From Minisyncoccota bacterium (lineage in GTDB: Bacteria; Patescibacteriota; Minisyncoccia; Phycocordibacterales; Phycocordibacteraceae): a stretch of 64,000 nucleotides of DNA. The stretch spans positions 5,912 to 69,911 of the forward strand of contig JBAZRE010000001.1 of assembly GCA_041663025.1 (NCBI GenBank). The letters are read 5' to 3'. Numbering within the stretch: the first letter of the stretch is position 1; the number at the start of each line of letters is the position of its first letter. The position numbers and the translations under genes are program-made. Below are positions 1-64,000 of the stretch, piece after piece. The notes under the pieces were generated by a model that was given only the letters and a program-made list of their open reading frames with translations, was not told where the DNA came from and made no database searches.

Positions 1-228
1 CATCGCAACATTGATGATGCCGTAGGCACCGAAGATGATCACGAGACCGATGATGCCCCAGAACATCGCCTTGTGACCCTCCTCGCGCTTCGTTGCGTCC
101 CCTGCATGCGCGACAAACTCAAACACGCCCCAGAGGAAGACGACAAAGGCACCCGCGGAGAGAAGCAGAATAATCGGATTGATAATCTGCGTGACGACCT
201 TGTCGAGAAATGAGTTGAGAACGGGCAT
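1..228 (-). CDS. pilin-like small membrane protein, paralog 1 of tandem array; partial, with the C-terminus beyond the window start
   Basis: Reverse-strand ATG at 226-228 translates to MPVLNSFLDKVVTQIINPIILLLSAGAFVVFLWGVFEF...EGHKAMFWGIIGLVIIFGAYGI. This is the same two-helix motif (…FLWG…EG….WGIIG…) as the downstream paralogs. It is not in the ORF track because it runs off the window edge. Confidence 0.5.
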   Translation of the reverse strand, partial: MPVLNSFLDKVVTQIINPIILLLSAGAFVVFLWGVFEFVAHAGDATKREEGHKAMFWGIIGLVIIFGAYGIINVAM

Positions 229-232
229 TTAA

Positions 233-610
233 CTAGCCACCGACTCGGACACCAGCTGAAGGAGTGCCGCCAGCGGGACCGCTGCCACTACCGAAACCAA
301 CTGTGCCGGTTAGGATGTTCACCAAGCCCCAAACTGAAACCATCACAAAGAAACCAATAAGACCCCAAAGCATAAGATTCTTGCCCTTCTCCTTTACATC
401 AGCAGAATTAGCACCGAGGATGAAGGTCTGGAATGCGCCCCAGAGGAAGACGATGAAGGCGACGGCGAAGAGAACCGGGACGAAGACGTTGTTGATGGTG
501 TTGATAATAAACGAGCCAACGTCTGCGATGTTATTGATAGCGGCGAGAGAGACGAGCGGCACGGCGAATGCAGCGAGCGATATTGCGGTGAGGGTAAGGG
601 CTTTTTTCAT
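233..610 (-). CDS. VirB2/TrbC-like (T4SS-pilin-like) small membrane protein, paralog 2
   Basis: 125 aa with an N-terminal signal peptide (MKKALTLTAISLAAFAVPLVSLA). It then has two hydrophobic helices separated by a short charged loop (VPVLFAVAFIVFLWGAF…EKGKNLMLWGLIGFFVMVSVWGLV). The motif is shared with the neighbouring ORFs. Confidence 0.55.
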   Translation of the reverse strand: MKKALTLTAISLAAFAVPLVSLAAINNIADVGSFIINTINNVFVPVLFAVAFIVFLWGAFQTFILGANSADVKEKGKNLMLWGLIGFFVMVSVWGLVNILTGTVGFGSGSGPAGGTPSAGVRVGG

Positions 611-690
611 AAATTAAGTAATGATTAACAGGATAATTGTAGCTTTTCTGTAGACGTGGTCAATGCGGCTGTGGGCGGTGTGTGGATAGT

Positions 691-1875
691 CTAATTTTCT
701 ACCGGAGTATTCGAACAATCGCAACCTGTTGATGGATCATATGTGCACCCATCATTTATCATTTTACAATCAAGTTCCGCTTGTGAGGCTCCGCTATCGT
801 TGCTGCTGCTGGTATCAGTGATACATGTTCCTGGAGTACCTGAACACACGAGGCCGAGGCTGGTATTACATATGTCGTATTGTCCGGTACCACAAGTGCT
901 TCCAAGCGAACCGTCATTGACTGTGTAGCCTGTGAGACATGTACATAGCGACCAATCGTATTTATTGCCAGCTATTGATTCACAATCTATTATCTCGTCT
1001 CCTGTTGCCGCACATGTGTCAGTGCCACTTCCACTACTGCCAGTATTGGTACTGCCTGTTCTGGCACCACACCTAGAAACTCCAGAACTGGTAGCTCCGC
1101 ATGCTAGAGAGGGATCACAGTAATCATCATTGCAACACAGGGCTCCTTCTGTACCATCTCCACTGGCGCAATCAGCGCCACTTCCACTTCCACTTCCAGT
1201 ATCGCCACCACCGGTATTGGTACTGTCGTCGCAGTTACCAAAGATGGTACATGAGGTTACGCCTGGAGCGCAGACACTTTTAAAGAACGTGCCGCAAGTG
1301 ATAGTGCCACCACCTCCGCCACCAGGAACTACATAAACTTTTTGTGCGTTGCTATATGCGGTAGTTGCCGAGATGCATTGGCTGCTTGAACTGCCATATC
1401 GCGTACACGTAGTATTCTTGCTGGTATATAGATTATTCATCTGCGTCTGGGCTGCAGAGGTTCCACCGGGTCTCTGAGCACAGATTCCGTCAAAAAGTGA
1501 CCCGCCACTGCAATATCCGCTTGCACATTCAGGATGCGAAGTGCATGCTCCGCCGTTTGCCGTCAAGTCACCACCGCTGCTACCACCGATCGTCGGGAAT
1601 GGAGGCGCGTTCGTCGCGGAATTTAGGCCGAGTGTGCCCATGAAGATCTGCACAATGCCCCAGACTGAGAAGAGGAGCACAAAGCCGATGATGCCGTAGA
1701 GAGTGAAGACACGTCCTTCTGCACGTTTCTTTTCGTCGTCTGCTCCCTTGATGAAATAATTATAGATACCCCATAGGAATACGATGAACGCGACAGAAAT
1801 CAACGTTGGCACAAGAATGCCGTTGATAATGCCGGTTATGCTATTGGCATAGCCTTGGATGTAGGATGCGTCCAT
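691..1875 (-). CDS. pilin-like N-terminal domain fused to a long Cys/Gly/Ser/Thr-rich extracellular extension
   Basis: 394 aa. Residues 1-90 carry the same two-helix motif (VPTLISVAFIVFLWGIYNYF…EGRVFTLYGIIGFVLLFSVWGIV). Residues about 90-394 are low-complexity with about 38 Cys spaced irregularly, including GSGSGSG runs, suggesting a disulfide-rich surface domain. Confidence 0.5.
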   Translation of the reverse strand: MDASYIQGYANSITGIINGILVPTLISVAFIVFLWGIYNYFIKGADDEKKRAEGRVFTLYGIIGFVLLFSVWGIVQIFMGTLGLNSATNAPPFPTIGGSSGGDLTANGGACTSHPECASGYCSGGSLFDGICAQRPGGTSAAQTQMNNLYTSKNTTCTRYGSSSSQCISATTAYSNAQKVYVVPGGGGGGTITCGTFFKSVCAPGVTSCTIFGNCDDSTNTGGGDTGSGSGSGADCASGDGTEGALCCNDDYCDPSLACGATSSGVSRCGARTGSTNTGSSGSGTDTCAATGDEIIDCESIAGNKYDWSLCTCLTGYTVNDGSLGSTCGTGQYDICNTSLGLVCSGTPGTCITDTSSSNDSGASQAELDCKMINDGCTYDPSTGCDCSNTPVEN

Positions 1876-1886
1876 AGAGGTGATGA

Positions 1887-2282
1887 TTAATACGACGTCG
1901 GGAGCGGCGGTGCGTAGTATCCCGAGAGACCGAATGTGTTGGCGACGACATTCACTAGCCCCCAGATAGAGATCATGATGGCGAATGCGACGATGCCCCA
2001 GAGGACAAGGTGATGGCCCTCCGCAACCTTCGTGGTGTCGCCATAAGAGAAGATGTATGCCTTCGCGATGCCGTAGAGGAAGACGATGAAGGCGATGGCG
2101 AAGAGTACCGGCACCAAGACCGAATTGATAATGTTGAGAATCATCCCACCGAGCCAGCAGATGTAGACATCACAGCCATCGATGGAGGAGTAGCTCAAAT
2201 AGCCGCTAGCTGCAAAAGCGAACGACGGAGCAAGAAGTGTTGTAAGAATAAGTGCGGCACGGGTTATTTTTTTCATTTTCAT
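1887..2282 (-). CDS. VirB2/TrbC-like small membrane protein, paralog 4
   Basis: 131 aa with a signal peptide (…LLAPSFAFAAS). It has the conserved core IINSVLVPVLFAIAFIVFLYG…EGHHLVLWGIVAFAIMISIWGLV. Confidence 0.55.
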   Translation of the reverse strand: MKMKKITRAALILTTLLAPSFAFAASGYLSYSSIDGCDVYICWLGGMILNIINSVLVPVLFAIAFIVFLYGIAKAYIFSYGDTTKVAEGHHLVLWGIVAFAIMISIWGLVNVVANTFGLSGYYAPPLPTSY

Positions 2283-2302
2283 ATAGTTAAGAGTATGACA
2301 CG

Positions 2303-2587
2303 TTATGCGCCTGGTGCGATACCGAGCGTGGATAACAATAGATTCACGAATCCCCAGACCGAGAAGAACACCACCATCCCGAGAATGCCCCAGAAGATGA
2401 AATCTCGGCCCTCTTTCAACTTCGCTTCATCGCCATTATTACTGAAGAAGAAATACTTCACCACACCCCAGATGAAAACTGCGAAGATAAACGCGCCGAT
2501 GAGCGGTACGACAATTGTGTTGATGATGCCGATAATGCCGGTCGTGCCACTGCCGACAAATTGAGCGAAGGTCATACTAGCCGCCAA
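2303..2587 (-). CDS. VirB2/TrbC-like small membrane protein, paralog 5
   Basis: 94 aa with no signal peptide. Core is IINTIVVPLIGAFIFAVFIWG…EGRDFIFWGILGMVVFFSVWGFV. The probable start is the internal Met of MTFAQF. Confidence 0.5.
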   Translation of the reverse strand: MAASMTFAQFVGSGTTGIIGIINTIVVPLIGAFIFAVFIWGVVKYFFFSNNGDEAKLKEGRDFIFWGILGMVVFFSVWGFVNLLLSTLGIAPGA

Positions 2588-3014
2588 GCGCCTGCACAGT
2601 CGCGGTGATACTTATTTGTATCGCCTGCGCTCCGAGCAATATCAAAGCACCAATAACTGTCCAGAGGAGCGCCTTGTGTGCCTCTTCTAGTTTCCCAGGA
2701 TTACCCTGCGCCTTGACATACAAGAAGCCGATATACACCAACATCAAGACAACGGCGATAGCGCCGATACGCACGACGAATTTCAGAATGCTATTGAGGA
2801 AGGCCATTAAGCAATCGCCATTACTGCTACTGCAGTCAATACCTTTGAGCGGGTTGATGAGGGTGACTTTTTGTCCTGAAGCGCCAATTATCGGTGTGGG
2901 CGTTACAGGCTTACCCGTCACTGGTGTTATCTGCGCGAGCGCCGTAGGCGCGAGCGTGAAGAAGACAAAAATGGCAATTAGAGCAAGACGCATACTATTG
3001 TTGCAAGAGTGCAC
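2577..3014 (-). CDS. TrbC/VirB2-type pilin-like protein, paralog 6 and the most canonical copy
   Basis: 145 aa. Signal peptide MRLALIAIFVFFTLAPTALA is followed by a mature region ending IAVVLMLVYIGFLYVKAQGNPGKLEEAHKALLWTVIGALILLGAQAI. This helix, small polar loop, helix layout is typical of conjugative VirB2/TrbC pilins. Confidence 0.55.
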   Translation of the reverse strand: MHSCNNSMRLALIAIFVFFTLAPTALAQITPVTGKPVTPTPIIGASGQKVTLINPLKGIDCSSSNGDCLMAFLNSILKFVVRIGAIAVVLMLVYIGFLYVKAQGNPGKLEEAHKALLWTVIGALILLGAQAIQISITATVQALGG

Positions 3015-4302
3015 TCAAGGATCGCCCAGCAGAGACAAGAGCGGTGGCGAGACCTGAACGACCGGTTATCACATCTGTAATCATACCCGAGAAGACCGCG
3101 TCAGTGTCAGCTGGCATTGGGGACAGCCAACCGCTTGTGTAGAGTGCTTCAGCATACGCAACTGCAGCGACAGGGTCGGCGGGAGCTGTCGCAAGCTCGC
3201 TCAATACTGCGGGCGCGAGCCCTGTGAGAGATGCCGCTTCTTCCTGCGCGACAGGATTAGTTAGAAGTGCGGCGGCCTGATATGCACCAGAAGAGTTCTG
3301 CGTACCAATAGGGATCATAAAAGCATATACGAGACCATACGCGCTCTTTGTCGTGGCGATTGCCGGCTGTGGCACAGGCGAAACACCGAAATCAAGATTT
3401 GGATTTGCTGATACAAGGAAGTGCGCTTCAGAAGCGTAGCCGAGATAGAGTGCGAGGTCTCCTGCAAGAAATGCTTGTTGAGAATCACGCAAAGAAGCAT
3501 TCCAGGTGTACGAGATCTTCGATGGGTCGGCAAATTGTGTGTAGAAGCCGAGCACGGCTTCTCCAGCTGACACACCACTCCCTGTGGCGGATCTCTCGCC
3601 AAGATTTGCACTAAGAACACCGCCTGAAGAATATGAAGAAAGCTGGGTGCCCGTTTGTAGGAATAGTGTTGAGAGTATGCCGCGACTATTGTGAACATTG
3701 TCATAAGAACCGAGAGCAATGAGCCCGCGTGTGATTTGTCGTGCTGGTGTCATGATCGCCACATTCGGCACAAGACCAGTGAGAGCCTCCCAGGTCGTCG
3801 GCGGCTTCGCGATACCGTCAGAAGAGAGGATTGTGTGGTTTGAGAATAGGACAAGCGGATCGACAAGAAATGGTATGCCGTAGTATCCGTCTGCTGCCGC
3901 GAAGAGCTGTCCTTCTCCAACGAACGTGCTGGTGAAGGTTGCCGCGGAGAGCGTGGTCGACGGTATTGGAGTGATGAACTTCGCAATGGTATGCAGCTCC
4001 TCTTGTGAAGCGAGCACTAGGTCAGGCCCCGATCCTGTCGCTATCGCTGTGGCAAGGTCATTGGGAAGAGTTGCGGGATCTTTTTGCACATACGAAACAT
4101 TCTTGAGACCCGTCTCGGTTTTTGCAACGGCCGTGAGCATGCTCTGCATTCCCTCTTTCGGTAACGTACCCCAAATAACAACGGTGCCGACTGCACTTCC
4201 ACCGCCACTGTTACTCGTGTAGGTTGCGAAGACAAATAGACCGATAATGGCGGCGAGACCGAAGACTCCGAACAAAATGCCTTGGAAGAGAGAGACTTTC
4301 AT
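2995..4302 (-). CDS. extracellular solute-binding protein (ABC transporter SBP family 1-like), N-terminally membrane anchored
   Basis: 435 aa. N-terminal TM helix, then VVIWGTLPKEGM…VSYVQKDPATLPNDLATAIATGSGPDLVLASQEEL, which resembles the sugar-binding SBP_bac_1 N-terminal region. Confidence 0.55.
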   Translation of the reverse strand: MKVSLFQGILFGVFGLAAIIGLFVFATYTSNSGGGSAVGTVVIWGTLPKEGMQSMLTAVAKTETGLKNVSYVQKDPATLPNDLATAIATGSGPDLVLASQEELHTIAKFITPIPSTTLSAATFTSTFVGEGQLFAAADGYYGIPFLVDPLVLFSNHTILSSDGIAKPPTTWEALTGLVPNVAIMTPARQITRGLIALGSYDNVHNSRGILSTLFLQTGTQLSSYSSGGVLSANLGERSATGSGVSAGEAVLGFYTQFADPSKISYTWNASLRDSQQAFLAGDLALYLGYASEAHFLVSANPNLDFGVSPVPQPAIATTKSAYGLVYAFMIPIGTQNSSGAYQAAALLTNPVAQEEAASLTGLAPAVLSELATAPADPVAAVAYAEALYTSGWLSPMPADTDAVFSGMITDVITGRSGLATALVSAGRSLSALLQQ

Positions 4303-4305
4303 AAG

Positions 4306-4884
4306 TTATGGTGCTGTAAAAATAATCCCGTAATGGTGCGACCCCGCGCGAAATGACTTCACCTTATGGAAGCCGTTATTGATAAAAAATTCTTCTGCTT
4401 CATGTTCAGTTATGACCTGCTCTGGCGAAGGACCCATACCCCCGTAACTTCCCGCCCAGTCGACAAGAAGGAGTTTGCCGCCAGACTTCAGCACGCGCCG
4501 TATCTCCTTCAAGAGTTCTGGGCGATTCTCGATTTGGAAGAGCGTGTTCGCAAGCATGACGGCATCAAGCGATGCGTCGCGCAAATGGGTGCCACCAAGC
4601 TTTTCGATATCGCCCCAAACCGTATCGATGATGCTCCGATGGTGTTCGTGTGAATTGAGTTTGAGATGCTTCAACACATCTTCTTGTATATCGATTGCGT
4701 AGACTCTGCCACTTGGCCCGACTACTGCAGCAGCCATGCGCGAATAGTGACCAGAGCCGGCGCCAAAGTCTCCCACCTGCATCCCCTCGCGGAGTCCTAG
4801 CTGGAGGACGTTATCTCTAGGAGAACTGAATTGCGCATCCATACCATATAAAATACCACGTGCGGCCCGCAGCGGGCCGCACAA
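4306..4884 (-). CDS. class I SAM-dependent methyltransferase
   Basis: 192 aa. SAM-binding motif I VGDFGAGSGHYS, an acidic loop AIDIQED, and post-motif LKSGGKLLLVDW. Confidence 0.75.
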   Translation of the reverse strand: MCGPLRAARGILYGMDAQFSSPRDNVLQLGLREGMQVGDFGAGSGHYSRMAAAVVGPSGRVYAIDIQEDVLKHLKLNSHEHHRSIIDTVWGDIEKLGGTHLRDASLDAVMLANTLFQIENRPELLKEIRRVLKSGGKLLLVDWAGSYGGMGPSPEQVITEHEAEEFFINNGFHKVKSFRAGSHHYGIIFTAP

Positions 4885-4961
4885 TCAACAGAATATGCTA
4901 TTCTCTACCTCAGAGGCTTACAGGAACTAAACGGCTAGACTGCTCTTTTAAGGAGGCAACT

Positions 4962-5156
4962 ATGACAGTCATGAGTGAGGAGGAAAAACGGAAAAGAAAT
5001 GAGGATCTCCGCATTTTTGCCAGCACCGGTGTAGCGTCGCCGGAGCTACAAGCATCAAACGACGCTTTCTTTGCGAGAAATCGTGAGGCAATCAGAGGAG
5101 CGCTCAAGATGCTGGGAGAACATCCCTACGCAGACAAAATCCGATGGTCGAACTAG
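4962..5156 (+). CDS. small hypothetical protein (about 64 aa)
   Basis: Strong SD AAGGAGG sits 5 nt upstream of ATG at 4962 (MTVMSEEEKRKRNEDLRIF…). It is followed by a hairpin plus T-tract terminator. Confidence 0.4.
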   Translation: MTVMSEEEKRKRNEDLRIFASTGVASPELQASNDAFFARNREAIRGALKMLGEHPYADKIRWSN

Positions 5157-5171
5157 TTTTTACTTACGTGC

Positions 5172-5206
5172 AAATGCCCGGCAATTCCCCGGGCATTTCT
5201 TTTTTC
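5172..5206 (+). terminator. rho-independent terminator
   Basis: Hairpin ATGCCCGG-loop-CCGGGCAT followed by TTCTTTTTTC. Confidence 0.6.
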
Positions 5207-5210
5207 ACAC

Positions 5211-5253
5211 TATATCCTTATCTTTACCGACCGGTATTTATAAGAATATTCAG
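5211..5253. repeat. copy-specific direct repeat A1, downstream flank of wHTH-Cas2-like paralog 1
   Basis: ATATCCTTATCTTTACCGACCGGTATTTATAAGAATAT. It is about 80 percent identical over about 40 bp to 5857-5898, and 22 of the first 23 bp match. Confidence 0.6.
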
Positions 5254-5256
5254 AAG

Positions 5257-5838
5257 TTACATTAAAGGAAGATTGAATTGCCGTCGGATACCTTTGTCGT
5301 GTTCTATTGTATCGGCAATTGCATAGAGAACATCCTTGCCTATCTTGAGTTCTGCTTTGAGAAGCGCGATGAAATCTTCGCAATCATAAGGGTAGACCCA
5401 CACGCTATCTTGCAAACGAATGAATCCCACTTCGCGCATGACAGCACATAGACGAAATCTCACTCGGCTTCTTCGTTCGGGAATATCAAAGACGATCATT
5501 CGCCAACGCTTATCCCATTTCTTTTTCTGATTTTTAATAGCAACTTTCGCTTGCTCAAGAGCAACCGCTTTGCGTCCTTTAGGGGTTATTCGTAAAAATT
5601 TCTTTCCATCTCTTTCGATCCAGTTTGCATATCCTTTGGTTACTAAACGCCCTGATGCTGACTTTGCTCTATACCTCAAGTTGTATTTTTCATTTGGCAG
5701 GTATTTGAGGAGCTGAAGAGCGTTCCCAGCGATGGCCGCTACAGCAATAAAGCCCGTGACTGCGACGGCAGCAAGCACTGCGTGTTGGATATCTCGTTTC
5801 TTTTTCCTTTTTCGCGACGTCTCTTCGAGTTTCCCCAT
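5257..5838 (-). CDS. membrane-anchored winged-helix + Cas2-like domain protein (paralog 1 of 3)
   Basis: 193 aa with a basic N-terminus (RKRKKKR) and a TM helix (AVLAAVAVTGFIAVAAIAG). A wing-like segment (GRLVTKGYANWIERDGKKFLRITPKG) follows. The C-terminus WRMIVFDIPERRSRVRFRLCAVMREVGFIRLQDSVWVYPYDCEDFIALLKAELKIG matches the Cas2 pattern by eye (lVvYDI…rR.k..k.l..yG.RvQnSVFec…). Confidence 0.5.
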   Translation of the reverse strand: MGKLEETSRKRKKKRDIQHAVLAAVAVTGFIAVAAIAGNALQLLKYLPNEKYNLRYRAKSASGRLVTKGYANWIERDGKKFLRITPKGRKAVALEQAKVAIKNQKKKWDKRWRMIVFDIPERRSRVRFRLCAVMREVGFIRLQDSVWVYPYDCEDFIALLKAELKIGKDVLYAIADTIEHDKGIRRQFNLPLM

Positions 5839-5856
5839 TAGCTTTAGTATAAATCA

Positions 5857-5898
5857 AATATCCCTATCTTTACCGACCGATTGTTGATAAGGATACGA
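5857..5898. repeat. copy-specific direct repeat A2, upstream flank and promoter region of paralog 1
   Basis: ATATCCCTATCTTTACCGACCGATTGTTGATAAGGATAC. It contains the dyad ATCAA…TTGAT. Confidence 0.6.
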
Positions 5899-6104
5899 CT
5901 TCTAGGACGACGCCTCAGATGAGCGAATTGGCTTTTATTTGGTCCGCCAATTTATTTCAAAACAAAGGGAGTATTTGTTCGGAATATTCCATCTCGAGAA
6001 TCGAAGCCAGAAAAATTGGAACTTGTTATCACTAATCTTCCCGAAACCAAATCGGTTAAGCGTGAGCTCAATATCTATGGACATACTTGATTTATCGCTT
6101 ATTT

Positions 6105-8573
6105 CTATAACGCAACCATGCTGGCGATGGAGTCGCCCTCGCGCATTTTCATGATACGGACACCTTGAGTCGCGCGGGAAAGGAGCGAAATTTCGGCAAC
6201 GCCGGTACGGATCACTTGCCCTTTCTTAGAAACAACCACCAATTCTTCTTCTTTGAGGTCGCCAATGCAGACGCGCGCGCCGATAATCTCGCCCGTCTTC
6301 GGTGTCACTTCTGCCGTCTTGATACCCGAACCGCCGCGACCCTGCACCTTATATTCAGACAGCTTGGTGCGCTTGCCGTAACCTTTGCTCATAATAACGA
6401 GGAGTGATGCCTCACGAGCCGCAGCAGAGATCACTTCTGCCGAAACCACCTTGTCGCCTTTCTTCACACTCATACCGCGCACACCACCGGCCGTGCGCCC
6501 CATCTCTCGCACTTCTTCAGTATCAAAACGAATCGACTGCCCTTTTGACGTCACGATCGAGACCGTGTCGCCCTCTGCCGAGTGATGAGCCGAGACGAGT
6601 TTGTCACCCTTCTTCAAATTAATCGCGATGATGCCCGAGCGCCGCACATCAGAGAACGACTTCGCTGCCACGCGCTTCACGACACCCTGCTCGGTTACAA
6701 AAACGACTGACGAGGCATCGAGCGCAGCACCCTTCGGCACCGGCAATATTGAAGTAACATTCTCATCTCCCGCGAGCGCGAGGAAGTTCATAATGCTCTT
6801 GCCCTTGGTCGCGCGCTTCCCTTCTGGGATCTCATACATCTTGAGCTGATACGCCTTACCGAAGTCGGTGAAGAAGAGAAGATCGCTGTGTGCATTGGTC
6901 ACCAAGAAGTGCGTCACAATGTCTTCTTCTTTGGTCGCGATATCCACGACACCCACACCGCCGCGCTTCTGCTTCTTATATTCATTTGGATTCGTTCGCT
7001 TGATGTATCCGCCCTGCGTCATAATCAACATCGACTCTTCATCGGGCACAAGATCTTCGGCAGAGATGTTCTGCACGCCGCCACGTACAATCTTGGTACG
7101 TCGATCATCGCCATATTTCAGGGCGAGCTCGGCGAGTTCGCTCTTCACCACCGCGAGAATCTTCTTGGGCGAGGAGAGAATTTCTTTAAGCTTCTTGATG
7201 AGTGTCTGAATCTCGGAGAGCTCGTCTTCTAGCTTCTTGCGTTCGAGACCAGCAAGCTTCGAGAGACGCATTTCGAGAATCGCCGCTGCCTGCAAAGATG
7301 AGAAGCCAAATTTCTTTTGGAGCGCGAGACTCGCCGATGGCACATCAGCCGCCTTCTTAATGATCGCAATAACCTCGTCGATATGATCGAGCGCCTTGCA
7401 GAGCCCGAGGAGGATGTGCTCGCGCGCCTCGGCCTGTCGCAGATCGTATTCAGTACGGCGCTTCACTACCTCTTGACGATGATGCACAAAGTGACCGAGC
7501 ATTCCCGAGAGTGAGAGCATCTCTGGCACGCCGTCGACGAGCGCGAGCATGTTGTAGTGGAAAGTGCTCTCGAGCTCGGTGTGTTTATACAAAGCGTTCA
7601 AGACCGCCTGCGGATGCGCTGTGCCTTTGAGCTCAACCACCACTCGAATGTCTGAGGTAGACTCGTCACGCAAGTCGCGAATGCCTTCAAGCTTCTTCTC
7701 TTGTACCAGCTCAGCGATACGCGTGATGAGCTCGCTCTTATTCACGCGATATGGAATAGAAGTGATAACGATGTGAGTGTCCTTTTTGCTGTCGTCAATA
7801 ATCTCCGCTTCGCCGCGCACTACCACCGGCCCCTTGCCCGAGCCATAGGCATGTTTGATATCCGTATGATTAAAGGCGACGCCGCCGAGCGGGAAATCGG
7901 GGCCTTTTACAAACTGCAGAAGATCATCGGTTGTTGCATCAGGATTATCGATAAGATGTATCGCTGCGGCAACAACCTCGCGGAGATTGTGTGGCGGGAT
8001 GTTCGTCGCCATGCCGACTGCGATGCCGAGCGTACCGTTCAAGAGCAGGTTTGGCAACGCTGCAGGGAGGACGTTCGGCTCTTCGCGCGTCGCGTCATAG
8101 TTTGGATTCCACGCGACAGTCTCCTTCTCAAGATCAAGGAGGAGCGCTTCGGCGATGCGCGACATCTTCGCCTCGGTGTAGCGCATGGCGGCTGGACTAT
8201 CGCCGTCAATGGAGCCGAAGTTGCCCTGCCCAAGCACGAGCGGATATCGGTGAGAGAAGTCTTGCGCCATCTTCGCCATCGAGTCGTAGACCGCAACATC
8301 GCCGTGCGGGTGATATTTACCGAGCACTTCGCCGACGACTGTGGCCGACTTGCGGAATTTCGCACCCGGCACGAGTCCCATGTCCTTCATCGCATAAAGG
8401 ATGCGGCGGTGCACCGGCTTCAAGCCGTCACGTACATCTGGTAGAGCGCGACTCGTGATGACAGACATCGCGTAGTCGAGATATGAAGTGCGCATCTCCG
8501 AGACGATCGGTTGATCAATGACGTTTGCCGCCACGATAGATACTCCTCCAGGATTTTTATCTTTTGAAGCCAT
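6105..8573 (-). CDS. gyrA: DNA gyrase subunit A
   Basis: 822 aa. N-terminal [33 protein letters not shown] with the catalytic Tyr region, and C-terminal beta-pinwheel repeats. Confidence 0.95.
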
Positions 8574-8576
8574 TAT

Positions 8577-8933
8577 TTAAAACGGGAGGATTGTCTGCTC
8601 TGCCTGCTTCACAGGAAGCTTTGATGGCGAAGTGTCTACAATCTCGATATGCGCGGGTACGTCCCCGTCTTGAAGCGCCGCCGCGGCGCCAGCAATCCCG
8701 CCGACGGCGGGATGTGAGTTAGAACCTGTATCGGTCGTGATTGCTGGTTCCTGACTCGTACTCTCGGCAAATGTGCTTCCCTGAATAGCAAATTTCCCAG
8801 ACGAGAGTGTACCTACGAACCACACTAGAGCGATAAGAGAGGTTCCAATCCCGGCAACGCCGAAGACGATCCTCTTCCGGATGTGGTGCGGCTTTCCTTT
8901 TGCGTATTCAATATGTTCAAAAATGGTTTTCAT
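8577..8933 (-). CDS. hypothetical membrane protein
   Basis: 118 aa with a single TM segment (IVFGVAGIGTSLIALVWFVGTL). It lies directly downstream of gyrA. Confidence 0.45.
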   Translation of the reverse strand: MKTIFEHIEYAKGKPHHIRKRIVFGVAGIGTSLIALVWFVGTLSSGKFAIQGSTFAESTSQEPAITTDTGSNSHPAVGGIAGAAAALQDGDVPAHIEIVDTSPSKLPVKQAEQTILPF

Positions 8934-8950
8934 GCGAGTTAGGCAAGATC

Positions 8951-9592
8951 TTATGGCTGCATCACAATTATACTCCCATCGCGACCAATGAGATCCTTCT
9001 TTTTCAATGTTAATTTATCAACTGTATCGCTCCCGTTCCCGGTCGCTTTCAAGAATGCTTCAAGTGCTTTCGGCTGACCGATACCACTCCAGTGCATCGG
9101 GATGATGATCTTCGGCTCGAGCGAGACCGCGAGCTCATGCGCTTTTGATGGGGAGAGGACACCATCGCCTCCAACTGGAACGAAAAGCACATCAACCTCG
9201 CCCATGTTCTCGCGCGCCTCCTTAGAGAGCTCGGCATCAGCGAGAGCTCCTAGATGCACGAGTGTCATGTCTTCAAGCTCAACACTATAGATAGTATTCA
9301 CCGCTTCTTCCTGACCTTTTGCAAGACCATATTTAGATTTAGAGAGAAATCCTTGAATATTAATGCCTTGTTTTTCGTATTCACCGGGGCCAGTGATTGC
9401 AAATGGCTTCTTCTCGCCGTAGGTCACTTCTTCAACACCATTCATATCTGCATGATCGCGTGAGACGAGAGCGATGTCCGCGCCGAAGCGTACCGGAGGC
9501 AAACTTGCACCTTTGGCAATTGGATCAAATACAAGCGTTAAGTCACCAAAAGTGACTTTAAAACACTGCCCGCCGTGGTGGGTTATGACCAT
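8951..9592 (-). CDS. MBL-fold metal-dependent hydrolase (UPF0173-like)
   Basis: 213 aa. MVITHHGGQCFKV…DPI…LVSRDHADM…VDVLFVPVGG…IIPMHW is typical of the metallo-beta-lactamase superfamily. Confidence 0.7.
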   Translation of the reverse strand: MVITHHGGQCFKVTFGDLTLVFDPIAKGASLPPVRFGADIALVSRDHADMNGVEEVTYGEKKPFAITGPGEYEKQGINIQGFLSKSKYGLAKGQEEAVNTIYSVELEDMTLVHLGALADAELSKEARENMGEVDVLFVPVGGDGVLSPSKAHELAVSLEPKIIIPMHWSGIGQPKALEAFLKATGNGSDTVDKLTLKKKDLIGRDGSIIVMQP

Positions 9593-10056
9593 AATTTAGG
9601 CTTATTCTATCATAAAACGCCTCTATCCACAACGGGTTTTATAGACTCTTGCGAAGAAAACTGGCTCTGCTATATTCATATTCAGACAAGTTCCTTGGAT
9701 CGGCGTGTTGCCGAGGCGCTCATGTCTTCACTGGGCCGGTTGGCTAAACTAAAGGAGATTGCTCTATGATTGCTTTTACATGCAGTACAACGTTTTGAAC
9801 CTTGTGAAATCATGATGTAGTAATCTGGTCGTCTCGCCTGACCTTAGTCAGCGAGACCGTTAGAAGGATTAACTCGGCCGGATGGCCACAACTAGATGCC
9901 CGCTTCCTCTCGGAGGACCGGGCATTTACCTTTTTCATACTTTCTGCTATAGTCCCTCTGTTGCGTGCTGAGAAGTAGATTCTGGCTAACACTGATGTTC
10001 TAAGGTTTAACCTCAGAACCAGCACCGGATTCGAAAATCTGCATAGCTTTATATAA

Positions 10057-11181
10057 ATGTCCGAGGAAAAATCCGGAGCAAAAGCTGCTCCAGTGCCAAC
10101 TATTCATTTAACCGAAGGCCATCCGATGGAAGGTCTGATTGATAGTATCCCGACGCCGCCATCAACCGGCGACTTGGTCGATGGCACTATCATCGCGATG
10201 AATCGTGGGCGCGTCTATGTCGACCTGCCACCCTTCGGCACAGGCATCATCTATGGTCGCGAATACCTCAACGCCGCTGATGTATTGCGCAAGGCGAATC
10301 CAGGAGACTCTATCAGCGCAAAAGTTATTGATCCGGCCGGTCGCGAAGGATACTTCGAGCTCTCACTCAAGGAAGCTCGCCAGGCAGCTATCTGGGGAGA
10401 GGCAGAAACTGCAATTCTCTCACAGACGCCATATTCACTCATCGTCGAAGAGGCGAACAAGGGCGGTTTAATTCTCTCGTGGCAGGGCATTGCCGGGTTC
10501 CTCCCCGCTTCACAACTCTCTAAGGATCATTATCCGCGCGTGCCAGAAGGTGATAAGGACAAGATTCTTGGTGAGCTCATGAATCTCATTGGTAAGCCGC
10601 TCTCAGTGCGCATTATCACTGCCGACGCGAAGGAGGGCAAACTTATTTTCTCAGAGCGCACCGGTAATGAGGCAGAAGAAAAGGCATCACTCATTGATAA
10701 GTATCAGGTTGGCGACACAGCGACCGGAGAAGTGACCGGCGTTGTTGATTTCGGCGTCTTCGTGAAGCTGGAGCAAGGGCTTGAAGGCCTTGCTCACATC
10801 AGCGAGCTTGATTGGGGACTTGTTGAAGATCCTCATGCACTCTTTACTGTTGGTGACGCGGTCAAGGTGAAGATTATTGAAATAAAGGAGGGCAAGATCT
10901 CGCTCTCGATCAAGGCACTCAAGGAGAACCCTTGGCACACCGCCGCTGATCGTTATAAGAAAGACATGGAGGTGCCCGGTGTCATCATCAAGTACAACAA
11001 ACATGGCGCGCTCGCTTCTATTGAAGAAGGTGTTGCTGGCTTGGTGCATGTGAGCGAGTTTGAGACTCCTGCGGCACTTCGCGAGGCGCTCGAGCTCGGC
11101 AAGACGTATCCATTCACAATCTCCCTCTTTGAGCCGAAGGAACAGCGCATGACGCTGACGTATAACGGAAAGAAGAAGTAG
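10057..11181 (+). CDS. rpsA: S1 RNA-binding domain protein (ribosomal protein S1-like, four S1 repeats)
   Basis: 374 aa with repeated S1 motifs (GDLVDGTIIAMNRGRVYVDL, GDTATGEVTGVVDFGVFVKL, GDAVKVKIIEIKEGKISLSIK). Confidence 0.75.
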   Translation: MSEEKSGAKAAPVPTIHLTEGHPMEGLIDSIPTPPSTGDLVDGTIIAMNRGRVYVDLPPFGTGIIYGREYLNAADVLRKANPGDSISAKVIDPAGREGYFELSLKEARQAAIWGEAETAILSQTPYSLIVEEANKGGLILSWQGIAGFLPASQLSKDHYPRVPEGDKDKILGELMNLIGKPLSVRIITADAKEGKLIFSERTGNEAEEKASLIDKYQVGDTATGEVTGVVDFGVFVKLEQGLEGLAHISELDWGLVEDPHALFTVGDAVKVKIIEIKEGKISLSIKALKENPWHTAADRYKKDMEVPGVIIKYNKHGALASIEEGVAGLVHVSEFETPAALREALELGKTYPFTISLFEPKEQRMTLTYNGKKK

Positions 11182-11192
11182 GAAAACAAATA

Positions 11193-11230
11193 AAAAAACA
11201 CCCTCGTAAGAACGAGGGTGTTTTTTTATT
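11193..11230. terminator. bidirectional rho-independent terminator between rpsA and pth
   Basis: AAAAAAACACCCTCG-TAAGAA-CGAGGGTGTTTTTTTATT. Confidence 0.7.
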
Positions 11231-11825
11231 AGCGGGTATTCGCGAATTGGGTTGCGGATTCGATACCTTCGGTCGCGAAGAGGCACACGGACTCGGCAAC
11301 TTTTTTCATGACTTTTTTCACTATCGCCTCTTCACTCGGCTTCCACTTCCCTATCACATGCTTGATGACCTTCTCGTCACCTGAAACTTTCTTTGCCTGA
11401 TTCTTTTTGCCTGCTGCACTGATGCCGATGCGGATGCGCGCGAAGTTTTCAGTCTTGAGCGCGCGCATGATGCTCTCGACACCTTTGTGCCCGCCGCTCC
11501 CACGCCCAAACACCATTTTTATCGTCCCAAGTGGCAAATCTAAGTCATCATGAATCACGAGCAAGCTTTTTGCGGCTTTAGGCGACTTAACAAACGCACT
11601 CACTGCCTTCCCCGAGAGATTCATCATGGTCTCTGGCAAGACGAGTGTTGCGTTTTCTTCGTCAATCGCGCCTTTGCTTACGAGGGCATTGCTCGTTTTG
11701 TTGAAAGTAAACTCATCAAAGCTCTGGTTCTTAGCAACAAGCATGACTGCACTTCTGCCGGCGTTGTGTCGTGTCTTTTCGTATTCTTTTCCCGGATTCC
11801 CAAGCCCGACGATGATGAGTGTCAT
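11229..11825 (-). CDS. pth: peptidyl-tRNA hydrolase
   Basis: 198 aa. MTLIIVGLGNPGKEYEKTRHNAG…DDLDLPLG…GHKG. Confidence 0.9.
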   Translation of the reverse strand: MTLIIVGLGNPGKEYEKTRHNAGRSAVMLVAKNQSFDEFTFNKTSNALVSKGAIDEENATLVLPETMMNLSGKAVSAFVKSPKAAKSLLVIHDDLDLPLGTIKMVFGRGSGGHKGVESIMRALKTENFARIRIGISAAGKKNQAKKVSGDEKVIKHVIGKWKPSEEAIVKKVMKKVAESVCLFATEGIESATQFANTR

Positions 11826-11873
11826 GCGAGAATCGTATCACAAACTTGCATGCTGCAAACAGACGAGTACACT

Positions 11874-12467
11874 ATGCATATGTCTGACACTTGGAAGGGT
11901 CTGCTGAAGGATCTTTTCACGCTTGCACTCCTTGTTATTGTCGTTGTTATCCCGATTCGTGTCTTCGTCATTTCTCCTTTTGTTGTTGATGGTGAATCAA
12001 TGCATCCAACCTTTGAGAATCTCGACTATCTTATTGTTGACGAGTTTCTCTACATCTTCCAAACACCCGCCCGCGGTGATGTGGTCGTCTTCCGCTACCC
12101 AGACAATCCATCTATTTTTTATATCAAGCGCGTTATCGGACTCCCAGGCGAGACTGTCTCTATCAATAGAGGCGCGGTGACCATTATCAAAGCCGATGGG
12201 AGCGAGCTAACGCTAGCCGAGCCATACATTGTGAACGAAGACGCGACGTACACAAAAAACACTTCGCTCAACTCTGGTGAATATTTTGTTATGGGAGACA
12301 ATCGTCCGAACAGTTCTGACTCACGCATTTGGGGTCCATTGCAAAGGAAGAATATTATCGGTCGCGTCGACCTCCGGCTCCTCCCTATTTCAAAAAGTAG
12401 TTTCTTCCCAGGTGCAACGACTTATTCATCTATCACTGCAAGTTCGACAAAATCCCTTGCACCATGA
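11874..12467 (+). CDS. lepB: signal peptidase I
   Basis: ATG at 11874 (MHMSDTW…) is chosen over the longer ORF-track start. TM helix, then VVDGESMHPTF (Ser box), YIKRVIGLPGETV (Lys box) and FVMGDNRPNSSDSR. Confidence 0.85.
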   Translation: MHMSDTWKGLLKDLFTLALLVIVVVIPIRVFVISPFVVDGESMHPTFENLDYLIVDEFLYIFQTPARGDVVVFRYPDNPSIFYIKRVIGLPGETVSINRGAVTIIKADGSELTLAEPYIVNEDATYTKNTSLNSGEYFVMGDNRPNSSDSRIWGPLQRKNIIGRVDLRLLPISKSSFFPGATTYSSITASSTKSLAP

Positions 12468-13609
12468 TGCGCGATATTATCCCAGGAGAAGAGCTTTTGA
12501 GTAAATCACACGCTATTGGTCAGTATTACGGTTTCACTCCACTCTCCACGCTCACCGATAAAACGCGCGGCGCCGCCCGTCCAAAAAAAAATATTCCCGA
12601 TGCCGATATTGATTTCGGGAATGATCCGGTAGCTGACACCGTCGTAAACTTTTTGAAACAGTGCCGAAACTCTGAGTGCGTACCCTCTTCGCGGCGACCA
12701 CTCTTTATCTGGCATACGAACATTACCCCAGGGCGTCCAGTGCAGAAAAAAACAATCATACAATTCCACGCGCTCGGCACCGATCGCGCGATTGCAGATG
12801 CGGTTGTCATTCGCGCGCTCGTCGCCCTCTCGCGCGACCTCTTCCGTACTGAGCCCGTGGTGCGTATCAATTCAATGGGCGATAAGGAGACCCGCGCGCG
12901 CTACGCGCGCGAGCTCGGGTGTTATTTCAAAAAACGCGCGAACTCACTCCCCGATGAGTGTGCAGTGTGTGCGAAACGTGATGTGATTGAAGCTGCAGAG
13001 ATGGTTATTGCGCGTGGCTGGGCAGAGGATCTCCCGGCACCGACCGAGCATCTTTCTGATGCGAGCCGTAAACGTTTTGAAGATTTGCTCGAGTATCTTG
13101 AAATGACCGAAACACCCTATGAACTCGCACGCCACCTCATTAGCCGTAGCAATGCATGGAACGATATCTGTTTCGAAGTCATGGTTGGTGAACGACGTGT
13201 AGCATGGGGCTCGCGCTATGGTGATCTCACGAAGCACTTCTTCCCTGGTGCGCCATTCGCCGCAACGGGCGCAGTATTCCAAATCGCGAGTGAAGGTGCC
13301 GTGGTGAAGAAAACGTCACCATCGCGATTCCGCTTCTCCTTTATCCATATTGGCGACGAGGCAAAGCGGCACTCGATCCGCCTCGCTGAAGAATTCCGCA
13401 AAGCGCGCGTCCCGCTCACTCAAGATATCGGTGTCGAATCGCTAGCCGAACAGCTCTATCTCGCCGAGAAGCGCGACAGCCCCTATCTCCTCATTATGGG
13501 CCGCAAAGAGGCGCTTGAGAATTCGGCGATCCTCCGCAATCGCCAAACGCAACAAGAAACCATCCTCCCCCTCCTCGGCCTCGTCGACCGCCTAAAGTCG
13601 TTTGCATAA
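12464..13609 (+). CDS. hisS: histidyl-tRNA synthetase-like class II aaRS (divergent catalytic motifs)
   Basis: 381 aa. QFHALGTD resembles the HisRS motif 2 region and GSRYGDL resembles HisRS GGRYDxL. The C-terminal class II anticodon-binding domain reads FSFIHIGDEAKRHSIRLAEEFRKARVPLTQD…YLLIMGRKEAL. The N-terminal third aligns poorly. Confidence 0.5.
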   Translation: MMRDIIPGEELLSKSHAIGQYYGFTPLSTLTDKTRGAARPKKNIPDADIDFGNDPVADTVVNFLKQCRNSECVPSSRRPLFIWHTNITPGRPVQKKTIIQFHALGTDRAIADAVVIRALVALSRDLFRTEPVVRINSMGDKETRARYARELGCYFKKRANSLPDECAVCAKRDVIEAAEMVIARGWAEDLPAPTEHLSDASRKRFEDLLEYLEMTETPYELARHLISRSNAWNDICFEVMVGERRVAWGSRYGDLTKHFFPGAPFAATGAVFQIASEGAVVKKTSPSRFRFSFIHIGDEAKRHSIRLAEEFRKARVPLTQDIGVESLAEQLYLAEKRDSPYLLIMGRKEALENSAILRNRQTQQETILPLLGLVDRLKSFA

Positions 13610-13612
13610 CTA

Positions 13613-13633
13613 CCGTAAGGTGTCACCTTACGG
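13613..13633. repeat. REP-like hairpin, solitary copy of family 1
   Basis: Perfect palindrome CCGTAAGGTGTCACCTTACGG. The same unit occurs at 40057, 40098 and 40830-40874 next to a RAYT gene. Confidence 0.8.
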
Positions 13634-13720
13634 ATTTACATCGGATGTCTAATTTGCTACCCTGCTCTACGGATATTTTGTTCCGTAACCTTAAGCCAGA
13701 ACACCAGAAAGGGGGTTCAT

Positions 13721-14464
13721 ATGCCACGAGAATTACAGAAAGTTACGCAGTATGAGTTCGATATGTTGGGCGCCGCGCTTGCGCAAGAGGGTTGGCAGAT
13801 TGAATGCCAATATTCGGTAAACGATATTGAGCCGATAATGCTCAACATCCTTGATTTCAAACTTACTCCTTTTGACACCGGAAAGGTGCAACTCGCTCTA
13901 ACCCTCCGAGAGAAAGGCGACTTGTTTAGGGAGGAGTTCGAGATTGAAGTCAAAAGAGTCTTTGCCGAAGGACAGCTCGGAATAGCGACCGGTGAACTAC
14001 GACGATTTACTGTCGCGGTCCGCAACCTACCGAGAATGCACCGCCCTGGTGCACGTTTAGGATTTGGTTATTGGCGCGTGCTTAAACCGAACACTTTCGG
14101 ACTTCTCTTCACCCGAAGCAAAGCAGCTCTGCCAGGGTGGCCGCTTCACAAACATCTTCAGCACCACCAACATCCTACGTACGGATTTGAAGAACATCTG
14201 AAGAGATACGGAAATGGTGACAATCTTCTCCGCACTGCGCGCTTTGCGCAATCACAAGCTCTTCAAGTCGGCGATATTCTCGCAACTGGTGACAAAGTTC
14301 TCTCTCCTCCGCGGAGAGGATTCAACGGTTCGGTTCTCATTCACCTAACCGGAGGATTCAACGGTCATTGGATTGATGTTGCGTCTCGACTCCCGATTGC
14401 CCTGCTAACTGCGGAAGATCATGCCCCTGCGGAAATCTGGAATCGAATCTGGAACCAAACGTGA
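13721..14464 (+). CDS. hypothetical protein
   Basis: 247 aa with a good SD (AGAAAGGGGG) before ATG. No recognisable motifs. Confidence 0.45.
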   Translation: MPRELQKVTQYEFDMLGAALAQEGWQIECQYSVNDIEPIMLNILDFKLTPFDTGKVQLALTLREKGDLFREEFEIEVKRVFAEGQLGIATGELRRFTVAVRNLPRMHRPGARLGFGYWRVLKPNTFGLLFTRSKAALPGWPLHKHLQHHQHPTYGFEEHLKRYGNGDNLLRTARFAQSQALQVGDILATGDKVLSPPRRGFNGSVLIHLTGGFNGHWIDVASRLPIALLTAEDHAPAEIWNRIWNQT

Positions 14465-14481
14465 TACCCCAAGCCTACGAA

Positions 14482-14514
14482 GAGCCCTCCCGCTCCTTGT
14501 GGGCTTTTTGTTTA
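14482..14514 (+). terminator. rho-independent terminator
   Basis: GAGCCCTCCCGCTCCTTGTGGGCTTTTTGTTT. Confidence 0.6.
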
Positions 14515-14516
14515 TC

Positions 14517-14558
14517 CACTATTTATAACGGTCGTAGATACTTTTTGATATTACTTCA
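14517..14558. repeat. copy-specific direct repeat B1, downstream flank of paralog 2
   Basis: …TTTATAACGGTCGTAGATACTTTTTGATATTAC. The core ACGGTCGT..ATA.TTTTTGATA is shared with 15143-15170. Confidence 0.55.
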
Positions 14559-15132
14559 GACCGAAATGTTCGCGCAGATGCTTATCGTTTTCAATTTCTT
14601 CAACAACCATATACAACACAGCAGACCCAATCTTTAACTCTGCTTTTAACAATGCAACGAAATCCTCACAATCGTATGGAAAGACCCATACGCTATCCTG
14701 TAGACGAACGAAGCCAATTTCCTGCATAAGAATTCGCAATCGATCGCGTGTCTTGCGGCGACGCTCCGGCACGTCAAAGATAACCACGCGCCACCTGCCA
14801 TTCCAGCGGCGTTTTTTGGAGAGATCTAATTTCTTTTTCTCGAGTTCGAAAGTAAGTTTCTTCTGTCCCGCATCCGTGATTTGCGCATATGATTTGCCAT
14901 CCCTTTTTTGAAACGTAACAAGTCCGAGCACTGCAAGCCTCCCAAGTGCAGTACGGTATTGGTAACGTAATTTCGCTCGTTGTAACGGAGGTAGTTTCGC
15001 AAGCGCTCCCGGCAGACCAGGCGCTATGGCCGCGACAAGTACGACACCCGATAGAGCAACAGCGGCAAGCAAACCAGCTTGGACATTTGTACGTATTCTC
15101 TTTTTCTTCGCTCCTGATTCTACATTCCCCAT
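14551..15132 (-). CDS. membrane-anchored winged-helix + Cas2-like domain protein (paralog 2 of 3)
   Basis: 193 aa with a basic N-terminus, a TM helix (AGLLAAVALSGVVLVAAIAPG) and a wing segment (GLVTFQKRDGKSYAQITDAGQKKL). The C-terminus is WRVVIFDVPERRRKTRDRLRILMQEIGFVRLQDSVWVFPYDCEDFVALLKAELKIG. Confidence 0.5.
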   Translation of the reverse strand: MGNVESGAKKKRIRTNVQAGLLAAVALSGVVLVAAIAPGLPGALAKLPPLQRAKLRYQYRTALGRLAVLGLVTFQKRDGKSYAQITDAGQKKLTFELEKKKLDLSKKRRWNGRWRVVIFDVPERRRKTRDRLRILMQEIGFVRLQDSVWVFPYDCEDFVALLKAELKIGSAVLYMVVEEIENDKHLREHFGLK

Positions 15133-15175
15133 ATCAAAAATATACCACGGTCGTGTATAGTTTTTGATACAGAGG
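15130..15175. promoter_or_regulatory. palindromic site B2 in the divergent promoter region between paralog 2 and the 81-aa ORF
   Basis: catATCAAAAAtataccacggtcgtgtatagTTTTTGATacag. It has 8-9 bp inverted arms around a spacer of about 20 bp, and is a diverged direct repeat of 14517-14558. Confidence 0.5.
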
Positions 15176-15264
15176 TGGTGCTTGCGGTATGGCTTGTGGG
15201 GTGGTATAAAAACCTCGGAGTTTTTGTTGTTTAACTGAAATCAACCGGAAGAAAGGAGCAGCCT

Positions 15265-15510
15265 ATGGAAAAAGAATGGAGAAATATCTTTGTTGTAATC
15301 GACCGGAAAAAGAAGATAGATCCTGTCAATACTCTGTCAATTTTTTTGAACATCTACGGCATTAAGCCAACGGAAGTGGTTATTGTGCAGACAACAAACC
15401 GCGGGGGCATTGATGATGTTTGCAATGTAGATGAAGTAAGAATTGATATGCTGATTTATGTTACAAAGGCGGCACTAATCCCGAACGGAAGGACATTGTT
15501 GGGGTTCTGA
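15265..15510 (+). CDS. small hypothetical protein (81 aa), divergent from paralog 2
   Basis: SD GAAAGGAG sits 6 nt before ATG, and a terminator hairpin follows at 15521-15565. Confidence 0.45.
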   Translation: MEKEWRNIFVVIDRKKKIDPVNTLSIFLNIYGIKPTEVVIVQTTNRGGIDDVCNVDEVRIDMLIYVTKAALIPNGRTLLGF

Positions 15511-15520
15511 AATCTCCAAG

Positions 15521-15565
15521 CTCACGAAAGCCCACACGCTTCTCGTGGGCTTTTCGTTTTTATTA
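15521..15565 (+). terminator. rho-independent terminator
   Basis: AAAGCCCACACGCTTCTCGTGGGCTTTTCGTTTTT. Confidence 0.6.
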
Positions 15566-15588
15566 TGATGTGCTAGAGTGGCGGAATC

Positions 15589-15849
15589 ATGTCAGCAGAC
15601 ACAAGAGTCGAAGTATCACGCGGGAAGAACGAGAGCGCGACCGCGCTTATTCGCCGCTTTACCCGCCGCGCGCAGGGGCTTGGCCTCGTGCGCGAGATGC
15701 GCGACCGCCGCTACTTCAAGCGGACGAAATCTAAGAATGTTGGCCTCAAGCGCGCCCTCATCAGCAAGGTTCGCCGCGAAAATTACAACGAGCTCGTGAA
15801 GCTCGGCAAGATTGATCCTGCAGCGAAGAAGGTTCGCGGGAAGCACTAG
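15589..15849 (+). CDS. rpsU: 30S ribosomal protein S21-like
   Basis: 86 aa, basic. ALIRRFTRRAQGLGLVREMRDRRYFKRTKSKNVGLKRA fits the S21 pattern (RRF.R…G…..R.R.YF.KP). Confidence 0.65.
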   Translation: MSADTRVEVSRGKNESATALIRRFTRRAQGLGLVREMRDRRYFKRTKSKNVGLKRALISKVRRENYNELVKLGKIDPAAKKVRGKH

Positions 15850-15856
15850 TTTAATA

Positions 15857-16309
15857 ATGAGTGTCGATATAAAAAACCTCACCCGCCGACATCATGAAGT
15901 TGGGGCGGGTTCTGTGTTTTCTACCATTGCAGCTGACGTACTTCCCGACTGGGATATCTCACTCGTTTTTGTCGGGCCGAAGCAAGCGCAAGAATTAAAT
16001 AAAAAATTACGCGATAAGACCTACATACCCAATGTGCTTTCTTACACCGTTGGCGAGAAGAGTGGCGAGATATTTATTTGCCCGAGTGAGGCAGACAAAC
16101 AAGCGTCTGACTTCAAGCTTCCTGCATCCAGCTTCCTGCTCCTACTCTTTATCCACGGTTTACTTCATATAAAGGGAATGGCGCATGGTGCTACTATGGA
16201 GGCATGCGAGCAAAAACTCCTGAGCTTTTATGGCACGACGCATAGCGACCGGAATCGACATCGGCACGTACCAGATCAAGATGGTCGTCGTCGAGGAGCT
16301 CACCGATAA
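15857..16309 (+). CDS. ybeY: endoribonuclease YbeY (rRNA maturation factor)
   Basis: Internal Met MSVDIKNL… is the probable start. The zinc motif IHGLLHIKGMAHG matches H..LH..G.DH. The 3' end overlaps the ftsA start by about 80 nt in another frame. Confidence 0.75.
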   Translation: MSVDIKNLTRRHHEVGAGSVFSTIAADVLPDWDISLVFVGPKQAQELNKKLRDKTYIPNVLSYTVGEKSGEIFICPSEADKQASDFKLPASSFLLLLFIHGLLHIKGMAHGATMEACEQKLLSFYGTTHSDRNRHRHVPDQDGRRRGAHR

Positions 16310-17390
16310 GCGCACGGGCGTACGGCAGGTGCGTATTCTTGGCACGGGCCTCGCTGAGTCGAAGGGCTTGCGGCATGGCTACATCGTCAATAAAGAAGAA
16401 GTATCTGTCTGCATCCAGAGAGCGAAGAAACAAGCGGAGTCGGTCGCACACGTGCCTATACGAGCTGGGTTCCTCGCCGTCGGCGGTATCTCTCTTGATG
16501 AAGCACGTGCAACTGGCTCTGCAATCATCTCACGCGCTGATCAAGAAATAACTACGCTCGATATCGAAAAGGCCGGAAAGGCAGCGCGTGAAGTTGCTGC
16601 ACCTGGTTTTCTTAATCGACATGTCCTGCACAGCATCCCCCTTGAATATCGAATTGATGGTTCCAAGGTACTTGGCGATCCGCTCGGTATGAAAGGTATA
16701 AAACTCGAGGTCGACTATCTATTTGTTACATGCCTCGCTCAGCATGAAGAGGCACTCTCAAAAGCGGTTGAAGATGCGGATATTGAAATAATTGATCAGA
16801 TGGCTTCCCCACTCGCTGGTTCGTATGTCCTCTTGGAGGGTGACCAGAAGATGAAGGGATGCGTGCTGGCGAACATCGGTGCCGAAACTGTTTCTATTGT
16901 TGTCTATGATGAGGGCATCCCAGTTTCTGTCAAAGTGTTCCCAATGGGTTCGAGCCACATCACAGATGATATTGCACTCGGATTCCGCATCTCACTCGAA
17001 GAAGCTGAACGTGTGAAGCTCGGGCGACTCTCGGGACAGATGTATCCGCGAAAAAAAGTTGATGATCTTGTCGGCAATCGCCTCACTGCGATGTTTGCGC
17101 TCGTTGATAAACATCTCAAATCGCTCGGTCGTCGTGGACCACTGCCGGCCGGCATTATTATTTCTGGTGGCGGTGCTGGCATCGGCTCGGTAAGTGATAT
17201 CGCGAGAGGGTCTCTGAAGCTCCCTTCACGCCTCGCAGAGCTGCGCATCTCTGCTGATACAAAAATTCGTGATGCGACCTGGGCGGTTGCATATGGCCTC
17301 GCGATCTGGGGACTCACTGGCGACACGAATGCTCCAAAAAAGAATTTTCTTGCCTCACTATCAAAATTCTTTCGCCAGTTCTTGCCATAG
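16230..17390 (+). CDS. ftsA: cell division protein FtsA
   Basis: 386 aa with an actin-like fold. GIDIGTYQIKMVVVEE…, …IISGGGAGIGSV…, and a C-terminal amphipathic tail. Confidence 0.85.
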   Translation: MARRIATGIDIGTYQIKMVVVEELTDKRTGVRQVRILGTGLAESKGLRHGYIVNKEEVSVCIQRAKKQAESVAHVPIRAGFLAVGGISLDEARATGSAIISRADQEITTLDIEKAGKAAREVAAPGFLNRHVLHSIPLEYRIDGSKVLGDPLGMKGIKLEVDYLFVTCLAQHEEALSKAVEDADIEIIDQMASPLAGSYVLLEGDQKMKGCVLANIGAETVSIVVYDEGIPVSVKVFPMGSSHITDDIALGFRISLEEAERVKLGRLSGQMYPRKKVDDLVGNRLTAMFALVDKHLKSLGRRGPLPAGIIISGGGAGIGSVSDIARGSLKLPSRLAELRISADTKIRDATWAVAYGLAIWGLTGDTNAPKKNFLASLSKFFRQFLP

Positions 17391-17506
17391 ACAAAATAAA
17401 TAGATTTTGTGTTGACTTTTTGTTGCCTAGCTAGTATAGATGAGTTCGTGAGGTTTTGATCTCACGGGGTGTTCTTTCCATTAACCTATAACGATGGAGG
17501 TGTGAA

Positions 17507-18268
17507 ATGGCTTCGGTCAAAGATCCAAAAACTAAGGCCCAAGAAATGCTCGAGATTGCTCTCGGGAAGAAACGAATCTGCTTCGGTAAATTGTCCAAGA
17601 CAGAGGTTGACGAATTATTGAGGTCGGTGCTGTCAGAAGTCCGTCTCCGGGAGCTACGCGGATTCAAGCCCCTCAGAGAACTTCTCACTTTCCGACCAGG
17701 AAGTGTTGTCTACGGTGGACCGACTCGGCATACCCTTGATGTGGAAGTGCTCGACTTGAGTGAGGATGTTTTGCTCCTAGCTAACGGATTTAAAGATTCT
17801 CCCCCAATCACTTTAGACACACATGTCATGAGTCTGTCTCGTAATGCGGGAAAATGGACAGCCACTTTCAAACGGAACGAATCGGATGAGGAAACTGAAG
17901 ATTACGGAACAGCGTCTTCTTGGGGCCGATCAGCGTACCGTTACAAAGGGAGCGGTGAGGTTTTGACACTCCGGCGATCCCACAATCACACGAGGGCGGA
18001 TGAGAATCTAATCATCACAAAGTTCTCGTACGTTAAGGTTCCACTGAAGCAGAGGTACGTGATTACGAAGATGGAACTACAGCCATTTCCTCTTGAGAAG
18101 TTTCGTCAACATTACGGTTCATCGTATGCTCGAGTAGCCGTTGAGCTCATCCGAGAGCTCGGAAGCGTCTACCGACGAACATCGGACGAACTTGCGTTTC
18201 AATCGGACTCCATGCGCAAAAAAGTCACCGAGTTTGAGAGATTGTCAGAAGCACTTTCGTTCAGATAA
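17507..18268 (+). CDS. hypothetical protein inserted between ftsA and ftsZ
   Basis: 253 aa. SD GGAGGTG before ATG, and a terminator at 18285-18318. No recognisable motifs. Confidence 0.5.
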   Translation: MASVKDPKTKAQEMLEIALGKKRICFGKLSKTEVDELLRSVLSEVRLRELRGFKPLRELLTFRPGSVVYGGPTRHTLDVEVLDLSEDVLLLANGFKDSPPITLDTHVMSLSRNAGKWTATFKRNESDEETEDYGTASSWGRSAYRYKGSGEVLTLRRSHNHTRADENLIITKFSYVKVPLKQRYVITKMELQPFPLEKFRQHYGSSYARVAVELIRELGSVYRRTSDELAFQSDSMRKKVTEFERLSEALSFR

Positions 18269-18284
18269 AATTGTTATTTCTTGT

Positions 18285-18318
18285 AAACCCCACTGAGATT
18301 CGCTCCGGTGGGGTTTTT
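18285..18318 (+). terminator. rho-independent terminator
   Basis: AAACCCCACTGAGATTCGCTCCGGTGGGGTTTTT. Confidence 0.65.
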
Positions 18319-18411
18319 CATATGAAAATAATGAGTCATGTGCATTAGTTGTCAATATTTGCATAACCCAGCGTTCTGCTATCATGGCAGAAACACCTTA
18401 TTTATATTTAT

Positions 18412-19659
18412 ATGTCAAAGCGCATTGAACCAGAGGTTGAGACGTTCGCACGGATTCGGGTGGTTGGCGTCGGTGGCTCGGGCAAAAATGCAGTGAATCA
18501 CATGATCGATTCGAAGGTGCGTGGCGTTGAGTTCATCGCGGTCAACTCTGATGCGCAAGATCTCCACCGGTCGCTCGCCAAGCGCAAGATCCACATCGGA
18601 AAGAATCTCACGAGAGGGCTCGGCACAGGGATGAATCCTGAGCTCGGCAAGCGCGCCGCCGAGGAGACCCGTCAAGAGATCCAAGAAGCACTCTCGGGCA
18701 GCGACATGGTCTTCATCACCTGCGGCATGGGTGGTGGCACCGGCACTGGAGCCTCTGCGATTATTGCAAAAATAGCGAAAGAGGTCGGTGCACTCGTCAT
18801 CGCGGTCGTGACGAAACCATTTTCCTTTGAGGGTGCACAGCGCAAAGATATCGCCGAGCGCGGTCTCGCCGAATTGAAGAAAGAGGTTGATGCATTCATA
18901 GTCATCCCAAATGACAAACTACTCGCGATTGTCGATAAGGATACGTCAGCAAAAAGCGCCTTCGCGATGTGTGACGAGATCTTGCGCCAAGCGGTCGAGG
19001 GCGTCTCCGACATTATTACGACTCCTGGTGATATCAATACCGACTTTAACGACATCAAGGCAATTATGGAGGGTGCCGGCCCTGCTCTCATGGGTATCGG
19101 CATCGCTGAAGGTGACGAACGAGCTCGTGAGGCCGCACGCCAGGCGGTCAATTCCCCACTCCTTGATGTTTCTATTAGTGGTGCAAAAGGCATTCTCTTC
19201 GTCGTGGCTGGATCTGATGATCTCGGCATCATGGAGGTACAAGAGGCCGCAAAGGTTATAAGTGAATCTATCGACAAGAGCGCGAAGGTTATCTTCGGCA
19301 TTATGCGCGATGAGAAACTTAAGAAGGGCCAGATTCGCATTATCGTCATCGCAACTGGTTTCCCAGAGGGAGCGATACACACATCTACAGTCGAGCGTTC
19401 TCTATTCTCGATGCCGGTAGAAAAACATGAGGAAGAACGTGGTCGCATTTATCATGAGATTCTAAAGCGTGAAGAAAAAGAAGAGAAACCGGAGGTTAAG
19501 GTTGAGAAAAACTTGACTGTCGAAAGCACTCCTTTTGGCGGAAAGGAAGAACCTATCGTCACGGCACTGCCGCACAAGCGCGAGGTGATTCCTGTTGTTC
19601 CAGAAGATGATGAATCCTGGGGCGCAATTCCGGCATTTTTGCGCCGTCATAAAAAGTAG
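18412..19659 (+). CDS. ftsZ: cell division protein FtsZ
   Basis: 415 aa. GVGGSGKNAV…, the tubulin signature GGGTGTG and the T7 loop are all present. Confidence 0.95.
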   Translation: MSKRIEPEVETFARIRVVGVGGSGKNAVNHMIDSKVRGVEFIAVNSDAQDLHRSLAKRKIHIGKNLTRGLGTGMNPELGKRAAEETRQEIQEALSGSDMVFITCGMGGGTGTGASAIIAKIAKEVGALVIAVVTKPFSFEGAQRKDIAERGLAELKKEVDAFIVIPNDKLLAIVDKDTSAKSAFAMCDEILRQAVEGVSDIITTPGDINTDFNDIKAIMEGAGPALMGIGIAEGDERAREAARQAVNSPLLDVSISGAKGILFVVAGSDDLGIMEVQEAAKVISESIDKSAKVIFGIMRDEKLKKGQIRIIVIATGFPEGAIHTSTVERSLFSMPVEKHEEERGRIYHEILKREEKEEKPEVKVEKNLTVESTPFGGKEEPIVTALPHKREVIPVVPEDDESWGAIPAFLRRHKK

Positions 19660-19671
19660 TTTTGTTTTGAA

Positions 19672-19703
19672 TGGAAAAAGGCAGATTCTCATCTGCCTTT
19701 TTT
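19672..19703 (+). terminator. rho-independent terminator
   Basis: GGAAAAAGGCAGATTCTCATCTGCCTTTTTT. Confidence 0.65.
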
Positions 19704-19725
19704 GATGCTTCACGCGTCAAGAAGA

Positions 19726-20502
19726 TTACCCCTCAACTAACGGCTTCATCCTCGGCCAGCAATCCCGTGATGGCACCCCTTCTGAGGAATGAGGAGGCCA
19801 CTCTTGTACATAACCCCAGCAGAGTTTGGGTCGCCCACCAAAGTTTTTTTCGGCAGAGACAGCCATCCGCTTATCTCTGTTTTCGTTTCCCCCAAAACGC
19901 GACCCGAGTGCTGAAATGTAGCCGATCCTTGAGAGAACGTCTGTGTGCACACAAAGCGCGACAACTTCTGTGATGGTCAGCGGAAATCGATTTTGTTTCG
20001 CAAGGAGCTTCTCAGCATTTTTCTCGTTTGCCTCGATTGATGTCGTTCCGTCATTTATGTCGAAGATGTAGCTCAGCGCACTTGTCTTTTCAACATCCTC
20101 AACCGAATAACTGTGGTCGGCATAACCGACTTTACCATCGGTGGTTCGTATCATAGCCATGAGATCATAGACGGTGCGCTGATCTAATGAAATGACCGGC
20201 AAGAACGGGATATTCCATTTGCCCAAAGTCATTTCCATCGCATGCCGCATAACATCTCCTTTGCTGTTACGAAGCCATCTCCTAATCGGTTCGGGAACAC
20301 CGCGTTCTATGAGAGTCGCGATTTGACTCTCAAAAAGTTTGTCGAACTCCTTCCATCTGGTGATCTCACTGTTGGCGTGTGCCACGGTAGCATCGATTTT
20401 TTCTCTGAAATCATCAATGGTTTCGAACGGTTCCATAATTGCTTTGACTAACTTATTGTCTGTCTCTATTCTTTCTTTCATCTCCCACCTCCCTATAAAC
20501 AC
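19726..20502 (-). CDS. hypothetical protein, downstream partner of paralog 3
   Basis: 258 aa with no recognisable motifs. The palindromic site C1 (20591-20649) lies about 90-150 bp upstream of its start. Confidence 0.45.
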   Translation of the reverse strand: MFIGRWEMKERIETDNKLVKAIMEPFETIDDFREKIDATVAHANSEITRWKEFDKLFESQIATLIERGVPEPIRRWLRNSKGDVMRHAMEMTLGKWNIPFLPVISLDQRTVYDLMAMIRTTDGKVGYADHSYSVEDVEKTSALSYIFDINDGTTSIEANEKNAEKLLAKQNRFPLTITEVVALCVHTDVLSRIGYISALGSRFGGNENRDKRMAVSAEKNFGGRPKLCWGYVQEWPPHSSEGVPSRDCWPRMKPLVEG

Positions 20503-20590
20503 AGTTATTTGTTATATCTCAAACACCCTAATCCGCCGTAAGTTAACTCCTTTGTCGCCGAAAAGTCAAAGTGATTGTACTAAGCCGGCT

Positions 20591-20649
20591 CATGTATCAA
20601 TTTTCATCCTATAGGATAAGAATTGAGACAACTTACTTTCACAAGTCAT
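20591..20649. promoter_or_regulatory. repeat C1: palindromic TCCTATAGGA-centred site upstream of 19726..20502 and downstream of paralog 3
   Basis: CATGTATCAATTTTCATCCTATAGGATAAGAATTGAGACAACTTAC. It is a near-duplicate of 21225-21276. Confidence 0.55.
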
Positions 20650-21227
20650 AGGAGTCGGAAGTGTTCCCGAAGTCGGCGATCTGATTCAAGTGCCTCGGCA
20701 ACGAATGAGAGCATTTCGCCCGTACCGCTCTTGAGGTGTGCGCGGACAAGCCCGATGAATTCATCACAGGGATATGGATATATCCAGACACTGTCCTGAA
20801 GCCTCAAGAAACCAGCGCCCATGAGAAGAGTCCGTAGTTGCGAACGAGCTCGCCTGCGCTTCTCGCGGATATCAAACATAACGACGCGCCACTTGCCATC
20901 CCAGAATACTGGTGCAGGAATGCGGTATTCGTTTGCGTACACCGTTCCAATCACCGCACGACCCTTTTCGGTCAACGAGGCATTGCGGTGTCCATACTTT
21001 CCTGATGTCTTTACGAGACCGGCGTACTCGAGACGGGTTATTGCCTGCGTGATACGACGGTACAAATCTTTCCGATTCGCCACACCACGATCAAGTTTTT
21101 TCAGAATGGTCAGTACCCTCGGAGCGACGAGTGCGACACCGAGCGCCCCACTCACTGCTAGCGTTCGCAAAATGAGATTGCGCATTGGCAGATATTTCCC
21201 GCGCGTTTCCGTCCGCATTTTCTTCAT
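20646..21227 (-). CDS. membrane-anchored winged-helix + Cas2-like domain protein (paralog 3 of 3)
   Basis: 193 aa with a hydrophobic helix (LAVSGALGVALVAP) and a recognition helix plus wing (ITRLEYAGLVKTSGKYGHRNASLTEKG). The C-terminus is WRVVMFDIREKRRRARSQLRTLLMGAGFLRLQDSVWIYPYPCDEFIGLVRAHLKSG. Confidence 0.5.
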   Translation of the reverse strand: MKKMRTETRGKYLPMRNLILRTLAVSGALGVALVAPRVLTILKKLDRGVANRKDLYRRITQAITRLEYAGLVKTSGKYGHRNASLTEKGRAVIGTVYANEYRIPAPVFWDGKWRVVMFDIREKRRRARSQLRTLLMGAGFLRLQDSVWIYPYPCDEFIGLVRAHLKSGTGEMLSFVAEALESDRRLREHFRLL

Positions 21228-21276
21228 GTATCAAATTATATCCTATAGGACAGAAATTGAGACATGTTATTAACAA
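21225..21276. promoter_or_regulatory. repeat C2: roughly 42 bp imperfect palindrome overlapping the paralog 3 start codon and promoter
   Basis: CATGTATCAA-attata-TCCTATAGGA-cagaaa-TTGAGACATG. The outer arms match 9/10 as inverted repeats around a perfect 10-bp core palindrome. Confidence 0.6.
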
Positions 21277-21322
21277 TAGGTAGAAATTCTGTTCAATGCA
21301 TAGAAAGTGATAGAATAGGGCG

Positions 21323-22246
21323 ATGTACGATTTAATAATCATCGGCGGGGGGCCGGCGGGGGTGGCTGCAGGCATTTATGCAGCACGGAAACATCTAAAA
21401 GCGGTTCTGATTGCTGAAGAGATCGGCGGACAATCTGTTGTCTCAAGCGGCATAGAGAATTGGATCGGTATGCCGAAGATCAGTGGTGCAGATTTTGCGA
21501 AGTCTATGAGAGAGCATCTCGAGGTGGTGAAGGGCGATATTGTCACGCTCGCCATCGGCGAGCGTGTCGTCTCGCTTGAATCCCAACTTGGCGGTTTCAC
21601 CGCCAAAACAAAATCAGGCAAAGAATTTTCTGCAAAAGCTGTCCTCATTGCTTCTGGTGCCAGCCGCCGCAAGCTTGATATCCCGGGCGCAGATAAGTTT
21701 GAACATAAGGGTGTCACCTACTGCGCCTCCTGCGACGGCCTCCTCTTCTCGGGTATGGACGTCGCGGTGGTCGGTGGCGGTAATGCCGGTTTTGAGACGG
21801 CACTCCAACTTCTCGCGTATGCGAAATCGGTCACCCTTATTCATCGTCATGCAGAATTCAAGGCTGATCAGATAACAATAGAGAAAACGCGTGCTCATCC
21901 CAACATGCACATTATTGCTCATGCCGAGCCGACTGAAGTCATCGGCGAACAGTTTGTCACTGGTTTAAAATATAAAGACAAAGGGTCTGATGAAATAAGA
22001 GAAGTGAGTGTGTCTGGTATATTTGTCGAAGCGGGCGTTGTACCGAATACACAGTTTGCCGAAGGGTTTGTTGAGCTTGATGCGGTAAAAAGAGTGAAGA
22101 CCGATCCTCATAACCAACACACGAGCGTTGAGGGCATCTGGGCTGCCGGTGACTGCACCGACGAGCTCTACCATCAGAACAACATCGCCGCCGGCGACGG
22201 CGTTAAAGCAGCAGAAGATATTTATCTTTGGATCAAGAAGCAATAA
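21323..22246 (+). CDS. trxB: thioredoxin-disulfide reductase
   Basis: 307 aa. FAD motif DLIIIGGGPAG, redox-active CASCDG, and NAD(P) motif VAVVGGGNAG. Confidence 0.9.
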   Translation: MYDLIIIGGGPAGVAAGIYAARKHLKAVLIAEEIGGQSVVSSGIENWIGMPKISGADFAKSMREHLEVVKGDIVTLAIGERVVSLESQLGGFTAKTKSGKEFSAKAVLIASGASRRKLDIPGADKFEHKGVTYCASCDGLLFSGMDVAVVGGGNAGFETALQLLAYAKSVTLIHRHAEFKADQITIEKTRAHPNMHIIAHAEPTEVIGEQFVTGLKYKDKGSDEIREVSVSGIFVEAGVVPNTQFAEGFVELDAVKRVKTDPHNQHTSVEGIWAAGDCTDELYHQNNIAAGDGVKAAEDIYLWIKKQ

Positions 22247-22980
22247 GCTTTATGCCGCCAACCATCTCAATCATCATCCCGACGCTGAAGGAGGAACAGT
22301 TTTTGGAGCGGACACTAGAGAATCTGAAGACGCTCCAATTACCGCACGAGATTGTCATCAGCGACGGCGGCAGCACTGATCATACACTCGATATCGCGCG
22401 GCGGTATACCGATAAGATTGTTGTCTGGGACCAGCCACGCCGACAAACGTTTGGTGAGGCGAAGAATACGGGAGCAGCGATTGCGAGTGGGAAATATTTG
22501 GTATTCATCGATGCCGATGTAATCATCCCTGAGCCAGAGGCTTTTTTTGAAGAGGTCATTGCCGCGTTTGATAAAAATCCGAAGCTCGCTGGCATCACTG
22601 CCCCACTTAAGCCATTAGTTGAAAATAGTTCGCTCACTGACGCATTCTTCTGCGCGCCGCTTAATTGGTTCTATGTCGTGTCGAACAACATGTTCCATTC
22701 GGGCAATTCATCCGGTGAGTTCCAGATGATGCGTGCCGACATCTTCAAAAGCATTGGCGGGTTCGGCGAACATCTCGCCGCCGGTGAAGATAACGAGATG
22801 TTCCGCCGCCTCGCGGCGCACGGCCGCACACTCTCCTATCGCAAGCTCTGTGTGCGTCATTCGCTGCGCCGCGCTCACAAGCTCGGCTGGCTGCGCACCT
22901 ATGGCATTTGGATTAAGAACGGCCTCTCTATCATGTTCCGCGACAAAGCCGCGTATAAGGAGTGGACGGTGGTGCGCTAA
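22228..22980 (+). CDS. family 2 glycosyltransferase
   Basis: ISIIIPTLKEE…VISDGGSTDHT…FIDADV fit GT-A/DXD motifs. The probable start is MPPTISIIIPT, slightly inside the track ORF. Confidence 0.8.
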   Translation: MDQEAISFMPPTISIIIPTLKEEQFLERTLENLKTLQLPHEIVISDGGSTDHTLDIARRYTDKIVVWDQPRRQTFGEAKNTGAAIASGKYLVFIDADVIIPEPEAFFEEVIAAFDKNPKLAGITAPLKPLVENSSLTDAFFCAPLNWFYVVSNNMFHSGNSSGEFQMMRADIFKSIGGFGEHLAAGEDNEMFRRLAAHGRTLSYRKLCVRHSLRRAHKLGWLRTYGIWIKNGLSIMFRDKAAYKEWTVVR

Positions 22981-22986
22981 CATACT

Positions 22987-23583
22987 ATGAGCGTCTCCGC
23001 TGTCATTGCACTCTTTCTCCAATATAAATACCCCGCGCTGGTGGTGCTTTCTTTTTTTGAGGGTCCGTACATGATGATGATGTCCGGCTTTCTTATTAAG
23101 CTCGGCGTGCTCACGATTATTCCCACTTACATTGCCCTCTCAATTGGCGATCTCCTCGCCGATACGGTTTGGTACTACGTCGGATACTTTTTTGGGAATA
23201 AGTTTGTACATCGATTTGGAAAGTTTTTTGATATCAATGCCACAAGCATCGAGAATGCAAAAGAGCTTTTTTCAAAACACCGGAAGAAGATTCTTTTAGG
23301 ATCTAAGATGACCGCCGGCTTCGGGCTCTCACTCGCGACGCTTATCACCGCGGGGATTGTTCGAGCGCCTTTTGGAGAATATATCGTTTTAAACTTCTTC
23401 GGCCAGCTCGTCTGGACGACCGTGATGCTCGCGGTTGGATACTTCTTCGGAAATCTTTATGTAGTCATTGATAATGTCGCTGGAAAAATATTCATCATTG
23501 CCATTGCGCTTCTCGCTCTCTATCTCCTGCTTCGCCTAAGCAGACGCCTTGGAAGAAAAGCGAAAGAAGCTATTGGTGAATAA
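22987..23583 (+). CDS. DedA/SNARE-associated family membrane protein
   Basis: 198 aa polytopic protein. GDLLADTVWYYVGYFFG … F.G.L.W resemble the DedA motifs. Confidence 0.75.
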   Translation: MSVSAVIALFLQYKYPALVVLSFFEGPYMMMMSGFLIKLGVLTIIPTYIALSIGDLLADTVWYYVGYFFGNKFVHRFGKFFDINATSIENAKELFSKHRKKILLGSKMTAGFGLSLATLITAGIVRAPFGEYIVLNFFGQLVWTTVMLAVGYFFGNLYVVIDNVAGKIFIIAIALLALYLLLRLSRRLGRKAKEAIGE

Positions 23584-24583
23584 AAGCGAGGTTTTGAAGA
23601 AAGAGGTCTGTTGAGTGTTCCCAAGTATACTGCCCTGCTTTCTTCCGGCAATCTGCTGGAGATAACTCTAGGCATTTTATAGCGACTTCTTGAAGATCTT
23701 CGCCTAGGTAACCATCCTTCCCTTCTGTGACACTGTCGCGCGGGCCCATGGCGTCATGTGCCGCGACCCTGAGGCCACAGGCGAGCGCCTCGAGGACGAC
23801 GAGACCGAAGGTCTCAGTGCGCGAGGGGAAGACGAACACATCACAGAGCGAGAGCCAATCTACTAACTCTTGGCCATGCTTATAGCCGATAAACGTATTT
23901 TTCTTCCCGTACTTTTCTTCTAATCTCTTTCTATCGGGGCCATCCCCTATGACCAGCTTCGTCCCAGGCAAATCAAGTTTTAAAAATTCTTCAGGACTCT
24001 TTTCTGGTGCGAGACGGCTGAAGTAGACGAAGACCGGTTTCGGTAGGGGGGGCAGAGGTGGTGTTGGATTGCGCGTGAAGAGTTTGGTATCGACGCCTAG
24101 TGGCACCACCACTACATTTTTAAAACCTTCTGACTCTAATTCTTTTTTTAAACTCTCAGTTGAGACCATCGTGCACATTGCTCGAGAATGGAAGTGCCGT
24201 AAGAAAGCATGTGCGGGGCGCAGAAGACCGCGGAAGCGCATATCCACATAGAGCTGGTATCTGGTGTGATACTGCGTCGTGAATGGTATTCCATTCTTGA
24301 TGCAAACGGCCCGCGCCGCCCAGCCGAGCGGCCCTTCGGTCGGGAGATGCACGGCATCTGGTTGAAACTCCTCGATCATCTGTCGAACGCGGCGACGCGG
24401 GAAGAGCGCCAAGCGGATCTCTGGATACGTCGGCATCGGATAGGTCATCTTAAATTGCCCCGGCTCTATCACATCAACAATATACCCACGTTCTTCGAGA
24501 CAACGCTTATGGGCCAAAAGCACTCGTGGCACGCCGTTGACCTGTGGCGCCCACGCATCCGTCACGATCAGTATTTTTTTCAT
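23570..24583 (-). CDS. family 4 glycosyltransferase (GT-B)
   Basis: 337 aa. N-terminal KILIVTDAWAPQVNGV and C-terminal EALACG… are typical of GT4. Confidence 0.8.
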   Translation of the reverse strand: MKKILIVTDAWAPQVNGVPRVLLAHKRCLEERGYIVDVIEPGQFKMTYPMPTYPEIRLALFPRRRVRQMIEEFQPDAVHLPTEGPLGWAARAVCIKNGIPFTTQYHTRYQLYVDMRFRGLLRPAHAFLRHFHSRAMCTMVSTESLKKELESEGFKNVVVVPLGVDTKLFTRNPTPPLPPLPKPVFVYFSRLAPEKSPEEFLKLDLPGTKLVIGDGPDRKRLEEKYGKKNTFIGYKHGQELVDWLSLCDVFVFPSRTETFGLVVLEALACGLRVAAHDAMGPRDSVTEGKDGYLGEDLQEVAIKCLELSPADCRKKAGQYTWEHSTDLFLQNLAFIHQ

Positions 24584-24799
24584 CTAGTAGCCCTACGGAG
24601 AGTCGGACTCCGATTATCGGCTTGAAAAGCCGGCGTCCTAACCGTTAGACGATAGGGCCATGTTGCTTGCACATGGCCATACACTCTTCGCCTCACTCGG
24701 AACAGATGAAAATCCCATCTGTTCACTCGTTCGGCTTGATTGTAGGGCCTCGCATAAACCTTATCATTTTTGCTCTGAAATGCTAGGATGACGAGCAAC

Positions 24800-24886
24800 G
24801 GAGACGTGGCAGAGTGGTCGATCGCGCTTGTTTCGAAAACAAGTATGTCCGAAAGGGCATCGGGGGTTCGAATCCTCCCGTCTCCG
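24800..24886 (+). tRNA. tRNA-Ser (anticodon CGA)
   Basis: Cloverleaf by eye. Acceptor GGAGACG/CGTCTCC, anticodon stem CTTGT/ACAAG with loop TTCGAAA, a long variable arm, and T-loop TTCGAAT. Confidence 0.85.
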
Positions 24887-24910
24887 CAAATTGTGTTATA
24901 GTCTTGATAC

Positions 24911-24983
24911 GCGCGGTTAGCTCAATTGGTAGAGCGCCACATTGACGTTGTGGATGTTATAGGTTCAAGTCCTGTACCGCGCA
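24911..24983 (+). tRNA. tRNA-Val (anticodon GAC)
   Basis: Acceptor GCGCGGT/ACCGCGC, anticodon stem CCACA/TGTGG with loop TTGACGT, and T-loop TTCAAGT. Confidence 0.85.
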
Positions 24984-24984
24984 C

Positions 24985-25812
24985 ATGAGATCAAAAAAAT
25001 ATAGCCCGCGTGTTAAACATGCGGTGCGACGCCCGAGCGGACACAGCAAAGCCTCTGCAAGCGGCAAGGTATATGTCTATGGCAAACACGCGCTTATGGA
25101 AGCGTTGCGACATGCACCAAAAGTTATTCGCAAAGTTTTTCTTGCGCCTGATTTGAAAGATGCTGAGCTGCGCGTGCTGCTGACAAAAAATAATATCCCG
25201 ACTGCTGAACTCGCATCGGGTAAAGGCAAAGAGCTTGTGGGCAAAGATGCGGTACATCAGGGTGTTATCGCCGTCATGGATCCCACTGCCCTACTTATAT
25301 CGTTTGATGATTTTCTGGCGACTCTCCCAACAGGATCCGCCAAAATTGCTGTAGCGATTTTGGCTGAGGTGCAGGATCCTCACAACGTGGGCGCCGTTAT
25401 CCGCTCAGCGGCCGCCTTCGGCCTCTCGGCCGTTCTCATTCCTGAACACAACCAGGCACCCATCACCGGCACAGTAGTGAAGAGTTCTGCCGGCATGGCG
25501 TTCCGCGTGCCGCTCGTCTCTATCGGCAATGTGAACAACACCATCAAGACACTCAAAGAAAAAGGTTTTTGGATCTATGGTCTCGCGATGGATGGAGCGA
25601 CAGCGCTTGGCAGTGAGGTATTCGATGCACCGACGGCTTTCGTGATCGGAAATGAGGGTGCCGGCATCAGAGAGAAGACACTCGTCGCCTGCGACGTTAC
25701 ACTCGCTATCCCTATGCACGCACGCACCGAATCACTTAACGCGGCTGCCTCGGCTGCGGTCGTCTTCTACGAATGGTCACGGAAACATCCAGAGGCGCTT
25801 GGAAAAGTATGA
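24985..25812 (+). CDS. SpoU/TrmH-family rRNA 2'-O-methyltransferase (RlmB-like)
   Basis: 275 aa. N-terminal substrate-binding VYVYGKHALMEAL and the SPOUT motifs LAEVQDPHNVGAVIRSAAAFG, …FVIGNEGAGI…, PMHARTESLNAAASAAV. Confidence 0.8.
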   Translation: MRSKKYSPRVKHAVRRPSGHSKASASGKVYVYGKHALMEALRHAPKVIRKVFLAPDLKDAELRVLLTKNNIPTAELASGKGKELVGKDAVHQGVIAVMDPTALLISFDDFLATLPTGSAKIAVAILAEVQDPHNVGAVIRSAAAFGLSAVLIPEHNQAPITGTVVKSSAGMAFRVPLVSIGNVNNTIKTLKEKGFWIYGLAMDGATALGSEVFDAPTAFVIGNEGAGIREKTLVACDVTLAIPMHARTESLNAAASAAVVFYEWSRKHPEALGKV

Positions 25813-26672
25813 GTGAAAAACAAACGGTTATTCTTTATCATGGTGGATGCCCCGATGGCTTCGGGAGCGCCTATGCCGCATGGAAAAAATTTGGCGACAC
25901 GGCAGAATATATTCCATTAAAATTACATGAGCGGCCCATCCCAGAAGGACTCGAGGGTAAACATCTCTTTTTTATCGACTTCACCTATCCGCAGGACATC
26001 ATGGATGAGATTGTGAAGACTGCTGCGTCTGTGACGGTTCTCGATCACCATCTCGGCATACAAGAGGTTGTGGAGAGTATGCCGGATCATGTGTTTGATG
26101 AAAAACGATCTGGTGCAACTATTGCATGGAGCTATTTTCATCCCGATGTTCCCATCCCGTTCTTGTTAAAATATGTTGAAGATGCGGATCGGTATGTTTT
26201 CTTACTTCCTGATTCTCGCGCGGTGATCGCCTACGCGTATGCGCAGCGATTTACTTTTGAAGATTGGGATCATCTCGTGCAAGAATTTGAAAATGAACAA
26301 ACGCGCGCAACATTGATAGAGAAGGGTAAGGTATATGCAGAATATTTTGCAATCTTAGTCGAACAAATCTCCAAAAAGGCGATACTCGTGTCGTTTGAAG
26401 GACACACCTGTTATCTCTCAGCCGCGACTGACATGTTCAAATCGGACGTGGGGAACAATCTTGCTCACCTACATCCACCGCTTGCCATTATCGCAAACCT
26501 GCATGGCGACGTCATAAACGTGTCACTCCGGAGTGACTCCAGCGTTGATGTATCAGTTATTGCACGGAAATATGGAGGAAATGGACATCCTCATGCGGCC
26601 GCCTTTCGATTGAAGTGGGGAGACCCACTCCCTTGGGTAGTGTTAGATGAAAATGAAAATCCTAGCCATTGA
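25809..26672 (+). CDS. DHH-family phosphoesterase (NrnA-like)
   Basis: VILYHGGCPDGFGSAYA and VLDHH (the DHH motif), plus a DHHA1-like C-terminus (…GGNGHPHAAAF). Confidence 0.7.
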   Translation: MSEKQTVILYHGGCPDGFGSAYAAWKKFGDTAEYIPLKLHERPIPEGLEGKHLFFIDFTYPQDIMDEIVKTAASVTVLDHHLGIQEVVESMPDHVFDEKRSGATIAWSYFHPDVPIPFLLKYVEDADRYVFLLPDSRAVIAYAYAQRFTFEDWDHLVQEFENEQTRATLIEKGKVYAEYFAILVEQISKKAILVSFEGHTCYLSAATDMFKSDVGNNLAHLHPPLAIIANLHGDVINVSLRSDSSVDVSVIARKYGGNGHPHAAAFRLKWGDPLPWVVLDENENPSH

Positions 26673-27891
26673 AACCTCGTGTGACGAGACCGCAATTGCG
26701 ATACTCGAGTGCACTGGAGATGAAACGCATGCTGAGTTTAAAGTACTTGGGAACGCACTCCTCTCACAAATAGAAATTCACAAACAATATGGCGGCGTCT
26801 TCCCTGCCCTCGCAAAACGCGAGCACGCGAAGAATCTCGTGCCGATTCTCGAGGCAGCACTCGAGGAAGCAGAGCTATTGCATGAAGACACCCAAGCAAT
26901 CGCGGATGAGACCCGCGCCAAAATTTCAGAAATTTTGGCGCGTGAGCCCGGTCTCACTGAAACGTTTTTCGAATTCATTTCTGAATGTGAGCCTCCTGCG
27001 ATCGACGAAATCGCCGTCACGGCCGGCCCCGGCCTCGAGCCGGCGCTCTGGGTCGGTATTAATTTTGCAAAGGCGCTCGCGCTCGTTTGGCAGAAGCCGC
27101 TAGTCGCGGTGAACCATATGGAGGGACACATACTCGCCGCACTTGCTCGGCAAGAAGCACGAAGCACGAAGCACGAAGAACCAAACGAATCTCAAACAGA
27201 AAAATTGGAAATTAAAAATGTGCAATTCCCCATACTCGCCCTCCTGATTTCTGGTGGACACACGCAGCTCGTCTTGATGCGTGAATGGCTTCAGTACGAG
27301 CTTATTGGAGAGACGCGTGATGATGCTGTTGGCGAGGCCTTCGATAAGGTTGCGCGCATGCTCGCACTCCCCTACCCTGGCGGTCCTGAGATCTCCAAGC
27401 TTGCAGAAGAAGTTAGGACATCGAATGTCCTAGTTTCTGAAATAGGACATTCGATGTCCAGACCCGAATTCAAACTCCCGAGGCCAATGATCAATGAAAA
27501 CAGCTGCGACTTCTCATTTGCCGGACTAAAAACTGCGGTGTTAAATTTATTGAAAAAGATCCCCGACATAAGTGACGATGATAAGAAACACATAGCGCAC
27601 GAATTCGAAAATGCCGTCACTGATGTTTTGTGGAAGAAGACTGCGCGTGCACTTGAAGAAACTGGCGCCCAAACACTCATCATCGGTGGTGGCGTCTCGG
27701 CCAACACTCACATCAAGCGGACTTTCCAAGAAAATGTCTCCCAAGAATTTTCTGAAGTTGCACTCAAGATACCGGCGGCATCGCTCTCAACCGATAACGC
27801 TATTATGATTGCCATCGCTGGCTACTATCGTGCCTTGCGCAAAGAATTTTCAAATGATTTTGTTGCAAATGGCAACCTCCCTCTTATCTGA
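26647..27891 (+). CDS. tsaD: tRNA N6-adenosine threonylcarbamoyltransferase TsaD (Kae1/YgjD family)
   Basis: MKILAIETSCDETAIAI…NHMEGHILA…ISGGHTQL…GGGVSAN. It carries two in-frame insertions. Confidence 0.9.
   Translation: MKMKILAIETSCDETAIAILECTGDETHAEFKVLGNALLSQIEIHKQYGGVFPALAKREHAKNLVPILEAALEEAELLHEDTQAIADETRAKISEILAREPGLTETFFEFISECEPPAIDEIAVTAGPGLEPALWVGINFAKALALVWQKPLVAVNHMEGHILAALARQEARSTKHEEPNESQTEKLEIKNVQFPILALLISGGHTQLVLMREWLQYELIGETRDDAVGEAFDKVARMLALPYPGGPEISKLAEEVRTSNVLVSEIGHSMSRPEFKLPRPMINENSCDFSFAGLKTAVLNLLKKIPDISDDDKKHIAHEFENAVTDVLWKKTARALEETGAQTLIIGGGVSANTHIKRTFQENVSQEFSEVALKIPAASLSTDNAIMIAIAGYYRALRKEFSNDFVANGNLPLI
27413..27462. repeat. in-frame palindromic element inside tsaD
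   Basis: GGACATCGAATGTCC – 14 nt – GGACATTCGATGTCC. Each 15-mer is self-complementary and the two are reverse complements. It encodes RTSNVLVSEIGHSMSRP. Confidence 0.8.
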
Positions 27892-27904
27892 TATATTTTA
27901 AATA

Positions 27905-30076
27905 ATGGACGATAAATTTCTCAAACCATACAACTCCTCCGCGACCGAGTCGCGCATCTACACAGCATGGGAGAAGAGTGGCCTCTTCAACCCAGATGAG
28001 TGTGTGAAGCGAGGTTTTGCAAAAACAGATTCGCCAAAGTATTCAATAGTGCTCCCGCCACCAAACGTCACTGGGCGACTACACATGGGTCACGCGCTCA
28101 TGCTCGCTGTCGAAGACATTTTTGTTCGCTATAAGCGCATGTGCGGTTATCGCACACTCTGGACTCCAGGCACTGATCACGCAGCTATCGCGACACAATC
28201 GGTTGTTGAGAAACAAATAAAAAAAGAAGAAAACAAAAGTCGTCACGATCTCGGACGCGAAGAATTACTCAAGCGCATTGGGGTATTCGCAAACGAAAGT
28301 CACGACACTATCGTGAGCCAATTAAAGACGATGGGTGCCTCGCTCGATTGGTCGCGCGAGGCCTTCACGCTTGATGAGACGCGGAGCCGTGCAGTTCGTA
28401 CCGTCTTCAAGCGTATGTATGATGCCGGTCTTATTTATCGAGGACTACGTATTGTGAATTGGGACCCAAAAGGCCAAACAACTATTTCTGATGATGAGAT
28501 TGTATATGAAGAACGTGCCGCAAAACTCTATACCTTTCGCTACAGTAAGGACTTCCCTATTTCTATCGCGACCACACGGCCTGAGACCAAGGTAGGTGAT
28601 GTTGCTGTGGCGGTGCATCCAGATGACGCGCGCTATACGGCCTTCGTCGGCAAAGAATACGATGCGGTTTTTTGTGATGTACCGATACACATAAAAATTG
28701 TTGCTGATAAAGAAGTCGACCCAACCTTTGGCACTGGTGCCGTCGGTCTCACGCCCGCCCATAGTCATGTTGACTGGGAGATTGCTGATCGGCATCTGCT
28801 CTCGCATGAAGTAATTATCATAAACGAGTACGCGAGGATGACAGTCGCTGGGCGCCTATTGGATAAGAAAACCACTGAAGCGAGAGAGGTGGTTATTGAA
28901 TGGCTGAAGGAAGAAGGCCTGTTGGAAAAGACAGAAGATACCGTGCAAAATATCGCAACCGCCGAACGTACCAGTGGCATCATCGAACCTCTGCCGAAAT
29001 TGCAATGGTGGATCGAGGTGAATAAGCCAATTCCTGGTCGTGGAAAGACACTGAAAGAGCTCATGCTTGAGCCGGTACGTTCAGGAGCCATTAAGATCAT
29101 TCCAGAATATTTTGAAAAAACGTATTTTCACTGGATAGAAAATCTTCGTGACTGGTGCATCAGCCGGCAGATCTGGTATGGGCATCGTATCCCCGTCTGG
29201 TATCGAGGTGAAGAAATCAGTGTCGGTATTGAACCTGCTGAAGCTGGTTGGACGCAAGATGAAGATACACTCGATACATGGTTTTCATCAGGACTTTGGA
29301 CCTTCTCTACTTTAGGCTGGCCAGACGACACCGATGATTTCAAAAACTACCATCCGACCGATTTGCTCGAGACTGGCTACGATATTCTCTTCTTCTGGGT
29401 CGCCCGCATGATACTCATGACCGAATTCACGATTGGTGATATCCCTTTTAAAACAGTGTATCTCCACGGAATGGTTCGCGATGCCCAAGGGCGCAAAATG
29501 TCAAAGTCACTCGGCAATAACCTTGATCCGCTTGATATCACGGCAAAGTTCGGTGCGGATGCTGCGCGTATGGCACTTGTTGTCGGCAATACGCCGGGAA
29601 CCGACATGCGAATAAGTGAGGATAAAGTGAAGGGCTACAAGCACTTCTCAAACAAACTCTGGAATATCGCTAGGTTTATTCTAGAAAACACCGTGGATAC
29701 GCCACAAAATCATGTAGGACGTACTACGTCCTACATGAGTGATAGTGACAAAAAGATTCTTTCTGAACTTGATGTTCTCACAAAAGAAATTACAAATGAT
29801 ATTGATGAATATCGCATCTATCTAGCCGCAGAAAAAATATATCACTACGCGTGGCACGAGCTTGCAGATAAAATTATTGAAGAATCAAAACCGATTCTCG
29901 CTGGCAGTGATGTGGCCGCAAAAGAATCGCGTGCTATCCTGCTCATACTCCTGCTCACTCGCGTTCTGAAGCTCCTCCACCCCTTCATGCCCTTCATTAC
30001 CGAAGAGATCTGGCAATCTATGCCGACAAAAGATTCTGAATTCCTAATGGTTGCCCCTTGGCCAGTGGTAGAATAA
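27905..30076 (+). CDS. valS: valine--tRNA ligase (compact form)
   Basis: 723 aa. PPPNVTGRLHMGHAL (HIGH) and KMSKSLGN (KMSKS). Confidence 0.9.
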   Translation: MDDKFLKPYNSSATESRIYTAWEKSGLFNPDECVKRGFAKTDSPKYSIVLPPPNVTGRLHMGHALMLAVEDIFVRYKRMCGYRTLWTPGTDHAAIATQSVVEKQIKKEENKSRHDLGREELLKRIGVFANESHDTIVSQLKTMGASLDWSREAFTLDETRSRAVRTVFKRMYDAGLIYRGLRIVNWDPKGQTTISDDEIVYEERAAKLYTFRYSKDFPISIATTRPETKVGDVAVAVHPDDARYTAFVGKEYDAVFCDVPIHIKIVADKEVDPTFGTGAVGLTPAHSHVDWEIADRHLLSHEVIIINEYARMTVAGRLLDKKTTEAREVVIEWLKEEGLLEKTEDTVQNIATAERTSGIIEPLPKLQWWIEVNKPIPGRGKTLKELMLEPVRSGAIKIIPEYFEKTYFHWIENLRDWCISRQIWYGHRIPVWYRGEEISVGIEPAEAGWTQDEDTLDTWFSSGLWTFSTLGWPDDTDDFKNYHPTDLLETGYDILFFWVARMILMTEFTIGDIPFKTVYLHGMVRDAQGRKMSKSLGNNLDPLDITAKFGADAARMALVVGNTPGTDMRISEDKVKGYKHFSNKLWNIARFILENTVDTPQNHVGRTTSYMSDSDKKILSELDVLTKEITNDIDEYRIYLAAEKIYHYAWHELADKIIEESKPILAGSDVAAKESRAILLILLLTRVLKLLHPFMPFITEEIWQSMPTKDSEFLMVAPWPVVE
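29711..29737. repeat. perfect 13-1-13 palindrome in frame inside valS
   Basis: CATGTAGGACGTA C TACGTCCTACATG, encoding HVGRTTSYM. The core GGACGT…ACGTCC resembles the tsaD and recG elements. Confidence 0.7.
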
Positions 30077-30080
30077 ACTG

Positions 30081-30785
30081 GTGACTCTCACGACACTCGG
30101 CTATGCATTCCTCGGCGGTCTGCTGCCTTCTTTTATCTGGCTTTATTTCCTTTTGAAAGAGGATGCCAGCCATCCGGAGCCGCGTTCTCTTATTGCACTC
30201 ACCTTCATTGCCGGCATGATTGCGGTACCGCTCGCACTCCCTCTAGAACAGTACGCGAAGGATCATTTGGTAGGCGACATCTCCATCTTTACCGCGTGGG
30301 CGCTTATTGAGGAGATGCTGAAATATATAATGGTAGCGGGCCTCATATTGTGGCGAAATGCAGTCGACGAAGCACCTGATTATGTTATCTACATGATCAC
30401 AGTGGCACTTGGCTTCGCAGCCGCAGAGAATATGCTCTTTCTAATTACACCTCTTATGGACGGTGGTATTGCCAGCAGTCTATTTACGGGTAATGTGCGT
30501 TTCCTTGGCTCATCATTGCTTCATGTAGTCGCTTCTGCGACAATCGGATTTTCTCTTGCTTTCTCTGTCAGGAGTCGTCCGTCTGTACGCATGACTGCCG
30601 CTTGGCTTGGACTTATCCTCGCCATCGTGTTGCACACTGCCTTCAATACGCTTATTATCAGTCAAGGTACTTCGACCACGTTCTATGCATTTTTTCTTGT
30701 CTGGACGGTCGCCGTTGTTTTCTTCGCGGCGTTTGAAGTACTCAAATATTTCCAGTACCGTAATTTTCCTAACACCACTTTCTAA
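30081..30785 (+). CDS. PrsW-family intramembrane protease-like protein
   Basis: 234 aa polytopic protein. EEMLK (the EExxK motif), FAAAENMLF (FxxxEN) and the His in LHVVASATIG. Confidence 0.6.
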   Translation: MTLTTLGYAFLGGLLPSFIWLYFLLKEDASHPEPRSLIALTFIAGMIAVPLALPLEQYAKDHLVGDISIFTAWALIEEMLKYIMVAGLILWRNAVDEAPDYVIYMITVALGFAAAENMLFLITPLMDGGIASSLFTGNVRFLGSSLLHVVASATIGFSLAFSVRSRPSVRMTAAWLGLILAIVLHTAFNTLIISQGTSTTFYAFFLVWTVAVVFFAAFEVLKYFQYRNFPNTTF

Positions 30786-30787
30786 TT

Positions 30788-31285
30788 ATGGCTCTCAAAC
30801 ACTCATTCTTTGAACGTCTCTCTGGTAGCCCAGCAGTTGGTGACACATTCGATTCGTTTGATGACGAATTGCCAACTACACCAATACCTACGCGCAAAGA
30901 ATCGCGTGAACGTGCTGCTCGCCCAGCACCGCTTGATGACGAGCCTTCTGGTGGCGAAGGACAACTCCCAGTTGATGTACACCAGACCTCTAGCGATATT
31001 ATTATTCGCGCTTTTGTCGCAGGAGTACGTCCTGACGAACTCAGTATTTCTATAAGCCGTGACATGGTTGAGATCGAGGGTTCGCGCATTGAACGTGAAC
31101 AAACCTCAGGCTCCGATTATTTCACCAGAGAACTTTTTTGGGGTTCATTCTGTCGCACGATTATGCTCCCACAAGAAGTGGATGTTGAAGCCTCCTCTGC
31201 AAGTGCCAAAGACGGTCTCTTGACCATCATCCTCCCGAAGCTTGATAAGGCAAAGCAGACGAAATTGCGCGTGAAGGCAGGCTGA
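30788..31285 (+). CDS. Hsp20/alpha-crystallin family small heat-shock protein
   Basis: 165 aa. Alpha-crystallin domain …DVHQTSSDIIIRAFVAGV…DGLLTIILPK. Confidence 0.8.
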   Translation: MALKHSFFERLSGSPAVGDTFDSFDDELPTTPIPTRKESRERAARPAPLDDEPSGGEGQLPVDVHQTSSDIIIRAFVAGVRPDELSISISRDMVEIEGSRIEREQTSGSDYFTRELFWGSFCRTIMLPQEVDVEASSASAKDGLLTIILPKLDKAKQTKLRVKAG

Positions 31286-31348
31286 ACAAAAAACAAGATC
31301 TAACCTTTAAGTCAGATTCCCAAGGTTGAACCTTGTTTTTTGTTCGTG

Positions 31349-31425
31349 TGGTGCTTGGGCCCGGAAGTGCGCCGGGGACCTTCGCTTCTTCAGAGCGACG
31401 CTCTAACTAACTGAGCTACCCAAGC
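31349..31425 (-). tRNA. tRNA-Phe (anticodon GAA) with a non-canonical T-loop; CCA encoded
   Basis: Reverse complement is GCTTGGGTAGCTCAGTTAGTTAGAGCGTCGCTCTGAAGAAGCGAAGGTCCCCGGCGCACTTCCGGGCCCAAGCACCA. The acceptor, D-arm and anticodon arm are canonical. The T-stem CCCGG/CCGGG encloses the loop CGCACTT rather than TTCRANY. Confidence 0.6.
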
Positions 31426-31433
31426 AATGCGGG

Positions 31434-31727
31434 CTACTTCCCCGCTGTATAAGAGTTTATCAGCTTTTGCAGCTCAGCGGAAGTCGGGAGACCAAGGAAT
31501 CCGGAGGTCGTTGTGGTGGACATCCCAGCGGCCGAAGAAATCTTCGTGACGATTGGCTCGAGGTATTCGCGATAAAGATAGAGTGGTAGGGCGAGCACAA
31601 CAATCCATACGATAATCGTGCTAAAAAAGCCCATCCACTGCCCGCGTCTGATGGCACGAAGCATTCGGTGATTATCTTTTGCAAGTGCGTGGGTCTCATC
31701 TAACAATCGTCGTGTTTCTTCATCCAT
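31434..31727 (-). CDS. hypothetical small membrane protein
   Basis: 97 aa with one TM helix (MGFFSTIIVWIVVLALPLYLY). Confidence 0.4.
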   Translation of the reverse strand: MDEETRRLLDETHALAKDNHRMLRAIRRGQWMGFFSTIIVWIVVLALPLYLYREYLEPIVTKISSAAGMSTTTTSGFLGLPTSAELQKLINSYTAGK

Positions 31728-31794
31728 ATATCCAGTATTCTATCATTGAAAAAGAAAGGGCGGCCGCCGGTTATTCACCAGTGACCGCCATCAT

Positions 31795-32331
31795 CTAATC
31801 CTTCGGAAGCGGAATCCTGTAGACAGCTTCGGGATCGAAGATTCCTCTCTCGCAACCAAAAGTCCTTGCTTCCATGAATTTTTCTTCCCATAATGCTTTT
31901 GCTTCCTTGACAGCCTTAACTCCATCATTAGCGGTGGTTGCCGTTTTCATAGGGATTCTCTCATCTTCGGAAAGATGGCTAACAAAGCCATCTCCCGACA
32001 GGAGTCTGTGTTTGTGTTCCAGATACCATTTCCCATTCCCCATACTTTCGTCTTTCTTCTCCGTTTTTTCTTGTACTTCAGGTTCGATGTCCTGCCCGAG
32101 AAGCCATGTCTTGATCTTCTCTGCATCCTCGGCAGTGTAGTGACCGACAAAAGATTGAGGATTCGATGTACAGAACGTACCTCTGCTAAGTCCCGACCAC
32201 TCGTAGATACCCTCAACTGATACGAAGTAATAGAGTTCGTCGAGAAGTCCTCTTCCGTCAGATTTACACTCTTCTTCAATTTCGATAAGTATCTGCACTA
32301 TCGGGTTGATCGAACATTTTATTTTTGCCAT
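31795..32331 (-). CDS. hypothetical protein
   Basis: 178 aa, acidic, with no recognisable motifs. Confidence 0.4.
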   Translation of the reverse strand: MAKIKCSINPIVQILIEIEEECKSDGRGLLDELYYFVSVEGIYEWSGLSRGTFCTSNPQSFVGHYTAEDAEKIKTWLLGQDIEPEVQEKTEKKDESMGNGKWYLEHKHRLLSGDGFVSHLSEDERIPMKTATTANDGVKAVKEAKALWEEKFMEARTFGCERGIFDPEAVYRIPLPKD

Positions 32332-32426
32332 TTTATACTCCTTTCTGTTGATGGTTTAGCTTCTACAAAAGACCCTTCCAATCCGAAAAGACGTTAGCAC
32401 GAGCTATATATAAAGTAAAGGTTTTG

Positions 32427-32499
32427 TGCCCCCTCCGGGAGTCGAACCTGGATCAGCTCGTTAGGAGTGAGCCGTTCTATCCATTGAACTAAGAGGGCA
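32427..32499 (-). tRNA. tRNA-Arg (anticodon CCU)
   Basis: Reverse complement GCCCTCTTAGTTCAATGGATAGAACGGCTCACTCCTAACGAGCTGATCCAGGTTCGACTCCCGGAGGGGGCA. T-loop TTCGACT and anticodon loop CTCCTAA. There are A-C mismatches at 31-39 and in the T-stem. Confidence 0.6.
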
Positions 32500-32502
32500 A
32501 TT

Positions 32503-32739
32503 TTAGATACCGAGTGTGCTGGCGAGCTTCTCTCTATCAAAACCGACGATTAGCGTATCACCAACTGAGATGACCGGCACACCCATCTGACCAGACTTCT
32601 GGATCATCTCCTGTCGCCTCTCCAGATCGTGTGCCACGTCATATTCAGTATAGGTAATTCCCTTCTCCTTCAAGAAGTCCTTGGCGAGCTGGCAGAAGTG
32701 GCAGGTCGGTGTGCTATAGATAGTGACGGTTTTGTCCAT
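32503..32739 (-). CDS. glutaredoxin-like protein (NrdH-type redoxin)
   Basis: 78 aa. VTIYSTPTCHFCQLAKDFL…GVPVI, a CxxC thioredoxin fold. Confidence 0.75.
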   Translation of the reverse strand: MDKTVTIYSTPTCHFCQLAKDFLKEKGITYTEYDVAHDLERRQEMIQKSGQMGVPVISVGDTLIVGFDREKLASTLGI

Positions 32740-32931
32740 AATATTTGAGTTAGTGTGCTGAGTATATCACTTTGTGCGGAATATGAGAACCGGCGATTAC
32801 GCCTTCGTTCGTCTGTACAGGGTTAAAGAAAACAGGCAAAATTAGTAATACACCAATACCTCCCCTCTTCATGAAACCCTCCTTGTGTGAGTCACACCTA
32901 AATTAAGGCTGGTTATATCCCTCTATAAATA

Positions 32932-33528
32932 CTATTGTCCCTCTATGAAGTTGAAAGTTGAGATAATTTTATTATGGATATCACTGTTTACACCTCTTAA
33001 CTTATAACTAATATCATTCTTTCGTAAAAAATAGAAAAGGTCATCAACTCCAATAGCATTGGTTAAAACTAATTTAAACGCTTTGACACCTCCTAAGTAA
33101 ATTTCTTTTTCTTCTAAAACCGTAGTTAAACTATCTCTACTTTTTAGGCTTCTTATCTCTTCTTCCAATTTATTATTTAGCACTCTCACAAAAACACCCG
33201 TTGCCCTATATTCCGAATTCGCACCCATAAAAACATTACCCAGGTCCGTCTGGTCTATTTGGTAATTATTGGGATATTTAATCTCGTAACCATATTTTTC
33301 ATTCCGATAAACATTCCAGTTTGAAGTATCTATCCCCGAAGTTTCATCTTTTATGGGTTCTGTTGTGCTTGCAGTTGGACCTTCTTTCGGCGTTTCTTTA
33401 CCGTTAAACGAAATTTGGTTTGGCTGAAAATTAACTTTTTGGGTCTCATACCAAACTCCGACAACGATAACCGACAACGTGAGAATGGAAATTACTAAAA
33501 CTGGTGCTTTTGAAGGGTATGCTGTCAT
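32932..33528 (-). CDS. hypothetical secreted/anchored protein
   Basis: 198 aa with an N-terminal TM or signal anchor, then a Thr/Asn-rich region. Confidence 0.4.
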   Translation of the reverse strand: MTAYPSKAPVLVISILTLSVIVVGVWYETQKVNFQPNQISFNGKETPKEGPTASTTEPIKDETSGIDTSNWNVYRNEKYGYEIKYPNNYQIDQTDLGNVFMGANSEYRATGVFVRVLNNKLEEEIRSLKSRDSLTTVLEEKEIYLGGVKAFKLVLTNAIGVDDLFYFLRKNDISYKLRGVNSDIHNKIISTFNFIEGQ

Positions 33529-33617
33529 GGGTTTATTTATTTTAAATATAGGTCCAAATCACAAAGAAGTCAAAATGTACCAGGGATGGGAGAATTTAGC
33601 TATTTAGACAATATTTG

Positions 33618-33689
33618 TGCGGGTACCGGGAATCGAACCCGGGTCTCAACCTTGGGAAGGTCGCGTTCTGCCACTAAACCATACCCGCT
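33618..33689 (-). tRNA. tRNA-Gly (anticodon CCC)
   Basis: Reverse complement GCGGGTATGGTTTAGTGGCAGAACGCGACCTTCCCAAGGTTGAGACCCGGGTTCGATTCCCGGTACCCGCA. Confidence 0.85.
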
Positions 33690-34030
33690 TATTTGAACCA
33701 ATTAATAACTCTTTGCCACCATGAGGGCACTGTGGTGGGTGCGCTCGTTGCCGGTGGCACCACCACAATAACCTCTTCTCCAGGTCGTGCAACACCGAAG
33801 GCCGATCGGACGGCAGCATCCTCGCCACGTTCCGTAGCAATTGCGGCGAGATTCGCCTCAAGCATCTTCTTGCGCTCTTCGAGCGCCTGATACTGTCGTT
33901 CTGCGCTGTTCGCTTGCGATACGGCCACCTCAGCCTTCCCTGCAAGCCCCCAGATAAGTGACGCCAACCAAAAAATGACCAACAAAAGGACACTTATCAG
34001 AACACCTTGCCGTAATTGCTTCGCGCGCAT
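33689..34030 (-). CDS. septum-formation-initiator-like protein (FtsB/DivIC-like: TM plus coiled coil)
   Basis: 113 aa with an N-terminal TM helix, then a heptad-like region (ERQYQALEERKKMLEANLAAI). Confidence 0.4.
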   Translation of the reverse strand: MRAKQLRQGVLISVLLLVIFWLASLIWGLAGKAEVAVSQANSAERQYQALEERKKMLEANLAAIATERGEDAAVRSAFGVARPGEEVIVVVPPATSAPTTVPSWWQRVINWFK

Positions 34031-35820
34031 TACGACGATTGTACCATCTTCATGAAAACTTCTTCAGGAATGTTTACCTTGCCTCTACCATGCTCCAGTA
34101 GCTTCTTCTTGCCTCGTTTCTGCTTATCAAGCAACTTATTTTTGCGCGTAACATCACCGCCATAGAGATAGCCCGTGACATCCTTACGCATCGCAGAGAG
34201 TGTCTTTGAAGCAATGATACGTCCCTGCATCCGAGCTTGAATCTTCGTAACAAAGAGTTGCTTCGGCAAATTGCCGTGGAGCTTCTCCACCATCTTCTCT
34301 GCTTCTTCTTGTACCCTCCTGCGTGCGATCATACGTGCGAACGCGGGTACCGGCTCTTCGGCAACAAGGATATCAAGCCGCACGACATCCGCCGGCCGTT
34401 CGTCCATAATCTCGTATGAGAGCGAGGCGTATCCTGCAGAAATACTTTTTAGTGTGTCAAAGAAACCGCGCATCAATTCCCGGAGTGGCATCTCTACGGT
34501 CATTTCGATACGACCGTCATGATACGTCTCGGTCGCGAGTGTGTGTGCCTCGTGCTCATAGAGCAATTGCACCAGTGCACTGACCGCGTCTGGAGGCGTG
34601 ATAATAATAACCTTTGCCCACGGCTCTTCTATTTTCATAATATCACCATGCTCGGGGAATTTTGCAGGTGTGTATATGATCTCGCGTACGCCATTCGTCT
34701 TCGTGACGATATATGAGATTGTCGGGATAGTAACGATAAGCGAGAGGTCGAACTCACGTCTCAAACGCTCAGTGACAATCTCGAGATGTAAGAGCCCAAG
34801 GAAGCCGCAGCGGAATCCGCGCCCCAAAACACCTGATGACTCCTCTTCAAAAGAGAGTGATGAATCAGAGAGCCGCAATCGCCCAAGTGATTGTCTCAAG
34901 AGAGGTAGATCATCTTGGCTCTCTGGATACACCGAGGCCCAGACGACCGGTCGTGGTTTTGCGTATCCTTCAAGAGCAGCGAGAGATCCTCCAGTTTTAC
35001 CAATAGTGTCACCAACGCCAACGATGCCCGGTTCCTTTATACCCGTAACGATGTAGCCAATCTCGCCAGCAGAAAGCGAATCAGCAGGCGTTTCTTCTGG
35101 AGTGAAGATACCGACCTCAAGCGCAGTGAAATTTTTTCCTGCGGCATGAAATGAGAGCGACTGGCCTTTTTTAAACGTACCGTTGAACACACGCAGATAC
35201 ACGGCAATGCCCCTGTGGGTTGAGTAGGAAAAGTCGAAAACCAGACCTCGCGCTTCGCCATCTGTAGTTTTATGCGAAGGAGGGGCTGGGATGCGCGTGA
35301 CTATCGCCTCAAGAAGCTCATCAACGCCCACACCTGTCTTCCCCGACACGCCAATCACATTCTCTGGTGAAACAGATAAGAGCTGTGCGAGCTCCAGGCG
35401 CACTTCATCAACCCGCGCTGCCGGAGAATCAACCTTTGAAATAACAGGGATGATAGTACACTTCTGCGCTCTTGCCGCTGCAAGCGTCGTGAGGGTCTGG
35501 GCTTGTACTCCTTGTGTTGAATCTACGAGAAGAAGCACACCTTCGACTGCCTTGAGTGCACGTGAGACTTCATACGAAAAATCAATGTGTCCGGGTGTGT
35601 CTATCAAGTTCAAAATATAATTTCCATATTGCATTCTGACGGGTTGCATTTTTATTGTGATTCCGCGCTCGCGTTCGAGATCCATACGATCAAGGACCTG
35701 ATCGCGCATCTTGCGTACCGGAATTGTTCCCGTGCGTTCAAGGAGTCGGTCAGCGAGCGTTGATTTGCCGTGGTCAACGTGCGCGACGATAGAAAAATTG
35801 CGAATATTTTCAGAGTTCAC
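34030..35820 (-). CDS. lepA: elongation factor 4
   Basis: 596 aa. NFSIVAHVDHGKSTLADRLL…DTPGHIDF…, and the LepA-specific C-terminus. Confidence 0.95.
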   Translation of the reverse strand: MNSENIRNFSIVAHVDHGKSTLADRLLERTGTIPVRKMRDQVLDRMDLERERGITIKMQPVRMQYGNYILNLIDTPGHIDFSYEVSRALKAVEGVLLLVDSTQGVQAQTLTTLAAARAQKCTIIPVISKVDSPAARVDEVRLELAQLLSVSPENVIGVSGKTGVGVDELLEAIVTRIPAPPSHKTTDGEARGLVFDFSYSTHRGIAVYLRVFNGTFKKGQSLSFHAAGKNFTALEVGIFTPEETPADSLSAGEIGYIVTGIKEPGIVGVGDTIGKTGGSLAALEGYAKPRPVVWASVYPESQDDLPLLRQSLGRLRLSDSSLSFEEESSGVLGRGFRCGFLGLLHLEIVTERLRREFDLSLIVTIPTISYIVTKTNGVREIIYTPAKFPEHGDIMKIEEPWAKVIIITPPDAVSALVQLLYEHEAHTLATETYHDGRIEMTVEMPLRELMRGFFDTLKSISAGYASLSYEIMDERPADVVRLDILVAEEPVPAFARMIARRRVQEEAEKMVEKLHGNLPKQLFVTKIQARMQGRIIASKTLSAMRKDVTGYLYGGDVTRKNKLLDKQKRGKKKLLEHGRGKVNIPEEVFMKMVQSS

Positions 35821-37502
35821 GGTTTTGGTGGTTCTCCAGCAGACGGAACAAGAGCGGCGGCGCGTTCGCTCGGTGTACGGATGAGCTTACTGATGGCATT
35901 GACTACGATACGAAATTCTTCGTTCTGGGTGAGATAGAGTGCGAACGCCGCCGCAATAAGACCGACCACCCCAGCAACCAACCCTTGTGTGAGGACTGAT
36001 GCAAGTGTTGTGAGTGGTGCGATGCCACCTTCAAAGGAGAGGGTTACATATGCCGCCGCGCCGCCAGCGATTGCAGCAATACAGCCGTCAAGGAGCGGTC
36101 GTGCAAGTGTACGCGCGAGAGCTGGAGAGACACTGCGAAGCGCCACGAGAGAAAGAACGGCTAAGAATATCTGGCCGAGTGTTGCCGCAAGTGCTAAAAG
36201 TAGGATGGCCGTCCCCGGTACATCACCGACGCGCAAGAGAGCGGCAAGCGAAGCAGGCATTCCTGCAGGCGGAAAAGAAAGAAACAGTACAGCGAGAAAT
36301 ACGGTGAGTAATGCTCCTGCAGATTGATACGCGAGCGGTCGCCATGATTGGCGTACTGCATACAATGCACGTGAGAATAGGAGCACGAGCCCTTGTGCGA
36401 CAAGCCCAACTGCAAGAATGGCCAGAAGTGCTGCAGTGAGTCGTGTCGCGTCCCAATCAAAGGCACCCGTTCCAAGAATCACGCGCACGATATGCGCACG
36501 CAGGACCGTGATGAGGCCGAGCGAAACAACGGACCAGAGGATAATATGCCGTGCGCTCGCAGATAGAATATTGGTAAACTCCTCACGTCGCTCAAGAGCT
36601 GATGCCTCAGAAAGTGCAGGAAACGCTGCAATGGCATACGAAGCCCCAATGAGCGAGAGCGGAACCGCCTCGAGATTACTAGCAAGAGTGAATACAGAGA
36701 CCGATCCTGAGCCAATCCTAGAAGCAAATGATGTTAAGAAAAGTGCGGTAATTGAGCCCATACCAAGCGCGAGCGAGCGAGGAATAGAGTCTCGAATGAC
36801 CGGCACCATAATAGCGAAGCTCGGTATACGGAAGTGTGGCACAACATCCGCTTCTATAAGCACAGGAATATTGACGGCGAGATAGGCAATCGCGCCAATC
36901 ACGACGCCCATTCCTATTCCAGGCAAACCAAAGTATGGATAAAGCAAAACTGCACCGAGAATAATGCCGAGGTTATATAGAACTGGCGATGTGGCGAAGA
37001 GCATAAAGCGCCGATGCACCTGCGTTACGCTCGAGAACACACCAGAAAGTCCCAACAAAATTGGTTGTATCAATAAGATACGTCCGAGAAGAATGAAATC
37101 GGACTGGTACGGAGAAGCAACAAGATTTGGATACAGAAGAGCTAAGAATTGAGGCATGAAGATAGCGAGGGCAACGCAGATCAAACCGCCAACACCGAAT
37201 AGAAATGTTGCTGATTCGGATAGGAGCCGACGCGTCGCTTCCCTATCCATTCCAGTAATGCGTGGAATGATGACATACGCGCTCACAAGCGAGGATACAA
37301 GGGCGAAGACAAGATCTGGCACACGAAATGCTGAGTAGTAGAGGTCGAGCACCTGCCCTGCACCAAAAGAATGTGCAAATACCCTGTCGCGCAAGAGCGC
37401 GAGAGCCTGAGAAGCAAGCGTGAGTCCGGCCAGCAAATACGCGGCCTGATGCAGGCCGCGTATTGGTGCCGCGATGCGCTCGAAGATTCGTCGAACCATC
37501 AC
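35817..37502 (-). CDS. murJ: lipid II flippase MurJ (MviN family)
   Basis: 561 aa with about 14 TM helices. The N-terminal region resembles MviN, and the C-terminal extension is hydrophobic. Confidence 0.75.
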   Translation of the reverse strand: MMVRRIFERIAAPIRGLHQAAYLLAGLTLASQALALLRDRVFAHSFGAGQVLDLYYSAFRVPDLVFALVSSLVSAYVIIPRITGMDREATRRLLSESATFLFGVGGLICVALAIFMPQFLALLYPNLVASPYQSDFILLGRILLIQPILLGLSGVFSSVTQVHRRFMLFATSPVLYNLGIILGAVLLYPYFGLPGIGMGVVIGAIAYLAVNIPVLIEADVVPHFRIPSFAIMVPVIRDSIPRSLALGMGSITALFLTSFASRIGSGSVSVFTLASNLEAVPLSLIGASYAIAAFPALSEASALERREEFTNILSASARHIILWSVVSLGLITVLRAHIVRVILGTGAFDWDATRLTAALLAILAVGLVAQGLVLLFSRALYAVRQSWRPLAYQSAGALLTVFLAVLFLSFPPAGMPASLAALLRVGDVPGTAILLLALAATLGQIFLAVLSLVALRSVSPALARTLARPLLDGCIAAIAGGAAAYVTLSFEGGIAPLTTLASVLTQGLVAGVVGLIAAAFALYLTQNEEFRIVVNAISKLIRTPSERAAALVPSAGEPPKP

Positions 37503-37558
37503 TCTATATTATCCTAATTGTTACTACCAAGCGAGTGAGGATAGGGATAGATTTTAGC

Positions 37559-39979
37559 TTATTGATTAACCGTGGTTGGAGATGCGGAGAGGAGATTTGC
37601 TGGAAATGGATTCTTCCCAGCGGTTAATTCGGCCAGTTGAGAAGCAACTGCTGTCGCATTTTCGCTCGACATTGCGGCGATTGCCTGCATTTGTTCGAGT
37701 GCTTGTGGCATATTGCCCTGTTTCGCATAGACCGCTGAGAGGAAATAACGCGCATTCGCGAACTGCGGGTTTGCAGTCACTGCCGCCCCGAGTGCGGCGA
37801 TAGCATTTGCGAGATCACCTTGTGCCGCATAGAGGATGCCAACTTGGAAGAGAATATCTGGGTTATTCGGCGTGAAGTAGGCAGCCGCTAGAGCGGAGGT
37901 AAGTGCCTCTTTCACATTACCGTCCTGCACCTGAAGTCTTGAGAGGAGGAAGATAGCGGCCGTGTAGTCCTGCTTCAGTGTTATAGCGGCCTTCAGATCT
38001 TCTTGAGCTGCCTTGGTGTTTTTGTTTGCGATATCGAGCTGCGCGAGGATATAGAGAATTTGTGGATTTGTCGGATTAAGTGCTTTTGCTTTGTCGTACG
38101 CTGTCTTAGCATTGTCGTAGGCACCAGAAACTCCAAGTGGCACTGCTTGGGCGTATAGATTTCCCAGGACGAGCCAATTCTGATAGTCAGAAGGGGCGAG
38201 ACTGGTCGCGGTTAATGCCGCGTTTATGCCTGACGAGAGTGCCGCTTGGAATGCGGCCTGTGCTGCGGCTGCAGGCATTGTTGAAGAAGCTGCTATTTGA
38301 TTGAGACGCGCGTTCGCAACGCCTGACTCAATTTGATAGGCAGCTGCGCTCGGTGCGAATGCTGTTGAATTTCGCGCCGCAGCATCAGCCGCATCAAGAT
38401 TCCCAGCAGCGAATGCTGCACCGGCGTTTGAGAGTTCAACGGCAGCAATAGAACGACCTACCAGCGCATAGGCGGCAACAACTGATGCGAGCAAGAGGAG
38501 TGTGAGTGAGAAAACGATCACGAAACCAATCCGTGGACTTCGTGAGAATATGATGCCCCACTGTCGACCTCTAGCGGCAAAGCGCATGGTAGAGATGAAT
38601 AGACCCGTGAAGACGAAAGCGAGCATTAGAGTAACCGAATTCGGCAAACCGAATATTGCAATAATGAAGAGGTAGAATGCTGCAACAAACGAGAGTATCG
38701 CAATGTAGCGAATAAACGCGTCTTGTGGCGCACGGAGGATAAGCATACGTAGACCGAACACGATAAGAACAGTGAGGAACGTGACCCACGCAAGTATTCC
38801 CACAATACCAGTTGTCACGAACGAAGTCGGAATAAATCCAATACCAGATGAGAAGTCAACATTCCAGAAGATAGTTGAATTCAGGGATACGTCACGATAC
38901 TTGAGCCACTCAACTCCGAACGTGCCGGGACCAGTGCCAAAGATAGGCGAGGTTGTATAGGCGTTGCGCGCAACAGAAAACGTTGACTGCCATGAAGGAC
39001 TCACCGAGAGCACGTTCACGTGGAGAGCATTCGCGAGAGCACTACCAAGCGTTCCCCCGATAAGGAAGAAGAGCGATACCGCGAGGACAAAGAGTGGGAG
39101 AACGAGTGAATGATTTGGTTCATCTATCTCGAGTGGCATTTCATCCACGGTACTTACTTCATCAAGATCAGTGTCAGAGGACTTCGGTCCGCGTTGCATC
39201 ACTGCTTCTACGAAGAGACCGAGTGATACTAATGCAATCAACACCCAAACTATAAAGGAGTTTGCGATGGCGAGAATGAAGAGCGCCAGAACACCACACG
39301 CAATAAGGGCGCGATGCGTACGCTGCTGAAGCTCGAGAAATCGTAATGTGATGAGGACGCACACGACTCCAAGCCCGAGAAGAAAAGCGAGATCTTGGAA
39401 GGAACCAACGATTGAAAACTCTGGTGAAATCGTTGACGAGAATTGTCCGCCAATGACGACGAGTGTTTCGAGAATGGCAGCAATCCCGAAAACAAAAGCT
39501 CCCCCACGCAGAAAGAGGTTGTAGTGTTCAGAGCGACGCAATGCGAGTGCTGTTAGAGTGCCAAGGACCGCTGCAACAAGCATAAAGCCGAGCGTATCAA
39601 CCTCAAGTGATGAACCCCACACTGCGCTAGCAATCGACACTCCAGAAAACGCGGACGAGAGTGCATATGCAATCACTGGCAACCAGAGTGCGCCAATAAG
39701 GATGCCTGGCGGTAGGATGATATTACCCCGCGCAAGACGCGCTAGTATGTAGAGCGCAAGCGTGATGAGCGCTCCAGCGGCGAGTAGATAGGTCTTTGCT
39801 GTTATGAGTGGAACTGCTGAGAACGGGACAAAAATAAATATGGACACTATAATTGTGGCGATAAGCGCCCAAATGCTCGTATTCTCAAGTGAACGACGCG
39901 GCTTGCTTTGAGTAACCTGTTCTGGGCTATACCGATTTGAATCGAACGATGGGACGGTTGTTGATTGTTGTTGAAACAT
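37559..39979 (-). CDS. large polytopic membrane protein (O-antigen-ligase/Wzy_C-like TM region) with C-terminal TPR repeats
   Basis: 806 aa with at least 10 TM helices in the N-terminal 450 aa. The C-terminal 300 aa contain repeated 34-aa TPR-like units (AYDKAKALNPTNPQILYILAQL…). Confidence 0.5.
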   Translation of the reverse strand: MFQQQSTTVPSFDSNRYSPEQVTQSKPRRSLENTSIWALIATIIVSIFIFVPFSAVPLITAKTYLLAAGALITLALYILARLARGNIILPPGILIGALWLPVIAYALSSAFSGVSIASAVWGSSLEVDTLGFMLVAAVLGTLTALALRRSEHYNLFLRGGAFVFGIAAILETLVVIGGQFSSTISPEFSIVGSFQDLAFLLGLGVVCVLITLRFLELQQRTHRALIACGVLALFILAIANSFIVWVLIALVSLGLFVEAVMQRGPKSSDTDLDEVSTVDEMPLEIDEPNHSLVLPLFVLAVSLFFLIGGTLGSALANALHVNVLSVSPSWQSTFSVARNAYTTSPIFGTGPGTFGVEWLKYRDVSLNSTIFWNVDFSSGIGFIPTSFVTTGIVGILAWVTFLTVLIVFGLRMLILRAPQDAFIRYIAILSFVAAFYLFIIAIFGLPNSVTLMLAFVFTGLFISTMRFAARGRQWGIIFSRSPRIGFVIVFSLTLLLLASVVAAYALVGRSIAAVELSNAGAAFAAGNLDAADAAARNSTAFAPSAAAYQIESGVANARLNQIAASSTMPAAAAQAAFQAALSSGINAALTATSLAPSDYQNWLVLGNLYAQAVPLGVSGAYDNAKTAYDKAKALNPTNPQILYILAQLDIANKNTKAAQEDLKAAITLKQDYTAAIFLLSRLQVQDGNVKEALTSALAAAYFTPNNPDILFQVGILYAAQGDLANAIAALGAAVTANPQFANARYFLSAVYAKQGNMPQALEQMQAIAAMSSENATAVASQLAELTAGKNPFPANLLSASPTTVNQ

Positions 39980-40056
39980 GGGAATTTCTACTGTTCAGTA
40001 ATAATATTGTCAGTATAGCCCGCTATCTTCCCTGCATATGCCTTTTCCCCACCTTT

Positions 40057-40118
40057 CCGTAAGGTGACACCTTACGGTTTTTGGTATTTCCCCAGCTCCG
40101 TAAGGTGACACCTTACGG
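40057..40118. repeat. two tandem REP-like hairpins (family 1) upstream of the RAYT gene
   Basis: CCGTAAGGTGACACCTTACGG at 40057-40077 and again at 40098-40118. Confidence 0.85.
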
Positions 40119-40155
40119 TTTCCCTCTAGGGCATGCTAGTATTAGCTCATTACAT

Positions 40156-40827
40156 ATGACAAAGAGAGATGCCCCGTTTGCTGTCGGCGAGTGGTACCAC
40201 TGCTACAACCGTGGTATTGAAAAGCGTACCGTGTTTGAAGATACCAGGGATTATCATCGCTTTCTCGAACTCCTTTACTTGGCAAATGATGAGTTCCCTC
40301 TCCGGCGTGAAGATATCGGCACATATAAATTTGAAGAAATATTAAAGATTCCCCGCGGCAAGAAATTGGTCGCCATTGGAGCGTTCTGCCTGATGCCTAA
40401 CCACTTCCATCTGGTGCTGAAGGAGATCTCGGAGGGAGGTATCACCGCATTTATGCGAAAAATCGGAACATCCTATACTTTGTATTTTAATGCACGGCAT
40501 GAGAGGACTGGAAACCTCTTCCTAAAGCCATTCCGATCCCTTCATGTATCTAACGACCGTTACTTCCAACACCTCATTAACTATGTTCACTGCAATCCAG
40601 CAGCTCTCTATGAACCTGGGTGGAAAACTAACCAGGTTGTGGACCCTCAATTCTTGGGAGAACAGATTGCAGCTTATCCATACTCAAGTCTTGGTGCCCA
40701 TACTGGTGCACACCCATCGACCAGACCCATCCTGGATGCAGAAGTATTCTCCATAACGCATACTGTTCGGATACAAAAGATGCTGCAAGAAGCACGACAG
40801 TATTACGCTGATTCTAATCTTCCGTAA
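40156..40827 (+). CDS. IS200/IS605-family Y1 (HUH) transposase-like protein, REP-associated (RAYT-like)
   Basis: ATG at 40156 (MTKRDAPF…) is preferred. The N-terminal part of the longer track ORF overlaps the REP hairpins. WYHCYNRG…, the HUH motif CLMPNHFHLVL, and the catalytic Tyr region YVHCNPAA. Confidence 0.75.
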   Translation: MTKRDAPFAVGEWYHCYNRGIEKRTVFEDTRDYHRFLELLYLANDEFPLRREDIGTYKFEEILKIPRGKKLVAIGAFCLMPNHFHLVLKEISEGGITAFMRKIGTSYTLYFNARHERTGNLFLKPFRSLHVSNDRYFQHLINYVHCNPAALYEPGWKTNQVVDPQFLGEQIAAYPYSSLGAHTGAHPSTRPILDAEVFSITHTVRIQKMLQEARQYYADSNLP

Positions 40828-40874
40828 GGCCGTAAGGTGTCACTTTACGTCAGGCGTAAAGTGACACCTTACGG
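40822..40874. repeat. compound REP-like hairpin (family 1) downstream of the RAYT gene
   Basis: CCGTAAGG + CCGTAAGGTGTCACTTTACG-tcaggc-CGTAAAGTGACACCTTACGG (a 20-bp stem). Confidence 0.8.
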
Positions 40875-40884
40875 AATATAGATG

Positions 40885-40893
40885 TGGTATAAT
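40885..40893 (+). promoter_or_regulatory. extended -10 promoter of rnpB
   Basis: TGGTATAAT (TGnTATAAT) sits 6-7 nt upstream of the P1 5' strand. Confidence 0.55.
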
Positions 40894-40898
40894 GTGCC

Positions 40899-41241
40899 CG
40901 GACTGAACTAAGCGATCGCCCGCCAACATCTGCGAAGTTGTGGCGGGAGGAAAGTCCGAACATACTCCTGCCGTAAGGCGGGAAAATAGGTAGCGGGTAA
41001 CGCCCGTCGTCCGTGAGGATAGAGGTGACCACAGAAACGTCCTGAGCGAAAGTGAAGGAATTCCCTCGTGGAATACGCCCGTCGCGAGATGGGAATGCAA
41101 CGACTAAATCCTTACCCGTATGCAAGGCCGTGCCCGACCACACTTCGAGTGTGACGGGAGTGACGCTTAAGGCGTTGAGTAATTAACGGCTCAGATAAAT
41201 GATCGCTCACGACAGAATTCGGCTTATCGGCTCAGTCCACA
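40899..41241 (+). ncRNA. rnpB: RNase P RNA (bacterial type A-like)
   Basis: P1 pairs GGACTGA (40900-40906) with TCAGTCC (41232-41238). The P4 5' strand is GGGAGGAAAGTCCGAACA, the P4 3' strand is ACAGAATTCGGCTTATCGG, and the internal sequence GCGAAAGTGAAGG is also present. Confidence 0.8.
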
Positions 41242-41248
41242 AAGATGC

Positions 41249-41279
41249 AATCGCCCGCGCTCCTGCGCGGGCGATTGCT
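41249..41279. terminator. bidirectional terminator hairpin (rnpB 3' end and RNR gene 3' end)
   Basis: GCAATCGCCCGCGC-TCCT-GCGCGGGCGATTGC. Confidence 0.55.
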
Positions 41280-43663
41280 TATATGACTTCGCACGTGCCG
41301 CCGGCGCAGGCAAGTTCTTTCTTCATCTCTGTCTCATCATGAAGCTCATAGGCAACGAGTTTTGAATAATCCACTTTCGGGAAGCGACTCATACGCTCTT
41401 CATATTCTTCTTTTGTAATCGTTTCATAGGGCGCGAGGCGGTAAACGTGATTCGCGCGTGGGAGGAAGGATAGTCCGCCGATGATATCCCAATTCTTCTG
41501 AATCCAATCCACAACACTGATCCACTCGTCCTCGCTCACCGATATTGTCGCCGAAGGATTGTGTTCAGTGTAATTCAGCTTCACTTGTCTCCAATACTCA
41601 AGCTGGGCGAGCGCTGTCAGATCATCCTTAAATCGTGCCTCCTTTGAGTGATCGGGTGCCTTAACCGGGAATTCAAACACGAATGTATTTGCCTCCTCCA
41701 TTGATTGCCCTACTTCTGGATAACACGGCACGCCCTGGTCGCGCATCAATTTAAATAATGAGTCAGTCACACTAATCCTAACACGACGAATATAGTAGGG
41801 TGCGTGGCGTGGATGAATACCTGATGCACAGTTAAAGGTCTGTGAGACGGTACCCGATGGTTTCACTGCCGTTACCGCCATTGATCGCTCAATGCCGAAG
41901 CGCTTCGCATAGGTTGCGTTTGTCTTAATCGCCATATCACGAACTTTACGCATCACCTCTGGCTGTCGCGCGACAGGTGAATCCCACTGACCAGTAATAG
42001 AGACACCTAGCAAACGTTCCGCACGGCAATGGTCTGTCCATTCTTTAGAAATGTAGCCGAACTTCGTGAGTGTTGACTGATACGTGCCGAGAATTGCTGC
42101 GAGGCGCGCCTTTCGGATGAGTGATGCCTCGGTGTCGTGTGCACGCGCGATAATTTCTGAAAGGTTACAGAATTGCTTTGACTGCAAAATGATCTCGGCA
42201 CACGGATTAGCACCAATAGATCCGTGTACGATGCCGTCTTCTTCGATAAAGCCGACTTTTTTAAAGTATTCTACACGCCGTTTGGACATGGTGACTGCGA
42301 GTGATCCACGATTGAAGATTCCGCGCTCACCAGAACCGCTCTTCATAAGTGCGACCCATTCGTCCATAAGCTCGGAGTTGGTTGGCTGCATCTCGTACAC
42401 GGCTGAGTTGTTCGCGATCGAGCGATGTGGATCAGTCATATAGAACTGACCTTTTTTAGCATCGCGCATCTCGACATCATCGAGGTCGGAGAGTGAGATC
42501 ATGGCCGTGCGACGAACACCGCCCGCCACGACACATTCACCGATCTTGCAGATGACATCATGAGCATCGATGGTGCGCAAGCGACGGCCTTGGCGTGCGA
42601 GTACACGCTCTCGAGCAAACGAGAGGAGAGAACGGAGTGGTTCAGGACCGCTCGCCTTCCCTCCCATCGTCTTAAGACGAGCACCCGCTGGGCGGATCTG
42701 TGAGAAGTCAAAACTTATATCTTTACCGGCATACCATGTTTGGAGGCCGAGAGTTAGAGCATCACACCATCCTTCTTTTGAATCAGCGATGATGTGCGTC
42801 TGGAGCTTCTGCCCTTTCTGTTTCATGATCTGCGGGAGCTGTTCAACATTTTGGCTCTCGACTGCGAAGCCGACACCGCATCCTTGCATAGAGAGGTACA
42901 TGATCTCAGCGAAGTCTTCAAGCTTCACCGGCGCGGTGAATGTGCAGTTATAGGCGCAGGTATTGCATCGACGTGCTGCGTCTCCAGAGAACTGCATAAG
43001 TCGCATTGAGGGCATTACTTCTTGTTTCAAAATACCCATGCGCACTTCGGCATACTCTTTTTCAGTTAATTTGTTGCCGAGATTCTCGCGCATGAAGCTG
43101 ATATAACGATCTACGGTCTCTACCCATGTTTCGCGACGACCTTCTTCAGGAATCCATTTTGCATACGTACGCAGATAGACAAATTCGCCGAGTGAATTGC
43201 CTTCAAAATATTTTTTACTCTCCGCAGCAAGTTTGCGTACATGTTCTGGAATCTCGATATGCGACGCACGCAGTTGTGCACGCTTATCGCGATAGAGGAT
43301 GTAGGCTTTTGCCGTCTTCACATAATCATTGAGGATGAGATATTTCTCTACTGAGTCCTGCTGACCCTCAACGGTCGGGAGGAAGTTCTTATATTTTTTC
43401 GCAAACCGCCCCAGCTCACCAGCGACTTGATGCGCCACGAGCACTGCATCATCCTGACTTCCCTCCTCTGCCGCGATCATCGCCTTCCATATAGCGGTAA
43501 CAATTTTATCAAAATCAAATGGGACGAGTCGTCCATCGCGTTTTTCTATCTGCGGAATCATTTCGCGATAACGTCGTGTTTCTTTTGAGATTGGTGCCTC
43601 AGGTGCGTGAACAGCAGGAGGAATTGATTTTACTCGAACGGAAACGTGAGCTGTTTTTGGCAT
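41279..43663 (-). CDS. ribonucleotide reductase catalytic subunit with N-terminal ATP-cone (class II/B12-dependent-like)
   Basis: 794 aa. ATP-cone DGRLVPFDFDKIVTAIWKAM, catalytic core …GANPCAEI… and …CNLSEI…, and a C-terminal Cys pair (ACAGGTC). No nrdB-like gene is in the window. Confidence 0.7.
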   Translation of the reverse strand: MPKTAHVSVRVKSIPPAVHAPEAPISKETRRYREMIPQIEKRDGRLVPFDFDKIVTAIWKAMIAAEEGSQDDAVLVAHQVAGELGRFAKKYKNFLPTVEGQQDSVEKYLILNDYVKTAKAYILYRDKRAQLRASHIEIPEHVRKLAAESKKYFEGNSLGEFVYLRTYAKWIPEEGRRETWVETVDRYISFMRENLGNKLTEKEYAEVRMGILKQEVMPSMRLMQFSGDAARRCNTCAYNCTFTAPVKLEDFAEIMYLSMQGCGVGFAVESQNVEQLPQIMKQKGQKLQTHIIADSKEGWCDALTLGLQTWYAGKDISFDFSQIRPAGARLKTMGGKASGPEPLRSLLSFARERVLARQGRRLRTIDAHDVICKIGECVVAGGVRRTAMISLSDLDDVEMRDAKKGQFYMTDPHRSIANNSAVYEMQPTNSELMDEWVALMKSGSGERGIFNRGSLAVTMSKRRVEYFKKVGFIEEDGIVHGSIGANPCAEIILQSKQFCNLSEIIARAHDTEASLIRKARLAAILGTYQSTLTKFGYISKEWTDHCRAERLLGVSITGQWDSPVARQPEVMRKVRDMAIKTNATYAKRFGIERSMAVTAVKPSGTVSQTFNCASGIHPRHAPYYIRRVRISVTDSLFKLMRDQGVPCYPEVGQSMEEANTFVFEFPVKAPDHSKEARFKDDLTALAQLEYWRQVKLNYTEHNPSATISVSEDEWISVVDWIQKNWDIIGGLSFLPRANHVYRLAPYETITKEEYEERMSRFPKVDYSKLVAYELHDETEMKKELACAGGTCEVI

Positions 43664-43751
43664 GAACGGGGCAGTTAAGTTATCCTCTAATAATTCGTAC
43701 TTCTTACTGATAAGTTTACTCCTGTATGTGGGAAATGCCCTGTGGACAGCG

Positions 43752-44207
43752 TTACTCTGAAATGCTTGGGGAGTTTTTCAACAAGAGTAGTGTGCCTGTC
43801 GCAACGTTATGTGCGCGGGCGAATCCTGCAACGGTCTCAAGGACATATCGTGCCGGCACCGATGGATAAAAGACATTTGGATAACTTGATGTGGCAACGA
43901 TTTCTGCAATAGAGACGACTTGTCCTTTATCATCAAGCCAGAAGATATCAATGGGTACGAGCATATCCTTCATCCAAAAACCATATTTGCCATCCAGTAG
44001 AAATACGAAGAGCATTCCGTAGTCCTTTGGTATGCTCTCACGACCTCCTAACCCTCTCTCCTGAGCCACCGTTGACGTCGCATACTCGATCCTTAAGGAC
44101 ACCCCACCGAACTCCGCCGTCGGCGTCGGTAATGTTTTATAAACAAACGAAATCGCGATAATCGCTATCATAACTATCAGCAATCCTTCATAAAGATATC
44201 TCTTCAT
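43752..44207 (-). CDS. DUF192-family protein
   Basis: 151 aa with an N-terminal anchor. GMLFVFLLDGKYGFWMKDMLVPIDIFWLDDKGQVV…YVLE fits the DUF192/COG1430 pattern. Confidence 0.55.
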   Translation of the reverse strand: MKRYLYEGLLIVMIAIIAISFVYKTLPTPTAEFGGVSLRIEYATSTVAQERGLGGRESIPKDYGMLFVFLLDGKYGFWMKDMLVPIDIFWLDDKGQVVSIAEIVATSSYPNVFYPSVPARYVLETVAGFARAHNVATGTLLLLKNSPSISE

Positions 44208-44330
44208 AACTCATGTATTCTACTTGTTTTTCGAGCACTTGACAAATTGACCTTGTGGGTGTATACTGGTAGCAGGTAGTAAGTTCTGTAAATACAGTAA
44301 ATAACCCATTGAAAAAATAGGAGGTGCGTT

Positions 44331-44633
44331 ATGAAGAGGTTTTTAGTTTGTTTTTTGGTGTTAGTGACGCTCGCTGCGCCGATGTCGGCTTCAGCACGCG
44401 GTGGATTCGGAGGAAGCGGTGAGGGTATCTGTTTGGGACTTGGACTCGGGGCTTTATTCGGCCTCGCGATGTCCCAGCCGCAACCAGTCTATGTGGCGCC
44501 GGTGCGACAACCAGCAATGTGCCTGACCCTGGTTCCCGTGTGGGGAATGCGATGGGATCCATACTCAGGTCGGTACGTTCAGGTACAGGTTGGAGAACGG
44601 TACGTCCGGATGTCCTGCCCTCCCGTCTACTAA
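44331..44633 (+). CDS. small secreted hypothetical protein
   Basis: 100 aa. SD AGGAGGTG, signal peptide MKRFLVCFLVLVTLAAPMSASA, and a terminator hairpin at 44659-44680. Confidence 0.45.
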   Translation: MKRFLVCFLVLVTLAAPMSASARGGFGGSGEGICLGLGLGALFGLAMSQPQPVYVAPVRQPAMCLTLVPVWGMRWDPYSGRYVQVQVGERYVRMSCPPVY

Positions 44634-44658
44634 CGGAACGCCAGCATAACAGTCTTAG

Positions 44659-44680
44659 CCACTTGGAAGTTTTCAAGTGG
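44659..44680. terminator. bidirectional terminator hairpin
   Basis: CCACTTGgaagttttCAAGTGG with T-runs on both sides. Confidence 0.55.
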
Positions 44681-44798
44681 CTATTCTTTTATTCGCCCGC
44701 GGAGTTTTTCGGCACTGAGGATTAAACCCTGAGCAAGGACTACCCTTGCTCAAATAAAAACAGAGGGATTGGCACACTGCCAATCCCTTCCTGCAATC

Positions 44799-44957
44799 CT
44801 AGTTACGGGCGAATCCGTATGAGAGGAATTCCTGTGACGACCTCCGGGCCATTTGAGCAATTGCGGCAAGCTCCTTTGCTTGAGCATTGCTTACTTGTGC
44901 CTTCAGGACTTTTCCTGTCTTCACATCGCGCAGGTTGTCAAAAACTATTGTCTTCAC
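44799..44957 (-). CDS. small protein (52 aa) on an inserted segment at the gdh 3' end
   Basis: Not in the ORF track because it starts with GTG and is shorter than 60 aa. A very strong SD (GGAGGAAAGGAGGTGG) sits 5 nt before GTG, giving (M)KTIVFDNLRDVKTGKVLKAQVSNAQAKELAAIAQMARRSSQEFLSYGFARN*. It is followed on its strand by the hairpin GGATTGGCA-GTG-TGCCAATCC plus a T-run. Confidence 0.35.
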   Translation of the reverse strand: MKTIVFDNLRDVKTGKVLKAQVSNAQAKELAAIAQMARRSSQEFLSYGFARN

Positions 44958-44993
44958 TTTTACCACCTCCTTTCCTCCCTTACTATATCACAA

Positions 44994-46224
44994 TTATTTA
45001 ATCCGGCCGCGGAGTTTTTCGGCGGAGAGAATACGGTTGACGGCGAGGATATAGGCCGCTTGGCGCAGGGTGACACTTCCCTTCTTCTCTTGGAATACTT
45101 CGTACATCCGCTGCCAATTGTCCTTCATCTTTTTTTCTAGCAAGCTGCGCAAGTAATCCTCCTCGAGAATCTGCCCAGTGCGATTCTGCGCCCATTCAAA
45201 ATAGCTTGCGATGACGCCGCCAGAGTTTGCGAGGATATCCGGGATCACCACTTTCTTGTTTGCTTCTAGAATGCCATCGGCATCATAATCAACTGGGCCA
45301 TTGGCTAATTCAATAATGTACTTTGCTTGAATGTTTCCTGCATTTGCTTTAGTTACCTGATTGCTTAAGGCCGCTAACACCAGAATGTCAGCTGGCAACT
45401 CAAGCAGCTCGGCATTGGTGACTTTTTCTCCTGCCTCATATTCGCAGACCTGCCGACCTTTTCTCTTACATTCGATAAGCCCAGGAATATTCAGACCTTT
45501 TTTATCGTAGATACCGCCCTTACTGTCAGAGACCGCGACGATCTTAAAGCCGTCTTGATGTAGCTTCTCTGCCATATAGAGCCCAGCGTTGCCAAACCCT
45601 TGAATAATGACACTTAGGTTCTTTTTGCCCGCCAAAAATGTCTCCACCATCTTCTTCGCTATTAAATAACCTCCCTGCGCTGTCGCGTCGCCGCGCATCG
45701 CGATACCGCCAAGCTCAACCGGCTTGCCGGTGATCATGCCTGGTTCATGATGCCCAACCTGCTTTTCAAATTCATCAAGCATCCACGACATGATCTGACT
45801 ATCGGTATAGACATCAGGAGCTGGGATATCTTTGTCCTGCCCAAGATAGGTATGAAATGCCTGAATATATTTGCGACTCACCTCCTCAAGCTCCGCCTTA
45901 TCAGCATCTTTTGGATTAAAACAAACACCTCCCTTCGCACCACCATATGGGATGTCTGCCAAAGAATTCTTCAATGCCATCCAGAAAGCGAGAGACTTCA
46001 CCTCGTCTTCGTCTACTTCAGGATGGAAGCGAATACCGCCCTTGCCTGGACCAAGAGCTCTATTGTAGACAATCCGCCACGCCGGATAGCGATTTCCCTT
46101 AATACTCAGCTCGGTGTAGTTAACCTGCACAGGGTCAAGCAACACCGCCATGTCGGTGTTGCTGATACTGGCTATCTTCTGGATATCATTCAAACGCTTC
46201 AGATTATCTTCAGTGATGCTCATT
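44994..46224 (-). CDS. gdhA: NAD(P)-dependent glutamate dehydrogenase
   Basis: Start at MSITEDNLKRL… (about 46224), giving about 410 aa. The track ORF extends about 107 aa further N-terminally through a terminator hairpin and promoter-like TATATACT, which is rejected. Catalytic GGAKGG and Rossmann GFGNAG motifs are present. Confidence 0.85.
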
Positions 46225-46620
46225 TCTTTGTTATTACGTATCAGTAAACTATTTCTTACAGAGTATATACCAAAAATTAAGAAGGGCGCGGATCCTCTGG
46301 TCCGCGCCCAATAAAAGTGATTCTTATTTAACTTGAGTAGACTACCTTTGGCCAGTGAACAATCTGTTTGGTTATAACCTGCTTTTCTGGATATGTCGGC
46401 TTTTGTTTTACCGATATTTCTCCCAAATAACAGATTATTCGATATTGTTTCCCGCAACTCTTGTTCTCGCACTGAACGTATGTAGCTTCTCGATGCTTGA
46501 CCGACTTTTTGCGAAAACCAATTACCACAATCTCCTCGCCACATCTACACTTCGGTATAGCATTGTGTGCTTCCTTGTACCCAACCTCCTTCCGCCACAG
46601 ACTATATCACAGCCAAAATG

Positions 46621-46705
46621 CGGAGGCGGAGAGATTCGAACTCTCGGTGAGTTTCCCCACACACGCTTTCCAAGCGTGCGCACTAGACCGCTATGCGACG
46701 CCTCC
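46621..46705 (-). tRNA. tRNA-Ser (anticodon GGA); CA encoded
   Basis: Reverse complement GGAGGCGTCGCATAGCGGTCTAGTGCGCACGCTTGGAAAGCGTGTGTGGGGAAACTCACCGAGAGTTCGAATCTCTCCGCCTCCG, with a long variable arm. Confidence 0.85.
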
Positions 46706-46732
46706 GTTCGCTCTGTTATATCAGAAAAACGT

Positions 46733-47641
46733 TTACTGCGCTCCTGTATTGAGAAGTGCTTTTATTCTGTCTGGGATTGGTGGATGGGTAGAGAAGAGCT
46801 TCTCGATCCAGCCAGCACTACCCGTGGACTTCACTCCGAATGGATCGCCAATGAAGAGATGCGCCGTGGCGAGATTCGCACTCTTCATTGGCGCCTGGTA
46901 ACTGCCGAGCTTCTGGAGTGCCGAAGCAAGTCCTTCTGGATAACGCGTGAGGAGCGCCCCCGAAGCATCGGCGAGAAATTCGCGACGGCGTGAGACGGCG
47001 AGCTGAATGAGCTTAGCAGCAATAGGCGCGAGGACAATACCAACGACCGCGAGAATCATGATCAGCGCGTTGCCCCCTTCACGATCATTATTACTTCGCC
47101 CGCCGCCCCAAAATGAGACGCGCAAGAAGATGTTCGCAACGATTGCGACGAATCCAGCAAGCACCACCGCCACAGTCATCAGGAGTATGTCGCGATTCTT
47201 GATATGCGAGAGCTCATGTGCGATGATGCCCTCTATCTCAGCTCTCGTCATCATTGCGAGCAGTCCGGTTGTCGCACATACCACCGCATGATCCTCATCG
47301 CGACCAGTCGCGAAGGCATTTGGTGCTGGATCGTCAATCACATAGAGCTTCGGCTTCGGCAGCCCCGCCGTGATTGCGAGGTTCTCGGTGACGGTATAGA
47401 AGTCAAAGAATTCTTCACGTGAGGCCGGTCGCGCATGATTGAGTGAGAGCACGAGCTTGTCTGACTGCCAGTAGGCGTAGAAGTTGGTTGCAATAGCGAT
47501 GACTGCTGCGAAGAAGAGAATTGTCGGATTTCCGTAATACCAAGAAATGGCATATCCAACTGCCATGACGACAACAACAAACCCGAGGATGAGCGCCCAG
47601 GTCCGGCGGACGTTACTCGCACGTTCGGCATAGAGATTCAT
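46733..47641 (-). CDS. htpX: M48-family zinc protease HtpX
   Basis: 302 aa. TM helices and HELSHIKNRD (HExxH). Confidence 0.9.
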   Translation of the reverse strand: MNLYAERASNVRRTWALILGFVVVVMAVGYAISWYYGNPTILFFAAVIAIATNFYAYWQSDKLVLSLNHARPASREEFFDFYTVTENLAITAGLPKPKLYVIDDPAPNAFATGRDEDHAVVCATTGLLAMMTRAEIEGIIAHELSHIKNRDILLMTVAVVLAGFVAIVANIFLRVSFWGGGRSNNDREGGNALIMILAVVGIVLAPIAAKLIQLAVSRRREFLADASGALLTRYPEGLASALQKLGSYQAPMKSANLATAHLFIGDPFGVKSTGSAGWIEKLFSTHPPIPDRIKALLNTGAQ

Positions 47642-48282
47642 ATTCCATCTCCATTATGTACCACGACTTGATTCTTCCCATTGCCTTTTGCAACATAAGC
47701 AGCTGCATCAGCGCGTTGGATAAGACTCTCTGGGTCTAGTGGATTCGCTACATCCGCCGATGAGACTCCGATACTTGCGGTGACATTAAACTCAGTGAGT
47801 TTGTCATCGTTCTCTAGATTTATTCGTATCTTGTCCGCAACGACTTTTCCTTCTTTTTCATTTGCACGCGGCAAGAGTACATAAAACTCATCCCCGCCAA
47901 AGCGCGCCACTACGTCTGCCTCACGAACCGATGTTGCCAAGATCTCTGCGACTTTCTTTAATACATTATCACCTTCGAGATGACCATGAGTATCATTCAC
48001 TTGCTTGAAGTTATCAAGATCAACAAAGATAAGAGAAATTTCTTCGAGTGGTTCGCTCTTCTTGCGCTGTGGTTCCCCACCCTCGCGAATCGCTTTGAGT
48101 GACTTCTCTAGTTCATTCTCAAATGCCTTACGGTTTTTCAATCCTGTCAGATGATCGATGCCCAATTGCTCTTCTTGATGTGCAATATGTTCAAGCAAAT
48201 ATTTATTGCGATCAAGCACAAATTCATTTTCTTCTTCGGGAGTCGTGGGTGGTCCACCGAATTTTAGCTTCTCAATGCTCAT
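47638..48282 (-). CDS. GGDEF-domain protein (putative diguanylate cyclase), no sensor domain
   Basis: 214 aa. …TGLKNRKAFE…VDLDNFKQVND…GH..GD…RFGGDEFYVLL contains the GGDEF signature itself. Confidence 0.8.
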   Translation of the reverse strand: MSIEKLKFGGPPTTPEEENEFVLDRNKYLLEHIAHQEEQLGIDHLTGLKNRKAFENELEKSLKAIREGGEPQRKKSEPLEEISLIFVDLDNFKQVNDTHGHLEGDNVLKKVAEILATSVREADVVARFGGDEFYVLLPRANEKEGKVVADKIRINLENDDKLTEFNVTASIGVSSADVANPLDPESLIQRADAAAYVAKGNGKNQVVVHNGDGI

Positions 48283-48286
48283 ACAG

Positions 48287-48850
48287 CTAGAACTGCACCT
48301 TCACTGGCTCAGCAGCTGCCGCATCAGCAGCAGTGAGCTCGAAGAGATCCATCGGCTTGAAGTCGAATGATGAAGCGATGATATTGCCTGGGAATGACTG
48401 CTCGGTGGTGTTGAGTGCCATTACGGTCGTGTTGTAGAAGCGGCGAGAAGCTTGAATCTTATCCTCAGTGTCACTGATTTCTTGTTGCAGCTGCATGAAG
48501 TTCTGGTTTGCTTTCAAGTCCGGATACGCTTCAGAAACAGCAAAGAGTGTCTTGAGTGCACCCGAGAGCTGATTCTCTGCCTGTGCTTTATCGGCAGTAC
48601 CGGTTGCGCCCATCGCGGCCGCACGCGCTTTGGTCACATTCTCAAACGCACTCGACTCGTGCGCTGCATAGCCCTTCACCGTCTCGACAAGATTCGGGAT
48701 GAGGTCATAGCGGCGTTTCAACTGCACTTGAATATCAGCCCATGCCTCCTTTGCACGATTGGTAAGCAGCACTAAGCGATTAAAGGCGAACACGATCCAG
48801 AGCACGATAACGGCGACTGCTATAAGAATGATTGTGGTTGTTGTAGACAT
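48287..48850 (-). CDS. lemA: LemA-family protein
   Basis: 187 aa with an N-terminal TM helix. …LKRRYDLIPNLVETVKGYA…EAYPDLKANQNF…. Confidence 0.85.
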   Translation of the reverse strand: MSTTTTIILIAVAVIVLWIVFAFNRLVLLTNRAKEAWADIQVQLKRRYDLIPNLVETVKGYAAHESSAFENVTKARAAAMGATGTADKAQAENQLSGALKTLFAVSEAYPDLKANQNFMQLQQEISDTEDKIQASRRFYNTTVMALNTTEQSFPGNIIASSFDFKPMDLFELTAADAAAAEPVKVQF

Positions 48851-48876
48851 ACCTTTTATTATACCCCAGAAGGGAT

Positions 48877-50013
48877 TTAACGCACGGCGCGCGCAACGGC
48901 CTTAACCACCCGCGAGTCGAGCAGATCGGGGATAATCTTGAGAGCCGTAGGTTTTGAGACGAGCGCCGCGAGCGCGCGAGCGGCACGTAACTTGGTGTTT
49001 TCTGTAATCTTTTTGACGCCCTTATCGAGCGCGCCTCGGAAGATACCTGGGAATACGAGCGCGTTATTGATCTGATTCGGGTAATCAGAGCGGCCGGTGG
49101 CGATAACTACCGCGTCTGCCGCCTTTGCCTCTTCTGGCAGAATCTCTGGATCAGGATTCGCCATCGCAAAAACTATTCCATTATCAGCCATCGATGCAAC
49201 ATGTTCTTTCTTGAGCAAACCCTTCCCCGAGACACCAATAAAAACATCTGCACCTTGCATCGCCTCGGCGAGACCGCCCACCACCATGCGAGGATTCGTG
49301 AGCACAGCGAGTTCGGCTTTGTGCACATTCAAACCGGCACGCTTCTTGTAAATCGTGCCCTCGCGATCAAGAAGAACGATATCTGTAATCCCAGCTGCCA
49401 GAAGAAGCTTCGCGATCGCAGTACCTGCCGCGCCAGCACCACTTATCACCACTTTTAATTTCTTGAAATTCTTTTTTACTACCTTTGTTGCGTTGATGAG
49501 TCCGGCAAGGACAACAATCGCTGTGCCATGTTGATCGTCGTGCATCACAGGTATCGCGAGTTCATCAACAAGCCGCTTTTCAATAGCAAAACAACGCGGC
49601 GCCGCAATATCCTCAAGATTGATACCACCCCATGCTGGCGCGATCGCCTTTACGATTTTTATGATTTCTTCTGAATCTTGTGTTGTAAGAACAATCGGCC
49701 ACGCATCAATGCCTGCCTTTTCTTTAAAAATAAGTGCCTTCCCTTCCATCACGGGCAGAGCGCCATAGGGGCCGATGTTGCCTAGACCAAGCACGGCCGA
49801 GCCATCTGAAATGACTGCGACACTATTTTTCTTCACAGACATCAGTCGCGCATCCTCGGGGTGTTTCGCGAGGTGCAAGGCAGCCGTGGCGACACCTGGC
49901 GTATACCAGAGCGAAAAATCCTTCTTCTCGCATAGCTTCACCCGCGCTTTCGTCTCTACACGTGCACCCTGCTTCTTGTAAGTGGCAAGTATCTTTTTGG
50001 TTTTGGTGTCCAT
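48877..50013 (-). CDS. NAD(P)-dependent malic enzyme (short form)
   Basis: 378 aa. …DFSLWYTPGVA…, …ISDGSAVLGLGNIGP…, …VISGAGAAGTAIAKLL…. Confidence 0.85.
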   Translation of the reverse strand: MDTKTKKILATYKKQGARVETKARVKLCEKKDFSLWYTPGVATAALHLAKHPEDARLMSVKKNSVAVISDGSAVLGLGNIGPYGALPVMEGKALIFKEKAGIDAWPIVLTTQDSEEIIKIVKAIAPAWGGINLEDIAAPRCFAIEKRLVDELAIPVMHDDQHGTAIVVLAGLINATKVVKKNFKKLKVVISGAGAAGTAIAKLLLAAGITDIVLLDREGTIYKKRAGLNVHKAELAVLTNPRMVVGGLAEAMQGADVFIGVSGKGLLKKEHVASMADNGIVFAMANPDPEILPEEAKAADAVVIATGRSDYPNQINNALVFPGIFRGALDKGVKKITENTKLRAARALAALVSKPTALKIIPDLLDSRVVKAVARAVR

Positions 50014-50045
50014 AATAGTAGTAGTACGCTAGTATACTACGAATA

Positions 50046-52292
50046 ATGACTCCTGGTGATCTGATAGAAAAGCACTTTACTCGGCTCAAGCCGGAGCAGA
50101 AGCGGGCGTTGCATAAGCTGAAGATTCGCACAGTTCGTGATCTGCTCTACCACTTCCCCGCGCGCTACGAGAACGCGGGTGCAACGGGAACGATTGCTGG
50201 GATAGCAGCAGGCGCCGAGGTAACGCTCTATGGCACCATCAGGAAGCCTGATATCAGGAAGACGTGGAAGAGCCGTCGACCGATCGCCGAGGCATGGCTC
50301 GAAGATGCCTCTGGGAAGATTAAGATGATGTGGTTCAGCCAGCCCTATATCGCGAAGACTCTTCACGATGGGATGGTGGTTAAAGTGAGTGGGAAGGTGG
50401 CAGGAGCAGGAGCGAAGATTTATTTGGCGAACCCAACGATCGATAAATCGCCAATAGCTCCAGACGCAGTGCATAATTCTTTATTCAATCAGAATGTTAG
50501 GACATCGGATGTCCAAGTCATCGGAGGACATCCGATGTCCCAGAGCCGAGGTGACTCCTCGCGTGAGAGAGGTGTCTCCTCGGCTTCGGCTCCGGGACTC
50601 TTTCCAGTATATCCGGAGAGCCAGGGAGTCTCTTCGCTCTGGTTCTTACATGCGGTAAAAAAGATTTTTGAGGCGGGAGTGCACGAACAAATTGAAGACC
50701 CGATTCCAGCTGAAATTCTCGCACGCTACAATCTCCCCTCGCTCTCTTCTGCGATTGTTTTTATACATGCACCAAAAAAACTTTCGGACGCAACGGCAGC
50801 GCGCAAACGATTCGCCTTTGAAGAAGTGTTCGCGCTCCAGATAGTGATGCAACAACGCCGTCGCCTCCTACTCTCTGAAAAGGCGCTGCCCGTCGCCGTC
50901 GATCGTTCTAAACTCGCTGATTTTATTGCCTCATTCCCCTTCCCTGCTACCGCCGCGCAGATGCACGCGATTGAAGCTATCGTGAGCGATTTTGAAAAAT
51001 CAAGTCCGATGTTGCGACTTCTTGAAGGCGATGTGGGTAGCGGCAAGACCGCTGTCGCAGCCGCCACTGCCTATTTAGTAGCGACATCTCTGCCAAAAGG
51101 CAGAATTGCCGGTACTTTGCAGGTTGCCTATCTCTGCCCGACTGAAATCCTCGCAAAACAGCATTTTTCAACTTTTGTTTCTTATTTTAAAGACCATCCG
51201 ATCCCCATTGGTCTTATTACCGGCAGTGAATGTCGTAAGTTCCCGTCAAAAGTGCGGTATGAAGAATCTGCGAAACTCTCAAAAGTAGCGTTTAAGAAGA
51301 TGGTAGCGAATGGTGAAATACCGATTGTTATCGGCACGCACGCCATCGTCGAAAAATCAGTCAGTTTTAAATATTTTGCCTACGCGATTATTGATGAACA
51401 GCATAGGTTTGGCACGATCCATCGACAGAAGCTCGCGACCAAGGGTGATATTGCGCCACACTTGCTATCAATGACCGCAACGCCAATTCCGCGCACACTC
51501 GCGCTCACGCTTTATGGCGATCTGGATTTAACTCTTCTTGATGAAATGCCAGTGGGACGCAAGCCAGTCATCACTGAGATACTTGTGCCAAAAGAGCGTG
51601 CGAGAGCATACGAGCGCGTGCGCGCCGAGCTCGCGGCCGGCCATCAGGCCTATGTGATCTGCCCCAGAATAGACGAACCAGATCCTGCTAAAGAACTCGC
51701 GCTCATCGCGAAATCAGTGAAGGCCGAGGCGGCGCGCCTTCAAAAAGACGTATTCCCCGAGGCGGAAATAGGAATATTGCACAGTAAAATGACGCCGTCA
51801 GAAAAAGAAGAGACGATGCGAGAATTTGAGAAAGGTAAAATAGATATTCTCGTCGCGACGTCAGTGGTTGAAGTGGGTGTGAACGTCGCGAATGCGACCG
51901 TGATTCTCATCGAGGGTGCCGAACGCTTCGGGCTCGCGCAGCTGCATCAGCTGCGCGGACGAGTTATTCGCTCAACGTATCAATCCTATTGTTTTGCCCT
52001 TCCAGAATCATCTGGCGATACGACACGTGAACGCATGAAAGCATTTAAGAATGCAAAAAACGGCTTCGAGCTCGCCGAATATGACCTCGCGCTTCGCGGC
52101 GCGGGCGAGCTCGCTGGCGGGCGGCAGTGGGGCGTCTCAGACATCGCGATGGAGGCGCTTAAAAATATAAAATTAGTTGAAGCCGCCCGCACCGAAGCGG
52201 CGACTCTTGTCGCCGCCGATCCCGACCTCCACAATCACCCTGTCCTTCTCCTCCGAGCTGCCACTGCGGATAAAGAGATGCATTTGGAGTGA
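50046..52292 (+). CDS. recG: ATP-dependent DNA helicase RecG
   Basis: 748 aa. Wedge/OB N-domain, helicase motif I GDVGSGKT, DEQHRFG, and motif VI QLRGRV. It carries an in-frame palindromic insertion near codons 150-165. Confidence 0.9.
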   Translation: MTPGDLIEKHFTRLKPEQKRALHKLKIRTVRDLLYHFPARYENAGATGTIAGIAAGAEVTLYGTIRKPDIRKTWKSRRPIAEAWLEDASGKIKMMWFSQPYIAKTLHDGMVVKVSGKVAGAGAKIYLANPTIDKSPIAPDAVHNSLFNQNVRTSDVQVIGGHPMSQSRGDSSRERGVSSASAPGLFPVYPESQGVSSLWFLHAVKKIFEAGVHEQIEDPIPAEILARYNLPSLSSAIVFIHAPKKLSDATAARKRFAFEEVFALQIVMQQRRRLLLSEKALPVAVDRSKLADFIASFPFPATAAQMHAIEAIVSDFEKSSPMLRLLEGDVGSGKTAVAAATAYLVATSLPKGRIAGTLQVAYLCPTEILAKQHFSTFVSYFKDHPIPIGLITGSECRKFPSKVRYEESAKLSKVAFKKMVANGEIPIVIGTHAIVEKSVSFKYFAYAIIDEQHRFGTIHRQKLATKGDIAPHLLSMTATPIPRTLALTLYGDLDLTLLDEMPVGRKPVITEILVPKERARAYERVRAELAAGHQAYVICPRIDEPDPAKELALIAKSVKAEAARLQKDVFPEAEIGILHSKMTPSEKEETMREFEKGKIDILVATSVVEVGVNVANATVILIEGAERFGLAQLHQLRGRVIRSTYQSYCFALPESSGDTTRERMKAFKNAKNGFELAEYDLALRGAGELAGGRQWGVSDIAMEALKNIKLVEAARTEAATLVAADPDLHNHPVLLLRAATADKEMHLE
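50499..50539. repeat. in-frame palindromic element inside recG
   Basis: GGACATCGGATGTCC – 11 nt – GGACATCCGATGTCC. The 15-mers are self-complementary and the peptide is VRTSDVQVIGGHPMSQSR, similar to the tsaD insert. Confidence 0.8.
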
Positions 52293-52306
52293 GCTTGAAA
52301 ACAAGA

Positions 52307-52346
52307 AAACAAGGGTGCCCCTTGCAGCAAGGGGCACCCTTGTTTT
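52307..52346. repeat. GC-rich REP-like hairpin (family 2) between recG and 52346..53182
   Basis: AAAACAAGGGTGCCCCTTG-cagca-AGGGGCACCCTTGTTTT (stem of at least 15 bp). It may also act as a bidirectional terminator. Confidence 0.8.
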
Positions 52347-53182
52347 TACTCCGCCGTTTCTTCTTTCCCCTTATCTCTCTCCGCAACAAACTTTTTTACT
52401 TCTTCATAACTCATCTGCTTGGGCCAACGAAGATCTCCTTCTTCATTATAAATGGGCAACAGCAATTCAGGTTTGTCTTTGTATGCCTCTATTTGAGCAT
52501 CAAGAGTTCCGTAATCACCAACAATCCCGCGGAAATAGCGTGGCGCTAAGCGATGACTAAGGGCAAAACCATCTTCGCTAGTTACGATGGTTGCACCTTC
52601 CTCATTCAATTGATCATCATGAAATCCATGCAAATTATCCATCGCACGATAGGTCCGACTCTTGCCTGGAAATAATTCCGAAGCTCTTTTGCTTTTGCCC
52701 ATCTCAACCCTTTCAGAAAACGATGATAGATCGAAAATTATAAAGACATTTGGATTGCGACGACTCATCCAGTGAGAGTCTTTTATTGATTGGGGTTGTT
52801 CATATTTATATGCGTCCATCCTCCCGAGAATATTGAAGAAAACATTCCCGCCCGATGACTCTCCATCCCTCAAATTTTTTGACCAATTTTCTTTGGATAT
52901 TTCTGTCTTTCCCCAAGTAAAATCTGGACATCCCAGCAATCCTTCACGATATATTTTCGCTAGAACTTCTTTTTTTAGACTATGTTCACCCCCGCCACCA
53001 GCATCTCTGGTTACGTTAATTTGAGTAAAAGCTGTTCCCTTTTTATTGATGTCCTGCACTTTCTCCATTATCTTCTCAATCGTTTCTGGTGAGAGATCTT
53101 TTTCTAGCTCTTCGAGACTCTTTTCTTCTGGCACACTCTCGACCTTTGGCGCTTCTGGCTTTTGCGGTCCTTCTAGGCTCAT
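52346..53182 (-). CDS. hypothetical protein bracketed by family-2 REP hairpins
   Basis: 278 aa, acidic N-terminus (…PEEKSLEELEKDLSPETIEKIMEK…). No recognisable motifs. Confidence 0.45.
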   Translation of the reverse strand: MSLEGPQKPEAPKVESVPEEKSLEELEKDLSPETIEKIMEKVQDINKKGTAFTQINVTRDAGGGGEHSLKKEVLAKIYREGLLGCPDFTWGKTEISKENWSKNLRDGESSGGNVFFNILGRMDAYKYEQPQSIKDSHWMSRRNPNVFIIFDLSSFSERVEMGKSKRASELFPGKSRTYRAMDNLHGFHDDQLNEEGATIVTSEDGFALSHRLAPRYFRGIVGDYGTLDAQIEAYKDKPELLLPIYNEEGDLRWPKQMSYEEVKKFVAERDKGKEETAE

Positions 53183-53222
53183 GGGAAGAATAATATCATC
53201 AAATCAACCGTTGCAAGCATTG

Positions 53223-53269
53223 CAAGGGTGCCCCTTGTATCTTGCACAAGCTTACAAGGGGCACCCTTG
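53223..53269. repeat. REP-like hairpin (family 2) upstream of the second RAYT gene
   Basis: CAAGGGTGCCCCTTG – 17 nt – CAAGGGGCACCCTTG. Confidence 0.8.
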
Positions 53270-53293
53270 TTAGGTTACGATAGTAAATAAGTT

Positions 53294-53923
53294 ATGAGAA
53301 AACGCGATTATAAAGAATTCGCTCCCGACACGTCCTATCACATCTATAACCGTGGAAACGGTAAAATGGACATTTTTCGTGATGAACAAGATTACTTGAA
53401 CTTTCTCAAGCGCCTTCGCCTCTTGCTCGGTAAAACAAGGGGCACCCTTGCATCGTCAATTCGAGTTACGCCATTTGAATCAGACGACTTCTCGCTTATT
53501 GCCTACTGTCTAATGCCAAATCACTTCCACTTGCAGGTAGAACAATGCGGAGAAGTGTCATTAAGTAGCCTCTTGCTTAAGGTGTGTACGAGTTATTCTA
53601 TGTATTTCAATCGTAAGTATGACCATGTCGGGCACGTGTTCCAAGATCAATTTAAAGCCATTCCGGTTGAGTCAGATAATCAAATGGCCGCATTGTCGGC
53701 ATACATACACCAAAATCCAAAAGTGGCAGGGTTAGTAGACACTCTCGACGCGTGGGTTTATAGCAGTTATCCGGATTATATTGGACTTCGGCAGGGCGAT
53801 CTTATTGATCCCGAATCAGTACTCGGTCAATTTCCAAATAAAGAAGCCTACAAAAGTTTCGTGGACGAGCAATACGAAGAAATTCTTGAACGAAAAAATA
53901 TCAGAGAACTCCTTCTTGATTAA
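53294..53923 (+). CDS. IS200/IS605-family Y1 (HUH) transposase-like protein, REP-associated (RAYT-like), second copy
   Basis: 209 aa. YHIYNRGNGKMDIF…, the HUH motif CLMPNHFHLQV, and the Tyr region YIHQNP. A family-2 REP half-site AAAACAAGGGGCACCCTTG lies in frame at 53433-53451 and encodes KTRGTLA. Confidence 0.75.
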   Translation: MRKRDYKEFAPDTSYHIYNRGNGKMDIFRDEQDYLNFLKRLRLLLGKTRGTLASSIRVTPFESDDFSLIAYCLMPNHFHLQVEQCGEVSLSSLLLKVCTSYSMYFNRKYDHVGHVFQDQFKAIPVESDNQMAALSAYIHQNPKVAGLVDTLDAWVYSSYPDYIGLRQGDLIDPESVLGQFPNKEAYKSFVDEQYEEILERKNIRELLLD

Positions 53924-53924
53924 C

Positions 53925-53969
53925 TGCAAGGGGCACCCTTGTAATTTAATTACAAGGGTGCCCCTTGCG
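53925..53969. repeat. REP-like hairpin (family 2) downstream of the RAYT gene
   Basis: CTGCAAGGGGCACCCTTG-taatttaat-TACAAGGGTGCCCCTTG. Confidence 0.8.
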
Positions 53970-53973
53970 ACTT

Positions 53974-54048
53974 GTCCGCCCCCTTGGACTCGAACCAAGA
54001 ACCGCAGAGGTATAAGCTCTGTGCTCTAACCAATTGAGCTAGGGGCGG
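53974..54048 (-). tRNA. tRNA-Ile with genomically encoded UAU anticodon
   Basis: Reverse complement CCGCCCCTAGCTCAATTGGTTAGAGCACAGAGCTTATACCTCTGCGGTTCTTGGTTCGAGTCCAAGGGGGCGGA. U8 is present, the D-arm is Ile/Met-like, the anticodon loop is CTTATAC, and the T-loop is TTCGAGT. Confidence 0.7.
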
Positions 54049-54057
54049 CTACTTAAT

Positions 54058-55989
54058 TTATACTACAACACTCTGGTCCTCTTCGCGCTTTTTGGGGGTG
54101 ATGCCGTTTGTTATGAGGAGTTTCTCAAATTCGCTACGTTCAACCGTTTCTTTTTCAATAAGCTCTTTTGCAATCGCGTCCAACGCGTCGCGATGCGTGG
54201 TGATAGCCTGCTTCGCTCGTACCTTAGCCTCTTCAACAATACGCGTCACTTCAGAATCAATCTCGGCGGCGATTCGGTCTGAGTATGGCTCGTTCCCCAG
54301 CATCCGATCGCCAAAGGCGATCGACCCAAGCTTCTCGCTCATGCCGTAACGCATCACCATGTCGCGTGCAATGGCAGTGACGACCATAAGGTCGTTGGAT
54401 GGGCCAGTCGTCACATCATTGAAAAGCATCTCCTCAGCCACATATCCGCCAAGCGTCGCTGCGATGTCATCAAGAAATTGTTTCTTTGAGAACATCTTCT
54501 TATCTTCAAACGGGAGCTTCAGTGTGTAGCCAGCCGCGCGACCGCGACTGATGATAGAGATTTTGTGCACAGGATCAGCGTGCTCCAGCACAGAAGAAAC
54601 GAGTGCGTGGCCGGCCTCATGATACGCAGTAATTTCTTTTTCTTTTTTTGAGAGCAGGTGGCTCTTGCGTTCGGGCCCCAACATCACTTTTTCTATTGAA
54701 CGAATCAGATCGTATTGAGTCACTTCAGTACGACTCTCGCGCGCAGCGAGAATCGCGCCCTCATTCATGAGCGAGTAAAGCTCGGCACCTGAGAAACCCG
54801 GTGTGCGTTCTGCTATTACCGATAGACGAACATCAGGCCCGAGTGGTTTCTTCCGCGCATGGATACCCAAAATTTCTTCGCGATCGCGGCGATCGGGCAA
54901 GTCAATGGTAACGCGCCTGTCAAAGCGGCCGGGGCGAAGTAGAGCTGAGTCGAGAACGTCTGGACGATTTGTTGCCGCCATGACCACCACTTTTTCAGTG
55001 GGTTCGAAACCGTCCATTTCAACGAGAATCTGATTGAGCGTCTGCTCGCGCTCGTCATTACCACCGCCCATTCCCGAACCACGCACACGACCGACGGCGT
55101 CAAGCTCGTCAACAAAGATGATCGCTGGTGCCGCCTTCTTCGCCATCTGGAAGAGGTCGCGCACGCGTGAGGCACCGACGCCGACAAACATCTCAACGAA
55201 CTCACTTCCCGAGATAGAGAAGAACGGTACGCCAGCTTCGCCCGCGACCGCGCGCGCTAGGAGTGTCTTCCCTGTCCCCGGTGCGCCCATAAGGATAATG
55301 CCCTTCGGGATGCGCGCGCCAATATCTAAAAACTTTTTTGGATTCTTCAAGAAATCTACAATTTCTAGAAGCTCTTCTTTTGCCTCGCGCGCACCGGCAA
55401 CATCAGCGAAGGTGACGCGTTGCGTCACATCGGCAGGATCGGTGATGCGCGCCTTTGACTGCCCGAAGCTGAATGCCTGCATCCCCGCGCCCTTTACTTG
55501 TCGCGAGAGAAACCAAAAGAGGAATATGACAAAGAGGAGAGTCAGGAGAGTTGGTGCGAGTGCGAGAAACCAGAATTGAAATCCAGACTGCCCTTGTATC
55601 GTAATCGCGACTTTCGCGAGCTCTGCAGGCGTGACGCCATAGGTCGCGAGCGTCTCTGGGAGACCTGCGACAGGATCCTTGCGCGAAGTTTTTACCGTCC
55701 CATCGACGTATGTCAGATCGAGCGAATCACCACCCACAATGATCGCACTCACCTTCCCCTCCGCAACATCAGCCGCAACAACCGAAAGTGGTACATCATT
55801 ACTTGGCTGCATGAAGCTCGCGACGAGCGAATACGCACTCATGAGAAGAAGAAATATAAGAATGGTGGTTGTGAGATTGCCAAGAAATGACGGACCGCCA
55901 AAGAACGCGCGCCAGCCGCGCTTTTTCTGCACAGTTTTTCCGTTCCCTGTGGGCTTATTTTTTGGTTTTTTTACTGGTGCAGTTGCCAT
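54058..55989 (-). CDS. ftsH: ATP-dependent zinc metalloprotease FtsH
   Basis: 643 aa. Two TM helices, Walker [12 protein letters not shown], and HEAGHAL (HExxH). Confidence 0.95.
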
Positions 55990-56025
55990 AAAAGATACTT
56001 CACCATAACACTAAAACACTAATTT

Positions 56026-56427
56026 GTGGAGGCGCGGGGAGTTGAACCCCGGTCCGAGAATGTTTATGAAAGCGATTCTACGACGCATAGTCAGCGTTAG
56101 ATTTAAGGCAGGATGCGAGGAACGCAGACGAAACCATTCCTGCCCGATCCCTTATTTAAATGTGCCGAGCGGGAGGTCGGACATCGATTCAACAGATAAT
56201 TCCGCCCCTGCCTCCGGCTGTAGAAACCCGAGAGGAGAGACGTCGCGCTAGGCGTGTGCCGTTAGGCTGCGTAGGCGAACGCGAAGTCAGACACACCGAA
56301 GTATGGAGACTTCACGCTTGCAAGAGTGTTCTTGGCAAGTTTGATTTCCCGCCAGTTTTAAGTGTTAGCGGGAGAGCACTGCGTCGCACGTCTTTCAAAG
56401 AACAGACCGTCAAAGCCGGTCACCCCC
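56026..56427 (-). ncRNA. ssrA: tmRNA (transfer-messenger RNA)
   Basis: The 5' end is GGGGGTGACCGGCTTTGACGG and the 3' end is …GGACCGGGGTTCAACTCCCCGCGCCTCCA, giving a tRNA-Ala-like acceptor with G3-U70 and a T-arm. An internal tag frame ends …FAFAYAA-TAA. It lies directly downstream of smpB on the same strand. Confidence 0.8.
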
Positions 56428-56486
56428 GAAAAATACAGAAAGCAGTTTGCAGAAGGCAGTAAGCAGACCTTCTGAACTTTTCGGGA

Positions 56487-56930
56487 CTACCGAGTTTTTA
56501 AGACTCGTTCTGCTTCGCGCGTCGCATCGCGCTTCTTCAAATCTTCGCGATGATCGGCTTTGTCTTTGCCGCGAACGATAGCGATGCGCGCCTTCACAAA
56601 CCTACCAGAAGTATACACTTCAAGTGGGATAATTGTCAAGCCCTTCTTGGACTCTGCATCGGCGAGCATCGCGATCTCTTTTTTATTAAGCAGAAGCCGG
56701 CGTGCTTTCTCTGCATCATAGCCCTTGAGCATATTGGCTGCCTGATAGGGCGGAATGGTCATGCCGACGATAAATGCCTCCCCTCCGCGTACCACCACAC
56801 GCGAACCATCGAGAGAACCGAGCTTCCCTCGTAGTGCCTTCACCTCTTGGCCAGACAGCTCTAATCCCGCCGCAAAACTCTCGAGCGGCGCGAAACGTAA
56901 CAGGGCTTTTTTGTACTCAACCAGAGTCAT
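56487..56930 (-). CDS. smpB: SsrA-binding protein SmpB
   Basis: 147 aa. …GLELSGQEVKALRGKL…PYQAANMLKGYDAEKARRLLLNKKEI…. Confidence 0.9.
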   Translation of the reverse strand: MTLVEYKKALLRFAPLESFAAGLELSGQEVKALRGKLGSLDGSRVVVRGGEAFIVGMTIPPYQAANMLKGYDAEKARRLLLNKKEIAMLADAESKKGLTIIPLEVYTSGRFVKARIAIVRGKDKADHREDLKKRDATREAERVLKTR

Positions 56931-57050
56931 AATTGAGAGTATACCGCACCATTGCGATTTATTGACATTCCTGTTAACCTCTTCTCCGGTAGTCAGCCCT
57001 GATAACTGGGTTGCAATTGTACATTTCGTTGATTAAAAAGGAGGTTAGAA

Positions 57051-57767
57051 ATGAGAACAGGGAAAGACAGAATCATTGTTGCGTTAGATGTAAACAGTTT
57101 AGACAAGGCGAAGCATCTTGTGGAAAAACTTGCTCCGTATGTTGGATGTTTCAAAGTTGGGCTGGAATTACTGACCTCAGCGGGAGCCCCACAGGTCGTC
57201 AAGGCCATTCATAAGCTCGGCGGTGAAGTGTTCTTTGACGGGAAGTTTAATGACATCCCGAACACGATTGGCGGTGCAACCAAAGCAGTTGCTATGCTAA
57301 ATGTGAAGATGTTTAATCTCCACGCGTCAGCTGGTATCGAAGGAATGATGGCTGCTGTCGCCAACAAAGGAAAGTCCATTGTTCTGGCCGTCACAGTGCT
57401 CACTTCGTTTGAAGAAAATAACGCGCATCTGATCTTCGGCGGACCTATCAAGGCAAAAGTTTTGCAGTTTGCGCGCAATGCGAAGCTCGCAGGATGCGAC
57501 GGCATCGTGTGCTCGCCGCAAGAACTTCTACTTCTCGGTAAACAGAAAGAACTGAGTGGTTTGTTAAAAGTCACTCCGGGAATCCGTTCTCTGACTAGTT
57601 TACCGGATGACCAGAAACGGACAATGACCGCGGACGAAGCTGTCAAAGCAGGAGCTGACTTCATCGTGGTCGGGCGTCCCATTATTGAGGCACCAGATCC
57701 TTTCGAAGCGGCAAAGAAAATGGCAGCAGAAATTGACGCAGTACTCAACGAAAAGGAGACAAAATGA
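57051..57767 (+). CDS. pyrF: orotidine 5'-phosphate decarboxylase
   Basis: 238 aa. IIVALDVNSLDKA…FKVG…DGKFNDIPNT…IVVGRPI. Confidence 0.85.
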   Translation: MRTGKDRIIVALDVNSLDKAKHLVEKLAPYVGCFKVGLELLTSAGAPQVVKAIHKLGGEVFFDGKFNDIPNTIGGATKAVAMLNVKMFNLHASAGIEGMMAAVANKGKSIVLAVTVLTSFEENNAHLIFGGPIKAKVLQFARNAKLAGCDGIVCSPQELLLLGKQKELSGLLKVTPGIRSLTSLPDDQKRTMTADEAVKAGADFIVVGRPIIEAPDPFEAAKKMAAEIDAVLNEKETK

Positions 57768-58426
57768 AATCAGCAGGAGAATTTATTCGGAGCTCGTTAG
57801 CGATTGGCGCCCTCGAGCTTGTCCCGGAGGGACGAGCACTGAAGAGCGGGCGAATCTCGCCCTACTTCTTCAACTCAGGCCTGTTCAACAGCGGCGCACG
57901 TATAAACTTGCTCGCGAAGGCTTATCTTGGGGCAATTATGGACGTGGATTGGAGTATGGGGGTAGAGGTGTTTTTTGGCCCTGCATACAAGGGTATTCCC
58001 CTTGTGGTGGCGATAGCAATGATGTCGTGGCATCAGAACAACTTTGACATCGGCTACTCCTTCAATCGCAAAGAAGCAAAAGATCATGGAGAAGGTGGCA
58101 TCATCATCGGACACCCCATGGAGGGTAGAGATGTTCTCATCATTGATGATGTTATGACCACAGGATCATCTTCAGGTGAAGCAGTTGAGCTGGTCCTCGC
58201 AAACGGTGGAACCCCCGTAGGGTGCGTGATTGGCTTCGACCGACAAGAGAGGGGTTTAAAAACTGACCTTTCTGCTGTGCAAGAATTCGAAAAGAATTAC
58301 GGTATTCCCGTATGCGCCGCCGCGACTCTCACAGACCTTATCTCGATACTCAAGGTGTCCAAAGATAAGAATAGGAGAGCAACCCTAAAAAAAATCTTGA
58401 AGTACCAAGAAACGTACGGCGTTTGA
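57764..58426 (+). CDS. pyrE: orotate phosphoribosyltransferase
   Basis: 220 aa. PRPP motif VLIIDDVMTTGSS and a flexible loop KEAKDHGEGG. Confidence 0.85.
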   Translation: MKSAGEFIRSSLAIGALELVPEGRALKSGRISPYFFNSGLFNSGARINLLAKAYLGAIMDVDWSMGVEVFFGPAYKGIPLVVAIAMMSWHQNNFDIGYSFNRKEAKDHGEGGIIIGHPMEGRDVLIIDDVMTTGSSSGEAVELVLANGGTPVGCVIGFDRQERGLKTDLSAVQEFEKNYGIPVCAAATLTDLISILKVSKDKNRRATLKKILKYQETYGV

Positions 58427-58569
58427 TTTGTATACAAGAGCCAGCAACCTATCGAGGTTGCTGGCTCTTCTTTTTGCTTTTTTGTCCTATGTCCGCTAAG
58501 GTGAGTTCAGAAAACAGTTGGGTTGGCTGGCTGTTTATTTTGTACATTCTAAACAAGAAGGAGGGCGAC

Positions 58570-59088
58570 ATGCTGAATGATCTCATCAGAATTGGGGCTG
58601 TTACAAAAGGCCATCCGATGAAATACAACAGACGCGTTGTATATCTGCACACAAGCACAATGTTTAGTTTGTGCGATGCGATTGCGAACAAGTTCAAGTA
58701 CGACGGCGTGGAGGTGGTTATTGCCGCCTCAGAAAGAAATGCGGTTATCTCGCAGTGGGTTGCCTATTTCCTCACCTTGTCCTCTGCGGGAAGAAAAGTG
58801 CCCGGAATCTACGCCGAGAGGTCAATGAGGATGGGAACTATCCTTTGGTGCATTTGGAAAGCTCTGCACGGACACGCCTCGTTTGAGTACGAAAAACTCG
58901 TCAGGGGCAAGAAGGTCCTCGTTGTAGAAGAATTTCTGCACTCCGACGGCTCTGCACAGGAGATCGTTGAGGTCGTGCGCTATCTTGGTGCACACATCAT
59001 TGGTCTCGGAGCCTTTTGTGCTGACTCCAAAGAAGTCTCAAGTCGCATCGACGTTCCCAAAATCGCGACGCTCGTCTCAGTCATCTAG
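58570..59088 (+). CDS. phosphoribosyltransferase-fold protein with degenerate PRPP motif
   Basis: SD AAGGAGGG before ATG at 58570 (MLNDLIRIG…). KKVLVVEEFLHSDGS occupies the PRPP-loop position but has EE in place of DD. Confidence 0.45.
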   Translation: MLNDLIRIGAVTKGHPMKYNRRVVYLHTSTMFSLCDAIANKFKYDGVEVVIAASERNAVISQWVAYFLTLSSAGRKVPGIYAERSMRMGTILWCIWKALHGHASFEYEKLVRGKKVLVVEEFLHSDGSAQEIVEVVRYLGAHIIGLGAFCADSKEVSSRIDVPKIATLVSVI

Positions 59089-59149
59089 CCACTTACCACA
59101 AGAGCCGTAATGCCAAACACCGAGTGTTTGACATTGTGGCTCTTCTTTT

Positions 59150-60946
59150 TTAGCGACGCGATTTGGCACGATCGTTTTGAGTCAAAGCTTGTTTACGCAG
59201 ACGCACCGACTTCGGCGTGATTTCCAAATACTCATCATCCGACATTATTTCCATAGCGCGTTCAATCGTGAGGTCGAATATTGGCACAAGCGTGAGCGCT
59301 TCATCCATGCCCGAGGAGCGGACGTTTGACTGATTCTTCCCTTTTGTCGGGTTTGCGAGCATCTCTTCGCCCTTTGAGGTATTACCGATGACCATACCCT
59401 CATACACTTCAGTCGCTGGTTTGATATAGAGCTGACCGCGGTCTTGCAGAGACCAGAGTGAGTAACCAAGCGCTTTGCCGGCTGCCATCGAGATCATCGA
59501 GCCGACGATGCGACGGCGAATCTCACCAGCATAGGGCTTAAAGCCGATCACGCGCGATGAGAGAATCCCCTCACCCTTCGTATCAATGATGAACATGTTT
59601 TTATAACCAAGCAGTCCGCGCGTCGGGCCCTCGAGTGTGAGGCGCACAATATTCCCGAGCTGCGTGAGATTCTGAAGCACGAATGCGCGCTGACCCAACT
59701 TCTCAATCACTGCGCCCTGAAATTCTGACGGGGTATCAATAATGACTTCTTCAAACGGCTCGAGCTTCACCCCATTTTCTTCACGAATGATGACGTGTGG
59801 CTGCGAGACCTGCATCTCATACCCTTCGCGACGCATGTTCTCAAGAAGTACCGCTATGTGGAGCTCTCCGCGGCCAGACACATGGAAGGAGTCGGTGCCT
59901 GAAAAATCCACTTTCAAACCAACGTTCACCTCAAGTTCTTTCTCGAGTCGATCGCGAATCTGACGACTGGTCACATACTTCCCTTCTCGCCCCGCAAACG
60001 GCGAATTATTGATAACGAAGTTGAGTGCGATAGTCGGCTCGTCAACTGCGATCGCCGGTAGCGGTGCCGCACTTTCGTTCGTCGTCACTGTTTCACCAAT
60101 ATAGATGTCAGGTAAACCGGCAATAAGAGCGATATCTCCAGCCAACGCTTCTGTTGCTTCGACACGCTCGAGACCCTTGAAGGTAAAAACCTTCGTGGTG
60201 CGGCCTGTGCGCGTCTCGCCGTCTGGCTTCTTTATAAAAACAGTCTGATTTGGGCGAACCGTTCCTTCATAGATGCGGCCGATCGCAAGACGACCCATGA
60301 AATTATCGTAGGCGAGATTGAATGGCTGGAGCATGAGGGGCGCGGCTGCATCGGCACCCGCATTTGCTGGTGGCACTTTCTCAAGAATGAGATCGAGAAG
60401 TGGTGAGAGATCCTTTTCCGCACCCATGAGGAGATCATCGGGATTCAGTGACGCACGACCATCGCGCCCAATTGCGTACACAACTGGGAAATTAGACTGC
60501 TCATCGGTCGCGCCAAGCTCAAGGAAAAGTTCAAGAACTTGTTCCTCAGAGCGTGCTGGATCGGCTGCTGGCTTGTCGATCTTATTGAGAACGACGATCG
60601 GCTTCAGGCCCAGCTCCAGTGACTTCTTCAACACAAAGCGCGTCTGCGGCATAGGACCCTCTTGAGCATCGACGACGAGAAGTACTGAATCAATAGAGCG
60701 CAACACACGCTCAACCTCACTACCGAAGTCTGCATGCCCGGGGGTATCCACGATATTGATCTTGGTACCCTTATACTCCACTGCGGCATTCTTGGCATAA
60801 ATAGTGATGCCGCGCTCACGTTCAAGCGCGTTGGTGTCCATCGTGGTGCCCTCAGCCGCGGCATGCGTCTGCTTCAAAATGGCGTCAGTCAACGCCGTCT
60901 TCCCGTGGTCGACGTGCGCGATGATAGCGATGTTACGAATTTCCAT
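59150..60946 (-). CDS. typA: translational GTPase TypA/BipA
   Basis: Start is probably [17 protein letters not shown], 11 codons inside the track ORF. G-domain motifs and the BipA-specific C-terminus are present. Confidence 0.9.
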
Positions 60947-60997
60947 AAAAAATAAAAGCCCTGCGGGCAATGCATTCAATATACAATAAGGAGACTT

Positions 60998-61816
60998 TTA
61001 TGCAAGCAGAGTACCGCCGTCAACGACAATTTGTGAGCCAGTCATATAGGAGGAGAGATCCGAGGCGAGGAAGAGCGCGACCTTAGCAATTTCGTCAGCA
61101 TCTGCCATGCGATGCATAGGGATCTTCGCAATGAAAGGTTCCATTATTTTCGCGAGTGCTGGATCCACCGGCTTCCCGAGCCCTGTGCCGGGCGTCGAGA
61201 CGCCGCCAGGCGCAATAGCGTTTACCCATATCTTATGTGGCGCTAGCTCAAGCGCAAGATTTTTGGTAAAGCCCCAGAGGCCGTGTTTTGAAGCATCGTA
61301 GAATGCAAGGCCGATTGAAGAAGGGTGGAGTGCATCAATCGAAGTGATATTGATGATAGAGCCACCCCTGCCCTGCTCGATCATCTGCTTCGCCGCAGCT
61401 TGCGCACAGAGGAATGCGCCTTTGAGATTTATCGCGAGAATCTTCTCAAAATCTGCGAGTGATGCGTCCATCACCGATACTTCGGGATAGATCCCTGCAT
61501 TGTTGATGAGGATATCCACGCCGCCGAGCTCACTCACAGCTTTTGTAATCATCGATTCAACTTGTGATTCATCAGAAACATCAACAGCGAATGCGGTAGA
61601 GCCATTGATTTTTGCCGCGGCCGCCTCGGCGGCCGCGGTGTCTTTATCGGCAATGAGTACTTTTGCGCCTGCCTCTGCGAGCCTGCTCGCAATCGCAAAG
61701 CCAATCCCCATTGCACCGCCCGTCACAATCGCGACCTTCTCTGAGAGATCCATACATTCTGAAATGGTTTTTTGTTCCATGATCTTAGTATACCAACGAA
61801 ATGATAGCGGCGACAC
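60998..61816 (-). CDS. short-chain dehydrogenase/reductase (SDR) family oxidoreductase
   Basis: VAIVTGGAMGIGFAIA (TGxxxGxG), NAG, and Y…K in SIGLAFYDASKHGL. The probable start is MDLSEK… at about 61753. Confidence 0.8.
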   Translation of the reverse strand: MSPLSFRWYTKIMEQKTISECMDLSEKVAIVTGGAMGIGFAIASRLAEAGAKVLIADKDTAAAEAAAAKINGSTAFAVDVSDESQVESMITKAVSELGGVDILINNAGIYPEVSVMDASLADFEKILAINLKGAFLCAQAAAKQMIEQGRGGSIINITSIDALHPSSIGLAFYDASKHGLWGFTKNLALELAPHKIWVNAIAPGGVSTPGTGLGKPVDPALAKIMEPFIAKIPMHRMADADEIAKVALFLASDLSSYMTGSQIVVDGGTLLA

Positions 61817-63062
61817 CAGAGATCGCCATCACGCCGATAGTTACCCAACCCATAGTTGAAATGAGTGGATGATTAATATGTTCACCCATAATATGTTTAT
61901 TACTCGAGAGTCGTACCACAAAAAATAAGATGAATGGCGCAATGATGCCATTTGCAACAGCGGCATAAATAAGGCCTTTGATTGGATCCAGGTGCAAGAA
62001 GTTTGCGGCAATGCCGAGGAGCATTGAAACAATAATGACACCGTAAAAAGAGTGTGCTTGCTTCAACTTCCGATACAAGCCAAATTTCCAACCGAAACTT
62101 TCACTCAGTGCATACGCCGTGGAGCCAGCAAGCACTGGTATCGAAAGGAGTCCTGTCCCTACAATGCCAAGAGCAAAGAGGAGAAAGGCGAATTCACCAA
62201 AGGGTCGGAGTGCAAGTGCCGCTTGATCGGCGGTCGCAATATTCGTGATGCCATTTACGTAGAGCGTGCCAGCGCATGCAGCGAATATGAAGAAGGTAAT
62301 GAGGTTCGAGAAGGCCATTCCACTCCACACATCTGTACGCATATTGCGCACAGATTGTGTGCTCACTTGTGCTTGCCGGGCCCGAATCGTTGTCTCGCCA
62401 TGTAGGATCTCTTCTTCAACCTCCTGTGATGTCTGCCAAAAGAAGAGGTAGGGAGAAATGGTGGTGCCGAGTATGGCGCACACGAGGAAAATCTGATCTT
62501 TAGAGAAAGTTAGAGATGGAATAAGCGTATGACTGAAGACGTCACCCCAATCTAGCCCAACTGAAAGAGCGACGACGACATACGAGAGTAGTGCGAGGGT
62601 TAGGTATTTCAGATATTTTGCATAGCGCGCATAGGTGGTGAATATCTGAAGCAGTAAGCTCATCAACGCAAAACCAACAACAAATATTTCAAGTCCGACC
62701 ATTGGGAACAAGAGCTGAGTCCCAGCCGCCATCGCGCCGAGATCTGCCGCAATGTTGAGCGTATTCGCGAAGAAGAGAAGCCCGGTTACCACGTACAGTG
62801 CGCGAGTAGAATAGTGACGGCGAATGTTCGCCGCGAGGCCGCGGCCTGACACAAGACCAATGCGCGCACACATCTCCTGAACCACGGCCATGAATGGATA
62901 TGTAAAAAGCGCCGTCCAGATGAGCTGAAGTCCGTATTTGGCACCTGCCTGTGAATACGTCGCTATGCCCGATGGGTCATCATCGGCAGCGCCAGTGGTA
63001 AGTCCAGGCCCTAGTTTTTCCCAATATTCTTCTGCTTCTTCTTCAAGCTTCTTGATTCCCAT
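61785..63062 (-). CDS. mntH: NRAMP-family divalent metal transporter
   Basis: 425 aa with about 11 TM helices. GPGLTTGAADDDPSGIATYSQAGA carries the DPGN-type motif. Confidence 0.85.
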   Translation of the reverse strand: MGIKKLEEEAEEYWEKLGPGLTTGAADDDPSGIATYSQAGAKYGLQLIWTALFTYPFMAVVQEMCARIGLVSGRGLAANIRRHYSTRALYVVTGLLFFANTLNIAADLGAMAAGTQLLFPMVGLEIFVVGFALMSLLLQIFTTYARYAKYLKYLTLALLSYVVVALSVGLDWGDVFSHTLIPSLTFSKDQIFLVCAILGTTISPYLFFWQTSQEVEEEILHGETTIRARQAQVSTQSVRNMRTDVWSGMAFSNLITFFIFAACAGTLYVNGITNIATADQAALALRPFGEFAFLLFALGIVGTGLLSIPVLAGSTAYALSESFGWKFGLYRKLKQAHSFYGVIIVSMLLGIAANFLHLDPIKGLIYAAVANGIIAPFILFFVVRLSSNKHIMGEHINHPLISTMGWVTIGVMAISGVAAIISLVY

Positions 63063-63120
63063 TACCCTTTAGTATACCCCGGGCACTAACAGTTAGTGCT
63101 GGGTATACGTGATGTGCTAC

Positions 63121-64000
63121 CTATTCGTACCGCAATGCATCAATAGGATTCTTGCGCGCGGCTTGGCGGGCGGGATAGATGCCGAAGGCGATACCAGAGA
63201 TACCTGACACCGCGAGCCCAAGGATGACGGCAGAGATCGGGAAAGCAAATACCCAGCCGATAGAAAAGAAGTTGGACAAGACAAAAGACACAAGGCCAAC
63301 AACCCCAGCACCGAGGGCAATGCCGATAACACCACCCGCGAAGGTTAGCAGCACCGACTCGATAAGAAATTGTTGCAAGATATCGTTATCCGTCGCGCCG
63401 ACCGCCTTGCGAAGGCCTATCTCGCGAGTGCGTTCAGTAACAGAGACTAGCATGATGTTCATGATTCCGATGCCGCCAACGATAAGTGATATAGAAGCAA
63501 TCGCGGCTAAGAATATGGTGAGAATCGACATGATATTACCTAGAGTATTAAGCGTCTCGTCCATAGATGTAACCATGAAGTCGTCTTTCGTCGGATCCGT
63601 AATCTGGTGGGATGTTCTTAAAATAGAGATAATCCTTGTCTTGACGAACGCTGTGTCGTACGTTGGATCAATCTGGATGTTCAGCTCTTGATAATAATCA
63701 ATACCGCGAATTTGCTTTTGTCCAACAGAAATCGGAATCAGTGCATACCCGTCCATACTAAACATTCCGGAACCCTTCGGTTCTAGAACTCCAATAACAC
63801 GGAAAGTAATGTCTTCGAAACGAACAGTCTTCCCGACAGGTTCAATGTTATACCCGAACAGGTCTTCTGCTAACTTCGAACCAAGGACGACAACGTGTTT
63901 GTATGCAGTCTCATCTGCACTGGTGAACCCATACCCACTGGAGAAATTAAGGTTTGTCATCCTGAATATGTTTGCTGTCGTCGCAATCCAAAGAGTCGAC
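63121..64000 (-). CDS. ABC transporter permease (FtsX/MacB-like), partial; N-terminus beyond the window end
   Basis: The C-terminal four-TM FtsX-like domain ends …ARKNPIDALRYE. The ORF is open at the window edge. Confidence 0.75.
   Translation of the reverse strand, partial: STLWIATTANIFRMTNLNFSSGYGFTSADETAYKHVVVLGSKLAEDLFGYNIEPVGKTVRFEDITFRVIGVLEPKGSGMFSMDGYALIPISVGQKQIRGIDYYQELNIQIDPTYDTAFVKTRIISILRTSHQITDPTKDDFMVTSMDETLNTLGNIMSILTIFLAAIASISLIVGGIGIMNIMLVSVTERTREIGLRKAVGATDNDILQQFLIESVLLTFAGGVIGIALGAGVVGLVSFVLSNFFSIGWVFAFPISAVILGLAVSGISGIAFGIYPARQAARKNPIDALRYE

What the first reader, a model, noticed from the sequence alone, without database searches (positions are those of the whole stretch)
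52307..53969. Second, GC-rich REP-like hairpin family (CAAGGGTGCCCCTTG) bracketing a second RAYT-like gene and an adjacent hypothetical gene, with one half-site inside the RAYT CDS
Hairpins with 15-17 bp stems occur at 52307-52346, 53223-53269 and 53925-53969. They delimit two back-to-back genes, the hypothetical 52346-53182 on the minus strand and the RAYT-like 53294-53923 on the plus strand. An extra half-site, AAAACAAGGGGCACCCTTG, lies in frame inside the RAYT ORF (53433-53451, KTRGTLA). The two RAYT genes in this window are about 35-40 percent identical by eye in the conserved blocks, and each is paired with a different REP sequence. That fits co-evolving RAYT/REP pairs. The 278-aa hypothetical gene inside the REP brackets could be cargo.
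Basis: seen in the sequence. Interest (0 to 1): 0.55.

Follow-up and report, generated by a model that had tools for sequence, protein, structure and literature searches.

The report
RAYT gene carrying its own REP
A domesticated transposase gene in a tiny uncultured (CPR) bacterium is flanked by its own palindromic DNA repeats, which is a known arrangement, but it and many relatives also carry an in-frame copy of that repeat inside the gene, and this copy changes in step with the flanking ones.

Summary
The 15-mer CAAGGGTGCCCCTTG or its complement occurs 7 times, all within 52310-53967 (0.05 expected). Six copies form three hairpin doublets and one lies in frame inside a Y1/HUH gene.

That gene's predicted fold is closest to E. 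coli TnpA_REP. This is therefore a REPtron, a RAYT-like gene with its cognate REPs, in a Candidatus Paceibacterota MAG.

- **Not just local terminators.** One doublet lies between divergent gene starts. Orthologous loci keep the 15-mer, and the same doublet occurs on 55 metagenome contigs, mostly away from any RAYT.
- **Not abundant here.** There are no further copies in about 79 kb of the source genome. There is no GTAG tag, and the protein scores below NCBIfam's RAYT cut-off.
- **Cargo idea not supported.** Homologs of the 278-aa gene never sit beside RAYTs. However, a syntenic relative lacks the gene exactly between the REP sites.
- **New point.** The internal half-site is a family trait. 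In 33 of 92 related loci (2.9 expected) the CDS holds an exact copy of that locus's own flanking repeat. These copies cluster in two protein loops. Orientation and reading frame vary, and the copies evolve in concert with the flanks.

I rate it a new variant of a known kind, of moderate interest.

The parts
52306..52346 (.). REP doublet 1 (A then B, 3 nt between the 15-mers). It is flanked by AAAA on one side and TTTTT on the other. It lies between the convergent stops of recG (52292) and the 278-aa ORF (52346) and looks like a bidirectional terminator.
   Evidence: -23.3 kcal/mol, z -8.1. One search reports a terminator-like site on the minus strand.
52346..53182 (-). 278-aa ORF of unknown function. 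It belongs to a family restricted to CPR/Patescibacteria. Its GC is 0.42 against about 0.52 for its neighbours. It is not part of the RAYT/REP machinery, but it lies between two REP doublets.
   Evidence: 106 homologs, the nearest relative from another genome 39% identical, no Pfam domains; no family hit; homolog contexts; absent at the syntenic site in L145. GC.
53223..53269 (.). REP doublet 2 (A then B, 17 nt between them). It sits in the 111-nt region between the divergent start codons of the 278-aa ORF and the RAYT-like gene. In that position it cannot be a terminator.
   Evidence: -21.7 kcal/mol, z -6.2.
53294..53923 (+). RAYT-like Y1/HUH gene, 209 aa. The HUH motif is H77-F78-H79 and the catalytic Tyr137 lies in YIHQNP.
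   Evidence: Y1_Tnp, 7.9e-10. (REP_Tyr_transpos, 48 bits, below the cut-off of 80). (invariant residues). (alignment to 4er8). (AF2 model, pLDDT 89). (Foldseek top hit 4er8_A, E 4e-7).
53436..53450 (+). Intragenic REP copy (B orientation). It is in frame and encodes R49-G-T-L52 within the loop between helix 31-44 and strand 66-73.
53926..53968 (.). REP doublet 3 (B then A, 11 nt between them). It starts 3 nt after the RAYT stop codon and ends 6 nt before the 3' end of tRNA-Ile.
   Evidence: -25.4 kcal/mol, z -11.0.
53974..54048 (-). tRNA-Ile (anticodon TAT) abutting the REPtron. The same neighbour is present in the syntenic relative L145.
40057..40874 (+). Context: the first RAYT-like gene (40156-40827) with its own REP, CGTAAGGTG-A-CACCTTACG. 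There are two direct copies upstream (40057-40077 and 40098-40118) and a doublet downstream (40830-40874). It has no intragenic copy.
13615..13631 (.). Context: a dispersed single copy of the first RAYT's REP, 26 kb from that gene. It starts 6 nt after the end of ORF 12464-13609.

Best explanation
The locus is a REPtron of a CPR (Candidatus Paceibacterota) bacterium. It consists of a single-copy, RAYT-type Y1/HUH nuclease-transposase gene and its cognate REP.

The REP is a 15-nt imperfect palindrome (6-bp stem, 3-nt loop). It is present here as three inverted doublets (small REPIN-like hairpins) and one single copy.

**Inferred mechanism, by analogy with E. coli TnpA_REP and IS200/IS605 TnpA.** The protein binds the small REP hairpin when the DNA is single-stranded. 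It cuts nearby through Tyr137 and the HUH metal site. This seeds, moves or replaces REP copies, most efficiently in cis. That would explain why the copies pile up around its own gene.

**Secondary roles.** The doublets are probably co-opted as structural elements. Doublet 1 has the anatomy of a bidirectional terminator between recG and the 278-aa gene.

**The intragenic copy.** It sits in a surface loop that tolerates insertions. Its DNA sequence, not its peptide, is retained, and it is kept identical to the flanking copies by concerted evolution. The concerted evolution is shown. Whether it comes from RAYT-mediated replacement or from gene conversion is inferred.

**The 278-aa gene.** It is an unrelated CPR gene caught between two REP doublets. 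Its presence or absence among relatives is a REP-bounded indel, not evidence of dedicated cargo transport.
For: **Protein.**
- Pfam Y1_Tnp scores 7.9e-10.
- The HUH motif and Tyr are invariant in 17- and 62-sequence alignments.
- The profile aligns YIHQNPKVAGLV...W.YSSY with TnpA_REP YIYINPVKHGWV...WPFSTF.
- The AF2 model has pLDDT 89 and pTM 0.86. Its best Foldseek hit in the PDB is 4er8_A, TnpA_REP bound to a REP hairpin (E 4e-7, TM 0.68), ahead of the IS200, ISDra2 and IS608 TnpA structures.

**Repeats.**
- There are 7 exact 15-mers against 0.05 expected, and the hairpins are very stable.
- Doublet 2 lies between divergent start codons, so it is not a terminator.
- Orthologs that are 70-83% identical keep the same 15-mer in their flanks, while the rest of the intergenic DNA and the synonymous sites drift.
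- The same doublet occurs on 55 metagenome contigs with GC from 27 to 55%. Only about 11 of these have a RAYT homolog in the fetched DNA. About 70% of the doublets fall outside any ORF of at least 120 aa, by a crude count.

**Family architecture.**
- 68 of 87 loci share at least 12 nt between their upstream and downstream flanks.

**Vertical, single-copy behaviour.**
- L145 is syntenic with the window (recG-RAYT-tRNA-Ile-ftsH).
- L146-L150, which are 54-72% identical, share a different conserved site upstream of gap-rpiB-rpe-tkt.

**Intragenic copies.**
- 33 of 92 loci have an exact match of at least 13 nt between the CDS and their own flanks. Permuted flanks give a mean of 2.85 and a maximum of 5.
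- The matches cluster at aa 47-60 and aa 142-149. They are in frame in intact ORFs.
- These positions are the loop 45-65 and the end of the catalytic helix 128-144 in the model.
- Peptides differ with frame and orientation: RGTL, RVPL, QGAPL, RGALG.
- In L144 the internal copy is the exact palindrome with its loop flipped, which changes GT to VP.
- In L149 the REP has changed to GCCAAGGGGCGCCCTTGGC, and the internal and downstream copies are the identical 19-mer.

**Literature.**
- REPtrons whose REPs are concentrated next to tnpA_REP are known (PMC8266576).
- REPtrons in species without a REP family are also known (PMC3733652).
Against: - No copy of this REP occurs outside the locus in about 79 kb of the source genome. 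The defining genome-wide REP population is therefore not demonstrated here.
- No GTAG or other conserved tetranucleotide precedes the palindrome.
- The NCBIfam REP_Tyr_transpos score is 48, below the curated cut-off of 80. The sequence match to 4er8 is marginal, E 0.009.
- No biochemical activity can be tested here.
- The locus has lower GC (0.42) than its neighbours (0.52-0.53). The window/L144/L145 clade also sits at a different site from L146-L150. The gene has therefore moved, or been acquired, at least once. That is more IS-like than strictly domesticated.
- Some close homologs have let the internal copy decay (L146, P0111, P0112). It is therefore not universally maintained.
Confidence: 0.8

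Rival explanations
1. The intragenic REP copies are functional cis-elements. Through them the RAYT, or the hairpin itself in DNA or mRNA, controls or switches the RAYT gene (autoregulation or self-targeting). Selection on the DNA sequence maintains them. This extends the best explanation and does not exclude it.
For: - Copies recur at the same two positions across a very divergent family, and they evolve in concert with the flanks.
- The palindrome is kept while synonymous sites around it drift, and it survives a loop flip that changes two residues.
- The internal copy is 100% complementary over 18 nt to the upstream copy at 53221-53238, 196 nt away. The start codon lies between the two (I5).
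Against: - About two thirds of the loci have no exact internal copy.
- Close relatives such as L146 and P0111/P0112 have let it decay without losing the ORF.
- The first RAYT in the same window has none.
- A single 15-mer folds at only about -5 kcal/mol.
- Cis-biased REP proliferation combined with only two insertion-tolerant loops would give the same picture.
Confidence: 0.25
2. The segment from doublet 1 through the 278-aa gene, doublet 2 and the RAYT to doublet 3 is a composite mobile unit, and the 278-aa gene is cargo moved by REP/RAYT activity.
For: - Both genes have GC 0.42 against 0.52-0.53 for their neighbours, and the dip starts and ends at the outer doublets.
- The syntenic relative L145 lacks about 1 kb, namely the 278-aa gene and its doublets, between recG and the RAYT.
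- L144, which is 83% identical, has the gene.
Against: - Homologs of the 278-aa protein in four other genomes lie in unrelated housekeeping contexts with no Y1_Tnp gene nearby.
- None of the RAYT loci fetched encodes a homolog, apart from the source locus and L144.
- Doublets 1 and 2 are direct repeats of each other (both A then B). Simple recombination between them would delete the gene, which would equally explain L145.
- L145 shows no clean empty-site signature.
Confidence: 0.1
3. This is an autonomous IS200/IS605-type insertion sequence, and the hairpins are its left and right ends.
For: - It has a Y1 transposase fold.
- Subterminal hairpins lie within 3-24 nt of the ORF ends.
- There is a GC dip.
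- It sits next to a tRNA gene.
- The clade occupies two different genomic sites.
Against: - It is single-copy in 79 kb, and its protein cluster has one member sequence.
- Orthologs stay at the same syntenic site across 54-72% identity.
- The ends are symmetrical inverted doublets of one short palindrome, not distinct LE and RE structures.
- The protein is 209 aa with the RAYT-type C-terminal extension, and its best structural hit is TnpA_REP rather than IS200 TnpA.
- The same doublet exists at many loci without the gene.
Confidence: 0.07
4. The hairpins are ordinary intrinsic terminators or other local structures peculiar to this locus, and the match inside the CDS is coincidence.
For: - Doublet 1 has the A-run, stem and T-run anatomy of a terminator and is flagged by the terminator scan.
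- No other copies occur in 79 kb of this genome.
Against: - There are seven exact 15-mers against 0.05 expected.
- Doublet 2 lies between divergent start codons, and doublet 3 has no T-run.
- The 15-mer is conserved in orthologous loci and occurs on 55 unrelated contigs.
- Family-wide co-variation includes the intragenic copies.
Confidence: 0.03

Closest known systems
REPtrons: TnpA_REP/RAYT genes with flanking REP/BIME sequences (Nunvar 2010; Ton-Hoang 2012, PMC3333891; Bertels and Rainey 2011, PMC3116915; Corneloup 2021, PMC8266576)
   Same: - It has a Y1/HUH protein with the RAYT C-terminal extension, and its best structural match is 4er8.
- The gene is bracketed on both sides by short palindromes in inverted orientation.
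- It is single-copy with syntenic orthologs.
- Two RAYTs in one genome each have their own REP.
- REPs concentrated next to the gene are also seen in the Marinomonas REPtrons (PMC8266576).
   Different: - There is no GTAG tag.
- The REP is very short, 15 nt.
- No dispersed population was seen in 79 kb of the source genome.
- The protein falls below NCBIfam's RAYT cut-off.
- The host is a CPR/Patescibacteria bacterium. The searched library holds no paper linking RAYTs or REPINs to that group.
- In a third of the related loci, copies of the REP lie in frame inside the RAYT gene at two hot spots.
RAYT groups 1, 4 and 5 of Bertels et al. 2017 (PMC5581495)
   Same: - Their flanking 16-mers are low-copy, 12-31 per replicon, rather than the hundreds seen for groups 2 and 3.
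- Group 4 is common in Cyanobacteria and Caldilineae. Homologs 33-38% identical to this protein occur in Cyanobacteria and Chloroflexota.
   Different: Assignment to a group was not tested here, because no reference sequences for the groups were available. The non-CPR homologs have a 12-aa linker and no intragenic repeat.
Intragenic REPs and Rickettsia palindromic elements (Di Nocera 2013, PMC3733652; Ogata 2000, from memory)
   Same: Short palindromic repeats are inserted in frame in protein-coding genes and add 5-30 residues in tolerated positions.
   Different: In those cases the hosts are unrelated genes such as uvrA and uvrB. Here the host is the gene of the enzyme presumed to mobilise the repeat. 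Copies recur at the same two loops across the family and co-vary with the flanks.
IS200/IS605 insertion sequences (IS608, ISDra2)
   Same: Both have a Y1 HUH catalytic core and hairpins close to the ends of the coding region. A single-strand DNA mechanism is presumed for both.
   Different: - Here there are no distinct LE and RE structures.
- There are no multiple copies and no tnpB gene.
- The genomic position is stable across deep divergence.

Membership tests
RAYT / TnpA_REP (REPtron) | Y1 HUH fold with the HUH motif and a single catalytic tyrosine | tested here: met
   H77-F78-H79 and Y137 are invariant. Pfam Y1_Tnp scores 7.9e-10. Foldseek gives probability 1.00 to 4er8 and to the IS200, ISDra2 and IS608 TnpA structures.
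RAYT / TnpA_REP (REPtron) | Closer to TnpA_REP than to IS200 TnpA (RAYT-specific motifs and C-terminal extension) | tested here: inconclusive
   The top structural hit is 4er8_A (E 4e-7, against 7e-5 for IS200). The YI..NP...G.V and W..S.. motifs align with TnpA_REP. REP_Tyr_transpos is the only NCBIfam hit but scores 48 bits against a cut-off of 80.
RAYT / TnpA_REP (REPtron) | Gene flanked on both sides by copies of one palindromic repeat in inverted orientation | tested here: met
   Doublets lie at 53223-53269 and 53926-53968. 68 of 87 related loci share a repeat between their two flanks.
RAYT / TnpA_REP (REPtron) | Single copy per genome and vertically inherited | tested here: inconclusive
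   There is one copy of each RAYT in 64-79 kb. Orthologs are syntenic in L145 and in L146-L150. The clade nevertheless occupies two different sites, and the whole genome was not available.
RAYT / TnpA_REP (REPtron) | Cognate REPs dispersed through the genome in elevated copy number | tested here: not met
   There are 0 copies outside the locus in about 79 kb of the source genome. The same doublet does occur at loci without a RAYT on about 44 other metagenome contigs. The first RAYT's REP has one dispersed copy. The whole-genome count could not be tested here.
RAYT / TnpA_REP (REPtron) | Conserved GTAG (or CGTC) tetranucleotide at the foot of the palindrome | tested here: not met
   The bases 5' of the seven copies are AAAA, ATTG, ATTA, AAAA, CTAA, ATGC and ATTA. 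The 55 metagenome doublets also show no conserved tag.
RAYT / TnpA_REP (REPtron) | Binds and cleaves single-stranded REP DNA | not testable with these tools
   This needs purified protein and oligonucleotides.
REPIN | Two REPs in inverted orientation forming one hairpin | tested here: met
   There are three doublets with arms of 17-21 nt that are 100% complementary. At 33-47 nt they are shorter than classical REPINs.
REPIN | A replicating population of many copies within one genome | tested here: not met
   Only the three doublets at the RAYT locus occur in about 79 kb. Identical 42-nt doublets at different loci in low-GC contigs of one sample (L024 and L030) hint at dispersal elsewhere, but assignment of those contigs to one genome was not shown.
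IS200/IS605 insertion sequence | Several near-identical copies of the whole unit, with distinct left and right subterminal hairpins | tested here: not met
   The unit is single-copy. Both ends are built from the same 15-mer. Orthologs are syntenic at 54-72% identity.
Intrinsic terminator | G+C-rich hairpin followed by a T-run at the 3' end of a gene | tested here: inconclusive
   Doublet 1 fits on both strands. Doublet 2 lies between start codons, and doublet 3 has no T-run.

The most novel reading that the evidence does not exclude
In the CPR clade of RAYT-like genes, the enzyme's own recognition hairpin is deliberately kept inside its coding sequence, at two defined loops. There it serves as a self-targeting control element. 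It could act through autoregulation by binding its own single-stranded DNA or mRNA. It could also act as a built-in site for reversible inactivation by excision between the internal and a flanking REP. Concerted evolution of the internal and flanking copies would then reflect selection to keep the gene visible to its own product.
Probability: 0.2. Interest if true: 0.7.

Novelty: new variant of a known kind. Interest (0 to 1): 0.5.

Why it matters
REP/RAYT systems are the textbook case of a domesticated transposase that maintains a population of short repeats. They have been studied almost only in Proteobacteria.

This locus shows the same architecture in the reduced genomes of the Candidate Phyla Radiation. 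The protein search found more than 7,800 homologs of this protein, and the named ones among the top hits are mostly CPR. Here the repeats are few and concentrated at the gene.

The recurring in-frame copies of the repeat inside the enzyme's own gene co-vary with the flanks. They provide a natural experiment on three questions:
- how RAYTs and REPs stay matched;
- whether homogenisation is driven by the enzyme or by gene conversion;
- whether a RAYT can regulate or damage its own gene.

There is also a practical point. Peptides such as RGTL, QGAPL and RGALG in these proteins are translated repeats. They can mislead start-codon calling and alignment, as shown by the N-terminal extensions 'YKGAPC' and 'YKGHPC' in database entries.

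Tried and rejected
- **Genome-wide copy number in the source MAG.** The metagenome collection did not hold the source contig. I walked outward with two edge genes and gained only about 15 kb, with no new copy. One look-up failed.
- **Phage association.** There are 0 doublets in viral contigs.
- **Known RNA families.** Rfam has nothing at the hairpins.
- **Sigma-70 promoter.** The scan found no promoter-like site in the divergent intergenic region.
- **My first control for intragenic matches.** It was spoiled by runs of N in the spacers. I replaced it.
- **A general excess of AAGG...CCTT palindromes in the window.** Apart from the two REP families there are 6, against about 5 expected. I rejected this as a signal.
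- **A clean empty-site signature for the 278-aa gene in L145.** I did not find one.
Full report
**1. The observation**

The 15-mer CAAGGGTGCCCCTTG (here called A) and its reverse complement CAAGGGGCACCCTTG (B) occur seven times without mismatch. All seven lie between 52310 and 53967. Dinucleotide-preserving shuffles give 0.05 matches, allowing up to 2 mismatches, and none reached 8.

Six copies are arranged as three inverted pairs:
- 52306-52346, with 20-nt arms;
- 53223-53269, with 17-nt arms;
- 53926-53968, with 21-nt arms.

All arms are 100% complementary. As single-stranded DNA the pairs fold at -23.3, -21.7 and -25.4 kcal/mol, with z-scores of -8 to -11. The seventh copy (B, 53436-53450) is in frame in ORF 53294-53923 and reads T-R-G-T-L-A.

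Each 15-mer is itself a small imperfect palindrome, CAAGGG-TGC-CCCTTG. The repeat unit is therefore a short hairpin whose 3-nt loop gives it an orientation. Doublets 1 and 2 are A then B. Doublet 3 is B then A.

**2. The genes**

*The Y1/HUH gene.* ORF 53294-53923 (209 aa) matches Pfam Y1_Tnp at 7.9e-10. Its only NCBIfam hit is REP_Tyr_transpos, at 48 bits against a curated cut-off of 80.
- H77-F78-H79 and Y137 (in YIHQNP) are invariant in alignments of 17 and 62 homologs.
- An AlphaFold2 model built from 62 sequences has pLDDT 89 and pTM 0.86.
- Its best Foldseek hit among solved structures is 4er8_A, E. coli TnpA_REP bound to a REP hairpin (E 4e-7, TM 0.68 on the target). The IS200, ISDra2 and IS608 transposases follow.
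- By sequence profile the match to 4er8 is marginal, E 0.009. It aligns the RAYT-typical YI..NP...G.V and W..S.. motifs.

*The second RAYT-like gene.* It lies at 40156-40827 and is 31-34% identical. It has its own palindrome, CGTAAGGTG-A-CACCTTACG. There are two direct copies upstream and a doublet downstream. One further dispersed copy lies at 13615-13631.

*The source organism.* It is a MAG labelled Candidatus Paceibacterota.

**3. Not local terminators, but not an abundant REP family in this genome either**

Doublet 1 lies between the convergent stops of recG and the 278-aa ORF. It has AAAA upstream and TTTTT downstream, and the terminator scan flags it. It probably serves as a bidirectional terminator.

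Doublet 2 lies in the 111 nt between two divergent start codons. Doublet 3 has no T-run. One copy is inside a CDS. Termination therefore cannot be the common denominator.

Orthologous loci keep the same 15-mer around and inside the gene, although the rest of the intergenic DNA differs. These loci are:

| Locus | RAYT identity to the window |
|---|---|
| L144 | 83% |
| L145 | 77% |
| L146 | 72% |
| L016 | 70% |

A scan of public metagenome contigs used the doublet pattern CAAGGGKSMCCCTTG-N1-31-CAAGGGKSMCCCTTG.
- It found 55 contigs from many samples, with GC from 27 to 55% and with different loops and stem extensions.
- Only about eleven have a RAYT homolog in the fetched DNA.
- About 70% of the doublets fall outside any ORF of at least 120 aa, by a crude count.
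- Several have the A-run/T-run look of terminators.
- None was found in viral contigs.

Within the source genome I found no further copy in the 64-kb window, nor in about 15 kb more reached by walking from the edge genes. For this genome it remains open.

REPtrons whose REPs are concentrated beside the gene are already described (PMC8266576). So are REPtrons in species without a REP family (PMC3733652). RAYT groups with low-copy flanking repeats are also known (PMC5581495).

**4. The internal half-site is a family trait**

In the alignment of homologs the half-site falls in a variable linker. There, other members read RGTL, RVPL, QGAPL, TRAPL...QGAPL or PRGALG. Database ORFs with over-long N-termini read YKGAPC, YKGHPC or VRGALG. 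All of these are translations of AAGGG...CCCTT-type palindromes in different frames and orientations.

I fetched 80 related loci from species-representative genomes. To these I added the metagenome loci that contain a homolog. I then asked whether each CDS shares an exact match of at least 13 nt with its own 400-nt flanks.
- 33 of 92 loci do. When flanks are permuted among loci the mean is 2.85 and the maximum is 5.
- The matches cluster at two places in query coordinates: aa 47-60 (15 loci) and aa 142-149 (9 loci). A third set lies in the C-terminal tail, where the ORF runs into the downstream repeat.
- In the model, the first site is the loop 45-65 between helix 31-44 and strand 66-73. This is the least confident internal segment. 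The second site is the end of the catalytic helix 128-144 and the loop after it.
- The copies are in frame in intact ORFs. Examples are L078 KGPGP, L105 QGEAL, L106 KGHPFKGSPF, L091 KVSPSEGSPSEGETL, L110 IKVPNLV and L097 KGVTF.

The repeat differs from locus to locus, and in each locus the internal copy matches that locus's flanks. Examples of the repeat are:
- CAAGGGTGCCCCTTG
- AAGGTCTCACCTT
- CAAGGCGAGGCCTTG
- CAAGGTTCCGAACCTTG
- AGGGCCTGGCCCT
- GCCAAGGGGCGCCCTTGGC

Non-CPR homologs (Cyanobacteria, Chloroflexota and others) have a 12-aa linker and no such copy.

**5. DNA-level retention and concerted evolution**

A codon-by-codon view of five orthologs shows synonymous sites drifting on both sides of the repeat. 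The internal 15-mer behaves as follows:

| Locus | State of the internal 15-mer |
|---|---|
| Window | exact |
| L145 | exact |
| L144 | exact, but with the 3-nt loop inverted (GGC ACC to GTG CCC, so Gly-Thr becomes Val-Pro) |
| L016 | one mismatch |
| L146 | decayed |

In L149, which is 54% identical, the loop has changed from GCA to GCG and the closing bases have changed too. The internal copy and the copy 5 nt after the stop codon are the identical 19-mer.

What is retained is therefore the palindrome and not the peptide. The copies of one locus change together. This much is shown.

How they are homogenised is inferred. The candidates are RAYT-mediated replacement, short-tract gene conversion from the flanking copies, or repeated re-insertion at a preferred target. 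Maintenance is not universal, because the internal copy has decayed in some close relatives and the first RAYT in this window has none.

My favoured reading has three parts. REP proliferation is biased towards sites in cis. Only two loops tolerate an insertion. The copies are then homogenised. A regulatory, self-targeting role remains possible at roughly one in four or five.

**6. The 278-aa gene**

It has 106 homologs, all from CPR-type metagenome bins. The nearest relative from another genome is 39% identical. No Pfam domain is recorded for any of them. Nothing was found in Pfam, NCBIfam, PHROGs, PADLOC or the PDB sequence search. A confident model (pTM 0.81) gives only insignificant Foldseek hits with an ADP-ribosyltransferase theme.

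In four other genomes its homologs lie next to trmD/ftsW/murG, gyrA or sugar-biosynthesis genes. None has a Y1_Tnp gene nearby. The family is therefore not linked to RAYTs.

L145 is syntenic with the window (M48 peptidase, LemA, recG, RAYT, tRNA-Ile, ftsH). It lacks about 1 kb, window 52293-53291. In its place it has 172 bp containing one degenerate and one exact REP. L144 has the gene.

The 278-aa gene and the RAYT have the same low GC, 0.42 against 0.52-0.53 for recG and ftsH. Doublets 1 and 2 are direct repeats of each other, so recombination between them could delete the gene. Insertion is equally possible. There is no outgroup to decide. I treat this as a REP-bounded indel and give the cargo reading about 10%.

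**7. Comparison with known systems and verdict**

By architecture and fold the locus works like a REPtron. It meets these defining features:
- a Y1/HUH protein closest to TnpA_REP;
- flanking inverted palindromes;
- single-copy behaviour with syntenic orthologs.

It does not meet, or could not be shown to meet, these features:
- the GTAG tag;
- a dispersed high-copy REP population in the source genome;
- NCBIfam's RAYT score cut-off.

It is not an IS200/IS605 insertion sequence. It is single-copy, its ends are symmetrical, and orthologs hold a conserved position upstream of gap-rpiB-rpe-tkt across 54-72% identity. The clade containing the window does sit at a different site (recG/tRNA-Ile), so the unit has relocated at least once.

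The searched literature has no paper connecting RAYTs or REPINs with CPR/Patescibacteria. I also found no mention of REPs inside a RAYT coding sequence. Intragenic REPs in other genes are known (PMC3733652).

The recurrent, concertedly evolving intragenic copies are a new variant. Overall interest is moderate.

Noticed in passing
window 13615-13631: A single dispersed copy of the first RAYT's REP (GTAAGGTGTCACCTTAC) lies 26 kb from that gene and starts 6 nt after the end of ORF 12464-13609. That REP family has therefore spread within this genome, whereas the second family shows no dispersed copy in 79 kb.
   Followed up: partly
window 40900-41242; 53975-54048; 56024-56427: Both RAYT-like genes abut stable-RNA genes. 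RNase P RNA starts about 25 nt after the first RAYT's downstream REP doublet. tRNA-Ile lies 6 nt from the second RAYT's downstream doublet, and tmRNA is 2 kb further on. This could be chance, or a preference for such sites.
   Followed up: no
window 53974-54048 (-): The tRNA-Ile has a TAT anticodon (that is, UAU) rather than the usual lysidine-modified CAT type. The same gene follows the RAYT in L145.
   Followed up: no
L146-L150 (for example L149 3453-4160): RAYT orthologs 54-72% identical to the window's gene occupy one conserved site in several Parcubacteria. The site lies between a giant surface protein (Peptidase_S74/Kelch domains, up to 2583 aa) and the gap-rpiB-rpe-tkt operon.
   Followed up: partly
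L004 3702-3743, L020, L052, L054; L049/L050: Some doublets of the same 15-mer lie inside longer ORFs of other genes. One example is a direct (not inverted) pair within a 247-aa ORF that recurs in four samples. Another lies within a 327-aa ORF. I did not check whether these ORFs are real genes.
   Followed up: no
window 32200-33800: This is the lowest-GC stretch of the window (0.36 against a mean of 0.50). It covers ORF 32932-33528 and lies between tRNA-Arg and tRNA-Gly. It may be a foreign insert.
   Followed up: no
window 31320, 44733, 57987, 10919: There are other isolated CAAGG...CCTTG palindromes with 6-7 bp stems: CCAAGGTTGAACCTTGT, GCAAGGACTACCCTTGC, ACAAGGGTATTCCCCTTGT and TCAAGGAGAACCCTTGG. 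Their number is not above chance. They could nonetheless be relics of other REP specificities or terminators.
   Followed up: partly
window 52346-53182 (-): The AF2 model of the 278-aa protein (pTM 0.81) gives only insignificant Foldseek hits, but they share a theme. They are ADP-ribosyltransferase-fold proteins: the CteC effector, DarT, the PARP catalytic domain and heat-labile enterotoxin.
   Followed up: partly
P0109, P0116, P0156 (database protein entries): Several database ORFs for this family start too far upstream and translate the upstream REP. Their N-termini read ...YKGAPC......YKGHPC... and ...VRGALG.... This is an annotation artefact caused by the repeats.
   Followed up: no
L145 4455-5624 and 6817-8757: recG and ftsH are split into several short called genes in this syntenic contig. 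This suggests frameshift errors in that assembly. Fine details of its REP sites, such as the 'degenerate' copy at 5929, should be read with caution.
   Followed up: no
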